Below, one piece after another: positions 1 to 9,826 of a DNA stretch of 9,826 nucleotides. Where the stretch lies: IMG/VR virus record IMGVR_UViG_2619619132_000009; one strand, written 5' to 3'. The stretch is from a virus (lineage: Duplodnaviria; Heunggongvirae; Uroviricota; Caudoviricetes). Both the position numbers and the translations under genes were made by a program. The notes beneath the pieces were generated by a model. The model had not been told where the DNA came from, made no database searches, and worked only from the letters and a program-made list of their open reading frames with translations. Each line of letters opens with the position of its first letter. Positions within the stretch are counted from its first letter, which is position 1.

Positions 1-124
1 TCGGTTTACGGGAAACGGTAAACAGGGCGGCGAATGCCCTGCCATCGGACGGCACCGCCGTTGCCGCGAACAGGCTGGCAAATGCCCACACAATTAATGG
101 TGTTCCCTTTGACGGGACGCAGGA
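1..124. repeat. Left copy of the inverted repeat flanking the invertible tail-fibre segment; may extend upstream of the window
   Basis: Positions 1-124 are the exact reverse complement of 1196-1319 (checked base by base; identity breaks at 125/1195). Confidence 0.9.
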
Positions 125-353
125 TATCACTATCTCATCAGGAACAGTAACCGCCATAAGACTGGGGTCGGTGACCGCACATATGCCCGGAACATGGGAA
201 AGCTGGGATCTGAATCTGGGGGGCGGCAATGTTCTTACCGGAATTAAAGTACAGGATGTCGGTAAGAATACGGCAGATAACGTCGGCGGCGTGTATTACC
301 GGCCGTTGCAGTATCTGTTAAATGGAGCATGGGTGACGGCTGCAAGTATATAA
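1..353 (+). CDS. Phage tail-fibre protein, C-terminal portion (5' end lies upstream of the window); currently expressed tip Sv
   Basis: Open frame from position 3 to TAA at 351-353 with no stop (GLRETVNRAANALPSDGTAVAANRLANAHTINGVPFDGTQDITISSG...YYRPLQYLLNGAWVTAASI). Motifs are typical of side tail-fibre C-termini. A Tfa gene and an invertase gene lie adjacent. Confidence 0.8.
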   Translation, partial: GLRETVNRAANALPSDGTAVAANRLANAHTINGVPFDGTQDITISSGTVTAIRLGSVTAHMPGTWESWDLNLGGGNVLTGIKVQDVGKNTADNVGGVYYRPLQYLLNGAWVTAASI

Positions 354-361
354 TGATATTC

Positions 362-387
362 AGAAGGCCTTCCGGCCTTCTTTATTA
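362..387 (+). terminator. Stem-loop between the convergent tail-fibre tip and tfa genes, probable intrinsic terminator
   Basis: Perfect 8-bp stem AGAAGGCC/GGCCTTCT with a TTCC loop (362-381), followed by TTATTA. It lies between the Sv stop (353) and the tfa stop (385). Confidence 0.45.
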
Positions 388-906
388 CTGTGGCTGCTCA
401 GGCCATTTAATGGCGTTAAATTCAGCTTCTGTTTTAATGGCGGGTAGTTCCATTTTCTTCACCTGACTGATGTATGCCATCCATTGGGTAAGTGCTGCTC
501 TGTCTTCATCGCTGATGGTGCCCAGTTGTAGCTCCGTTCTCCAGTCATTAATTTTTTCATATGCCTGATTAAGATATGACTGGCGCATTGCTTCCAGTTT
601 TCTTGCGTAGTTAACCGGAATACGGGAGATTATGCCATTATCAAACTTCCAGTTTCCTGAAATATCCGTGCCTTCAGGGAGTTCATCGACCTCAACCACA
701 GAAAACCCCGCAGGATACAGCGCCGAGGCGTCCTGTGATATTGAGCAGATAACGCCGCTGTCAGGTGTTATGCAAAGTTTATATTTTTTGGTGAATAATG
801 GCAGGGATTCGTAGAAATCCTTACCATCTTCACTCTGGAAATACTGAACATTATTACCATATGGCATATTTTCAGGATAATAACGGGTTATATTTTTTAG
901 TTCCAT
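385..906 (-). CDS. tfa: Tail-fibre assembly chaperone (Tfa family)
   Basis: 173-aa ORF with a strong RBS (AGGAGG, 5-nt spacer, ATG). The C-terminal region (...DRAALTQWMAYISQVKKMELPAIKTEAEFNAIKWPEQP) resembles the conserved Tfa C-terminal domain. It sits directly downstream of the minus-strand fibre tip. Confidence 0.8.
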   Translation of the reverse strand: MELKNITRYYPENMPYGNNVQYFQSEDGKDFYESLPLFTKKYKLCITPDSGVICSISQDASALYPAGFSVVEVDELPEGTDISGNWKFDNGIISRIPVNYARKLEAMRQSYLNQAYEKINDWRTELQLGTISDEDRAALTQWMAYISQVKKMELPAIKTEAEFNAIKWPEQPQ

Positions 907-957
907 AAAATCCTCCTGGAAATAAATCTGTTTTAAAATATATTATTTACTGACTAT

Positions 958-1319
958 TTATAACTGAGATACCGTAATCCATGTACCTCCGACTAATTTT
1001 TGCAGGGGTCTGAATGCTATAAAATCGTTTGAAGCATCAACTTTACTGTCAATCTGCAGGCCTGCCATAACATTACCGTACGCAGAGTAATATGCCCCAC
1101 CGTACATTACCTGCCTGTTCTCTGCTCCCAGCCTGATATCCTGGATATATCGGGAATCCGCATCCTGCTGTGTTATACCAGAAGTGATGTTTATGTCCTG
1201 CGTCCCGTCAAAGGGAACACCATTAATTGTGTGGGCATTTGCCAGCCTGTTCGCGGCAACGGCGGTGCCGTCCGATGGCAGGGCATTCGCCGCCCTGTTT
1301 ACCGTTTCCCGTAAACCGA
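958..1319 (-). CDS. Alternative tail-fibre C-terminal cassette (Sv'), without its own start in this orientation
   Basis: Hand translation of the minus strand continues in frame from the right inverted repeat to a TAA at 958-960 (...GTQDINITSGITQQDADSRYIQDIRLGAENRQVMYGGAYYSAYGNVMAGLQIDSKVDASNDFIAFRPLQKLVGGTWITVSQL). It ends in the same RPLQxLxxGxWxT motif as the plus-strand tip and has no in-frame start codon. Confidence 0.6.
1196..1319. repeat. Right copy of the inverted repeat of the invertible tail-fibre segment
   Basis: Exact reverse complement of 1-124. Confidence 0.9.
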
Positions 1320-1331
1320 GGTTTTCAGGAA
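1306..1331. other. Putative gix/hix-like crossover site for the serine invertase (12-2-12 dyad)
   Basis: TTCCCGTAAACC-GA-GGTTTTCAGGAA: two imperfect 12-bp inverted half-sites (10/12 match) around a central GA. It resembles the recalled Mu gix site (TTCCTGTAAACCGAGGTTTTGGATAA) and sits at the outer edge of the right repeat, 65 bp before the invertase start. The left partner would be centred on window position 1. Confidence 0.5.
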
Positions 1332-1396
1332 AGCCAGGATTAACTCTGTTTTATTCCTCATGCGACAATTCCGGCTTTTTATAATAAGGAAATCGT

Positions 1397-1969
1397 ATGC
1401 TGATTGGGTATATCAGGGTGTCAACAAATGACCAGAATACGGCGCTACAAAGAAATGCGCTGGAATGTGCAGGATGTGAGCTGTTTTTCGAAGACAGAAT
1501 AAGCGGTAAGACAAGGGAGCGTCCCGGACTTAAACGCGCATTAAAGCGACTCCGGCCAGGGGATACCCTGCTGGTCTGGAAACTGGATCGCCTTGGACGC
1601 AGTATGCAGCACCTTGTCCTTTTAACAGAAGAACTCCGGCAACGCGGCGTTAACTTCCGCAGCATTACGGACAATATTGATACATCCACTCCCATGGGAC
1701 GTTTCTTTTTCCATATAATGGGCGCGCTGGCGGAAATGGAGCGGGAACTCATTATTGAACGTACACGCGCGGGTCTTGCTGCTGCCCGTGCTCAGGGGCG
1801 TCATGGCGGCAGACCTCAGAAACTGACAGAGAAAGAGCGGGAGCAAATCGCCCGTTTGCTGGCTAATGGCGAGTCCCGTAAACAAATCGCACTGATATTT
1901 GATATTGGCCTTTCCACCCTTTATCGTTATTTTCCTGCCTCACCAGCTCCGTCACCAAAAGTACCGTGA
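1397..1969 (+). CDS. pin: Serine DNA invertase of the Gin/Pin/Hin family
   Basis: 190 aa, MLIGYIRVSTNDQNTALQRNALECAGCE...VWKLDRLGRSMQHL...MGRFFFHIMGALAEMERELIIERTRAGL... Near-collinear with Mu Gin and e14 Pin as recalled, with the catalytic Ser in the RVST motif and a C-terminal HTH. Preceded by RBS AAGGA. Confidence 0.9.
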   Translation: MLIGYIRVSTNDQNTALQRNALECAGCELFFEDRISGKTRERPGLKRALKRLRPGDTLLVWKLDRLGRSMQHLVLLTEELRQRGVNFRSITDNIDTSTPMGRFFFHIMGALAEMERELIIERTRAGLAAARAQGRHGGRPQKLTEKEREQIARLLANGESRKQIALIFDIGLSTLYRYFPASPAPSPKVP

Positions 1970-2054
1970 CGCTTTTTTGAATTTCCGCAAAACACATATT
2001 TTTCAGCGGTCGCTATTCTGACTCTGTTTAATTCAGAAACAGGCAGAAAAGACG

Positions 2055-4109
2055 ATGTCAGACTCCAAGTGGAAAATGCTCTCCGCCATGCCCGGAGAGT
2101 TTTCAGTCAAGGTTGCCGGTGGCACGGTGGCATTTATTGAAAGCCCTTTCCGCCCTTCGGGTAATAAAGGGGGGATCACCTTCGCAGACTGCGTGATCCG
2201 CTTCAGCACGAAAGAGCCATTATGGGTAATGCCGGTATCCGGTAATCCCAGTGCAGAAATCACCAGTTCAGGCGTGACTGGCATCATTCCAATCACATCT
2301 GACGTGGCCGGAACGCTCACGCCCTCCGACTGGAATGCACCGGATAACGCCGGGCCTTCCGGTAGCACGAATGGCAGCAGTTCAGAGCCGGAATATTACT
2401 TTGTTGTCATTCTCGCGGGTCAGTCAAATGGCATGGCCTACGGCGAGGGGCTGCCGTTACCGGATTCGTTTGACCGCCCGGACCCACGCATTAAGCAACT
2501 GGCACGCCGCAGTACGGTAACGCCCAACGGTACGTCGTGTACATACAACGACATCATTCCGGCAGACCACTGCCTGCATGATGTTCAGGATATGAGCGGG
2601 ATAAACCACCCGAAAGCTGATCTGGCAAAAGGCCAGTACGGGACTGTCGGTCAGGGGTTGCATATTGCCAAAAAACTGCTTCCCTATATCCCACAGAATG
2701 CCGGGATACTTCTGGTGCCCTGTTGTCGTGGCGGGTCAGCATTCACCACTGGAGCCGACGGCTCATTCAGTGAGGCCAGCGGTGCTTCCGCTGATTCTTC
2801 ACGCTGGGGGGCCGGTAAACCTCTGTATCAGGACCTGGTAAGCCGCACCAAAGTCGCGCTGGCGAAAAACCCGAAAAACAAACTTCTGGCTGTGGTCTGG
2901 ATGCAGGGAGAGGCAGACCTTGCCTCAGGAAGCCAGCAGCATAATAGTTTATTCACGGCCATGGTTCAGCAGTTCAGAACTGACCTGGCTCCGCTTGCTG
3001 CGCAGTGCGTGAGTGGAAATGCCACCACGGTGCCGTGGATTTGCGGTGATACCACGTATTACTGGAAAAACGCTGGCACCGATAAATATGAGGCAGTATA
3101 CGGTGGCTACAAAGGCAAGGAAGCACAGAAAATTTTCTTTGTACCGTTCCTGACGGATGAGAATGGACAGAGCACGCCAACGAATGCTCCGGCGGAAGAC
3201 CCGGATATTGTGGCTGTCGGGTATTACGGTGCAGCATCCCGAACCCAGGGCAGTTTTGTTTCGACACAGCGTGACAGCCATTTCAGCTCATGGGCACGCA
3301 GGGGCGTCATTTCAGACCGTCTGGCCTCAGCTATTATGCTCCATGCAGGGCGCACGGCTGAACTGATGCGCGGGCAGACCGTGACACCACCGGATGAGAA
3401 GCCGTCACCTGATACACCATCAAAACCGTCCACGCCACCCGCAGACACCACGACGATGAGTACGCTATTTGCTTACCGGGCATCTGAGTCTGAAGGACGG
3501 TTGACACCACAGGGTTGGGCTGCCGGAGGTGGCAAGGCTCAAATCGTGGATGATGCCGGAGCCAGCGGGGGTAAGGCAATGAAACTGACCAAGGAAACAG
3601 GAAGAGCCCCCTGGTACCTTGAGCATGATGCTGGTAATGGTGCGGACCTGCTGGGTAAAGGTGGTCTTGTCAGTTGTCGTTTTAAACTCGATGGCGCGCT
3701 TACGGCTAATCAGTACGCACTGGCGCTGTACTGGCCGGTTTCTGCCCTGCCGCAAGGGGTTACTCTGGAAGGAAATGCCGGTCATAACCTGCTGGCATCG
3801 TTCTACGTACAGAGCGATGCCACAGACCTTAACGTGATGTATCACAAAGGAAACACGGCGCAGAACACGAAGCTGGGGTCATTCGGCGCATTTAATAACG
3901 AATGGCATACGCTGGGCTTCCGTTTTGCCGGTAACAACAGTATTGAGGTGACGCCGGTCATTGATGGTAAGGACGGGACACCATTCATGCTGTCGCAGTC
4001 TCCGGTCGGCACGTTTACGGCAGACAAGTTGCGCGTGACCGATATCACTAAAAATGCGACTTACCCGGTACTGATTGACAGTATCGTGGTGGAAGTGAAT
4101 AACGCGTAA
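2055..4109 (+). CDS. Prophage NanS-p-like sialate O-acetylesterase (SGNH/SASA esterase) with N-terminal extension and C-terminal lectin-like domain
   Basis: 684 aa. The core YYFVVILAGQSNGMAYGEGLPLPD...PRIKQLARRSTVTP...GILLVPCCRGGSAFT...VWMQGEAD resembles recalled E. coli NanS/YjhS and prophage NanS-p proteins. A P/T/S-rich linker (PPDEKPSPDTPSKPSTPPADTTT) is followed by about 230 aa that look like a beta-sandwich carbohydrate-binding domain. Confidence 0.6.
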   Translation: MSDSKWKMLSAMPGEFSVKVAGGTVAFIESPFRPSGNKGGITFADCVIRFSTKEPLWVMPVSGNPSAEITSSGVTGIIPITSDVAGTLTPSDWNAPDNAGPSGSTNGSSSEPEYYFVVILAGQSNGMAYGEGLPLPDSFDRPDPRIKQLARRSTVTPNGTSCTYNDIIPADHCLHDVQDMSGINHPKADLAKGQYGTVGQGLHIAKKLLPYIPQNAGILLVPCCRGGSAFTTGADGSFSEASGASADSSRWGAGKPLYQDLVSRTKVALAKNPKNKLLAVVWMQGEADLASGSQQHNSLFTAMVQQFRTDLAPLAAQCVSGNATTVPWICGDTTYYWKNAGTDKYEAVYGGYKGKEAQKIFFVPFLTDENGQSTPTNAPAEDPDIVAVGYYGAASRTQGSFVSTQRDSHFSSWARRGVISDRLASAIMLHAGRTAELMRGQTVTPPDEKPSPDTPSKPSTPPADTTTMSTLFAYRASESEGRLTPQGWAAGGGKAQIVDDAGASGGKAMKLTKETGRAPWYLEHDAGNGADLLGKGGLVSCRFKLDGALTANQYALALYWPVSALPQGVTLEGNAGHNLLASFYVQSDATDLNVMYHKGNTAQNTKLGSFGAFNNEWHTLGFRFAGNNSIEVTPVIDGKDGTPFMLSQSPVGTFTADKLRVTDITKNATYPVLIDSIVVEVNNA

Positions 4110-4124
4110 GCAGGATAAAAAAAT

Positions 4125-4157
4125 GCCGCCGGTAAGGGAAAACAAGAAACCGGCGGC
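4125..4157 (-). terminator. GC-rich stem-loop flanked by A-runs on the plus strand (T-runs on the minus strand); terminator-like, orientation favours leftward transcripts
   Basis: 9-bp perfect stem GCCGCCGGT/ACCGGCGGC (4125-4133, 4149-4157), preceded by AAAAAAAT and followed by AAAAAG. Confidence 0.35.
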
Positions 4158-4253
4158 AAAAAGATCGTTATATCCAAAGCAAAAAATGCAGTGCACCTTT
4201 TTACCTAACAGATATTACCGGTGTCAACACCATGTCAATAATTGGGAGGGATA

Positions 4254-4436
4254 ATGACATTTTTACAGCTTATTTTATTGTATTTCTGCACGGCAGTATG
4301 TGCGTTATATCTGGTGAGTGGTGGTTATAAGGCCATCAGAAATTATGTTCGCCGCAAAATTGAGGACGCAGCAGCTGAAAAACTCAGTAAAACAGCGCAG
4401 GTAACTCCGCTCCCAAAAGACCCGACCCAGCCCTGA
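4254..4436 (+). CDS. Small hypothetical membrane protein (60 aa, one N-terminal hydrophobic helix)
   Basis: RBS GGGAGGG (4244-4250) then ATG at 4254. MTFLQLILLYFCTAVCALYLVSGGYKAIRNYVRRKIEDAAAEKL... The track's TTG at 4242 overlaps the RBS, so 4254 is preferred. Confidence 0.5.
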   Translation: MTFLQLILLYFCTAVCALYLVSGGYKAIRNYVRRKIEDAAAEKLSKTAQVTPLPKDPTQP

Positions 4437-4471
4437 TTGCAGGGCTTTATTCCCGCATAAGGAGGATATAC

Positions 4472-4726
4472 ATGCCAGAAATTAAAGGCACCGTCACTGA
4501 AGACCTGGTAAAACAGGCACTGTATTCCGGTGAAGTAAATAAGTTGCTGAAAGCGCAGGTCCGCAAGGATTTTGAGGCACAAATCGACACTTACGTTGAT
4601 GAAGTGCTGGCAAAACTTATTGGGCCAGCAGTTGCGGCCAGTGATGCTGATAATGAGCCGAAAACCGACGCGCAGCCAGAGCAACCAGACCCGGCTCAGC
4701 CCGGAACTGACAGTACCATGATGTAA
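4472..4726 (+). CDS. Small hypothetical protein (84 aa, acidic Pro-rich C-terminus)
   Basis: Strong RBS AAGGAGG with a 6-nt spacer before ATG 4472. No recognisable family. Confidence 0.55.
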   Translation: MPEIKGTVTEDLVKQALYSGEVNKLLKAQVRKDFEAQIDTYVDEVLAKLIGPAVAASDADNEPKTDAQPEQPDPAQPGTDSTMM

Positions 4727-4731
4727 CAATA

Positions 4732-4759
4732 CAAACCGGTGGTGTCCTCTGCCGGTTTG
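4732..4759 (+). terminator. Weak stem-loop after the 84-aa ORF
   Basis: CAAACCGG...CCGGTTTG 8-bp stem with a 12-nt loop immediately after the stop at 4724-4726; no clear U-tract. Confidence 0.3.
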
Positions 4760-4986
4760 ACACTAATGAAAACATCTTTGCCGCTATCCAGCCATATGTA
4801 ATCGCTGGATAGTATTTCGTATTCAGAAATATAGCTGCTTATGGAGCAGTCAATCCTGCTTCCCCATCCGGGCAGGCAAATGAACCGGTATCATTAGTCC
4901 GATTCACGCTTTTGTAGAATCGTTCCCAGAATGCTATACAGCTCATTAGCCTGTTGCTCCATCATTGAGACGGAGGCTATACGGTG

Positions 4987-4995
4987 CAAAGTGAT
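4987..4995. repeat. Left 9-bp target-site duplication of IS1 (CAAAGTGAT)
   Basis: Identical 9-mer directly abuts both IS1 ends (4987-4995 and 5764-5772). Confidence 0.85.
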
Positions 4996-5050
4996 GGTAA
5001 TGCTGCCAACTTACTGATTTAGTGTATGATGGTGATTTTAAGGTGCTTGC

Positions 5051-5326
5051 GTGGCTTCCATTTCCATCAGATGTCCTTCCTGCTCCGCTACTGAAGGCGT
5101 GGTGCGTAACGGCAAAAGTACTGCCGGATATCAGCGCTATCTCTGCTCTCATTGCCGTAAAACATGGCAACTACAGTTCACTTACACCGCCTCTCAGCCC
5201 GGTAAGCACCAGAAAATCATTGATATGGCCATGAATGGCGTCGGATGTCGCGCCAGTGCACGCATTATGGGCGTTGGCCTCAACACGGTTTTACGTCACT
5301 TAAAAAACTCAGGCCGCAGTCGGTAA
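5051..5326 (+). CDS. insA: IS1 InsA (zinc-finger/HTH transposition regulator)
   Basis: [43 protein letters not shown]...[14 protein letters not shown], 91 aa, GTG start. Confidence 0.9.
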
Positions 5327-5748
5327 CCTCGCGCATACAACCGGGCAGTGATGTGATTGTCTGCGCTGAAATGGACGAACAGTGGGGCTACGTCGGTGCT
5401 AAATCACGTCAGCGCTGGCTGTTTTACGCGTATGACAGGATACGGAGGACGGTTGTGGCGCACGTCTTCGGTGAACGCACTCTGGCCACACTGGAGCGTC
5501 TTCTGAGCCTGCTGTCGGCCTTTGAGGTCGTGGTATAGATGACGGATGGCTGGCCGCTGTATGAATCACGCCTGAAGGGAAAGCTGCACGTTATCAGCAA
5601 GCGTTACACTCAGCGCATTGAGCGACATAATCTGAATCTGAGACAACATCTGGCAAGGCTGGGACGGAAGTCACTGTCGTTCTCAAAATCGGTGGAGCTG
5701 CATGACAAGGTCATCGGGCATTATCTGAACATAAAACACTATCAGTAA
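5245..5748 (+). pseudogene. insB: IS1 insB frame interrupted by an in-frame amber codon
   Basis: The InsB frame reads ...LSAFEVVV then TAG at 5536-5538, then [69 protein letters not shown] in the same frame. Canonical IS1 as recalled has ...VVIW MTDGW here, implying TGG to TAG. Confidence 0.7.
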
Positions 5749-5763
5749 GTTGGAGTCATTACC

Positions 5764-5772
5764 CAAAGTGAT
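5764..5772. repeat. Right 9-bp target-site duplication of IS1 (CAAAGTGAT)
   Basis: Identical to 4987-4995. Confidence 0.85.
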
Positions 5773-6154
5773 TTCAGGAGGTGGCACACCTCCATCTTCT
5801 TGCTGTGGAGGAAAAACATAAGATTTAATAAAAAAGTTGAAGCATATGAACTCTCCCGCACTCGAACTGTATTTGCAGGCATCTGAATAATCGGAAAAAT
5901 AATCATTATAGATTTCCGCATTTTCAATCATTTTTCGATTTCTCGTCGTTACATGATTGTCCATAGCAGCCTCTTACGCTGGCAATTAACCAATTGACTT
6001 CTATAAATTAGTTGATTTGTTTGCTTTGCGGTATTCAAATGTACAATCATTCAGCACTTATGCGTTACAGCACCGTTTAAAATTAGTGATCAAACTCATA
6101 AATTTTCGCTAATGACATTTCGTGTTATTTGTTGTATCAATTAAATAAATCAAA

Positions 6155-6177
6155 TCGATCGTTTTTGTCGATCGATT
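6155..6177. promoter_or_regulatory. Perfect palindrome ATCGATCG-N7-CGATCGAT carrying two Dam (GATC) sites, upstream of com-mom; candidate methylation-sensitive operator
   Basis: 8-bp perfect inverted repeat with a 7-bp T-rich spacer. GATC at 6157-6160 and 6170-6173, with a third GATC at 6088-6091, all within about 135 bp upstream of the com ATG in an AT-rich divergent intergenic region. Confidence 0.45.
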
Positions 6178-6220
6178 GAGTGATAAAGATATCAACAACA
6201 AAGCAGGAGGTTATGCGGCC

Positions 6221-6421
6221 ATGTATCGAAACATACGGTGCCGACATTGTAACAAGCTACTGGCACGAGCCAGCTTCAGTTATCTGGAAGTTAAATGTCC
6301 GCGCTGTAAAACCCTCAATCAAATCACATCTCAGAGCGCCACAGAGCACCCCACATACACAAGGAAATCCTGTCGTGGGGAACAGAAAGCAAGTTACATC
6401 CCGTATCATCAGCACGCCTGA
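6221..6421 (+). CDS. com: Com-like zinc-ribbon translational activator (phage Mu Com family)
   Basis: [35 protein letters not shown]... has Cys at 7, 10, 26 and 29 (CxxC-N15-CxxC) and strong resemblance to recalled Mu Com (MKSIRCKNCNKLL...IRCPRCK). RBS AGGAGG lies 10 nt upstream; the 3' end overlaps the next gene. Confidence 0.75.

Positions 6422-9826: not shown

Follow-up and report, generated by a model that had tools for sequence, protein, structure and literature searches.

Evidence for Gin-type inversion of a tail-fibre segment in a Mu-like prophage of Escherichia coli

Introduction

Do the first 1969 bp of this DNA make up a switch between alternative phage tail fibres, and, if so, why does the sequence open exactly at a crossover point and carry such long perfect repeats? 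The window analyzed here is the entire 9826-bp contig JHDL01000048.1 of a short-read draft assembly (GCA_000601335.1). An initial annotation, made from the window alone, described positions 1–1969 as a complete Gin/Pin-type switch of fibre tips. The type is supported by homology of the invertase to Gin, gix-like sites, a Mu-like gene order and the presence of both orientations in complete genomes. Part of the switch is missing from the window, as the contig stops at the centre of the left site. We conclude, with a probability of about 0.88, that a transposable, Mu-like prophage of E. coli carries here, at its right end, an invertible fibre segment with its invertase gene, and that the segment undergoes Gin-type inversion.

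Layout of the segment and the prophage

The features of the region are as follows.

1–14, plus strand: left crossover site, core TC followed by the inner half-site GGTTTACGGGAA; the outer half-site lies off the contig
1–142, plus strand: left repeat arm, 124 nt of it perfect, encoding the common start of the tips (GLRETVNRAANALPSDGTAVAANRLA to INGVPFDGTQDI)
3–353, plus strand: tip A, a fibre C-terminus of 116 aa in the assembled orientation (A); frame 3, open from the window start, stop codon at 351–353
362–381, no strand assigned: GC-rich, terminator-like hairpin AGAAGGCC TTCC GGCCTTCT, separating tip A from tfa, with which it converges
385–906, minus strand: Tfa (tail-fibre assembly), 173 aa; Pfam Caudo_TAP, E 4.8e-19; PHROG 136, E 4.7e-56
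958–1317, minus strand: tip B, an alternative fibre C-terminus of 119 aa, matching PHROGs 2901 and 1833
1178–1319, minus strand: right repeat arm, perfect over 1196–1319; arm positions 38–101 carry the tip A allele
1306–1331, plus strand: right crossover site TTCCCGTAAACC GA GGTTTTCAGGAA, aligning with Mu gixR TTCCTGTAAACC GA GGTTTTGGATAA
1397–1969, plus strand: Gin-family serine DNA invertase, 190 aa; Resolvase, E 1.6e-51; HTH_7, E 4.9e-15; PHROG 125 (DNA invertase), E 1.9e-94
1418–1481, plus strand: candidate recombinational enhancer with two G-N13-C 15-mers, GTGTCAACAAATGAC (1418–1432) and GTGCAGGATGTGAGC (1467–1481)

The invertible segment spans 1319 bp, with a gix-like 26-bp site at each end; the two sites are inverted relative to each other. 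The constant 5' part of the fibre gene, ∼176 codons common to both forms, lies outside it. Both this part and the outer left half-site are absent from the contig and were read from related complete genomes. There, the orientation A fibre is 293 aa long and matches PHROG 1833 (tail fibre) with an E-value of 6.7e-141; in the flipped genome of NCCP 13983 (orientation B), tip B is fused to the constant part in a 296-aa CDS. Tip B lacks its own start codon and is silent in orientation A. The frames of tips A (plus) and B (minus) bear out the view that two alternative tips sit on opposite strands. Their unique parts are strongly diverged in alignment, and that of tip A is 44–52% identical to the C-termini of the P1, SfMu and P2 fibres.

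Gene order in this region is that of the right end of Mu: baseplate, fibre, segment, gin, com, mom and prophage end. Upstream, related prophages have Mu-type head, tail and baseplate genes; downstream lie com and mom. The prophage ends at window position 7240, and the flanking DNA is different at each of 12 loci, as expected for a transposable phage. The family occurs in ∼4% of complete E. coli genomes, O157:H7 included. The copy studied here has an IS1 insertion at 4996–5763 and therefore may not make phage.

As had been predicted, the window opens on the core TC of the left crossover site. The cause is an assembly break rather than biology: the assembler halted at the edge of an exact repeat. 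Either an unresolved repeat alone or a culture of mixed orientation would give a contig break at this edge. A deletion or secondary-site rearrangement at the crossover centre was ruled out, since the window is a draft contig in its entirety and relatives run normally into the fibre gene.

The invertase and its sites

Over 184 aa the invertase shows 74% identity to Mu Gin, and it matches the Gin structures 4m6f and 3uj3 (E 2.5e-88). In its N-terminus, MLIGYIRVSTNDQ, Ser9 aligns with Ser9 of Gin. With this catalytic serine kept, the Resolvase and HTH_7 domains present and a full-length ORF, assignment to the Gin/Pin family holds. The sequence of helix B, PGLKRALKRL (KRALKRL motif), is the same in the invertase and Gin; basic residues of this helix (K47, R48 and K51 in Hin) contact the enhancer and are specific to DNA invertases (PMC3798978). 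The identical protein sequence was found in 5547 blocks of the assembly collection.

In 12 related loci, the full left site reads TTATCGATAACG TC GGTTTACGGGAA; Mu gixL is TTATCCAAAACC TC GGTTTACAGGAA. There are thus two 26-bp sites of 12-2-12 structure, inverted with respect to each other and with cores TC and GA, the left outer half being known from relatives only. They match Mu gix at 22–23 of 26 positions, in agreement with the annotation of an invertase gene following a gix/hix-like dyad. The 19-nt core of the right site has one match in the window, versus 0.01 expected by chance. Flipped relatives have exactly this right site and also exactly the left-site sequence that is present on the contig. 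The missing upstream half-site had been predicted as the reverse complement of 1320–1331. The real one matches that prediction at only 7 of 12 positions, but it is indeed gix-like, agreeing with the Mu outer half-site at 9 of 12.

Four invertase genes (the present one, its O157-type counterpart, Mu gin and e14 pinE) carry the two 15-mers unchanged and at equivalent places near the gene start. At conserved residues, codon identity among the four is 0.53–0.78 in the first 36 codons versus 0.48 overall. The spacing between the 15-mers is 49 bp, whereas that of the hin enhancer is 48 bp. The candidate lies ∼107 bp from the centre of the right site, and the hin enhancer lies ∼100 bp from a hix site (PMC3798978). 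Our first guess at the Fis sites, from a scan with GNNYRWWWWWYRNNC, placed them at nt 94–108 and 140–154 of the gene. It was dropped for nt 22–36 and 71–85, which are preferred because they are invariant in the four genes, fall in the stretch of raised codon identity and are ∼100 bp from the site; both pairs are putative. On these comparisons, 1418–1481 may be a Fis-bound recombinational enhancer.

Orientation of the segment in related genomes

Among complete genomes, ∼18 copies of this prophage type are in orientation A versus 5–6 in B, and three genomes carry two copies, one in each orientation. For the O157 type, 181 genomes have A and 23 have B. Twelve independent insertion sites were examined, and every one carries orientation A. 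Given the predominance of A, switching may be slow, or some copies may be locked; O157 strain PA20, for example, has a 1-nt deletion in the right site.

Genome pairs allow the exchange to be mapped. When the sequence of FORC_069 (A) is flipped in silico between the central dinucleotides, it is identical to that of NCCP 13983 (B) at 9336 of 9336 bases. The arms in these genomes differ from arm position 20 on, and the differences move with the segment. Similarly, an O157-type sequence whose arms are perfect over only 28 bp becomes, once flipped in silico, a 100% match to strain 2012C-4502. Because the arm differences travelled with the segment, exchange must have occurred within the first 19 (or 28) bp from the site centre, which points to site-specific recombination and not to RecA. 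At the level of the prophage family, then, the segment occurs in either orientation, and exchange takes place at the site core. Inversion probably takes place in the source strain as well.

Repeat arms and gene conversion

Comparison of the two stretches verified that positions 1–124 are the reverse complement of 1196–1319, with zero mismatches; over 142 nt, the identity is 95%. Beyond the site, the repeat is the homologous start of both tips. Its length relative to the Mu repeats had been taken as a trait of the switch. This does not hold: in most relatives the arms are perfect over only 19–37 bp, and these relatives nevertheless invert. At arm positions 38–101, 16 differences separate the two arms in 9 of 10 related loci. 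The converted allele of the right arm is also found in an independent complete chromosome, CP170329.1 (L002). By these alignments, a gene-conversion tract of 64–124 bp has carried tip A sequence over into tip B, perfecting the repeat to 124 bp in this lineage. The initial annotation had offered ongoing inversion or gene conversion as the source of the perfect identity. Gene conversion, in the form of a lineage-specific tract, is the part that survives, as site-specific inversion alone is unable to homogenize the arms.

Alternative explanations

Could the perfect repeat be an artefact, with diverged arms merged into a single consensus? The source contig does come from a short-read draft and stops at the repeat, and the arm differences in most related loci would fit such a collapse. 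Yet the identical converted right-arm allele recurs in a complete chromosome, on which ground collapse was dismissed; and, had the arms truly differed from position 38, the assembler would have had no reason to halt at position 1. We consider an artefact very improbable. A real repeat of this length raises the prospect that RecA-dependent homologous recombination makes the inversions and that the invertase is irrelevant. The 124 perfect bp of the window suffice for RecA, and with identical arms the products of the two pathways are indistinguishable. But exchange maps to the inner half-site beside the core rather than to longer identical stretches further in, and both orientations occur among relatives with only 19–37 perfect bp. 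RecA-mediated inversion across the long repeat was dismissed by this mapping, and we regard it as highly improbable.

The switch might instead be a locked fossil in a decaying prophage, intact in appearance but no longer inverting in the source strain. The IS1 insertion, the assembly of orientation A alone and the predominance of A in relatives can be read this way, as can deletion variants (strains M1, M3 and M18) that have lost tip B and the invertase, and frameshifted tail genes in several relatives. Against this, the invertase ORF is full length, with its exact protein widespread in the assembly collection; the site sequence on the contig is that of flipped relatives; and the contig break fits a mixed-orientation culture as well as an unresolved repeat. 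A fossil is thus unlikely, though it is the alternative to which we give most weight. A different role has been reported for PinQ and the P segment of e14, where inversion makes a chimeric fibre protein that blocks adsorption of T2 (PMC12529663). By this precedent, the switch would be an anti-phage device of the lysogen and would not serve phage host range. The prophage family, however, keeps the full Mu-type gene set for head, tail and baseplate, the segment is built like the G segment of Mu, and none of the data touch on defence. Of the explanations weighed here, this is the one we find hardest to credit.

A single tfa gene

The tfa gene is present in a sole copy between the tips, in line with tip B only and antisense to the fibre gene in orientation A. 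A tfa for each tip (the S-U, S'-U' pattern) was not found, and O157-type relatives likewise have a single copy. A sigma-70 scan of the minus strand recognized no promoter for tfa. It is possible, though doubtful, that the switch is asymmetric in a manner undescribed for Mu, P1 or e14, with a single tfa that stands behind the fibre gene only in orientation B. If so, either tip A would fold without a chaperone, or one Tfa would serve both tips via an orientation-independent promoter. The motif RPLQ is present in both tips of this prophage type, and RPVQ in both tips of the O157 type, a pattern that weakly hints at one Tfa serving both. Alternatively, inversion might toggle the tip together with the availability of a Tfa that remains fibre-bound and acts as an adhesin.

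Relation to known inversion systems

The closest known system is the Mu G segment with Gin (also in D108 and SfMu). The two share the gene order, from the baseplate genes gp47/gp48 to the right end, and a crossover within the fibre gene downstream of ∼170 constant codons. They differ in that the segment is 1.3 kb here and 3.0 kb in Mu, with one tfa instead of two (U and U') and with short tips of 116–119 aa. An esterase and two small genes also lie between gin and com here. The 34-bp repeat of Mu takes in both half-sites, whereas the outer half-sites here differ between the two sites; repeat identity therefore starts at the core dinucleotide.

O157-type loci (PA20, 2013C-4081) have the same arrangement of fibre, single antisense tfa, tip B, invertase and DUF6645 esterase, are ∼84% identical in DNA and also occur in both orientations in complete genomes. 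They differ in their tip and Tfa alleles, in segment length (1377 bp) and in arms that are perfect over only 28 bp. Mu-like prophages of O157 have been described (PMC7430833, PMC2669165), and the O157-type loci probably correspond to Sp18 of E. coli O157:H7 Sakai. A literature search on fibre inversion in Sp18 returned prophage papers, none of them on its switch.

The C segment of P1, inverted by Cin, resembles this locus: it, too, carries fibre sequence and inverts, and its crossover sites lie at the outer edges of inverted repeats that greatly exceed them in length. The P1 repeats are ∼0.6 kb, so long repeats are not new for the class. P1 differs in being a plasmid prophage with a larger segment and two tfa genes; its long repeats are constant, whereas here they reflect a conversion tract specific to one lineage. 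In e14, a serine invertase, PinE (with PinQ acting in trans), stands beside an invertible P segment of ∼1.8 kb with fibre tips. Both orientations are present in deposited genomes, the segment being inverted in 33% of 562 E. coli genomes (PMC12529663). Unlike the locus studied here, e14 is lambdoid and cryptic and has a pair of tfa genes, tfaE and tfaP; by alignment, PinE is further from this invertase than Gin is.

Discussion

We propose that the Gin homologue encoded beside the right site would bind both sites, assisted by host Fis bound to the candidate enhancer within the 5' end of the invertase gene. The invertase would cleave the TC/GA cores and turn the segment round. The fibre would end in tip A, with the hairpin next, in orientation A, and in tip B, with the single tfa next, in orientation B. 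Virions of the two forms would be expected to differ in receptor specificity, and hence in host range. The steps that involve Fis and the enhancer, and the difference in host range, are put forward as proposals.

The switch is real, and evidently active, but it belongs to a textbook class: it is homologous to the DNA inversion system that has been studied most, and it carries little weight for discovery. The single-Tfa layout poses a small question for phage assembly. The locus also explains why draft assemblies break at this point, and it cautions that orientation and fibre annotation differ between otherwise identical genomes such as FORC_069 and NCCP 13983. Finally, the prophage family provides a natural data set in which Gin-type crossover points and gene-conversion tracts can be read straight from genomes.

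Anatomy of the invertible segment

The initial annotation read the left end of the window as a Gin/Pin-type tail-fibre switch, and this interpretation is essentially right. Its claimed 124-bp perfect inverted repeat is real: nucleotides 1–124 are the reverse complement of 1196–1319 without a mismatch, and the match extends to 142 nt at 95%. The repeat encodes the first 42 residues of both fibre tips. Beyond these residues an alignment showed strong divergence between the tips, apart from a similar motif at the C-terminus (RPLQ.L..G.W.T). In orientation A, the one assembled here, the fibre ends in tip A; in the flipped orientation B it ends in tip B.

Features of the segment, the invertase gene and the prophage end
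3 (open from window start, frame 3) to stop 351–353, + strand: tip A, 116 aa
362–381: GC-rich hairpin between the tips
385–906, – strand: tail-fibre assembly gene (tfa) between the tips; Caudo_TAP E 4.8e-19, PHROG 136 E 4.7e-56
958–1317, – strand: tip B, 119 aa, without its own start codon
1306–1331: right crossover site, TTCCCGTAAACC GA GGTTTTCAGGAA
1397–1969: serine recombinase, 190 aa; Resolvase E 1.6e-51, HTH_7 E 4.9e-15
1418–1432 and 1467–1481: candidate enhancer 15-mers in the invertase gene
7240/7241: prophage right end, …GCGCTATA

The core of the right site occurs once in the window, against 0.01 occurrences expected by chance. All related loci have …TTATCGATAACG immediately before the base corresponding to position 1, giving a left site of TTATCGATAACG TC GGTTTACGGGAA, its outer half taken from those loci. 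The gix site of Mu reads TTATCCAAAACC TC GGTTTACAGGAA at either side. Judged by sequence, both predicted crossover sites here are close relatives of gix. The outer halves of the left and right sites (TTATCGATAACG versus TTCCTGAAAACC) are identical at 7/12 positions, and it is because they differ that repeat identity starts exactly at the core dinucleotide.

Invertase and candidate enhancer

Over 184 residues the invertase shares 74% identity with Mu Gin, and it matches Gin crystal structures at E 2.5e-88. Ser9 is present, and the helix-B motif KRALKRL is the same in both proteins. The basic residues of this motif have been described as specific to the invertase subclass and as contacts to the enhancer (PMC3798978).

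The invertase gene of the window was compared with those of the O157 type, Mu (gin) and e14 (pinE). Across these four genes, the share of conserved residues with identical codons was 0.53–0.78 in the first 36 codons and 0.2–0.5 beyond them (0.48 overall). Two G-N13-C 15-mers lie at the same positions (gene nt 22–36 and 71–85) in 4/4 genes. Their centres are 49 bp apart here; the corresponding spacing in hin is 48 bp. The candidate enhancer lies ∼107 bp from the centre of the right site; for the hin enhancer the distance to a hix site is ∼100 bp (PMC3798978). The gin coding region is known to contain Fis sites (PMC3378877). The conserved 15-mers and codon identity are thus consistent with an enhancer embedded in the invertase gene.

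Inversion in nature and position of the exchange

Orientation-specific query searches among complete genomes recovered both orientations. For the prophage type of the window, 18 copies were in A and 5–6 in B; for the O157 type, 181 genomes had A and 23 had B. Three genomes, DLI.5a (NZ_CP103972.1), TOE17 (NZ_CP069093.1) and AST46 (NZ_AP043639.1), each carry two Mu-like prophage copies, one per orientation, an arrangement that would permit invertase action in trans and recombination between copies.

The chromosomes of two matched E. coli strains, FORC_069 (A) and NCCP 13983 (B), are almost equal in length, and their loci are identical on either side of the segment. Unflipped, they differ by 819 mismatches; after an in-silico flip between the central dinucleotides, 9336/9336 bases match. 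Their arms (the inverted repeats, numbered from the crossover core) differ at positions 20, 23, 25, 38 and beyond, and all of these differences travelled with the segment. Exchange therefore took place within the first 19 bp. Similarly, flipping in silico at the cores turned an O157-type sequence, whose arms are perfect for just 28 bp, into one that matches strain 2012C-4502 at 100% over 2100 bp. Inversion might instead be attributed to RecA acting in longer identical stretches deeper in the arms, but both matched comparisons, including the exchange within 19 bp, argue against this. They are what site-specific exchange at the core would predict.

Some related loci carry altered segments. At the O157:H7 PA20 locus (L015, ∼3385–3420), by comparison with locus L016, the right site has lost 1 nt from the T run of its outer half, reading GGTTTCAGGGA in place of GGTTTTCAGGGA; the inner half also has a change. 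These changes might lock the segment, adding to the excess of A among O157 genomes. In E. coli M3 (L013, the stretch equivalent to 913–1902 of the window), and also in M1 and M18, tip B and most of the invertase are replaced by ∼145 bp of unrelated DNA. This variant keeps tip A and the antisense tfa and is a naturally locked A form.

Origin of the long perfect repeat and of the contig start

In 9/10 related loci, the right and left arms show 16 differences between positions 38 and 101, and the arms are perfect for only 19–37 bp. The tip A allele occupies stretch 38–101 in the window, as it does in the right arm of CP170329.1, and in the right arm it changes tip B from TPRN to NAHT. The O157-type outgroup has the TPRN form in both arms. 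From these alleles, the simplest account of the perfect repeat is one gene-conversion event, tip A into tip B, of 64–124 bp; other loci have further mosaic arm alleles. Of the two causes proposed earlier for the perfect identity, gene conversion thus holds up, whereas ongoing inversion does not explain it. Perfect identity over this length is a local oddity rather than a general feature of the system. Repeats of the P1 C segment are ∼0.6 kb, so length alone is no novelty in this class.

An entire contig of draft assembly GCA_000601335.1, JHDL01000048.1 (9826 bp), has the same sequence as the window from end to end. Identity between the arms begins at position 1, and the bases just to its left differ between the two copies; the assembler was therefore unable to extend past it. 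The window does begin at the crossover centre, as had been noted, but the cause is an assembly break at the repeat edge. Sister assemblies break elsewhere, at an IS1 element further right. Segment and invertase belong to a textbook class in a widespread prophage family, and contig start and perfect repeat have ordinary explanations.

Prophage context

Context was read from complete E. coli chromosomes matching 1–2050 at 99.0–99.4%. The upstream genes are those for a Mu-type head protein, tail sheath, tube, tape measure, baseplate (gp45 to gp48) and, last, a fibre of 293 aa; beyond the segment and invertase follow an SASA/DUF6645 esterase, DUF1378, DUF826, com and mom. Gene order at the right end is the same as in phage Mu. 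Beyond the prophage end the DNA is different in each of 12 loci, as expected of a transposable phage. Here the end abuts the interior of an Ag43/AIDA-type autotransporter gene (7242–9200), so insertion of the prophage truncated an adhesin gene. Further right are DUF905 and related island genes. Relatives occur in 236/5426 complete E. coli genomes, including an 84%-identical type of the same architecture in O157:H7 strains. A Mu-like prophage of O157 Sakai has been published as Sp18 (PMC7430833, PMC2669165), and we infer that the O157-type loci are Sp18.

The esterase gene (2055–4109, + strand, 684 aa), between invertase and com/mom, shares ∼70% DNA identity with genes from Stx-converting phages, some of which carry the annotation 9-O-acetyl-N-acetylneuraminic acid deacetylase. 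It looks like cargo in a Mu-like prophage. Between the DUF826 gene and com, an IS1 (4996–5763; 768 bp with 23-bp terminal repeats) interrupts a small hypothetical gene on the minus strand, which relatives carry uninterrupted. The insB frame of the IS1 has an in-frame stop here (97 + 69 aa) and is intact (167 aa) in a sister assembly. The com/mom module is present at 6176–7112 (Mom Pfam E 1.6e-77); the annotation of some relatives fuses com and mom into one 299-aa product or flags com as frameshifted.

A single tfa gene alongside two tips

In Mu and e14 each tip has its own tfa gene, whereas members of this prophage family have a single one. Only tip B has this gene in line behind it; in orientation A the gene runs antisense to the fibre gene. 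All independent insertion sites examined (12/12) were in orientation A, which, if the case of Mu G(+) is a guide, suggests that it is virions of the A type that lysogenise E. coli. In its unique part, tip A shows 44–52% identity to the fibre tips of P1, SfMu and P2; fibres of this kind come with an in-line Tfa. A sigma-70 scan of the minus strand gave no promoter for tfa. Between tip B and tfa lies an AT-rich non-coding spacer (907–957, – strand) of 51 nt, 80 nt in L016, whereas S and U of Mu are just 2 nt apart; a control element for tfa could lie in this spacer. Of the leads here, only the asymmetry of the single Tfa deserves an experiment, and it concerns how tip A is assembled.

Follow-up and report, generated by a model that had tools for sequence, protein, structure and literature searches.

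The closest described counterpart of the locus analysed here is the G segment of bacteriophage Mu, a stretch of 3 kb flanked by inverted repeats of 34 bp, in which two alternative fibre ends are each followed by their own tail fibre assembly (tfa) gene, as S-U and S'-U'. The same swap logic is found in the C segment of P1 (invertase Cin) and the P segment of e14 (Pin), both of which have two tfa genes, each coupled to its own tip. The usual view of Tfa chaperones is that they are specific to a tip and must accompany each receptor-binding tip, and this view shapes phage host-range engineering and the annotation of fibre cassettes. In Mu, Tfa is retained on the virion, where it helps to recognise the host receptor. 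Among the cassettes compared here, those of P2-like phages (L073, L074, L083 and L087) also use a serine invertase to swap fibre 3' ends; they have a mirror layout (tip-tfa / tfa-tip-invertase) with two tfa genes and tip-to-tfa gaps of about 8–14 nt.

The DNA examined here (9,826 nucleotides, called the window) forms the right end of an E. coli prophage that belongs to the Mu-like transposable myoviruses. Positions 1–1331 are an invertible cassette of the Mu G-segment type, with two fibre tips and one tfa. A search of the accessible literature found no description of an invertible segment with one tfa. The preferred explanation, which has about an even chance of being correct, is a pared-down switch of the G type, whose single, generalist Tfa would serve both tips and would be made in either orientation. 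A one-tfa switch refines the Mu G-segment paradigm and overturns nothing in it, and it offers a natural test case both for the specificity of Tfa and for how a gene within an invertible segment is expressed.

Anatomy of the cassette and its prophage

From left to right, the window carries the fibre 3' end, a hairpin, tfa, the silent tip, the invertase, a SASA/DUF6645 esterase, DUF1378, DUF826, an IS1 element, com/mom and Ag43/Cah. The features are:

1–14, plus strand: inner half of the left gix-like crossover site, aligned with Mu gixL/gixR and with the exchange points in a flipped genome (L006)
1–142, plus strand: left inverted-repeat arm, found by repeat search (142 nt, 95% complementary to 1178–1319)
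3–353, plus strand: fibre 3' end, in frame
143–353, plus strand: variable tip A (class A1, from the translation), at present joined to the constant fibre gene; stop codon at 351–353
362–381: GC-rich hairpin, flanked by the convergent tip A and tfa and resembling a terminator on the tip-A-sense strand
385–906, minus strand: tfa, tail fibre assembly protein of 173 aa, homologue of Mu U (Pfam PF02413, Caudo_TAP, 4.8e-19)
907–957, minus strand: non-coding, AT-rich spacer of 51 nt from the tip B stop to the tfa start, with the Shine-Dalgarno sequence AGGAGG
958–1177, minus strand: variable tip B (class B1), silent here (from the translation and the flipped genomes L006 and L007)
1178–1319, minus strand: right inverted-repeat arm, 95% complementary to 1–142
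1306–1331, plus strand: right gix-like crossover site, TTCCCGTAAACCGAGGTTTTCAGGAA, aligned with the Mu gix sites and the flipped genome
1397–1969, plus strand: Gin-like serine DNA invertase of 190 aa (Pfam Resolvase, 1.6e-51, and HTH_7)
from about 7240: Ag43/Cah autotransporter gene, 5'-truncated, the insertion target of the prophage

The constant 5' part of the fibre gene lies outside the segment, and the two alternative 3' ends lie inside it in opposite orientations. Bounding the segment are two 26-bp gix-type sites, inverted relative to each other. The window starts inside the left one, so that its full 26 bp (TTATCGATAACGTCGGTTTACGGGAA) were read in L001, part of the related prophage described below; Mu gixL and gixR can be aligned base for base with the outer ends of the repeats. 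The left arm encodes the fibre stretch GLRETVNRAANALPSDGTAVAANRLA..INGVPFDGTQDI, which is identical in either orientation by translation. The repeats (142 bp) thus encode a shared part of the fibre, in contrast to the short repeats of Mu. The invertase gene adjoins the segment, and its product is 74% identical to Mu Gin.

A prophage of strain JE86-ST05 (L001/L090, about 38 kb) is 99.4% identical to the window and supplies the whole element. It has the gene order repressor, transposase, Mor, head, sheath, tube, gp45–48 baseplate, 293-aa fibre, cassette, invertase and com/mom. The gp45–gp48 baseplate genes, fibre, invertible segment, gin and com/mom thus follow the order seen in Mu, and the likeness to Mu extends to the crossover sites, Gin, the tips (S, S'), Tfa (U) and the fibre N-terminus, which is homologous to that of Mu S (phmmer E ~1e-46, residues 1–198). 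Differences from Mu are the single tfa in place of two, the smaller size of the segment (1.3 kb against 3 kb) and of the fibre (293–296 aa against 504 aa), a tip-to-tfa gap of 51 nt where Mu has 2 nt for both S-U and S'-U', and a cassette of esterase, DUF1378 and DUF826 genes between gin and com.

In the state seen in the window, the fibre ending in tip A has 293 aa (full gene at L001 19472–20353). The reading frame of tip B runs on into the right repeat arm, to about 1320, and after a flip the fibre ending in tip B has 296 aa. The two tips end in RPLQYLLNGAWVT and RPLQKLVGGTWIT, with a common RPLQ..L..G.W.T motif. This shared ending had been pointed out in an earlier note on this DNA, and it proves to be part of a homology that runs throughout the tips (BLASTP E = 3e-7, 28% identity over 87 columns). 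Tip B clearly matches the distal domain of Mu S (5YVQ_A, domain E = 1e-4), while the match of tip A to that of Mu S' is weak (8JU3_A, domain E = 0.55); a further match of tip A, at 1.6e-9, is to another solved short tail fibre, PDB 9cuy_c.

The product of the single tfa scores 69.2 bits against PF02413 (cutoff 22.1) and matches Mu U (PDB 5YVQ_B) at 4.2e-16, with homology to both the N- and C-domains of TfaMu (U, PDB 5YVQ) over residues 18–153. An HMM built from the window Tfa family, Mu U and Mu U' finds one match in the complete prophage of about 38 kb (L001 plus L090), compared to two (U and U') in the Mu control. The earlier note's description of two fibre tips and one tfa, with the elements at about these positions, is therefore confirmed, and a second tfa elsewhere in the operon, which it named as a finding that would refute its reading, is absent from the whole prophage by the HMM search. 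It was also right that the plus-strand tip ends at a hairpin with no tfa downstream, since the only copy is on the minus strand. The 3' ends of tip A and tfa are separated by a gap of only 31 nt, which contains the hairpin and lies where a second tfa would be expected. The small plus-strand ORF at 329–466, the DUF6645 esterase, DUF1378 and DUF826 are without similarity to Tfa, both in Pfam and with the Tfa HMM; for this reason, the possibility that an alternative chaperone for tip A is encoded by this ORF or among the downstream proteins was rejected.

Inversion states and insertion sites

Orientation A denotes the state in the window, with tip A fused to the fibre, and orientation B the flipped state, with tip B fused. 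The Gin-like invertase flips the 1.3-kb segment and so joins the constant fibre gene to either tip, acting as a host-range switch. Both states occur in nature. In the complete genomes of NCCP 13983 and FORC_043 the segment is in orientation B, and the order is baseplate genes, a 296-aa fibre ending in tip B, the co-oriented tfa and a silent tip A. Comparison with a flipped sister genome places the exchange precisely at the gix-like sites, and since polymorphisms internal to the repeats move with the segment, exchange occurs at these sites. At the elfC usher gene, the inserted prophage of FORC_069 is in orientation A, and those of NCCP 13983 and FORC_043 are in orientation B. Opposite orientations at one insertion site mean that the switch is active, one lysogenic lineage showing both states.

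Orientation A is the commonest state, and both states are present in each subgroup of the one-tfa family. Near-identical copies in RefSeq number 18 in orientation A and 2 in orientation B, and IMG/VR loci with a readable orientation 18 and 7, respectively, in tallies that are partly clonal and in which mixtures are hidden by consensus assemblies. Because it is common, orientation A must be viable. The near-identical prophage is found at six or more chromosomal sites (at least the Ag43 gene, as in the window, rhsC, sgrR, elfC, gspM and a CP4-like island), which indicates a recently mobile phage. Five of these six sites are seen in orientation A only, and one (elfC) in both orientations. A new Mu lysogen begins in the orientation of the infecting genome. 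If this applies here, the five A-only insertions, a small and partly clonal sample, would suggest that particles with tip A are infectious on E. coli.

These distributions bear on a proposal of the earlier note, that the switch has lost a second tfa and that the current orientation is a degraded state. Particles made in orientation A would then be fibre-less or non-infectious, and only orientation B would be productive. The textbook systems do have two tfa genes (confirmed for Mu in the present comparison), and the 31-nt hairpin gap sits in the place expected for the missing one. However, orientation A predominates, and it does so in a near-identical, evidently mobile prophage with at least six independent insertion sites. 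The relatives described next also argue against such a loss.

Relatives, tip classes and chaperone types

The relatives compared come from complete E. coli genomes, IMG/VR loci and a Mu-like phage that has inserted into Stx phages. In all those examined, the constant fibre part is followed by a tip, a single tfa, the other tip and the invertase, and this layout is kept at about 83–90% DNA identity and also where Tfa is only 61–62% identical. Scans of species-representative genomes gave no match, and then one partial match.

Eight further loci (E. coli M3 and seven IMG/VR contigs) are locked derivatives that lack tip B and the invertase and have one identical deletion junction, where the final ~20 codons of a B3-type tip are joined to the antisense 3' end of gin. 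Each of the eight has a fibre fixed in combination with an A-class tip, and a tfa that is convergent to it and of full length (173 aa). Substitutions and an indel have eroded the tip remnant, while tfa is intact in every case. The locked lineage holds both A1 and A2 tips, indicating that tip exchange continued after the deletion. Among the locked variants, the dN/dS of tfa is 0.10–0.23, a value that serves as support only: divergence in tfa exceeds that of the neutral remnants beside it, and tips have been exchanged, so that recombination with invertible relatives confounds the estimate.

Conservation of the layout across deep divergence, down to 61% Tfa identity, and the survival of tfa in eight locked derivatives, which persist in orientation A and go on exchanging tips, leave the degraded-state reading unsupported, and it is regarded as most improbable.

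The tips of the one-tfa family fall into five classes, A1 (the window) and A2 at position A, and B1, B2 and B3 at position B. Classes of the two positions never swap places within the family, and the A-class tips carry a common ADN(I/V)GGVYY motif. The fixed positions of A- and B-class tips could reflect a real functional asymmetry. The Tfa proteins are of three types (I, II and III), which combine freely with the five tip classes: B2 and B3 are found with II and III, A1 with I and II, and A2 with II and III. A Tfa 90% identical to that of the window accompanies tips that show only ~31–43% identity to the window tips in tblastn. The window-type Tfa thus lacks tip specificity, and judging from these pairings it is probably a generalist. 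The free interchange of three Tfa types among five tip classes argues for recognition of a conserved feature of the tip fold.

According to PMC9608196 (citing North et al. 2019), the fibre-binding N-domain of Tfa proteins is generally variable and the C-domain conserved. In the window Tfa subfamily the better conserved half is instead the N-terminal, putatively fibre-binding one (60–73%, compared to 49–56% for the C-terminal half). Its conservation in the face of diverse tips suggests that Tfa recognises a feature common to them, the C-terminal motif that the tips share being the most obvious possibility. Tfa is proposed to act as chaperone for both tips A and B, which share a small distal fold and the YRPxQ...W ending. 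If Tfa does recognise such a common feature, the window Tfa subfamily would be a convenient universal chaperone for tip swapping.

The main competing reading takes the asymmetry of the cassette as real. Tip A would fold without Tfa, and Tfa would serve tip B only, perhaps staying on the fibre as a co-adhesin, so that inversion toggles both the tip and the presence of a chaperone cap. In keeping with this, orientation A places tfa antisense to the late operon, with no promoter detected, the tip classes of position A are never found at position B in the one-tfa family and have their distinctive motif, and orientation A is common and hence viable. On the other hand, tip A shares homology with tip B and with the S and S' tips of Mu, which depend on Tfa, and the locked-A derivatives retained tfa while the adjoining remnants decayed.

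Evidence on this point also comes from fixed fibre-Tfa modules, which have tips homologous to tip A and a Caudo_TAP Tfa, but no invertase, no alternative tip, and the Tfa gene directly downstream in the operon. In prophages with Mu-like baseplates (L043-54), a fibre of 269–332 aa ends in an A2-like tip (58–62% identical), and 14 nt after its gene follows that of a Tfa that is itself a 58–62% relative of the window Tfa. Four isolated phages were chosen by tip A similarity alone, the Vequintavirinae POP15, PBES 02 and 19-1-2 and the Actinobacillus phage pPE4; all four have a Caudo_TAP gene 2–17 nt after the fibre gene. Since a Tfa gene always follows tips of this kind elsewhere, in cis and within 2–17 nt, it is unlikely that tip A represents a class that needs no chaperone. 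The asymmetric reading as a whole is accordingly judged unlikely, and the earlier note's idea that the expressed fibre matures without a dedicated chaperone is disfavoured, as is membership of tip A in a fibre class that folds without Tfa, which the note had named as a refuting finding: tip A probably requires Tfa. A more specific form, in which A1 and A2 tips mature with little or no Tfa in state A and state B delivers fibre and Tfa together, is considered distinctly unlikely. Tip A would then be a natural case of a Tfa-dependent fold that manages without the chaperone, and the cassette a two-parameter host-range switch.

Expression of tfa in either orientation

The layout poses the question of how a gene within an invertible segment is expressed in both orientations. 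On the preferred explanation, tfa would be needed and made in either state. In orientation B, transcription of the late tail operon would cover tip B and tfa together. In orientation A, where tfa is presumably expressed as well, it would be transcribed alone, from signals in an expanded spacer or from further upstream on the minus strand, and translated from its own Shine-Dalgarno sequence. The hairpin region (a 61-nt fold of -20 kcal/mol, z = -3.25) is scored as terminator-like on the plus strand.

The spacer upstream of tfa is a constant feature of the family. The tip-to-tfa gap is 51, 79, 86 or 120–121 nt in every member of the one-tfa family, compared to 5–17 nt in 49 of the 49 coupled modules fetched from elsewhere. 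The earlier note had described tfa as coupled to the silent tip; it is indeed co-oriented with tip B and downstream of it, and convergent to the expressed tip A, but the 51-nt gap shows that tip B and tfa are not tightly coupled. The spacer (907–957) is a candidate seat of orientation-independent signals for tfa expression.

Between gin and tfa, neither the window nor L008 has a sigma-70 site scoring 9/12 or better on the tfa-sense strand. The best sigma-70-like matches in invertible members reach 8/12, for example GTTATA-16-TATATT in the spacer. By eye, all three spacer types have a -10-like hexamer (5/6) 30–36 nt 5' of the ATG, weak evidence in DNA this rich in AT. A dyad of the form TTAT-N6-ATAA, which we take to be the Mu C-box motif, is found neither upstream of tfa nor in the upstream region of com/mom. 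Its absence from the latter as well means that the motif may not apply to the phage of the window. In Mu itself, the C-box is given as a "16-bp imperfect dyad centred at -43.5" (PMC2582627).

A promoter within the inverted repeat and directed inward would always read into the silent side of the segment. Inspection by eye found a TTGACG -35-like hexamer there with no usable -10, and this candidate was set aside.

Of the options in the earlier note, a single Tfa serving both tips from its own promoter remains the best fit, given the generalist Tfa and the spacer of 51–121 nt, but the promoter part is not borne out by a convincing match. The amount of protein may also matter. PMC9608196 (citing North et al. 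2019) states that Tfa of Mu remains bound on the mature fibre, and on that basis a weak promoter might supply too little of it.

A supply of Tfa in trans would make a dedicated promoter unnecessary, the source in orientation-A cells being either a minority of sibling copies that flip in the course of replicative transposition or other resident prophages. In an induced cell, phages of the Mu type accumulate in many copies, inversion occurs in lysogens, and Tfa proteins cross-complement; a suitable donor could be a Rac-type prophage, whose Tfa is 49% identical to that of the window. But flipped copies would make tip B subunits too, and reliance on other prophages leaves the retention of the phage's own tfa unexplained. 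The locked-A derivatives, having neither invertase nor tip B, cannot flip, yet they keep an antisense tfa and diversify. Supply in trans is therefore considered very unlikely.

The locked derivatives also contain the best promoter-like match. At their deletion junction, on the tfa-sense strand and about 125 nt upstream of tfa, lies a sigma-70-like ATGATA-17-TATAAT (10/12). This predicted site is consistent with selection to keep tfa expressed while it is locked in antisense, but is no proof of it. Its TATAAT hexamer arose inside the decayed tip remnant.

Repeat arms and tip A of the invertible segment

The two repeat arms that flank the segment were compared in the window and in the near-identical complete prophage of strain JE86-ST05:

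1–142 and 1178–1319 (window), left (tip A side) and right (tip B side) arms
20001–20142 and 21178–21319 (JE86-ST05), the corresponding arms

The stretch ...RLANAHTINGVPF... is encoded by both arms of the window, whereas JE86-ST05 and most relatives have ...RLATPRNINGVPF... in the arm on the tip B side, a difference that points to gene conversion between the two arms in the lineage of the window. Tip A carries a G-run frameshift in two relatives, in its silent copy in the B-state genome of FORC_043 (L007, 3123–3349) and in its expressed copy in one A-state IMG/VR contig (L014, 4361–4587). These could represent genuine decay or homopolymer sequencing errors.

Derivatives locked in the A-state

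The junction regions examined in the locked derivatives were:

L004, 3907–4210
L020, 3786–4000
L024–L029, the equivalent regions

One single deletion, which took out tip B together with most of gin, lies behind all eight loci (E. coli M3 and seven IMG/VR contigs). Its junction creates a near-consensus promoter-like sequence (ATGATA-17-TATAAT) oriented towards tfa, the single chaperone gene of the segment.

From the invertase to the prophage right end

2055–4726, cargo cassette between the invertase and com/mom
4996–5763, IS1 (768 bp; insA/insB ORFs at 5051–5748)
6176–7112, com/mom region
7240–9200, Ag43/Cah-family autotransporter gene, 5' part missing, directly past the prophage end

Every relative, locked derivatives included, retains the cassette. 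It starts with a 684-aa fusion of a SASA sialate-O-acetylesterase to DUF6645, followed by DUF1378 and then DUF826; the same trio lies 3' of stx in Stx phages (the nanS-p region). The start of DUF826 is preceded, at a distance of 12 nt, by a perfect TTATTCCCGCATAA dyad (4447–4460), and TTAT-N6-ATAA, with at most one mismatch, is enriched in the window (11 matches vs 3.2 expected).

IS1 is bounded on both sides by a 9-bp target duplication, CAAAGTGAT, and disrupts a small gene on the minus strand (WP_000571916.1 in JE86-ST05, where the prophage lacks IS1 though it is otherwise 99.7% identical). The com ORF encodes a zinc-finger motif (CRHCNKLL...CPRCKTLN) and, as in Mu, overlaps the 5' end of the mom reading frame; in JE86-ST05, com is annotated as frameshifted.

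The right end of the prophage lies at ∼7240. Since it directly adjoins the autotransporter gene without its 5' part, this Mu-like phage must have transposed into that gene; near-identical copies in other strains occupy rhsC, sgrR, elfC, gspM and a CP4-like island.

Follow-up and report, generated by a model that had tools for sequence, protein, structure and literature searches.

A probable NanS-p-family esterase with a distinct N-terminal domain at the right end of a Mu-like prophage

Which type of phage carries the esterase-like gene at positions 2055 to 4109 of the window (i.e., the whole 9,826-nucleotide stretch of Caudoviricetes DNA analyzed here), and what might its distinct N-terminal region contribute? 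NanS-p enzymes have so far been studied almost only as cargo of Stx/lambdoid prophages that helps pathogenic Escherichia coli to feed on O-acetylated mucin sialic acids, and our literature search returned nothing relevant on nanS in Mu-like phages or on the structure 6YP6. The 684-aa product of the gene comprises three folded parts (i.e., an N-terminal domain, a SASA core, and a C-terminal lectin-like domain), which are laid out as follows.

2055-4109, plus strand: esterase gene with an ATG start, 684 aa, and a stop codon at 4107-4109 (open reading frame list)
2055-2300, plus strand: N-terminal domain (residues 1-82), small and all-beta, in no described family
2301-2387, plus strand: flexible linker rich in Gly/Ser/Pro/Asn (residues 83-111; pLDDT <50)
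2388-3344, plus strand: SASA/SGNH esterase core (residues 112-430), with Ser124, MQGE, and His409 present
3375-3458, plus strand: interdomain linker rich in Pro/Thr/Ser (residues 441-468; composition scan)
3459-4106, plus strand: C-terminal lectin-like jelly-roll domain (DUF6645; residues 469-684)

The same open reading frame was called by RefSeq in other E. coli genomes, including that of locus L001 (WP_001284083.1, "DUF6645 domain-containing protein"), and cluster P0004, with 599 member sequences, matches the protein at 100% identity. Residues 110 to 428 matched the structure of E. coli NanS (YjhS; PDB 3PT5) with an E value of 1.8e-117 (phmmer). A search for the SASA profile had been suggested as a check in the initial annotation, and the profile was found at residues 117 to 312 (PF03629; 51.3 bits; gathering cutoff, 24.8); this match spans profile positions 4 to 157 of 226, and the 3PT5 alignment accounts for the remaining part, up to residue 428. 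The motifs of the SASA family are GQSN, with the nucleophilic Ser and the oxyanion-hole Gln, (H)QGE, and the catalytic His of Block V (PMC9487903). We assigned the catalytic residues from the 3PT5 alignment together with that review. Block I GQSN, a motif also noted initially, lies at residues 122 to 125, with Ser124 as the nucleophile (codon 2424-2426); Block III WMQGE lies at residues 282 to 286 (MQGE, 283 to 286), and the catalytic His409 (codon 3279-3281) is part of DSHF at residues 407 to 410. All three align with the equivalent residues of 3PT5. The absence of a Ser/His/Asp triad, which had been offered as grounds for rejecting the assignment, is unsuitable for this purpose because a Block V Asp is missing even from EcNanS (PMC9487903); the Ser and His of the triad are conserved in the window protein, while the Asp is not to be expected.

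The Pro/Thr/Ser-rich stretch at residues 441 to 468, also noted initially, reaches a Pro/Thr/Ser content of up to 68% in 25-aa windows and shows the highest pN among all segments. It leads into residues 469 to 683, which matched the C-terminal domain of phi24B NanS-p (PDB 6YP6; phmmer E = 7e-98), with a Pfam DUF6645 match at residues 533 to 650 (PF20350; 226 bits; E = 7e-68). The aromatic residues Y554, Y559, Y584, and F654 correspond to Y510, Y515, Y540, and F611 of phi24B vb_24B_21, the proposed sugar-binding residues of that protein (PMC10462455). Chance similarity is excluded because the E values against solved structures are 1e-98 to 1e-117. Annotated NanS-p/SASA esterases of Stx phages showed 62 to 69% identity for most records, while an NCBIfam search with the whole protein gave no match. 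Judged by its sequence, the gene encodes an intact phage-type sialic-acid de-O-acetylating enzyme of the NanS-p family, and the Pfam, 3PT5, and 6YP6 matches bear out the three-part architecture (N-terminal region, SASA/SGNH core, Pro/Thr/Ser linker, and lectin-like domain) that had been read from the letters.

The N-terminal region sets this protein apart. In a blastn comparison with a lambdoid locus (L027), the match extended over window positions 2385 to 4312 at 88%; the DNA homology to lambdoid nanS-p thus begins exactly at codon 111 (nucleotide 2385), the 3' end of the first linker. Precomputed Pfam assignments separate two classes of these proteins, one of 678 to 691 aa without PF08410 (DUF1737), into which the 684-aa window protein falls, and one of about 647 aa with PF08410, and the two are up to about 90% identical over the rest of the protein. 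The sequence comparison indicates that an unrelated beta domain of about 80 aa has taken the place of DUF1737 of the lambdoid enzymes, with the exchange falling exactly at the boundary between linker and esterase. The N-terminal region is the real distinguishing feature because DUF1737 is replaced there and the break lies exactly at codon 111. In all 37 loci examined (36 of E. coli type and the distant L030), the domain was present only in Mu-like prophages and always at the same position. L030, at 30% identity, lies in a context of Mu Gp45/46/J/Gp48, fiber, and invertase genes; in another allele (L033), the N-terminal domain is 100% identical, while the esterase and C-terminal domains are 72% and 41% identical, respectively. 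We consider a NanS-p variant with a phage-type-specific N-terminal module to be the best reading, and one that is likely correct.

In the N-terminal region of about 110 aa, described initially as being of unclear function, residues 1 to 115 gave no Pfam match even at an E value of ≤10. A DUF1737-type domain, for which a search had been recommended, is ruled out by the same result. The predicted structure (AF2) is all-beta, with a pLDDT of 80 to 89 in the core, while DUF1737 is described as one helix and three strands; the full-length AF2 model (mean pLDDT, 47; alignment shallow and near-identical) was set aside. With a pN of 0.24 and a pS of 0.76, and with conservation of a hydrophobic-core pattern down to 30% identity, the domain is predicted to be a folded unit under selection. 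Its weak fold matches are small cupin-type barrels, several of them dimerization domains (e.g., CENP-C/Mif2 cupins). Similarity searches revealed no resemblance to known capsid, tail, or decoration proteins or to the fiber and baseplate attachment regions of Mu, no PHROG could be assigned (sole match, E = 0.022), and no paralog was detected among the open reading frames of the prophage itself at an E value of <0.1. A word-index protein search with the 115-aa N terminus returned three fragments only, and an exhaustive HMMER search added only P0125. No stand-alone relatives were found by HMMER, and the domain was found solely fused to NanS-p-type esterases, while DUF1737 occurs mostly as a stand-alone domain. 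Scans of IMG/VR and metagenomes yielded E. coli-type copies only, and a scan of the species-representative genomes of GTDB yielded none. The locus defines a small new protein domain without a family assignment.

The initial annotation had implied a lambdoid setting for the gene. The element is instead a Mu-like transposable prophage, with the esterase near its right end, between gin and com/mom; the window covers this right end of the prophage, its left end and target duplication lying outside. The features flanking the esterase are as follows.

1-1319, no strand: invertible tail-fiber segment (analog of the G segment), with arms at 1-142 (cut by the window edge) and 1178-1319
385-906, minus strand: tail-fiber assembly gene, inside the invertible segment
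1397-1969, plus strand: gin-type serine DNA invertase (Pfam Resolvase and HTH_7; PHROG 125, "DNA invertase")
4124-4158, no strand: GC-rich 10-bp hairpin just past the esterase stop, with a U7 tract on the minus strand only
4242-4436, plus strand: DUF1378 small membrane-type protein (Pfam E = 1e-31), a conserved downstream partner of nanS-p
4472-4726, plus strand: DUF826 small protein (Pfam E = 6e-16), the second conserved downstream partner
4996-5763: IS1 insertion within the damaged prophage
6221-6421, plus strand: com (RefSeq annotation of L001 mapped onto the window)
6375-7112, plus strand: mom (Pfam Mom E = 2e-77; RefSeq mapping from L001)

The gene order is thus tail-fiber switch, gin, esterase, DUF1378, DUF826, IS1, com/mom, prophage end, and a disrupted flu gene; the prophage ends at about 7240, where the similarity to other genomes stops. 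The annotation of L001 includes a Mu gpT head protein, a DUF935 portal, a sheath, Mu-type baseplate proteins (Gp46 and baseplate J), gin, com, and Mom. Related prophages occupy different chromosomal sites (i.e., flu and sgrR-like, flgL, and xdhA-like genes), with up to three copies per genome. The inverted-repeat arms of the invertible segment are 95% complementary, and the tail-fiber assembly gene occurs in both orientations among gin-positive loci only; no match to the Mu gix consensus was present in the window at ≤3 mismatches. As stated in the initial annotation, the esterase directly follows the invertase gene, with 85 bp between them. In about one-third of the related prophages, gin has been lost and a remnant of its 3' end is left, while the esterase is kept, and in L030 a terminator and two small open reading frames lie between the two genes. 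The adjacency to the invertase is ancestral and not essential. The order of DUF1378 and DUF826 is the same in the lambdoid locus L027.

The suggestion that no strong terminator follows the invertase gene also stood: a pattern scan found none between 1969 and 2055, and the only candidate was a weak 6-bp hairpin with a U6 tract across the gin stop (1950-1978), with a folding energy (-6.6 kcal/mol; z = -0.85) close to that of shuffled sequences. A promoter scan 5' of the esterase gave a single sigma-70-like match (9 of 12 positions; 1899-1927, in the gin end), which is no more than is expected by chance. The hairpin downstream of the esterase at 4124-4158 has an RNA folding energy of -20 to -23 kcal/mol (z = -3.7 and -4.3 on the plus and minus strands, respectively) and falls within the block common to lambdoid phages.

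Read together with this context, the sequence makes it probable that the product is a sialate 9-O-acetylesterase of the NanS-p family and that its gene is cargo near the right end of a Mu-like prophage. Cytoplasmic synthesis is inferred because the protein has no signal peptide; the enzyme would reach its substrate once prophage induction has led to lysis of the cell. NanS-p enzymes are known to remove O-acetyl groups from Neu5,9Ac2 and from mucin glycans (PMC8065619). The window enzyme would act on sialic acids that are 9-O-acetylated, either as part of mucin glycans or as free Neu5,9Ac2, and strip their O-acetyl groups, while its C-terminal domain would keep it attached to glycans. The N-terminal module may serve as a phage-type-specific adaptor, most plausibly one that tethers the enzyme to the Mu-like particle, and this is the least certain step. 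The phi24B protein gp84 is part of the virion, where its DUF1737 domain attaches to the hexons of the capsid, a role described in a single preprint (10.64898/2026.04.10.717836). By analogy with this hexon-binding domain, it is plausible that the N-terminal module anchors the enzyme to a Mu-like virion. The initial annotation had considered targeting of the C-terminal domain to glycans or to the virion; the virion idea is reasonable, but it was attached to the wrong domain, since the phi24B binder is the N-terminal DUF1737. We tentatively propose that NanS-p proteins are modular glycan esterases displayed on virions, each anchored through an N-terminal domain that is exchangeable and specific to the phage (i.e., DUF1737 for a phi24B-type capsid and the new beta domain for a Mu-like myovirus). 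Counting against the proposal are the location of the gene after gin, apart from the canonical operons for the head and tail of Mu; the lack of structural-protein likeness, of a prophage paralog, and of stand-alone relatives of the N-terminal domain; and the separation of invertase and esterase in L030.

An alternative that is also quite possible is that the esterase is a "moron" that benefits the lysogen and is never part of the virion, being either freed on lysis or cytoplasmic, like chromosomal NanS, through low-level read-through from gin. Here, gin would be constitutively expressed, and the N-terminal beta domain would mediate oligomerization or act as a second carbohydrate-binding module. 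The gap between gin and the esterase, with no strong terminator, is consistent with such read-through, the cupin-type fold matches include several dimerization domains, and the N-terminal domain is unlike structural phage proteins. NanS-p alleles are known to enable lysogens to grow on Neu5,9Ac2 (PMC8065619). However, this explanation does not account for the strict tracking of phage type, in which DUF1737 goes with lambdoid phages and the new domain with Mu-like phages even at 30% identity, or for the swap at an exact domain boundary, and the homologous lambdoid protein is a component of the phi24B virion (10.64898/2026.04.10.717836).

It is unlikely that the protein works on the bacterial surface as an accessory enzyme of the tail, with the N-terminal domain located near the baseplate or fibers and with de-O-acetylation of the O-antigen or a K1-type polysialic capsule aiding adsorption. 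Esterase tailspikes of other phages provide a precedent for surface de-O-acetylation, and the gene lies directly 3' of the tail-fiber and invertase module. SASA domains are also found in annotated tail proteins (PHROG 25867, "tail protein," E = 1e-6; Arthrobacter phage Bolt007, "minor tail protein"), and receptor unmasking has been raised as a possible role of NanS-p in a review (PMC8065619). However, the esterase and C-terminal domains are about 90% identical to those of lambdoid alleles for which sialic acids and mucin are the tested substrates, the N-terminal domain lacks similarity to the attachment regions of Mu fiber and baseplate proteins, and the phi24B homolog is located on the capsid, not the tail. 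That the gene is a decaying lambdoid/Mu-like recombination remnant, with N-terminal junk and an inactive product, is highly improbable: the prophage is damaged by the IS1 in the window and the N-terminal region has no family assignment, but the 684-codon open reading frame is intact with all catalytic motifs, the identical protein occurs in a cluster of 599 sequences, and the N-terminal domain is conserved to 30% identity, with a confidently predicted fold and a pN well below pS.

The same esterase cassette has thus moved into a completely different type of phage (i.e., a Mu-like transposable myovirus), and about 0.6% of complete E. coli genomes carry the locus. Since the swapped domain is exactly the module to which the preprint assigned capsid binding, the pair of architectures offers an experimental handle on virion display through phage-specific anchors. 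If the anchor reading is true, the particles of Mu-like phages from gut E. coli themselves carry an enzyme that modifies mucin, and such display would bear on the adherence of phages to mucus and on the remodeling of the mucin niche by prophage induction. If the anchor idea is wrong, what is left is a known enzyme with a new domain architecture in an unusual prophage.

Several known systems bracket this locus. The right end of Mu has the order G segment, gin, and com/mom, and the window shares with it the invertible tail-fiber segment, the Gin-type invertase, the com/mom order, and variable insertion sites. To our knowledge, Mu itself has nothing like the approximately 2.7-kb esterase-DUF1378-DUF826 cassette between gin and com/mom. 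Chromosomal NanS (YjhS; 3PT5) is a single-domain protein of about 326 aa in the nan regulon; the catalytic domain of the window protein is homologous over nearly all of NanS, with the Ser, MQGE, and His kept, while the phage-borne protein is extended by an N-terminal domain and a C-terminal lectin-like domain, each joined through a linker. The closest relatives are the NanS-p proteins of lambdoid/Stx prophages (i.e., 933W L0105/z1466 and phi24B vb_24B_21, which is gp84), with which the window protein shares the SASA core and DUF6645 joined by a Pro/Thr/Ser linker, the absence of a signal peptide, and the downstream DUF1378 and DUF826 genes, at identities of about 90% to some alleles and about 65% to 933W. 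Unlike these proteins, it lacks DUF1737 (PF08410) and has instead the all-beta domain of about 80 aa and a linker of about 30 aa. Lambdoid nanS-p genes are located between Q/stx and the holin/lysis genes of lambdoid prophages, while the window gene is flanked by gin and com/mom in a transposable prophage of the Mu-like, myovirus type.

The open reading frame that the initial annotation reported at 2055 to 4109 is present exactly as claimed, with an ATG start and a 684-aa product. The relevant features are as follows (residue numbers refer to this product).

385 to 906, minus strand, the only tail-fiber assembly gene
958 to 1332, minus strand, alternative fiber C-terminus
1397 to 1969, plus strand, invertase gene gin (Resolvase and HTH_7 domains), ending 85 bp upstream of the esterase gene
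2055 to 4109, plus strand, esterase gene
Residues 122 to 125 of the esterase, GQSN motif
Residues 441 to 468 of the esterase, Pro/Thr/Ser-rich linker

In other E. coli genomes, RefSeq annotates this ORF as a "DUF6645 domain-containing protein" (WP_001284083.1). A cluster of 599 sequences at 90% identity is headed by an identical protein, which is named "sialate O-acetylesterase" in some sources. Pfam SASA (PF03629) matched residues 117 to 312 at 51.3 bits (cutoff, 24.8), as the initial annotation had anticipated, and DUF6645 (PF20350) matched residues 533 to 650 (E = 7e-68), while PHROG 143 (function unknown) takes in the protein only from residue 71 on. Searched against every chain in the PDB, the protein gave two very strong, nonoverlapping matches; residues 469 to 683 align with the 218-residue chain 6YP6, deposited as "NanS-p" (E = 7e-98), which corresponds to the crystallized C-terminal portion (423 to 645) of phi24B vb_24B_21 (PMC10462455, PMC8065619). 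The proposed sugar-binding aromatic residues of the phi24B C-terminal domain (Y510, Y515, Y540, and F611) have conserved counterparts here (Y554, Y559, Y584, and F654). SASA family members are recognized by the GQSN Ser/Gln, the (H)QGE Block III motif, and the Block V His, while the Block V Asp is missing from EcNanS (PMC9487903); the esterase carries all three (Ser124, WMQGE at 282 to 286, and His409 in DSHF). On the basis of the PDB matches, these residues, and the two Pfam domains, the NanS-p-like assignment is correct. Hydropathy revealed no signal-peptide-like or transmembrane segment.

The lambdoid setting implied for the gene gave way to that of a Mu-like prophage, as indicated by the presence of com and mom and by the gene content of E. 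coli 600029 (L001). Window positions 1 to 7240 were matched at 99.8%, broken only by an IS1 element (megablast; 5,426 complete E. coli genomes), and in E. coli 600029 the same region forms a prophage's right end. This prophage encodes a Mu gpT-family major head protein, a DUF935 portal, sheath, tube, tape measure, a DNA circularization protein, a Mu-type baseplate (V, GP46, J, and YmfQ), and a tail fiber, followed by an inverted tail-fiber assembly gene with a partial fiber gene, a recombinase, the esterase, DUF1378, DUF826, a small reverse ORF, Com, Mom, and a disrupted host gene. Other strains carry the same prophage within different host genes (sgrR-like, flgL, and xdhA-like), with up to three copies per genome. 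In the window, the prophage ends at about 7240, adjoining an Ag43/flu gene that lacks its first ~297 residues; since the match of this ORF (7242 to 9200; Ag43/Cah autotransporter) to the 948-position NCBIfam model begins only at position 298, the prophage appears to be inserted into flu, splitting it. The IS1 element (4996 to 5763; 768 bp), flanked by the 9-bp direct duplication CAAAGTGAT, breaks the small hypothetical ORF that runs on the reverse strand between DUF826 and com; none of the closely related genomes examined carries this IS1. GATC sites cluster just upstream of com/mom (ATCGATCGTTTTTGTCGATCGAT; ~6150 to 6180), a pattern suggestive of the region through which Dam methylation controls Mu mom.

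A close homologue (P0028) lies in a classical lambdoid context (L027), in the order Q-like antiterminator, methylase, nanS-p (DUF1737, SASA, and DUF6645), DUF1378, DUF826, holin, lysozyme, Rz, and terminase. DNA similarity to this locus (88%) starts at 2385 (i.e., codon 111, where "EPEYY" opens the esterase domain) and stops at 4312, within DUF1378. The homologues fall into two classes: proteins of 678 to 691 aa that cover 98 to 100% of the query and lack PF08410, and proteins of ~647 aa that carry PF08410 (DUF1737), align from near residue 95 to 110, and reach up to ~90% identity over the esterase and C-terminal domains. Judged from these alignments, the N-terminal domain is swapped relative to lambdoid NanS-p.

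A DUF1737 domain was not found at the N-terminus: residues 1 to 115 have no Pfam match at an E value of ≤10 and only one PHROG match (E = 0.022). In an exhaustive HMMER search of 1.84 billion representative proteins, the only relatives were fragments of the same protein and a distant one, P0125 (30% identity over residues 5 to 101), in which a Pro/Thr-rich linker and then "PEYYFVIPVAGQSN" follow the N-domain (residues 1 to 82 in the window protein); no stand-alone copies were recovered. From an alignment of five sequences, AlphaFold2 predicts that residues 7 to 79 form a compact, all-beta core of five strands (pLDDT, about 80 to 89), followed by a disordered linker (residues 83 to 111; pLDDT, <50). 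No structural homologue was found for the N-domain, nor any paralogue within the prophage. A rough Nei-Gojobori estimate, made against the N-domain of another Mu-like lineage (59% identity; L004, in which a Mu-like phage lies within a Stx2c-converting phage record), gave a pN of 0.24 versus a pS of 0.76, similar to the esterase domain (0.19 versus 0.72) and consistent with purifying selection.

We recovered the N-domain at 36 loci (from complete E. coli genomes, L004, IMG/VR, and metagenomes), and its coding DNA occurs in 32 of the 5,426 complete E. coli genomes. The order baseplate J, fiber, tail-fiber assembly, (gin), esterase, DUF1378, DUF826, and mom is kept at all 36. The contig encoding P0125 (L030; GCA_037428405.1; 57% GC) is also Mu-like in arrangement, with tape measure, DNA_circ_N, Mu Gp45, GP46, baseplate J, Mu Gp48, fiber, inverted chaperone and fiber genes, a resolvase-type invertase, two small ORFs with a clear intrinsic terminator, and the esterase (region at 8792 to 10461; the contig ends 153 codons into the esterase). 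In a metagenomic allele (L033; 1793 to 3784), identity to the window protein is 100% in the N-domain, 72% in the esterase, and only 41% in the C-terminal domain. This mosaic indicates that nanS-p alleles have recombined downstream of the N-domain; the catalytic and lectin-like parts thus pass from allele to allele, while the N-domain stays with the Mu-like backbone.

Conservation extends to the 85-bp spacer between gin and the esterase. Although gin is absent from 12 of the 36 loci (about a third), relatives without it retain its last ~70 bp before the esterase (L002 and L003, both 3900 to 4216); the adjacency is therefore ancestral, with gin lost secondarily. That no strong terminator follows the invertase holds weakly: a pattern scan detected none between 1969 and 2055, while a 6-bp hairpin with a 10-nt loop and U6 spans the gin stop (1950 to 1978; dG, −6.6 kcal/mol), the sole structure there and no better than shuffled sequence. 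Read-through from gin into the esterase is thus possible; given the terminator in L030, the linkage is positional and not obligatorily transcriptional. Right after the esterase stop, a strong hairpin at 4124 to 4158 (10-bp GC-rich stem; 15-nt loop; dG, about −20 kcal/mol; z, about −4) has A7 before and A5 after it on the plus strand. Because its U-tract is on the opposite strand, it looks like an intrinsic terminator for leftward transcription only. It lies within the block that lambdoid phages share and is conserved in this cassette.

The invertible tail-fiber segment (1 to 1319) has inverted-repeat arms at 1 to 142 and 1178 to 1319 (95% complementary); no Mu gix consensus was found in the window at ≤3 mismatches. 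Among loci L005 to L040, the tail-fiber assembly gene is on the plus strand in 6 of 21 gin-bearing copies versus 0 of 12 copies without gin, which fits an active switch that was frozen after gin loss. In the present orientation, the expressed fiber C-terminus ends at 353, without a co-oriented chaperone gene downstream. The switch (143 to 1332) looks asymmetric, since the sole assembly gene and the alternative fiber C-terminus are both on the minus strand.

The phi24B NanS-p, gp84, was reported to be among the most abundant virion proteins, with its DUF1737 forming hexamers that plug into the T=9 capsid at its central hexons and its esterase and jelly-roll parts cleaved off on storage (2026 preprint 10.64898/2026.04.10.717836). 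Should this hold, it is exactly the capsid-binding adaptor that the Mu-like version has replaced, and a Mu-like myovirus, with its unrelated head, would need another. We tentatively suggest that the N-domain may be a phage-specific tether of the esterase to the particle. Its strict association with the Mu-like phage type, the flexible linker of ~30 residues that follows it, and the clean breakpoint all fit such a role. Its lack of structural homologues, prophage paralogues, and stand-alone copies is real counterevidence. The protein could instead be associated with the tail and act on O-acetylated glycans of the bacterial surface, given that its gene adjoins the fiber module and that SASA domains occur in annotated tail proteins. 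Alternatively, the enzyme could be free, with an N-domain for oligomerization or extra glycan binding. The enzyme itself is ordinary; what is noteworthy is the exact exchange of a putative virion-anchor domain between unrelated phage types, which offers a clue, open to direct testing, to the way in which such enzymes are used.

We found no description of a Mu-like NanS-p variant in the literature, and database labels for it are generic only. Unlike lambdoid NanS-p, the esterase has neither DUF1737 nor a lambdoid location. DUF1737 is described as one helix and three strands and is mostly stand-alone, whereas the N-domain is predicted to be all-beta and was found only as part of this esterase. 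The esterase is best classed as a NanS-p variant of new architecture that Mu-like prophages carry.

Follow-up and report, generated by a model that had tools for sequence, protein, structure and literature searches.

The window, that is, the whole stretch of 9,826 nucleotides of viral DNA analyzed here, is the right end of a Mu-like prophage, in which the tail fiber and assembly genes of the invertible segment are followed by gin, an esterase gene, two small open reading frames (ORF-A and ORF-B), an 86 amino acid (aa) minus-strand ORF that is split by an IS1 element, and com/mom. Phage Mu itself is not known to carry such genes between gin and com/mom. The features of the locus are the following:

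1397-1969: gin invertase gene
2055-4109, plus strand: gene for a NanS-p-type sialate O-acetylesterase of 684 aa with SASA and DUF6645 domains (Pfam), matching phrog_143 with an E-value of 1.7e-296
4117-4227, minus strand: candidate Esr41-like small RNA gene, convergent with the esterase gene, with a promoter, a hairpin and a T-run
4227-4222, minus strand: -35 element of this candidate, TTGACA
4203-4198, minus strand: its -10 element, TAAAAA; the body is about 75 nt
4158-4124, minus strand: its GC hairpin
4123-4117, minus strand: its run of seven T
4244-4250, plus strand: Shine-Dalgarno element of ORF-A, GGGAGGG, read from the sequence, about 4 nt before the ATG
4254-4436, plus strand: ORF-A (DUF1378), ATG start, 60 aa; identical to WP_000143468.1 in RefSeq
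4460-4465, plus strand: Shine-Dalgarno element of ORF-B, AGGAGG, read from the sequence, 6 nt before the ATG
4472-4726, plus strand: ORF-B (DUF826), ATG start, 84 aa; identical to WP_001114100.1 in RefSeq
4732-4759: hairpin after ORF-B, free energy -16.7 kcal/mol, z-score -4.21, with 0 of 200 shuffled sequences as stable
4996-5763: IS1, 768 bp, from base-by-base comparison with L001; outside the cassette described below
6176-7112: com/mom

IS1 is flanked by a 9-bp target duplication, CAAAGTGAT, at 4987-4995 and 5764-5772, and the minus-strand ORF that it splits is intact in NZ_CP147059. The end of the prophage, at about position 7240, falls within an Ag43-type autotransporter gene; its counterpart in NZ_CP147059 borders on another gene, as expected of a transposable phage. 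In the esterase of the window, a Mu-type N-terminal region of 100 aa replaces DUF1737, and the translation reads without a signal peptide.

The sequence-only reading of this DNA had placed the two small ORFs, with their sizes and the 35-nt gap that separates them, between the esterase and IS1, exactly where we find them, and the consensus-like ribosome-binding sites that it noted for both are those listed above. Its view that no family is recognizable holds only for the unaided eye: the profiles of Pfam and PHROG match both proteins far above threshold, and RefSeq already names them. ORF-A matches Pfam DUF1378 (PF07125) over its full length, with an E-value of 9.4e-32 and 109.4 bits against a gathering cut-off of 25 bits, residues 1-58 aligning with positions 1-58 of the 59 in the profile; phrog_494 (PHROG 494) matches it with an E-value of 1.3e-32. 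The match of ORF-B to Pfam DUF826 (PF05696; E-value of 6.4e-16; 58.7 bits, above the gathering cut-off of 25 bits for that family) pairs residues 1-57 with positions 1-58 of 75, the tail being too variable to align to this profile, and phrog_311 (PHROG 311) matches the full length of the protein with an E-value of 4.9e-28. The region is present at 100% identity in 14 complete E. coli genomes, in which RefSeq names the products 'DUF1378 family protein' and 'DUF826 domain-containing protein'. Furthermore, some Stx2a phages have ORFs annotated as DUF1378 and DUF826 in the interval from nanS-p to the holin gene S (PMC10462455). Both genes thus belong to already catalogued phage protein families, and the pair is not new; because the families are catalogued and the two genes always follow a phage sialic acid esterase gene, the finding is an ordinary one. 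A literature search by locus tags and product names returned nothing on either protein.

The homologous ORFs taken from 87 loci comprise 27 distinct DNA sequences for ORF-A and 32 for ORF-B. In all of these variants, the annotated frame is free of stop codons, whereas the other five frames all gather stops, including that of a long antisense ORF (4343-4729) overlapping ORF-B. Pairwise dN/dS has a median of 0.19 in ORF-A and 0.26-0.31 in ORF-B, and length and start are retained across protein identities as low as 52% and about 39%, respectively. Given the stop-free frames and the low dN/dS values, ORF-A and ORF-B are not chance ORFs and evolve under purifying selection. Almost certainly, both are true genes that encode proteins of the phage families DUF1378 and DUF826, and together they constitute the invariable downstream half of a mobile cassette of three genes, in which the esterase gene comes first and is followed by a spacer of about 140 nt.

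ORF-A had been described from its sequence as a protein with one N-terminal transmembrane helix and a basic tail, in agreement with our analysis: only one part of the protein, residues 3-24, is hydrophobic (Kyte-Doolittle 19-residue maximum of 2.27), the net charge over residues 25-50 is +4, and the pI is 9.3. AlphaFold2 models one helix spanning residues 3-50, so that the predicted parts are a transmembrane helix at about 3-24, a basic amphipathic helix ending near residue 50, and a short disordered tail. ORF-A is accordingly predicted to be a single-pass inner membrane protein with a basic cytoplasmic helix; an N-out/C-in topology of DUF1378 would follow from the positive-inside rule. ORF-A represents the Mu-like prophage branch of DUF1378, with 52% identity to the copies in Stx phages. 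The family alignment contains 17 invariant columns, which fall mostly within residues 1-25, that is, the membrane helix, where L9, Y10, F11, V15, L18, Y19, L20, S22, G23, G24, and Y25 are invariant, and this helix is equally conserved in the Mu-like and lambdoid versions. Such unusual conservation of a membrane helix suggests that DUF1378 contacts a specific membrane partner.

ORF-B contains no hydrophobic segment and has a pI of 4.2; its 34-residue tail (residues 51-84) includes 6 prolines and has a net charge of -6, which bears out its earlier description as a soluble acidic protein with a proline-rich C-terminus. In the AlphaFold2 model, a short helix at residues 10-17 precedes a long amphipathic one at 20-50, and the acidic, proline-rich tail is disordered; pLDDT is above 90 at residues 21-50 and below 50 at 60-73 and 81-84. 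This model predicts a cytoplasmic acidic helix with a disordered tail. Identity to the DUF826 proteins of Stx phages is about 39%, and the conserved helical core of the family comprises S19, R31, E35, D39, V42, D43, L46, and G51. ORF-B ends in Met-Met, and most of the aligned long DUF826 forms end in a hydrophobic tip of the form MM, MMM, MML, or TML.

Hairpins had been proposed after both ORFs. The one after ORF-B, which closes the esterase/ORF-A/ORF-B unit, stands (z-score of -4.2), and a hairpin of different sequence occupies the same position in two other Mu-like variants, L003 and L088; lacking a U-tract, the hairpin of the window is not a canonical intrinsic terminator. The stem between ORF-A and ORF-B does not stand, being at the level of shuffled sequence (z-score of 0.02).

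The genomic context was compared across 87 sequences, namely, the window and 86 loci, of which 80 are from IMG/VR and 6 are NZ_CP147059 (the identical E. coli chromosome region), VT2-Sakai, three Citrobacter farmeri contigs, and a Mu-like phage lying within an Stx2c phage. In 85 of the 87, the genes run esterase, DUF1378, DUF826, the other two starting too close to DUF1378 to tell, and this order recurs in two loci outside the set, L088 and L093. The spacer between the esterase gene and DUF1378 measures 134-167 nt in all 28 variants without insertions (144 nt in the window). The cassette is found on no fewer than three types of backbone, namely, Mu-like ones that have gin, Mu-like ones that lack it (L088), and lambdoid ones with an S21-type pinholin; in L093, a single contig, it lies upstream of a different holin family, Phage_holin_2_3. 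In L071, gin and the Mu-type esterase are joined to small genes, holin, and endolysin of the lambdoid type, and therefore the Mu-like and lambdoid cassette types recombine. The conservation of the pair in related prophages is thus strong and syntenic, the opposite of the lack of conservation that the sequence-only reading had named as a refutation, and the suggestion that the pair is prophage accessory cargo is supported by its location, together with the esterase, between gin and com/mom and also in the late-region 'moron' slot of lambdoid Stx phages.

In lambdoid phages, both Shiga toxin phages and others, the cassette is located in the Q-dependent late operon, directly upstream of the holin gene. 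The pair of VT2-Sakai is flanked by the nanS-p esterase gene and the S21-type pinholin gene, and the original annotation of that phage missed the counterpart of ORF-A and over-extended that of ORF-B to a 139-aa 'orf43'. The unannotated 59-aa DUF1378 ORF between nanS-p and S in VT2-Sakai shares with ORF-A the MTF...LYFC..VC.LYL.SGGY helix, its length, and its place after the esterase spacer; the C-terminal 81 aa of orf43 (DUF826) share with ORF-B the helical core, the variable acidic, proline-rich tail, and the terminal Met-Met(-Met/Leu). The two loci differ in that a holin gene follows DUF826 in VT2-Sakai but not in the window.

A tblastn search detected DUF1378 in 309 phage records, nearly all of them Shiga toxin phages, compared with 347 records in the phage collection that contain the esterase. 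In Stx1 phages of the YYZ-2008 type, the pinholin is the same and the esterase has its three domains, but neither small gene is present; the pair is therefore dispensable for the esterase and lysis functions in these phages. The dependence within the cassette is one-sided: the pair is strictly tied to the esterase across unrelated phage backbones, whereas the esterase also occurs without the pair. No relative was detected by a DUF1378 pattern scan of one genome per bacterial species (GTDB), and the K-12 prophages Qin and DLP12 contain no relative of DUF826 or DUF1378. The genes ynfO and ybcW were considered as K-12 homologs and rejected, given that ynfO is a DUF3950 gene and Qin and DLP12 lack relatives. 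Two apparent natural fusions, P0201 and P0239, were likewise set aside as evidence of an interaction, since they look like frameshift or deletion artifacts.

An exhaustive comparison of the DUF826 profile with 1.84 billion representative proteins yielded only 55 clusters, none of which has a known function. In every case where neighboring sequence was available, a long DUF826 form, with the acidic tail, had DUF1378 beside it. Distant short forms of about 60-77 aa lack both the tail and DUF1378 and are encoded in other enterobacterial prophages, devoid of the esterase, and prophage remnants, including those of Pantoea. Most of the genes for short forms directly follow Rz/Rz1 or a holin-endolysin-Rz cassette, whereas in one prophage, the gene comes about 2.7 kb downstream of the lysis genes and immediately precedes the terminase genes. 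Thus, the wider DUF826 family mostly adjoins lysis genes. The short forms share a conserved N-terminal Trp-rich amphipathic peptide (MKITQWLKSLI, MWITQWLF, MWIKDWLF) that, judging from its residue pattern, may be a membrane-surface anchor, and the DUF826 core accordingly appears to be membrane-directed.

The spacer offers no convincing rightward promoter or terminator, and none was found between gin and the esterase gene. With no promoter in either stretch, the pair is probably translated from read-through esterase mRNA; both ORFs have strong ribosome-binding sites of their own. In Stx phages, transcription of nanS-p is Q-dependent and inducible, rising by 1-2.4 logs on mitomycin C induction, with basal expression without induction (PMC10462455).

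The explanation that we favor, with a probability of roughly 40%, is that ORF-A and ORF-B are cassette genes expressed by read-through that play a membrane-tethered role in a late envelope or lysis step. A mechanism in which the pair, held at the membrane, modulates such a step is a more tentative proposal still. Under this mechanism, DUF1378 would insert into the inner membrane in the N-out/C-in orientation, and its basic amphipathic cytoplasmic helix would recruit the long amphipathic helix of the acidic DUF826 protein. The resulting complex would be tethered at the cytoplasmic face of the inner membrane, from which the flexible acidic tail of DUF826 and its Met-Met tip could reach a third partner. 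The role of the complex would be to adjust the late envelope or lysis step through which the virions exit, together with the esterase, which has no signal peptide. The interaction of the two proteins is suggested by their adjacency and opposite charge. In favor of the membrane link, the short DUF826 forms that lack DUF1378 carry the Trp-rich amphipathic peptide instead, and in favor of the link to lysis, these same forms are mostly encoded next to lysis genes. Against a role in lysis, the pair is far from the lysis genes in Mu-like prophages; the late-region site may only reflect where lambdoid phages tolerate cargo; and in Pfam and profile comparisons, no homology ties DUF1378 or DUF826 to lysis proteins. 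Beyond these comparisons, a search of PDB sequences with both family profiles gave nothing below an E-value of 0.3, and NCBIfam gave chance-level matches only. Foldseek with the DUF826 model found no PDB match and one meaningless match in BFVD, although little was to be expected of this search given that the models are single helices.

Some known lysis proteins provide points of comparison. In phage T4, RI and RIII are an antiholin pair that jointly modulates the lysis step. The likeness to ORF-A and ORF-B is one of analogy, not homology: in each case, there are two small proteins, one membrane-anchored and the other cytoplasmic and helical, and a Pfam search found no relation of ORF-A or ORF-B to RI or RIII. 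A difference is that RI has its functional domain in the periplasm, and DUF1378 would have it in the cytoplasm. The S21 pinholin of phage 21 and Stx phages (Phage_holin_2_1) is the immediate downstream neighbor of the pair in lambdoid phages and resembles DUF1378 in the short basic cytoplasmic tail that comes after its second membrane helix; it differs in having two membrane helices where DUF1378 has one. Homology of DUF1378 with this pinholin was considered and rejected, on the grounds of an hhalign probability of 0.4%, the lack of a Pfam holin match, and the presence of one hydrophobic segment only.

In hundreds of Stx phages, the pair is located within about 3 kb downstream of the Shiga toxin genes, and the lysis genes follow it directly. 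Toxin, virions, and esterase exit through phage-mediated lysis, so that a pair tuning lysis would bear on toxin release. A bolder version, in which the pair is a new two-component, membrane-tethered regulator of envelope opening or release that travels with the esterase, with an Esr41-like small RNA as a second layer of control, seems rather improbable to us; if true, it would define a new class of lysis or release accessories residing beside Shiga toxin genes and controlling the release of enzyme, toxin, and virions. What the present analysis adds is modest, namely, the strict linkage to the esterase, the apparently membrane-directed DUF826 core, and the small RNA-like spacer; the esterase linkage and the place beside toxin and lysis genes make the two proteins reasonable candidates for a targeted experiment.

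The strict linkage can also be read to mean that the pair is an accessory dedicated to the esterase, tethering it under the membrane, chaperoning it, or aiding its release without full lysis, with the tail of DUF826 binding DUF6645 or the N-terminal domain. This is consistent with the fact that DUF1378 and long DUF826 are never seen without the esterase directly upstream, on no fewer than three backbones and with holins of two families, as well as with the absence of a signal peptide from the esterase and the integrity of the cassette despite internal recombination, for example, in the hybrid locus L071. We nevertheless consider it unlikely, given that the esterase occurs without the pair in the YYZ-2008-type phages (347 versus 309 phage records), that short relatives of DUF826 reside in prophages lacking the esterase, and that the chromosomal nanS operon is not known to contain such a pair.

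A lysogenic conversion or superinfection exclusion module, in which the DUF1378 helix would bind a host inner membrane protein, such as a transporter or a DNA entry route, and the pair would protect or reprogram the lysogen, strikes us as distinctly unlikely. The position is that of a typical moron in both phage types, and no terminator separates gin from the cassette downstream of it in the Mu-like prophage, gin being expressed in Mu lysogens; in addition, the equal conservation of the DUF1378 helix in the Mu-like and lambdoid versions suggests a shared, possibly host, target. The basal, uninduced expression of nanS-p (PMC10462455) also fits such a module. The placement of the genes in the Q-dependent late operon of lambdoid phages argues against it, as do the negative outcome of a search for a promoter of their own and that of a search of the PADLOC-DB defense models, in which there was no match for ORF-A and only a chance-level one for ORF-B (E-value of 0.0076; 12.9 bits).

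The spacer that precedes ORF-A resembles a convergent small RNA gene related to Esr41, a candidate assignment made from its sequence pattern and conservation. All 28 spacer variants contain a TTGAC-type -35 element (TTTACT in one), a gap of 17 or 18 nt, and TAAAAA (TAAAAC in one), followed by a body of about 70-100 nt, a hairpin of 9-14 bp, and a run of 4-8 T; the hairpin has an invariant CCGCC/GGCGG core with compensating flanking pairs, and the element of the window folds with a z-score of -4.45. The best Rfam match, over the whole model, is Esr41 (RF02676), with 22.2 bits (E-value of 0.12) in the window and 30.9 bits in VT2-Sakai, far below the gathering score of 102 bits, so that the match denotes resemblance only. 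Like Esr41, the element is on the minus strand, is about 75 nt long, and has a U-rich body, a CCGCC/GGCGG terminator stem, and a U7 tail; genuine Esr41 is encoded on the SpLE1 island (PMC5286369). YYZ-2008 contains two copies of the spacer element and no small ORFs. In lambdoid phages, STnc100 and AsxR/AgvB are found in the region upstream of the esterase gene, and all of them are absent from the window. A 2026 preprint describes the small RNAs PasA and PasC, which are located between the esterase and holin genes.

The presence of this element brings to mind a type I toxin-like arrangement, with DUF1378, a single-helix membrane protein of 60 aa, as the small membrane toxin and the convergent small RNA just upstream as its control. 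The conserved minus-strand promoter and terminator unit does lie 26-137 nt upstream of the DUF1378 start, antisense to the read-through mRNA, but the candidate RNA is outside the ribosome-binding site and coding region of ORF-A, YYZ-2008 has its two copies without DUF1378, and the ribosome-binding site of DUF1378 is strong and exposed and the gene always paired with DUF826, all of which makes this arrangement highly improbable. Finally, although the ORFs are short, ORF-B is overlapped by the antisense ORF 4343-4729, and the VT2-Sakai annotation miscalled the region as a single 139-aa ORF, the notion that the two genes are nonfunctional hitchhikers or annotation artifacts is hardly credible, because only the annotated frames are stop-free, with dN/dS of 0.19-0.31, and the antisense frames all contain stops.

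The esterase, the spacer and the DUF1378 and DUF826 ORFs, together the cassette, appear to be a recombination route between Mu-like and lambdoid prophages that share them. A hybrid locus, L071 (IMG/VR 2617270951_000022, 96-5136), carries gin together with an esterase of the Mu type, which shares 99% identity with that of the window; DUF1378, DUF826, S21 pinholin and endolysin genes of the lambdoid type come next.

In the Stx1 phage YYZ-2008 (L097), the esterase and the pinholin are present and both small ORFs are absent (5351-5799); the small-RNA-like spacer element occurs twice in the 450-nt gap, which also contains a plus-strand hairpin with a T-run immediately 5' of the holin. According to a 2026 preprint, PasA of YYZ-2008 (RefSeq record NC_011356) lies between the esterase and holin genes. 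In VT2-Sakai (L002, 5001-5466), the DUF1378 ORF (5001-5180) is omitted from the deposited annotation, the true DUF826 ORF starts at 5221, and residues 1-58 of the 139-aa call 'orf43' are an out-of-frame overlap. The P2-like phage vB_EcoM-569R5 (L099) has a related esterase gene (5001-6251), cut off by the end of the record; its insertion site lies directly 3' of the genes for holin, endolysin and LysA.

Short DUF826 relatives, lacking both the acidic tail and DUF1378, were found in four loci (L087, L091, L094 and L102; about 5950-6177) from prophages of Pantoea and other enterobacteria. At the N-terminus they have a conserved amphipathic peptide rich in Trp (MKITQWLKSLI, MWIKDWLF), and lysis genes lie upstream in the three loci with readable flanks (L091, L094 and L102), the L087 contig being too short.

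Besides the cassette genes, the following features were delineated in the window:

171-1384, opposed orientations: C-terminal fragments of tail fibres and a gene for tail-fibre assembly, adjoining gin
4117-4227, minus strand: candidate small-RNA gene, with a promoter-terminator layout in the spacer
4996-5763: IS1 copy (4987-5772 with its 9-bp target duplication, CAAAGTGAT)
7242-9200: rest of an Ag43-type autotransporter gene

The spacer between the esterase and the DUF1378 ORF resembles a gene for a small RNA, oriented convergently with the esterase. In the candidate gene, an 18-nt gap separates the -35 element (TTGACA) from the -10 element (TAAAAA); downstream lie about 75 nt of body, then a GC hairpin and finally a run of seven T. 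All 28 spacer variants share this layout. Its top Rfam match was Esr41, with a score far under threshold.

The IS1 copy interrupts an 86-aa minus-strand ORF that is uninterrupted in the E. coli chromosome NZ_CP147059 (L001, 12795-13055). At the equivalent position, another Mu-like variant (L003, 8503-8697) has a minus-strand ORF of 64 aa, which contains paired CxxC motifs.

The segment beside gin looks like a G-type invertible segment. Identity between the window and NZ_CP147059 is lost at 1282, possibly an inversion boundary.

At the opposite side, the end of the Mu-like prophage falls at about 7240, within the autotransporter gene. In NZ_CP147059 another gene adjoins the identical prophage end; therefore, the chromosomal site of the element varies among strains.

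What the first reader, a model, noticed from the sequence alone, without database searches (positions are those of the whole stretch)
4894..5964. Reconstructable small gene divergent from com-mom, inactivated by IS1
Removing IS1 and one duplication copy restores a 97-aa leftward ORF (MDNHVTTRNRKMIENAEIYNDYFSDYSDACKYSSSAGEFICFNFFIKSYVFPPQQEDGGVPPPEITLHRIASVSMMEQQANELYSILGTILQKRESD) with a good RBS. It shares an AT-rich 256-bp divergent promoter region with com-mom. Its function is unknown; its position makes it a candidate partner or regulator of the modification module, and IS1 knocking it out may be selectively meaningful.
Basis: partly seen in the sequence, partly recalled or inferred. Interest (0 to 1): 0.45.

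Follow-up and report, generated by a model that had tools for sequence, protein, structure and literature searches.

The report
IS1-split orphan gene beside com-mom
A small, real but uncharacterised gene of a Mu-like prophage has been cut in two by an IS1 element; it is a swappable cargo gene that happens to sit beside the com-mom DNA-modification genes and shows no sign of being their partner, so the finding is largely ordinary.

Summary
A 768-bp IS1 (4996-5763) with a 9-bp target duplication splits a leftward ORF. The restored 824-bp site is 100% identical in 14 complete E. coli genomes, and the exact protein is on at least 1000 public contigs (E. coli, Shigella sonnei), always named 'hypothetical protein'.

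The gene is real. dN/dS against a 79%-identical homologue is 0.34 (0.08 for residues 13-53), and the start codon and Shine-Dalgarno are conserved. No Pfam, NCBIfam, PADLOC or PDB match was found, and the AlphaFold models were poor.

The proposed link to com-mom is not supported. The ORF lies in a roughly 580-bp AT-rich cassette (4756-6111 without IS1). In 214 complete genomes a cassette with an unrelated 154-aa gene occupies this slot, upstream of the conserved com control block that about 230 complete genomes share. Only 18 genomes carry this ORF, and phage Mu has nothing there.

Remote homologues (29-35% identity) sit in prophages with no com or mom in the flanks examined. There they are the first gene of three-gene cassettes, in Yersinia in the cI-proximal slot that rexAB holds in lambda.

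The best reading is an autonomous prophage cargo gene knocked out by an incidental IS1 hit. Its function is still unknown.

The parts
5764..5964 (-). 5' part of the small gene, codons 1-67 (M1..L67). In the window it reads on into IS1, giving a 93-aa fusion ORF (5683-5964).
   Evidence: the exact 93-aa fusion protein is EFC1848337.1
4894..4986 (-). 3' part of the small gene, codons 68-97 (HRIASVSMMEQQANELYSILGTILQKRESD) plus the TAA stop. It encodes the conserved C-terminal helix.
   Evidence: helix 63-96 in both AF2 models, at low confidence
4996..5763 (+). IS1 element, 768 bp. insA is at 5051-5326. The insB frame (5245-5748) carries an internal TAG at 5536-5538.
   Evidence: PF03400 DDE_Tnp_IS1 on the same copy in L012
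4987..4995 (.). Left copy of the 9-bp target-site duplication CAAAGTGAT.
5764..5772 (.). Right copy of the 9-bp target-site duplication CAAAGTGAT.
5970..5975 (-). Shine-Dalgarno AAGAGG, 5 nt upstream of the M1 ATG. It is conserved as GAGAGG in strain CI5.
5965..6111 (-). Cassette-specific 5' flank of the small gene, 147 bp. It is 88% identical to strain CI5 and absent from O157-type prophages. It presumably holds the gene's own promoter, but no strong sigma-70 match was found.
4756..4893 (-). Cassette-specific 3' flank. It contains a terminator-like hairpin at 4849-4835 and a 9-bp-stem hairpin, and is only 64% identical to CI5.
6112..6220 (+). Conserved com-mom control region. GATC sites at 6157 and 6170 align with the GATC cluster upstream of the Mu mom promoter. 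The com Shine-Dalgarno AGGAGG is at 6205-6210. This block is shared at 93-95% identity with Mu-like prophages that lack the small gene.
6221..6421 (+). com (66 aa, PF10122 Zn_ribbon_Com).
6375..7112 (+). mom (245 aa, PF25680, E = 7.8e-78). It overlaps the 3' end of com. The prophage's right end is near 7240.
4472..4726 (+). DUF826 gene, convergent with the small gene. Its terminator hairpin (about 4736-4757) marks the left edge of the variable cassette.

Best explanation
The feature is a genuine 97-codon gene of an E. coli/Shigella Mu-like prophage, split between codons 67 and 68 by an IS1 element.

Shown:
- The gene belongs to a tiny orphan family.
- It is under purifying selection.
- It sits in a self-contained, AT-rich cassette of about 580 bp. 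The cassette comprises a 147-bp 5' flank, the ORF and a 138-bp 3' flank with hairpins.
- The cassette occupies a dimorphic slot between the DUF826 gene's terminator and the conserved 109-bp com-mom control region.
- The alternative allele of the slot carries an unrelated 154-aa leftward gene, upstream of a com-mom module about 95% identical to the window's.

Inferred:
- The gene is an autonomous prophage cargo ('moron'-type) gene with its own expression signals. It is not a component or regulator of com-mom.
- Its product is a small, acidic (pI 4.7), soluble protein with an aromatic-rich conserved core (residues 13-53) and a C-terminal amphipathic helix. It most likely acts by binding another protein in phage-phage or phage-host conflict (exclusion, defence or counter-defence). 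The reason for this guess is location: its only remote homologues head three-gene cassettes in classical lysogen-expressed cargo positions. These are directly downstream of the cI repressor (where lambda carries rexAB) and next to a prophage end beside a retron reverse transcriptase.
- The IS1 insertion is a null mutation. It removes the conserved 30-residue C-terminal helix and replaces it with 26 IS1-encoded residues.
- The insertion is best explained as an incidental hit of IS1 in AT-rich DNA in one rare lineage, not as a selected event.
For: Reconstruction and the empty site.

Coding constraint: against the strain CI5 homologue, dN/dS is 0.34 over 95 codons (14 of 35 changes synonymous where 20% are expected; binomial P = 0.005). 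It is 0.076 for codons 13-53. The other five frames give 0.6-1.2 and contain 3-9 stops. The ATG and SD are conserved, while M12 is not.

Co-divergence: the whole 4001-7244 region aligns to CI5 at 89% identity, so the gene has co-diverged with the prophage backbone.

Cassette boundaries: homology to the O157:H7 Mu-like prophage stops at 4755 and resumes at 6112.

Slot dimorphism: 18 complete genomes carry this cassette and 214 carry the 154-aa alternative. mom at 90% identity or more is in 226 genomes. Mu has gin followed directly by Pmom.

Composition: the ORF is 40% G+C and the spacer 34%, against 51% for the window.

Remote homologues: P0015 (Yersinia enterocolitica) has library-wide E = 6.4e-4, with 31% identity over 80 collinear residues. 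The phage vB_EcoS-733R5 homologue is found by both queries over the same residues.

Rarity of the IS1 allele: 7 contigs with the same host flank in those that extend far enough, the same split insB in the contig that extends through the element, and none of 5426 complete genomes.
Against: - No promoter was demonstrated. The best minus-strand sigma-70-like match (TTGCCA-18-GACAAT, 5985-5956) overlaps the start codon and is not conserved in CI5.
- The 5' flank is unusually well conserved (88%, against 64% for the 3' flank). It could therefore hold regulatory sites shared with com-mom.
- In the Mu-like prophage the gene is solo, without the B and C partners seen in Yersinia and phage 733R5. Inferring function from those cassettes is therefore weak.
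- No fold or family match exists. The 'protein binder in conflict systems' step is inference only.
- At least two independent IS1 insertions plus frameshifted alleles exist. Selection for loss cannot be excluded.
Confidence: 0.6

Rival explanations
1. The small protein is a dedicated partner or regulator of com-mom, expressed from a divergent promoter in the shared spacer. This would be analogous to the leftward momP2 promoter of phage Mu, and IS1 removed that control.
For: In all 18 complete genomes, and in CI5, the gene is immediately upstream of and divergent from com. [quoted passage not shown] The GATC cluster of the Mu control region is conserved in the window. The ORF-proximal spacer is 88% conserved.
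Against: About 230 complete genomes share the com control block at 92-93% identity, and 214 of them carry an unrelated gene in the slot. Mu has none. In strain 2013C-4081 the same com block precedes a Dcm-type methyltransferase, with a frameshifted leftward pseudogene in that slot instead of this gene. Homologues in Yersinia and 733R5 phages have no com or mom in the flanks examined. Homology between prophage types breaks at 6112, so the ORF brings its own 147-bp upstream DNA. There is no DNA-binding domain signature.
Confidence: 0.1
2. The solo gene is an orphan copy of the swappable first component of X-B-C three-gene cassettes. The Mu-like phage keeps it as an immunity or counter-defence factor that neutralises B-C-type systems carried by competing prophages.
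For: Homologues head tightly overlapping three-gene cassettes in two prophage lineages. In a third phage, B and C are kept but gene 1 is replaced by an unrelated Zn-ribbon protein, so gene 1 is modular. The solo gene lies next to mom, which is itself an anti-restriction function. It has stayed intact and under constraint, even in the heavily decayed remnant in strain JKHS016.
Against: B and C have no known function: no Pfam, NCBIfam, PADLOC or PDB match. There is no evidence that the cassette is a defence system at all. Identity between the solo gene and cassette copies is only 29-31%. No interaction data exist.
Confidence: 0.15
3. The IS1 insertion, and other disruptions of this gene, were selected because the product is costly or harmful to the host or prophage.
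For: Two independent IS1 insertions occur in a 294-bp gene, after codon 67 in the window and after codon 37 in L030, by different IS1 isoforms. Frameshifted or otherwise truncated alleles also exist: P0012, P0013, P0142, P0145.
Against: The intact protein is on at least 1000 contigs, while each disrupted form is on 1-9 contigs. No complete genome carries the window's junction. The cassette is the most AT-rich local DNA. From general knowledge of the element, IS1 prefers AT-rich targets. Prophage remnants accumulate such lesions neutrally; many neighbouring genes are pseudogenes in JKHS016.
Confidence: 0.1
4. The ORF is not a functional gene, only a chance open frame in AT-rich spacer DNA.
For: No family, fold or domain match. 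PGAP annotates a different start. Structure-prediction confidence is low.
Against: There is a frame-specific excess of synonymous change. The length and register are conserved across three lineages at 26-31% identity. The SD and ATG are conserved.
Confidence: 0.05

Closest known systems
Phage 'morons' (autonomous cargo genes inserted between conserved phage genes, as defined for lambdoid phages such as HK97 and lambda; from general knowledge)
   Same: The gene is present in some prophages and replaced in closely related ones. It has lower G+C than its surroundings. It carries its own flanking non-coding DNA, including a terminator-like hairpin.
   Different: No convincing promoter was found and expression in the lysogen is untested. 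The slot is never empty in the E. coli prophages examined; it holds one of two alternative leftward genes.
Lysogen-expressed exclusion or defence genes in the cI-proximal slot of lambdoid phages (lambda rexA-rexB; from general knowledge)
   Same: The Yersinia homologues lie directly downstream of, and co-oriented with, the S24-peptidase cI repressor, before the N/PL region. They form compact AT-rich cassettes.
   Different: There is no sequence similarity to RexA/RexB or to any PADLOC model. All three cassette proteins are small and soluble, with no membrane protein like RexB. The window's copy is solo and in a Mu-like prophage, not a lambdoid one.
Divergent momP1/momP2 promoters of phage Mu (Balke et al. 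1992 and Sun & Hattman 1998, as summarised in PMC4287176)
   Same: Leftward transcription arising next to the mom promoter is an established feature of Mu. The GATC cluster of that control region is conserved here.
   Different: In Mu no gene lies leftward of Pmom other than the 3' end of gin. Here the leftward gene starts 148 bp beyond the conserved control block and brings its own upstream DNA. The region downstream of the GATC sites, which contains the C-binding site in Mu, is not conserved and is about 26 bp shorter.
IS1 insertional inactivation
   Same: It has the hallmarks I recall for IS1 (768 bp, imperfect 23-bp inverted repeats, 9-bp target duplication), plus insA/insB' ORFs and insertion into AT-rich DNA.
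   Different: This copy has a premature TAG in the insB frame, where from memory the canonical InsB has Trp. It may therefore be non-autonomous. This was not followed up.
DUF3467 (PF11950) small proteins
   Same: There is a superficial motif resemblance that I recalled: an EF-x-hydrophobic-x-F strand followed by a C-terminal helix in a protein of about 100 aa.
   Different: Tested and not met. There is no Pfam hit even at E <= 10. hhalign of the family alignment against 25 DUF3467 proteins gives probability 0.4% and aligns unrelated segments.

Membership tests
IS1 insertion sequence | Length of about 768 bp with imperfect terminal inverted repeats of about 23 bp | tested here: met
   4996-5763 is 768 bp; the inverted repeats match at 20 of 23 positions
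IS1 insertion sequence | 9-bp target-site duplication | tested here: met
   CAAAGTGAT on both sides. The empty site with a single copy is found at 100% identity in 14 genomes
IS1 insertion sequence | insA and insB' reading frames encoding an IS1-type DDE transposase | tested here: met
   insA is 91 aa. The insB frame is present but interrupted by TAG at 5536-5538. PF03400 is reported on the same copy in L012
Phage moron / autonomous cargo cassette | Present in some members of a phage group and absent or replaced in close relatives, with sharp homology breakpoints | tested here: met
   Breakpoints at 4755 and 6112 against the O157 prophage. 18 genomes carry this cassette and 214 the alternative
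Phage moron / autonomous cargo cassette | Nucleotide composition distinct from the flanking phage genes | tested here: met
   Cassette 36-44% G+C, against 51% to its left
Phage moron / autonomous cargo cassette | Own promoter and terminator | tested here: inconclusive
   Terminator-like hairpin at 4849-4835. Only weak, non-conserved promoter-like matches
Phage moron / autonomous cargo cassette | Expressed from the repressed prophage | not testable with these tools
   Needs RNA-seq, 5'-RACE or proteomics of a lysogen carrying the intact allele
com-mom modification module (as a component) | Co-occurs with com-mom across related elements | tested here: not met
   mom is in 226 complete genomes and the ORF in 18. 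Mu lacks it. Remote homologues lack com-mom in the flanks examined
com-mom modification module (as a component) | Lies within the conserved module boundaries | tested here: not met
   The conserved block starts at 6112; the ORF and its 147-bp leader lie outside it
com-mom modification module (as a component) | Affects mom expression or DNA modification | not testable with these tools
   Needs reporter or modification assays
Known anti-phage defence systems (PADLOC-DB v2) | Significant match to a defence-system protein model | tested here: not met
   No hits for the ORF, its Yersinia homologue or the partner proteins B and C
DUF3467 (PF11950) | Profile-level sequence similarity | tested here: not met
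   No hmmscan hit; hhalign probability 0.4%

The most novel reading that the evidence does not exclude
The 97-aa protein is the modular first component of a previously undescribed three-gene prophage conflict system, X-B-C. This system is found in the cI-proximal (rexAB-type) slot of Yersinia lambdoid phages and next to a retron in an E. coli prophage. The Mu-like prophage would carry a solo copy beside mom as a second counter-defence or immunity factor. The slot upstream of com would then be a small anti-defence hotspot with two alternative occupants.
Probability: 0.12. Interest if true: 0.55.

Novelty: new member of a known kind. Interest (0 to 1): 0.2.

Why it matters
As it stands this matters little. 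It is an IS1 hit in an uncharacterised prophage cargo gene that is already in the databases as a 'hypothetical protein'.

The useful by-products are as follows.
(1) The 97-aa reading from M1 is better supported than the 86-aa PGAP call.
(2) The slot between DUF826 and com in E. coli Mu-like prophages is a clean two-allele cargo slot, which makes it a convenient place to look for phage conflict genes.
(3) The protein links to a small set of three-gene cassettes sitting where lambda keeps rexAB. These are cheap to test for phage exclusion.

If such a function were found, the solo copy beside mom would become interesting as a possible counter-defence gene.

Tried and rejected
- **Family scans of the 97-aa protein.** Pfam, NCBIfam and PADLOC gave nothing, and PHROGs gave only phrog_7175 at E = 0.26.
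- **Word-indexed search of 5.8 billion proteins.** This found 14 clusters, whose named members are E. coli or Shigella. All are 79% identical or more, or are truncated or fusion forms of the same gene.
- **Exhaustive HMMER profile search of 1.84 billion representatives.** This added one protein, P0015. Searching again with P0015 returned only itself.
- **Structure.** AlphaFold2 with 6- and 7-sequence alignments gave pLDDT 52.8 and 57.7, and the two models disagree on the N-terminal half. Foldseek against BFVD and PDB gave no hit at E <= 0.001. I treat these as uninformative.
- **PDB sequence search with the family profile.** Best E = 0.41.
- **DUF3467 resemblance (recalled from memory).** Rejected by hhalign.
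- **YafO resemblance of partner protein C (recalled from memory).** BLASTP gave E = 2, so rejected.
- **Relatedness of the two Zn-ribbon 'alternatives'** (the O157 154-aa protein and the Yersinia 106-aa protein). BLASTP gave E = 2, so they are not related.
- **Homologues of partners B and C in the E. coli Mu-like prophages.** None found by tblastn.
- **Rfam scan of the window.** No RNA family.
- **Wider collections.** The scan of GTDB representative genomes with the family alignment found nothing. The IMG/VR scan found only near-identical copies plus one 29% hit. Plasmids gave no match.
- **Promoters.** Scans found no convincing promoter for the ORF.
- **Literature.** Searching the protein accessions returned no paper.
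Full report
**1. What is in the sequence**

The window carries the right end of a Mu-like prophage. In order it contains:
- tail-fibre fragments;
- a Gin/Pin-type invertase (1397-1969);
- a DUF6645/SASA-esterase protein (2055-4109);
- DUF1378 (4242-4436);
- DUF826 (4472-4726);
- the feature in question;
- com (6221-6421, PF10122);
- mom (6375-7112, PF25680, E = 7.8e-78).

Homology to other Mu-like prophages ends near 7240. There the DNA abuts an N-terminally truncated AIDA/Ag43-type autotransporter gene.

Between DUF826 and com lies a 768-bp IS1 (4996-5763). It has 23-bp inverted repeats matching at 20 of 23 positions. It is flanked by a perfect 9-bp duplication, CAAAGTGAT.

Deleting IS1 and one repeat copy gives a minus-strand ORF, from ATG 5964-5962 to TAA 4896-4894. 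The insertion falls between codons 67 and 68. In the window the 5' part reads into IS1 as a 93-aa fusion ORF.

**2. The reconstruction is a real allele**

The IS1-free 824-bp sequence, from the DUF826 3' end into com, is 100% identical in 14 complete E. coli genomes. It is 96.7-99.9% identical in three more and 83% identical in strain CI5. The exact 97-aa protein (P0140, UniRef A0A656B4I2) is recorded on at least 1000 contigs from E. coli and Shigella sonnei.

The IS1-fusion protein was found on 7 contigs. Those that extend far enough show the same truncated autotransporter flank, and the contig that extends through the element shows the same split insB, so this looks like one insertion event in one lineage. 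No complete E. coli genome among 5426 carries this junction.

**3. It is a real gene**

I compared the restored ORF with the CI5 homologue (WP_046201603.1, 100 aa, 79% identical).
- dN/dS is 0.34 over 95 codons and 0.076 for codons 13-53.
- The other five frames give 0.6-1.2 and contain 3-9 stops.
- The excess of synonymous change is unlikely by chance (binomial P = 0.005 overall, 0.003 for the core).

PGAP starts the gene at M12 (86 aa) in the window's lineage. CI5 has Thr at that position, and only M1 with its Shine-Dalgarno is conserved. The 97-aa reading is therefore the better one.

The whole 4001-7244 region aligns to CI5 at 89% identity. The gene has thus co-diverged with its prophage and was not acquired recently.

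The product is acidic (pI 4.7) and soluble. It has a variable N-terminal dozen residues, an almost invariant aromatic-rich core (residues 13-53), a proline-rich linker and a C-terminal amphipathic helix.

**4. What it is related to**

There is no Pfam, NCBIfam or PADLOC match, and only a non-significant PHROG hit. A search of 5.8 billion proteins found only versions of the same gene, and every cluster that carries an organism name is E. coli or Shigella.

An exhaustive profile search of 1.84 billion cluster representatives added one protein, P0015, from Yersinia enterocolitica. It is also 97 aa and collinear, with 31% identity over 80 residues (library-wide E = 6.4e-4). tblastn against phage genomes added a third lineage, in Escherichia phage vB_EcoS-733R5 and its near-twin vB_EcoS-716R3. 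Both queries found it over the same residues.

AlphaFold2 models were poor (pLDDT 53 and 58), and fold searches returned nothing significant. A resemblance to DUF3467 that I recalled from memory was tested with real DUF3467 sequences and rejected (hhalign probability 0.4%).

**5. Is it a partner of com-mom?**

The evidence says no, for four reasons.

(a) *The spacer is composite.* Alignment to the O157:H7 Mu-like prophage shows homology stopping at 4755, just after the DUF826 terminator, and resuming at 6112. Only 6112-6220 belongs to the com-mom module. That block includes the two GATC sites that align with the GATC cluster upstream of Mu's mom promoter. The ORF brings its own 147-bp leader and 138-bp trailer.

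(b) *The slot is dimorphic.* The com control block is shared at 92-93% identity by about 230 complete E. coli genomes, and mom at 90% or more by 226. Among complete E. coli genomes, 18 have this cassette. Another 214 have a different cassette with an unrelated 154-aa leftward protein that carries a C-terminal CxxC...CxxC motif. In the O157 prophage examined, the block from 6112 through com and mom is 94.7% identical to the window's.

(c) *Other arrangements lack the gene.* Phage Mu has nothing between gin and Pmom. In strain 2013C-4081 the same com block precedes a Dcm-type methyltransferase, with a frameshifted leftward pseudogene in the slot. This agrees with the published observation that Mu-like prophages carry an unrelated methyltransferase gene at the position mom occupies in Mu (PMC3299994 abstract).

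(d) *Remote homologues are not near com or mom*.

Mu's mom control region does contain a leftward promoter, momP2, which RNA polymerase occupies when the C activator is absent (PMC4287176). Leftward transcription from this neighbourhood is therefore not far-fetched. The ORF-proximal spacer is also unusually conserved: 88%, against 64% for the 3' flank. I could not find a convincing sigma-70 promoter for the ORF. The best match overlaps the start codon and is not conserved in CI5.

**6. Context of the remote homologues**

In Yersinia enterocolitica lambdoid prophages the homologue lies downstream of, and co-oriented with, the S24-type cI repressor and before the N gene. This is the position of rexAB in lambda. 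It is the first gene of a tightly packed three-gene cassette (A 97 aa, B 95 aa, C 123 aa). The B and C genes overlap by 4 bp, the cassette has a 480-bp AT-rich leader and 37% G+C, and a clear terminator follows C.

In one contig the same cassette sits beside a serine recombinase without a cI gene, so it moves as a unit.

In phage 733R5 the A-B-C cassette lies next to a yfdC/argW fragment and near a retron-type reverse transcriptase.

In Yersinia phage vB_YenM_30.14, B and C are conserved in the same cI-proximal slot. Gene 1, however, is an unrelated 106-aa Zn-ribbon protein, so the first gene is swappable.

None of A, B or C matches a known family, defence model or solved structure. The Mu-like prophages contain no B or C homologue.

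These positions are classical lysogen-expressed cargo sites. That is the only, and indirect, basis for proposing a role in phage-phage or phage-host conflict.

**7. The IS1 insertion**

The insertion removes the conserved C-terminal 30 residues, so it is almost certainly a null allele. It is rare (section 2).

A second, independent IS1 insertion exists in the same gene. It lies after codon 37 and involves a different IS1 isoform in the same orientation. It is on a metagenome contig (L030). Frameshifted or otherwise truncated alleles also occur.

The cassette is the most AT-rich DNA in the neighbourhood, and from general knowledge IS1 prefers such targets. Prophage remnants decay, and many neighbouring genes are pseudogenes in JKHS016. 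Incidental inactivation is therefore the economical explanation. Selection for loss is not excluded, but it has no positive support.

The IS1 copy itself has a TAG in the insB frame (5536-5538), at a position where I recall Trp in the canonical InsB. It may therefore be defective.

**8. Verdict**

The feature is an IS1-inactivated member of a tiny orphan family of prophage cargo genes, sitting in a two-allele slot of E. coli Mu-like prophages. The intact gene is already in the databases as a hypothetical protein, and insertional inactivation by IS1 is routine.

The most novel surviving reading is a modular component of an undescribed X-B-C prophage system, retained solo beside mom as a counter-defence factor. 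It is possible but rests only on gene neighbourhood.

Noticed in passing
L003-L008 8001-8951; L018 1347-2277; L031 3376-4375: Three-gene, tightly overlapping, AT-rich cassettes (X-B-C) with no known family. In Yersinia lambdoid phages they lie directly downstream of the cI repressor, where lambda has rexAB. In an E. coli prophage the cassette lies beside a retron reverse transcriptase. B and C are conserved, while gene 1 is either the 97-aa family or an unrelated Zn-ribbon protein. This is a candidate uncharacterised prophage conflict system.
   Followed up: partly
window 4756-6111 versus L011 4254-4732: The slot between DUF826 and com in E. coli Mu-like prophages has two alternative cassettes with sharp breakpoints. 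The 97-aa gene is in 18 complete genomes. An unrelated 154-aa leftward protein with a C-terminal CxxC...CxxC motif is in 214.
   Followed up: yes
L009 5096-6302 (E. coli 2013C-4081): The same com gene and control block (93% identical) is followed by a Dcm-type DNA cytosine methyltransferase instead of mom. Com-dependent control appears to be reused for a different DNA-modification gene.
   Followed up: no
window 5536-5538: The IS1 copy has a TAG stop inside the insB frame (...[13 protein letters not shown]...), at a position where I recall Trp in the canonical InsB. The same split is seen in L012. The element may be non-autonomous.
   Followed up: no
L030 1279-1525: A second, independent IS1 insertion in the same small gene. 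It lies after codon 37, involves a different IS1 isoform and has the same orientation.
   Followed up: yes
window 7240-9200: The prophage's right end abuts an autotransporter ORF (AIDA, autochaperone and beta-barrel domains) that lacks its N-terminal part. The Mu-like prophage apparently inserted into an Ag43/AIDA-type adhesin gene. Other genomes have the same prophage type at different loci: in xdhA in CI5, next to prpE in O157, and in a different island, beside JAB-domain and antirestriction pseudogenes, in JKHS016.
   Followed up: partly
window 6112-6220 versus Mu (L010 3650-3770): The GATC cluster of Mu's mom control region is conserved (two of three sites). The segment that holds the C-activator site in Mu is not conserved and is about 26 bp shorter. 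A small palindrome, TGATAAAGATATCA (about 6181-6194), sits in its place, and this segment differs again in CI5.
   Followed up: no
window 2055-4109: The 684-aa cargo protein combines a sialate-O-acetylesterase-type SASA domain (PF03629) with DUF6645. It may be a surface-glycan deacetylase linked to the tail-fibre region.
   Followed up: no
NZ_AP022815.1 (JE86-ST05): This genome holds up to three places matching the cassette/com-mom region, one with a frameshifted copy of the small gene (P0013). This is consistent with several copies of the transposable prophage.
   Followed up: no

Follow-up and report, generated by a model that had tools for sequence, protein, structure and literature searches.

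An IS1F-type insertion sequence with the K-12 internal stop codon interrupts a gene of a Mu-like prophage

The IS1 isoform IS1F was reportedly first described by Umeda and Ohtsubo in 1991. In Escherichia coli K-12 it is a 768-bp element located between fecI/ykiE and yjhU, and PGAP annotates its transposase as a pseudogene ('programmed frameshift; internal stop'). The copy in K-12 MG1655 corresponds to GenBank entry X52538 (PMC8867978). The consensus form of IS1 (IS1A or IS1E type) is also 768 bp long, with 23-bp terminal inverted repeats, an insA gene, a -1 frameshift at an A6C site, a DDE domain in insB' and target duplications of 8-9 bp; it has Trp at codon 163 and is autonomous. MiniIS1 constructs and MITEs have good ends and no working transposase of their own, and they need a related helper, a dependence that PMC12903888 demonstrates for miniIS1 and for IS1F.

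Published experiments also bear on the mobility of IS1F. In a K-12 strain whose remaining IS1 copies were IS1B, C, D and F, no insertions were detected (PMC12428005). Under overexpression of consensus InsAB' in trans, IS1F was the source of 44% of the insertions, a share that the authors credit to its ends, which match each other better (PMC12903888). The same paper states that InsAB' prefers to act in cis, so that trans-mobilization is inefficient, which counts against reliance on a helper. IS1F was found in at most five Addgene plasmids (PMC8867978), a scarcity that points to infrequent movement in such hosts as are used in the laboratory. The words 'premature' and 'nonsense' are absent from both PMC12428005 and PMC12903888, and none of their examined passages that mention a stop codon concerns IS1F. 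Our search of the literature for an amber codon in IS1 insB found nothing relevant.

The window analyzed here is a stretch of 9,826 nucleotides from a Caudoviricetes record (IMGVR_UViG_2619619132_000009). It contains an IS1 element of exactly 768 bp on the plus strand at 4996-5763. The left terminal inverted repeat (IRL, GGTAATGCTGCCAACTTACTGAT, 4996-5018, plus strand) and the right one (IRR, GGTAATGACTCCAACTTACTGAT, 5741-5763, minus strand) agree at 20 of 23 positions, and they are the sole two matches to the IS1 end motif across the window, where 0 are expected; the scan, which covered the whole window, revealed no further IS1. A length of about 768 bp and imperfect terminal repeats of about 23 bp (GGTRATG...CCAACTTACTGAT) are what is expected of the IS1 family, as is the gene arrangement, in which insA is followed by insB' in the -1 frame via an A6C slippery site. 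The insA gene (5051-5326, plus strand; GTG start, 91 aa, zinc ribbon and HTH) is intact; it carries a synonymous change (IS position 124) together with the rare H27Y substitution (IS position 134). The slippery site (AAAAAAC, 5302-5308, plus strand), at which a -1 frameshift fuses insA to insB', is intact as well, and the frameshift motif TTAAAAAAC is unbroken at 5300-5308. Within the element we found matches to the Pfam families Zn_ribbon_InsA, HTH_Tnp_IS1 and DDE_Tnp_IS1.

The element is flanked by a perfect 9-bp repeat, CAAAGTGAT, with its left copy at 4987-4995 and its right copy, which abuts IRR, at 5764-5772. These are the only occurrences of the 9-mer in the window; 0.13 are expected, and two were reached in 1 of 200 shuffles. 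In E. coli DLI.5a, the same prophage region lacks the IS and carries CAAAGTGAT in a single copy (the empty site in L011). If the IS and one copy of the 9-mer are removed from the window, the rejoined flanks equal the DLI.5a empty site exactly over the 70 bases compared, so that the two 9-mers represent a genuine target-site duplication, of a size within the 8-9 bp usual for IS1. The interrupted gene lies on the minus strand between the DUF826 gene and com/mom of the Mu-like prophage. Its 5' part is at 5764-5931 and its 3' part at 4894-4995, coordinates that we obtained by mapping the annotation of the DLI.5a empty site onto the window. In uninterrupted relatives this gene encodes an 86-aa hypothetical prophage protein (WP_000571916.1); in the window, its reading frame continues into the IS (ORF 5683-5964).

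While the ends of the element are intact, its transposase is not. The N-terminal part of the insB frame (5245-5538, plus strand) ends at a premature stop and covers only positions 1-61 of the DDE_Tnp_IS1 profile. The stop is a TAG codon at 5536-5538 (plus strand) in place of TGG for Trp163 of InsAB', the same allele as in K-12 IS1F, and the window translation accordingly reads EVVV*MTDGW where an IS1A-type copy has DVVIWMTDGW. It falls at codon 163 of the 232 codons of InsAB', the conceptual frameshift product, and splits the Pfam domain at profile position 62 of 131. An in-frame ATG follows directly (GTA TAG ATG ACG), and from it a C-terminal remnant of insB of 69 codons (5539-5748, plus strand) covers profile positions 63-131. 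An autonomous IS is expected to have an uninterrupted transposase frame with a complete catalytic domain; judged from the sequence, a complete InsAB' with its full catalytic domain cannot come from one reading frame here. The site lacks CCWGG on inspection by eye and hence shows no Dcm hotspot for recurrent G-to-A change. The stop within the DDE domain is also the simplest explanation of the immobility of K-12 IS1F.

These results agree with the first-pass annotation of this stretch, which had described an IS1 of exactly 768 bp between identical 9-mers, with its frameshift motif and both terminal repeats intact and with TAG at 5536-5538 in place of a canonical Trp. That annotation had further proposed that the copy is probably non-autonomous and could move only with transposase supplied in trans. 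The halved DDE domain supports this proposal, as do the pseudogene status of the K-12 allele and its failure to move on its own.

Alignment to IS1 isoforms, which had been suggested as a check, places the element in the IS1F type. It differs from K-12 MG1655 IS1F by 5 mismatches (99.35% identity) and from an IS1A-type copy by 70 mismatches (90.9% identity), and its best database matches, at 99.6-99.9%, are labeled as transposase of the 'IS1-like element IS1F family'. With near-identity to K-12 IS1F and a clear separation from IS1A, B and D, it is an ordinary IS1F-type IS1; elements of this kind are already known, and what is new is the site. The K-12 copy has the same length, IRL, IRR and A6C site, and TAG at the same codon. 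However, the window copy sits elsewhere, in a gene of a Mu-like prophage, and has a perfect 9-bp target duplication, while the fec-linked copies have none. It also has rare substitutions at IS positions 124 and 134, and those of K-12 at 156, 677 and 703 are absent from it.

The closest relative that we found is a copy in E. coli MS 21-1 (NZ_CP146670.1, 4743191-4743958), which equals the window copy at 767 of 768 positions, including both rare T markers. The sole difference is at 5537, where MS 21-1 has G and the window has A; codon 163 is thus TGG (Trp) in the MS 21-1 copy, whose annotation describes the transposase as intact, with a programmed frameshift. It lies at a locus beside a basic amino acid/polyamine antiporter gene. 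Compared with consensus IS1, the window element differs by about 9% of its nucleotides (the 70 mismatches given above), begins its IRL with GGTAATG instead of GGTGATG, has the better match between its two repeats (20 of 23 positions, versus 18 of 23 in the IS1A type) and has TAG in place of Trp163. Its likeness to miniIS1 constructs and MITEs lies in its good ends, its lack of a working transposase and its need for a related helper. Unlike them, it is full length and retains the coding sequence of the InsA repressor, and its defect stems from one nonsense codon and not from a deletion inside the element.

To follow the TAG allele across genomes we used the exact 41-mer at 5517-5557, centered on the stop, so that every match must contain A at 5537. 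It occurred at 3855 places in 2971 of the 5426 complete E. coli genomes, about half of them, with a median of 1 and a maximum of 5 per genome, and with 35 places on plasmids. The copy is usually single in a genome and beside fecI. The corresponding TGG 41-mer was found at 17933 places in 3295 complete E. coli genomes (median 3, maximum 46), 2412 of them on plasmids. IS1 of any kind was present in 4971 of the 5426 genomes, with a median of 11 places per IS1-bearing genome. Among the 72,556 plasmids of PLSDB, 41 contained the TAG 41-mer, while IS1 occurred in more than 5000. The fec-linked copies of ATCC 8739, Nissle 1917, O145 RM9872, 720632 and 300709 are annotated with an internal stop, as in K-12. 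The TAG codon is therefore the standard K-12 IS1F allele, shared by descent, and not private to the window copy.

A functional isoform family in which insB is naturally split had been raised in the first-pass annotation as a reading that would overturn its own. What we found instead was the pattern of a pseudogene: TAG copies are low in number, another stop appears at IS position 322 in copies of the Nissle type, and decayed copies have lengths of 712, 753, 762, 771 and 786 bp. Downstream of the stop, 38 TAG copies showed 7 synonymous and 4 non-synonymous changes, a comparison that involves few events and is confounded by recombination. A scan for the TAG pattern in contigs representing one genome per species returned one E. 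coli genome and one Archangium contig, and is uninformative on species range. The latter (NZ_JPMI01000182.1, Archangium violaceum Cb vi76, 547 bp) joins an amber IS1F end to the right flank found in K-12, between IS1F and yjhU, and is most likely E. coli K-12 contamination of the Archangium assembly.

We surveyed the junctions of TAG copies in complete genomes, 46 metagenome contigs, 1 IMG/VR contig and 8 plasmid copies. In approximately 25 distinct junction contexts, the window site was the only one with a target-site duplication. On the left, the fec-linked copies share a single junction, beside ykiE-fecI, and on the right they have at least five different ones; among the sequences at these right junctions are yjhU, a phosphoethanolamine-transferase remnant with an integrase, a fimH remnant and IS3 remnants. 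None of the fec-linked IS1F copies examined for a target duplication (L002, L005-L007, L009, L010 and many metagenome loci) had one. One left junction, several right junctions and no duplication together indicate that the fec-linked IS1F is a recurrent point of rearrangement beside the fec operon. On plasmids, the same TAG IS1F haplotype (A at IS position 276 and C at 636) was seen in the E. coli IncK2/Z plasmid pEGY2 and in the Enterobacter roggenkampii plasmid pEk140_mcr-10, with different flanks on both sides and no target duplication in either.

The rare T at IS positions 124 and 134 of the window copy, which we call the two-T haplotype as opposed to the common two-C form, provides a second marker. 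The pair occurred in 3 of the 5426 complete E. coli genomes, at one place each, and all three copies lie at the same locus beside the antiporter gene, where the IS1F is bounded by that gene and by IS3 remnants. A scan of metagenome contigs for the two-T pair gave no match, and a scan of viral contigs gave only L013. At the antiporter locus, the MS 21-1 copy (L001) is two-T with TGG and intact, the copies in JSWP006 (L079) and MINF_7C (L080) are two-T with TAG and have four other differences, and a metagenome contig (L030) is two-C with TAG. These three interiors at one locus suggest that the amber codon was reverted or converted to Trp in MS 21-1, or the reverse. In three further copies (L014-L016), two-T is combined with TGG and then a 2-bp deletion; a 6-bp deletion and an A at IS position 750 are found both in them and in the fec-linked copy of O145. 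Thus all four combinations of two-T or two-C with TAG or TGG exist, and these, together with the three interiors at a single locus, make it clear that IS1F copies commonly exchange sequence by recombination or gene conversion.

The prophage around the element also showed several features. Mu-like sequence ends at about 7240, just after mom, and is followed by a 5'-truncated Ag43/AIDA-type autotransporter gene (7242-9200) and then a DUF905 gene (9235-9504). The neighbor of this prophage end in DLI.5a is a truncated ypdB; with different neighbors at its end, this is apparently a transposable phage present at different chromosomal sites. Genes of the Mu Gp44-48 tail type lie upstream of the window in L064. 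At the left edge of the window, an inverted repeat of 142 nt with 95% complementarity (1-142 and 1178-1319) encloses a 1035-nt segment that holds a tail fiber assembly gene on the minus strand (385-906). Adjoining this segment is a gene for a serine invertase of the Gin/Pin family (1397-1969), which is intact here and frameshifted in DLI.5a. The repeat-bounded segment looks like an invertible host-range switch of the Mu G-segment type. A 684-aa prophage protein (2055-4109), whose gene is flanked by the invertase gene on one side and the DUF1378 and DUF826 genes on the other, has a SASA carbohydrate-esterase domain and a DUF6645 domain, and is possibly the product of an accessory gene for modifying surface polysaccharides.

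The insertion is not confined to the window. Two NCBI assemblies, GCA_029997295.1 and GCA_012338075.1, carry this insertion as well, and their IS matches that of the window over its full length at 100% identity, TAG included; the IMG/VR contig UViG_2617270947_000010 is identical across the left junction and the first 746 bases of the IS, again with TAG. The junction-spanning ORF is present on seven contigs, and four metagenome contigs end 118-127 bases into the IS. Neither the insertion nor the prophage-Ag43 arrangement was found in the complete E. coli genomes of our collection. Because it recurs in several assemblies, the insertion is a marker of a circulating lineage, and its TAG codon is reproducible. 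A metagenome scaffold (L065; ENA ERZ28648651 scaffold_670) has identical insertion junctions around an interior with TGG, four other differences and neither T marker. Since the four metagenome contigs mentioned above break 118-127 bases inside the IS, we set this scaffold aside; its interior is most likely a collapsed-repeat path through another IS1 copy. If so, an intact IS1F-type copy was present in that sample.

Taken together, these data support, with a probability of about 0.85, the reading that an IS1F-type IS1 inserted by ordinary transposition into a gene of a Mu-like prophage, and that this copy, with W163*, is now non-autonomous. Ordinary IS1 transposition into the small hypothetical prophage gene would have produced the 9-bp target duplication. 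The InsAB' frameshift product of this copy ends after the zinc ribbon, the HTH and the first half of the DDE domain. The copy should still be able to make the InsA repressor and to offer good ends, while any move, deletion or inversion would need InsAB' from another IS1 in the same cell. The inverted repeats of the window copy are identical to those of K-12 IS1F, which has been mobilized in trans, and its ends are therefore probably usable by a helper.

Whether the stop preceded the insertion is a closer question. On balance, we lean slightly toward a donor that already carried TAG, so that the insertion was catalyzed in trans; the likely donor would be a two-T-marked copy at the antiporter locus, as in JSWP006, MINF_7C and MS 21-1. 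Because copies with both two-T and TAG exist at that locus, such a donor needs one change fewer at IS position 542. Several observations argue against this order of events: only the window site has a target duplication among the approximately 25 TAG junction contexts, so simple insertion of a TAG copy is rare; MS 21-1 has an intact copy that agrees with the window copy at all 767 remaining positions; and IS1F interiors are mosaic relative to their junctions, so that TAG could have been copied in after insertion. Alternatively, an intact, autonomous two-T copy with TGG, like that of MS 21-1, which differs from the window copy at 5537 alone, may have transposed itself and acquired TAG later by conversion, for example from a fec-linked copy, a course of events that we consider possible and somewhat doubtful. 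TGG copies multiply, and most new insertions with a target duplication would be expected to come from them. Mosaic copies such as L014-L016 and the three interiors at the antiporter locus show the kind of exchange needed, and conversion around position 542 would otherwise go unnoticed if its tract were shorter than about 350 bp. However, self-transposition requires the one extra change at position 542, and the two-T lineage is rare and single-copy (3 of 5426 genomes), unlike an actively multiplying element. Moreover, leaving aside assembly that runs straight through the repeat, three assemblies of this insertion reach 5537, and TAG is present in each. Self-transposition followed by conversion is only slightly less economical than a TAG donor. 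The first-pass annotation had also allowed that the stop arose after insertion; this idea is still live in the form of gene conversion from a TAG copy, while a de novo mutation is very unlikely. An independent G-to-A change is much less likely than conversion, since only about one in the 2304 possible single substitutions would recreate the allele, and a mutation private to this copy is at odds with the same TAG in three other assemblies of the insertion and in 2971 genomes.

It might also be asked whether the amber codon inactivates the transposase at all. Readthrough of UAG, or re-initiation at the ATG that follows TAG directly and in frame, could yield a full-length or two-piece transposase with some activity, in which case IS1F-TAG would be a self-throttled autonomous isoform that made the window insertion itself. 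The allele is old and widespread, and TAG copies occur in some 25 junction contexts, some of them on Enterobacter and E. fergusonii plasmids. However, variable junctions have other sources as well, namely helper-driven events and homologous recombination among IS copies, the stop falls within the DDE domain, TAG copies are low in number with extra stops and deletions, and insertions were undetectable in K-12 once its IS1 copies were reduced to IS1B, C, D and F (PMC12428005). We therefore regard residual activity as very improbable. Least credible of all is a sequencing or assembly error that hides a true TGG, a candidate that we rejected. It could appeal to the metagenome scaffold that spans the same insertion with TGG, but that scaffold passes through the repeat, has four other IS differences and lacks the two-T markers, as a collapsed path most likely would. 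The two NCBI assemblies and the IMG/VR contig all carry TAG at the same insertion with 100% identity, and the allele itself is found in thousands of complete genomes.

This feature is correctly annotated as an IS1 of the IS1F type, inserted in a small hypothetical gene of a Mu-like prophage, whose transposase is a pseudogene because of the internal stop standard for IS1F. Beyond correct annotation the finding has little significance in itself. Nevertheless, because this is the sole site with a target duplication among the approximately 25 junction contexts of amber IS1F copies, the window copy may be a natural case of the trans-mobilization of IS1F, which has so far been shown only with transposase overexpressed in the laboratory.

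What the first reader, a model, noticed from the sequence alone, without database searches (positions are those of the whole stretch)
6080..6200. Dam-site palindrome upstream of com-mom suggests methylation-gated expression
A perfect ATCGATCG-N7-CGATCGAT palindrome holds two GATC sites 13 bp apart, and a third GATC lies 66 bp further upstream, all within about 135 bp of the com start. In phage Mu, mom transcription is gated by three upstream GATC sites whose Dam methylation blocks OxyR repression. This cluster is a plausible analogue with a different, strictly symmetric layout that could be an operator for a dimeric regulator.
Basis: partly seen in the sequence, partly recalled or inferred. 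Interest (0 to 1): 0.5.

Follow-up and report, generated by a model that had tools for sequence, protein, structure and literature searches.

The report
Dam/OxyR operator before prophage com-mom
The GATC palindrome upstream of com-mom in this Mu-like E. coli prophage is the same methylation-sensitive OxyR binding element already known from phage Mu mom, E. coli agn43 and P22 gtr, so it is a real regulatory site of an ordinary, known kind.

Summary
AATCGATCG-N7-CGATCGATT lies at 6153-6177, with GATCs at 6157 and 6170 and a third at 6088, 133 bp before the com ATG (6221).

The layout is not new. Mu has AATCGATC-N9-GATCGATT at its GATC sites II and III. K-12 agn43 has TATCGATCG-N7-CGATCGATA. P22 gtr has TTGATCG-N7-CGATCAA twice. 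All are OxyR dimer half-sites (ATAGnTnnnAnCTAT) in which positions 3 and 13 are changed to create two Dam sites 13 bp apart.

Seventeen diverged com-mom lineages give the consensus GATCGnTnnnAnCGATC. In ten E. coli variants the 25-bp palindrome is the longest invariant run. A 17-bp block 31 bp upstream, a candidate second half-site, is also invariant.

The third GATC is not conserved and lies outside the shared module.

Compared with Mu, this lineage lacks GATC site I and the C-activator site. The palindrome sits 27 bp closer to com, over the -35 region, as the repressing OxyR(BC) site does in gtr.

Best reading: unmethylated DNA binds OxyR and com-mom is off, while Dam methylation releases it. 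Binding, transcription start and activator dependence are all untested. This is a new member of a known kind, of low interest.

The parts
6153..6177 (.). Perfect palindrome AATCGATCG-TTTTTGT-CGATCGATT. Interpreted as the promoter-proximal, Dam-sensitive OxyR dimer half-site with its flanks.
   Evidence: Inverted repeat I11. It is the 25-bp longest invariant run in ten E. coli variants. The same design is found in Mu, agn43 and P22 gtr.
6158..6172 (.). 15-bp core ATCGTTTTTGTCGAT, aligned to the OxyR half-site consensus ATAGnTnnnAnCTAT (7 of 10 positions). Two of the three mismatches, at positions 3 and 13, are the changes that create the GATCs; the third is G for A at position 10.
   Evidence: Consensus scan. 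Family consensus GATCGnTnnnAnCGATC from 17 diverged lineages. OxyR half-site consensus and the GATC-pair-in-half-site arrangement are described in PMC2909390.
6157..6160 (.). Dam site in the left arm. Its adenine is position 1 of the half-site.
   Evidence: Invariant in all 17 lineages.
6170..6173 (.). Dam site in the right arm. Its bottom-strand adenine is position 15 of the half-site.
   Evidence: Invariant in all 17 lineages.
6127..6141 (.). Candidate distal OxyR half-site ATTTGTTGTATCAAT (7 of 10), with no GATC, 31 bp centre to centre from the proximal one.
   Evidence: Consensus scan. It lies inside the 17-bp invariant block 6126-6142. Mu shows the same 31-bp geometry, ATAGAAAACGACGAT plus ATCGGTAATACAGAT. 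The family consensus keeps AT...AT at this offset. The score alone is not significant in this AT-rich DNA.
6181..6195 (+). Region holding the two candidate -10 elements: TGaTAAAGA (TG 6181-6182, hexamer 6184-6189) and TATCAA (6190-6195). The predicted transcription start is about 6196-6203, not mapped.
   Evidence: No consensus sigma-70 promoter on this strand. By position it matches Mu TAAGAT and TATACT, TATAGT and TGaTAGATT in relatives with the same short architecture. The region varies among E. coli lineages, so the assignment is uncertain.
6196..6217 (+). Invariant leader with the Shine-Dalgarno sequence AGGAGG (6205-6210).
   Evidence: 22-bp invariant run; sequence.
6221..6421 (+). com, the zinc-ribbon translational activator of mom.
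   Evidence: Pfam PF10122, E = 7.5e-13. Annotated as Com in identical E. coli prophages.
6375..7112 (+). mom, the DNA adenine hypermodification enzyme, overlapping the end of com.
   Evidence: Pfam PF25680, E = 7.8e-78. About 72% nucleotide identity to Mu mom.
6088..6091 (.). It is specific to this lineage, lies outside the conserved module, and is probably not part of the operator.
   Evidence: Not conserved in the other E. coli lineages, whose homology begins near 6112.

Best explanation
The palindrome is the promoter-proximal half of a Dam-methylation-sensitive binding site for the host regulator OxyR, and it gates transcription of the prophage's com-mom operon.

OxyR binds as a dimer of dimers. 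One dimer would sit on ATCG-N7-CGAT (6158-6172). The other would sit on a GATC-free half-site 31 bp upstream (6127-6141).

The two methylatable adenines are the outermost bases of the proximal half-site. When Dam has methylated both GATCs, OxyR cannot bind and the promoter is free. A phage late activator is probably also needed. When the sites are unmethylated, as in a dam- host or on newly replicated copies, OxyR occupies about 6127-6172. Because the proximal half-site covers the -35 region, this blocks RNA polymerase, as at P22 gtr OxyR(BC) and agn43.

Shown here: the sequence, its homology to three experimentally characterised operators, and its conservation. Inferred: OxyR binding, its sensitivity to methylation, the transcription start, the sign of regulation and the need for an activator.
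For: 1. Homology to Mu. Mu has AATCGATC-N9-GATCGATT at GATC sites II and III, preceded by the same ATCAATTAAAT motif. Dam and OxyR control of Mu Pmom is established (PMC3378877; PMC2909390).

2. agn43. The K-12 operator carries TATCGATCG-TTTATAT-CGATCGATA, with the same 9-bp arms and 7-nt spacer.

3. P22 gtr. Half-sites A and C are TTGATCG-N7-CGATCAA. Each GATC pair is 13 bp apart inside one OxyR half-site, and methylation abolishes binding.

4. Family consensus. Seventeen diverged com-mom lineages give atcGATCGnTnnnAnCGATCgatt. This recovers T6 and A10 of the OxyR motif independently.

5. GATC geometry. GATC positions in the lineages with Mom at least 77% identical whose full upstream region was in view, bar one, fit arm positions {0, 13, 31, 44} of a two-half-site operator:
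- Mu type: 13, 31, 44
- L004, L006, L056, L057: 0, 31, 44
- L003: 0, 13, 31
- L007, L008, L075: 13, 31
- this window: 31, 44
. L060 is one base off (spacings 19 and 13). L074 (Mom 69% identical) does not fit (spacing 24).

6. Conservation in E. coli. The palindrome (25 bp) and the distal block (17 bp) are invariant in ten variants while the DNA between and after them varies.

7. Specificity to mom. Neither block recurs at other late promoters of the same prophage.

8. Distribution. Non-enteric com-mom loci and the com-less class lack the GATC cluster.

9. Position. The palindrome is centred at about -32 to -38 from the predicted start. The repressing gtr site has GATCs at -46 and -33.
Against: - No binding, methylation or expression data exist for this locus.
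- The match to the OxyR consensus is not significant on its own in this AT-rich DNA (P about 0.13-0.19). The validated Mu site scores no better, 13 of 20.
- The distal half-site is 31 bp away. This matches my reading of Mu, but agn43 and gtr have 32 bp.
- The transcription start is unmapped. The putative -10 region is the least conserved part of the module, so the claim that the site overlaps the -35 rests on weak promoter predictions.
- OxyR sites ending near -30 are also typical of OxyR-activated promoters, so the sign of regulation could be the opposite.
Confidence: 0.72

Rival explanations
1. The palindrome is the binding site of the phage's own dimeric late activator. This is the Mor/C-family protein encoded at L001 12789-13211, which would activate com-mom from a site overlapping the -35 as Mu C does.
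For: - The palindrome sits at about -44 to -20, roughly where Mu C binds, overlapping the -35.
- The Mu-type C site TTATGCCCCAATAA is absent here, and the segment is 27 bp shorter.
- There is no consensus sigma-70 promoter, so an activator is probably needed.
- The prophage has a C orthologue 40% identical to Mu C.
Against: - Neither the palindrome nor its half-site recurs anywhere else in the 38.6-kb prophage, including upstream of lys and the head genes, where a late activator must also act.
- The same element exists in Mu upstream of the separate, mapped C site.
- It also exists in agn43 and gtr, which have no C protein.
- The family consensus is the OxyR motif.
Confidence: 0.1
2. OxyR does bind, but in this short architecture it works as an activator. 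The site ends near -30, as at oxyS, katG and ahpC. Dam methylation would then turn com-mom off rather than on.
For: - The predicted OxyR site spans about -76/-70 to -31/-25.
- There is no recognisable -35.
- OxyR acts as an activator at gtr when bound at site AB.
Against: - The only characterised sites with a GATC-pair half-site over the -35 (gtr BC) or over the start (agn43) are repressing.
- Mu mom is repressed by OxyR.
- A half-site centred at -32 to -38 would clash with sigma region 4.
Confidence: 0.08
3. The palindrome acts as an RNA or DNA hairpin: an intrinsic terminator for leftward transcription, or a leader structure.
For: - The scan flags the minus strand as terminator-like, with a 9-bp stem, a 7-nt loop and a T-rich tail.
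- The predicted hairpins are -13.6 and -11.6 kcal/mol, z about -2.5 to -2.9.
- Mu has a divergent momP2 promoter.
Against: - There is no U tract on the plus strand.
- Only 4 G-C pairs form the stem.
- No gene is positioned to be terminated.
- Across 17 lineages only the GATC tetramers are always complementary. Neighbouring stem positions pair in only 7 of 17 and 11 of 17 lineages, with no compensatory changes. This is the pattern of a symmetric protein site, not of a selected helix.
- If the start is at 6196-6203, the palindrome is not transcribed on the plus strand.
Confidence: 0.04
4. It is a chance palindrome with no function.
For: Short palindromes are common in AT-rich intergenic DNA, and 1.9% of shuffles reach 9-bp arms.
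Against: - The 13-bp GATC pair appears in only 0.1% of shuffles.
- The palindrome is the longest invariant run in ten variants.
- The pair is retained across Escherichia, Edwardsiella, Symbiopectobacterium, Pantoea, Sodalis and Mu itself, while the flanks are unalignable.
Confidence: 0.02

Closest known systems
Phage Mu mom promoter: Dam/OxyR control through three upstream GATC sites (Bolker & Kahmann 1989; Hattman & Sun 1997, as cited in PMC3378877 and PMC2909390)
   Same: - It is the homologous locus: a com-mom operon at the right end of a transposable prophage.
- It has the same AATCGATC-N9-GATCGATT pair, equivalent to Mu sites II and III.
- The ATCAATTAAAT motif lies upstream in both.
- Both have a candidate distal half-site 31 bp away and a weak, non-consensus promoter.
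   Different: - Mu site I, 18 bp upstream, is absent here.
- The Mu C-binding site TTATGCCCCAATAA, the -35 and the T6 spacer segment are missing. The distance from the GATC to the com ATG is 51 bp, against 78 bp in Mu.
- The operator therefore overlaps the core promoter instead of lying at about -55 to -100.
- Here the distal half-site carries no GATC.
E. coli agn43 (flu) Dam/OxyR phase-variation operator
   Same: The proximal element is almost identical: TATCGATCG-TTTATAT-CGATCGATA against AATCGATCG-TTTTTGT-CGATCGATT. Both have a second half-site about 31-32 bp upstream, and both operators overlap the promoter or start region.
   Different: - agn43 has a third GATC in the distal half-site, 19 bp upstream.
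- The agn43 operator spans the transcription start rather than the -35. This is inferred from the 5' end of the IsrC annotation.
- agn43 is a host gene with an autonomous sigma-70 promoter and proven phase variation.
Salmonella phage P22 gtr operon, OxyR(BC) repressor site (Broadbent et al. 2010, PMC2909390)
   Same: - It is prophage-borne.
- The proximal half-site is GATCG-N7-CGATC with two GATCs 13 bp apart over the -35 (gtr -46 and -33; here about -40 to -46 and -27 to -33).
- The distal half-site has no GATC.
- Methylation of just two GATCs is enough to block OxyR.
   Different: - gtr has a third half-site (A) that turns OxyR into an activator and produces phase variation. No such upstream GATC pair exists here.
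- Half-sites are 32 bp apart in gtr and 31 bp here.
- gtr has an intrinsically active promoter. This one probably needs a late activator.

Membership tests
Dam-methylation-sensitive OxyR operator (agn43 / Mu mom / P22 gtr type) | Two GATC sites 13 bp apart, forming the outer arms of an inverted repeat that matches the OxyR dimer half-site ATAGnTnnnAnCTAT | tested here: met
   ATCGTTTTTGTCGAT at 6158-6172 matches 7 of 10 positions. Two of the three mismatches are the changes that create the GATCs; the third is G for A at position 10. The design is identical in agn43, gtr and Mu. The family consensus is GATCGnTnnnAnCGATC.
Dam-methylation-sensitive OxyR operator (agn43 / Mu mom / P22 gtr type) | A second OxyR half-site about three helical turns away (31-32 bp), so that a tetramer can bind | tested here: inconclusive
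   ATTTGTTGTATCAAT at 6127-6141 matches 7 of 10 positions at 31 bp and lies in a 17-bp invariant block. Scores of this size are common in AT-rich DNA: the null mean of the best half-site score is 7.0.
Dam-methylation-sensitive OxyR operator (agn43 / Mu mom / P22 gtr type) | The operator overlaps or abuts the promoter of the regulated gene | tested here: inconclusive
   The palindrome ends 43 bp before the com ATG. Both candidate -10 elements place it over the -35. The start site is not mapped and no consensus promoter is found.
Dam-methylation-sensitive OxyR operator (agn43 / Mu mom / P22 gtr type) | The host provides Dam and OxyR | tested here: met
   The element is an E. coli prophage, found in 233 of 5426 complete E. 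coli genomes. That E. coli has dam and oxyR is established knowledge. Non-enteric com-mom loci lack the GATC cluster.
Dam-methylation-sensitive OxyR operator (agn43 / Mu mom / P22 gtr type) | OxyR binds unmethylated DNA but not Dam-methylated DNA, and expression depends on dam and oxyR | not testable with these tools
   This needs EMSA or footprinting and reporter assays. No published data for this locus were found.
Mu-type Pmom architecture | Three GATC sites spaced 18 and 13 bp apart | tested here: not met
   Only the 13-bp pair is present. The sequence 18 bp upstream is ATCA, not GATC. The next GATC is 69 bp away and is not conserved.
Mu-type Pmom architecture | A C-activator site (TTAT-N6-ATAA) plus a T6-containing spacer between the GATC cluster and the -10 | tested here: not met
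   Mu has GATCGATTATGCCCCAATAACC...TTTTTTAAGAT. The window has GATCGATTGAGTGATAAAGAT, which is 27 bp shorter. L007 and L062 keep the Mu-type site.
Mu-type Pmom architecture | An overlapping com-mom operon downstream, at the right end of a transposable prophage | tested here: met
   Pfam identifies Com and Mom. The prophage ends at about 7240, with repeated GGTATCAAA end motifs.
Late-activator (Mor/C family) binding site | A related site recurs at the phage's other late promoters | tested here: not met
   No second copy of the palindrome, its half-site or the distal block lies upstream of lys or the head or tail operons in the full prophage L001.
Intrinsic terminator | A G+C-rich stem followed by a U tract, with pairing preserved in relatives | tested here: not met
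   The plus strand has no U tract. The minus strand is flagged, but with only 4 G-C pairs. Stem positions outside the GATCs are not kept complementary.

The most novel reading that the evidence does not exclude
This lineage's operator has a GATC-free distal half-site and a two-GATC proximal half-site over the -35. That is the same make-up as the P22 gtr construct carrying only OxyR(BC). That construct is locked OFF, with its GATCs protected from methylation.

The prophage copy may therefore be a stably unmethylated, OxyR-occupied lock in lysogens. It would open only when replicating phage genomes outnumber OxyR and Dam methylates the free copies, which would make it a copy-number timer for a toxic gene. 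Alternatively it may switch heritably, so that a subpopulation of lysogens expresses Mom, or the C5-methyltransferase that replaces mom in the L024 variant.
Probability: 0.12. Interest if true: 0.55.

Novelty: new member of a known kind. Interest (0 to 1): 0.2.

Why it matters
It shows that the Dam/OxyR gate described for Mu mom is a conserved feature of com-mom cassettes across enterobacterial Mu-like prophages, not a peculiarity of Mu. About 4% of complete E. coli genomes carry this version.

The gate tolerates different numbers and placements of GATCs, provided they fall on the arms of a two-half-site OxyR operator.

The version in this window is minimal: two GATCs, with the operator over the -35 and no Mu-type C site. 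It gives a simple natural test case for how many methylation sites OxyR needs, and for whether prophage-borne DNA-modification genes are epigenetically locked or phase-variable in lysogens.

For annotation, GATCG-N7-CGATC is a usable signature of Dam-sensitive OxyR half-sites.

Tried and rejected
1. Palindrome as a general late-activator site. I searched the complete prophage (L001) for the palindrome, CGATCG words, the half-site pattern and the invariant distal block. None lies at another late promoter.

2. Finding the C-homologue's motif. I compared the lys and head-gene upstream regions with Mu's late promoters. Only a loose ATAWTCCSGCA resemblance appears at Plys, and nothing comparable lies upstream of com. 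The activator site remains unidentified.

3. Scoring the OxyR consensus alone. It does not separate the site from shuffled AT-rich sequence. It was dropped as stand-alone evidence in favour of homology and conservation.

4. Hairpin or terminator reading. Rejected on the conservation pattern.

5. Third GATC as an analogue of Mu site I. Rejected because it is not conserved and lies outside the shared module.

6. Literature search for methylome or footprint data on Mu-like E. coli prophages. Nothing specific was found. The primary Mu and agn43 papers (PMC401183, PMC147061, PMC135096) are not held. The Mu footprint coordinates I use therefore rest on my own reading of the sequence and on memory.

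7. Promoter scan. No consensus sigma-70 promoter lies on the com strand. The two -10 candidates disagree by 6 bp, and neither is well conserved.

Full report
**Context**

The window is the right end of a Mu-like E. coli prophage plus host DNA.
- Identical prophages occur in many E. coli genomes at different insertion sites. The match always ends at window position about 7240.
- A complete, uninterrupted copy (L001) shows a 38.6-kb Mu-type gene order: repressor, transposase A/B, gam, a Mor/C-family activator, lysis, head, tail, invertase, then com-mom.
- In the window an IS1 sits at 4996-5764.
- com is 6221-6421 and mom is 6375-7112 (Pfam PF10122 and PF25680).
- A small ORF of unknown function runs divergently from 5964. 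The 256-bp region 5965-6220 is therefore the com-mom control region.

**The observation**

It is correct.
- The palindrome is AATCGATCG (6153-6161), TTTTTGT, CGATCGATT (6169-6177).
- GATCs start at 6157 and 6170. A third is at 6088.
- In dinucleotide shuffles of the intergenic region, a perfect arm of 9 bp or more occurs in 1.9%. A GATC pair 13 bp apart occurs in 0.1%.
- GATC is otherwise scarce: 9 in the window against 32 expected, and none in com-mom itself.

**What it is**

Reading Mu's own sequence settles the main point. Upstream of Mu com the sequence is GACGATCGAATCAATTAAATCGATCGGTAATACAGATCGATTATGCCCCAATAACC. Mu sites II and III therefore already form AATCGATC-N9-GATCGATT. This has the same symmetry and the same 13-bp spacing as the window, and the same ATCAATTAAAT motif precedes it.

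Two other experimentally characterised Dam/OxyR operators share the design.
- E. coli K-12 agn43 has TATCGATCG-TTTATAT-CGATCGATA, with 9-bp arms and a 7-nt spacer.
- P22 gtr has TTGATCG-GTAACAA-CGATCAA and TTGATCG-CTTGTAT-CGATCAA, flanking a perfect ATAGATAAAAACTAT.
- Broadbent et al. (PMC2909390) showed three things for gtr. Each 13-bp GATC pair lies inside one OxyR dimer half-site (consensus ATAGxTxxxAxCTAT). Dam methylation of the pair abolishes OxyR binding. OxyR bound at the promoter-overlapping BC site represses.
- The window core ATCG-TTTTTGT-CGAT (6158-6172) is that half-site with positions 3 and 13 changed, which is what creates the two GATCs.

**Comparative evidence**

I collected com-mom loci from genomes and viral contigs.
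- Among loci whose Mom is at least 77% identical and whose full upstream region was in view, all but three keep a GATC pair exactly 13 bp apart, about 205-255 bp before mom. This includes Mu, D108-like phages and prophages of Escherichia, Edwardsiella, Symbiopectobacterium, Pantoea and Sodalis.
- The exceptions are L007 (Scandinavium) and L075, which keep only an 18-bp pair, and L018, which has no cluster and aligns to Mom only from residue 62. Three more distant loci also differ. L008 (Neptunomonas, Mom 70% identical) has only the 18-bp pair, L074 (69%) has a pair 24 bp apart, and L015 has its 13-bp pair 434 bp before mom.
- A further GATC, when present, lies 18 bp (19 bp in L060) or 31 bp upstream, or 18 bp downstream. 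These positions fit GATCs occupying a subset of the four arm positions {0, 13, 31, 44} of an operator with two half-sites 31 bp apart. L060 is one base off and L074 does not fit.
- The window lineage uses only positions 31 and 44.
- Non-enteric com-mom loci, and a separate class of com-less mom loci, have no such cluster.
- Aligning 17 lineages that differ by at least 8 of 92 positions, anchored on the pair, gives the consensus atcGATCGnTnnnAnCGATCgatt. This independently recovers T6 and A10 of the OxyR motif. AT...AT is conserved at the ends of the predicted distal half-site.
- Stem positions outside the GATCs are not kept complementary (7 of 17 and 11 of 17). That argues against selection for a hairpin.

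**Within E. coli**

- 233 of 5426 complete genomes carry a homologue, mostly sharing only window 6112-6225 at 88-93% identity.
- Across ten variants there are three long invariant runs: exactly the 25-bp palindrome (the longest; P = 0.0025 under random placement of variable columns), the leader with its Shine-Dalgarno sequence (22 bp), and TATTTGTTGTATCAATT (6126-6142).
- The last of these contains the best distal half-site candidate, ATTTGTTGTATCAAT, which matches 7 of 10 positions 31 bp from the proximal one.
- The same register and 31-bp spacing give ATAGAAAACGACGAT plus ATCGGTAATACAGAT in Mu.

**What differs from Mu**

- The distance from the promoter-proximal GATC to the com ATG is 51 bp here and 78 bp in Mu.
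- The Mu C-activator site (TTATGCCCCAATAA), the -35 and the T6 spacer have no counterpart.
- Relatives with the same short architecture carry a -10-like hexamer 7-10 bp after the palindrome: TATACT, TATAGT and TGaTAGATT.
- The window has TGaTAAAGA (hexamer 6184-6189) and, 6 bp further on, TATCAA (6190-6195). Neither is well conserved, and no consensus promoter is detected.
- Either choice puts the start at about 6196-6203 and the palindrome centre at -32 to -38, over the -35 region. That is close to gtr, whose GATCs lie at -46 and -33.
- The prophage encodes a C orthologue 40% identical to Mu C. Its site could not be identified. Neither invariant block recurs at the prophage's other late promoters. 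This also argues against the palindrome being the activator site.

**Mechanism proposed**

Reduced OxyR binds unmethylated 6127-6172 and occludes the promoter. Dam methylation of the two adenines at the outer edges of the proximal half-site prevents binding and opens the promoter to RNA polymerase, probably with the late activator. Com then allows translation of mom.

The sequence homology and the conservation are shown. Binding, methylation sensitivity, the start site, the sign of regulation and the activator requirement are inferred.

The gtr BC-only construct has the same composition, is locked OFF and has protected GATCs. This locus may likewise be OxyR-occupied and unmethylated in lysogens. 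Existing SMRT or nanopore data could test that.

**Caveats**

- The consensus score alone is not significant in this AT-rich DNA.
- The primary Mu and agn43 papers were not available.
- No data specific to this locus were found.

**Verdict**

This is a real, conserved regulatory element of a known kind: a Dam-gated OxyR operator homologous to that of Mu mom. It occurs here in a minimal two-GATC arrangement that overlaps the promoter. The claims that the layout is novel, and that the third GATC plays a role, are not supported.

Noticed in passing
L024 1310-2514 (E. coli 89-3156, NZ_CP027366.1): In this variant the same operator, leader and com gene are followed by a C-5 cytosine DNA methyltransferase (PF00145) instead of mom. 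Homology to the com-mom sequence breaks about 10 nt after the downstream gene's GTG start. A different DNA-modification gene has therefore been swapped in behind the Com and Dam/OxyR control module.
   Followed up: partly
window 7242-9200 (+), and 7241-9826: The host DNA next to the prophage end encodes the C-terminal two-thirds of an Ag43-family autotransporter. It is 68% identical to K-12 Flu from residue 297, and nearly identical in the beta-domain. The prophage has therefore disrupted an agn43 allele, which is itself the paradigm Dam/OxyR-controlled gene. This flank has no GATC in 2586 bp (9.7 expected). The K-12 flu coding sequence also has none in 3120 bp (11.3 expected).
   Followed up: partly
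window 4996-5764: An IS1 copy is inserted in the prophage accessory region. It truncates the 3' end of the small divergent ORF, which is 5683-5964 on the minus strand here and 86 aa with no Pfam hit in intact copies. It lies about 390 bp from the palindrome and does not touch the control region.
   Followed up: partly
window 7155-7240; L001 3225-3340: Repeated GGTATCAAA motifs lie at the right end (about 7161, 7193 and 7216). Their reverse complement TTTGATACC occurs at the left end of the complete prophage. These look like terminal transposase-binding sites of this Mu-like element.
   Followed up: no
window 1-7240: GATC is strongly depleted in the right-hand accessory part of the prophage: 6 in the first 4995 bp against about 19.5 expected. 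The prophage as a whole is only mildly depleted, 115 against 151.
   Followed up: no
window 2055-4109 (+): A 684-aa protein lies between the invertase and com. It has a SASA (sialate O-acetylesterase-like) domain and a C-terminal DUF6645. DUF1378 and DUF826 ORFs follow it. This accessory cargo is not found in Mu.
   Followed up: no
L076-L107 (viral contigs), L011-L014, L017: A second class of Mom homologues, about 69-70% identical, sits in the middle of 40-50-kb phage contigs. These loci have no GATC cluster upstream. In the genome-contig members tested (L011-L014, L017) no com was found. They presumably use a different control scheme.
   Followed up: no
window 6153-6195, minus strand: The palindrome plus its T-rich left flank is flagged as terminator-like on the minus strand. 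A weaker inverted repeat, TGATA-N4-TATCA (6181-6194), overlaps the candidate -10 region but is not conserved in other E. coli lineages.
   Followed up: yes
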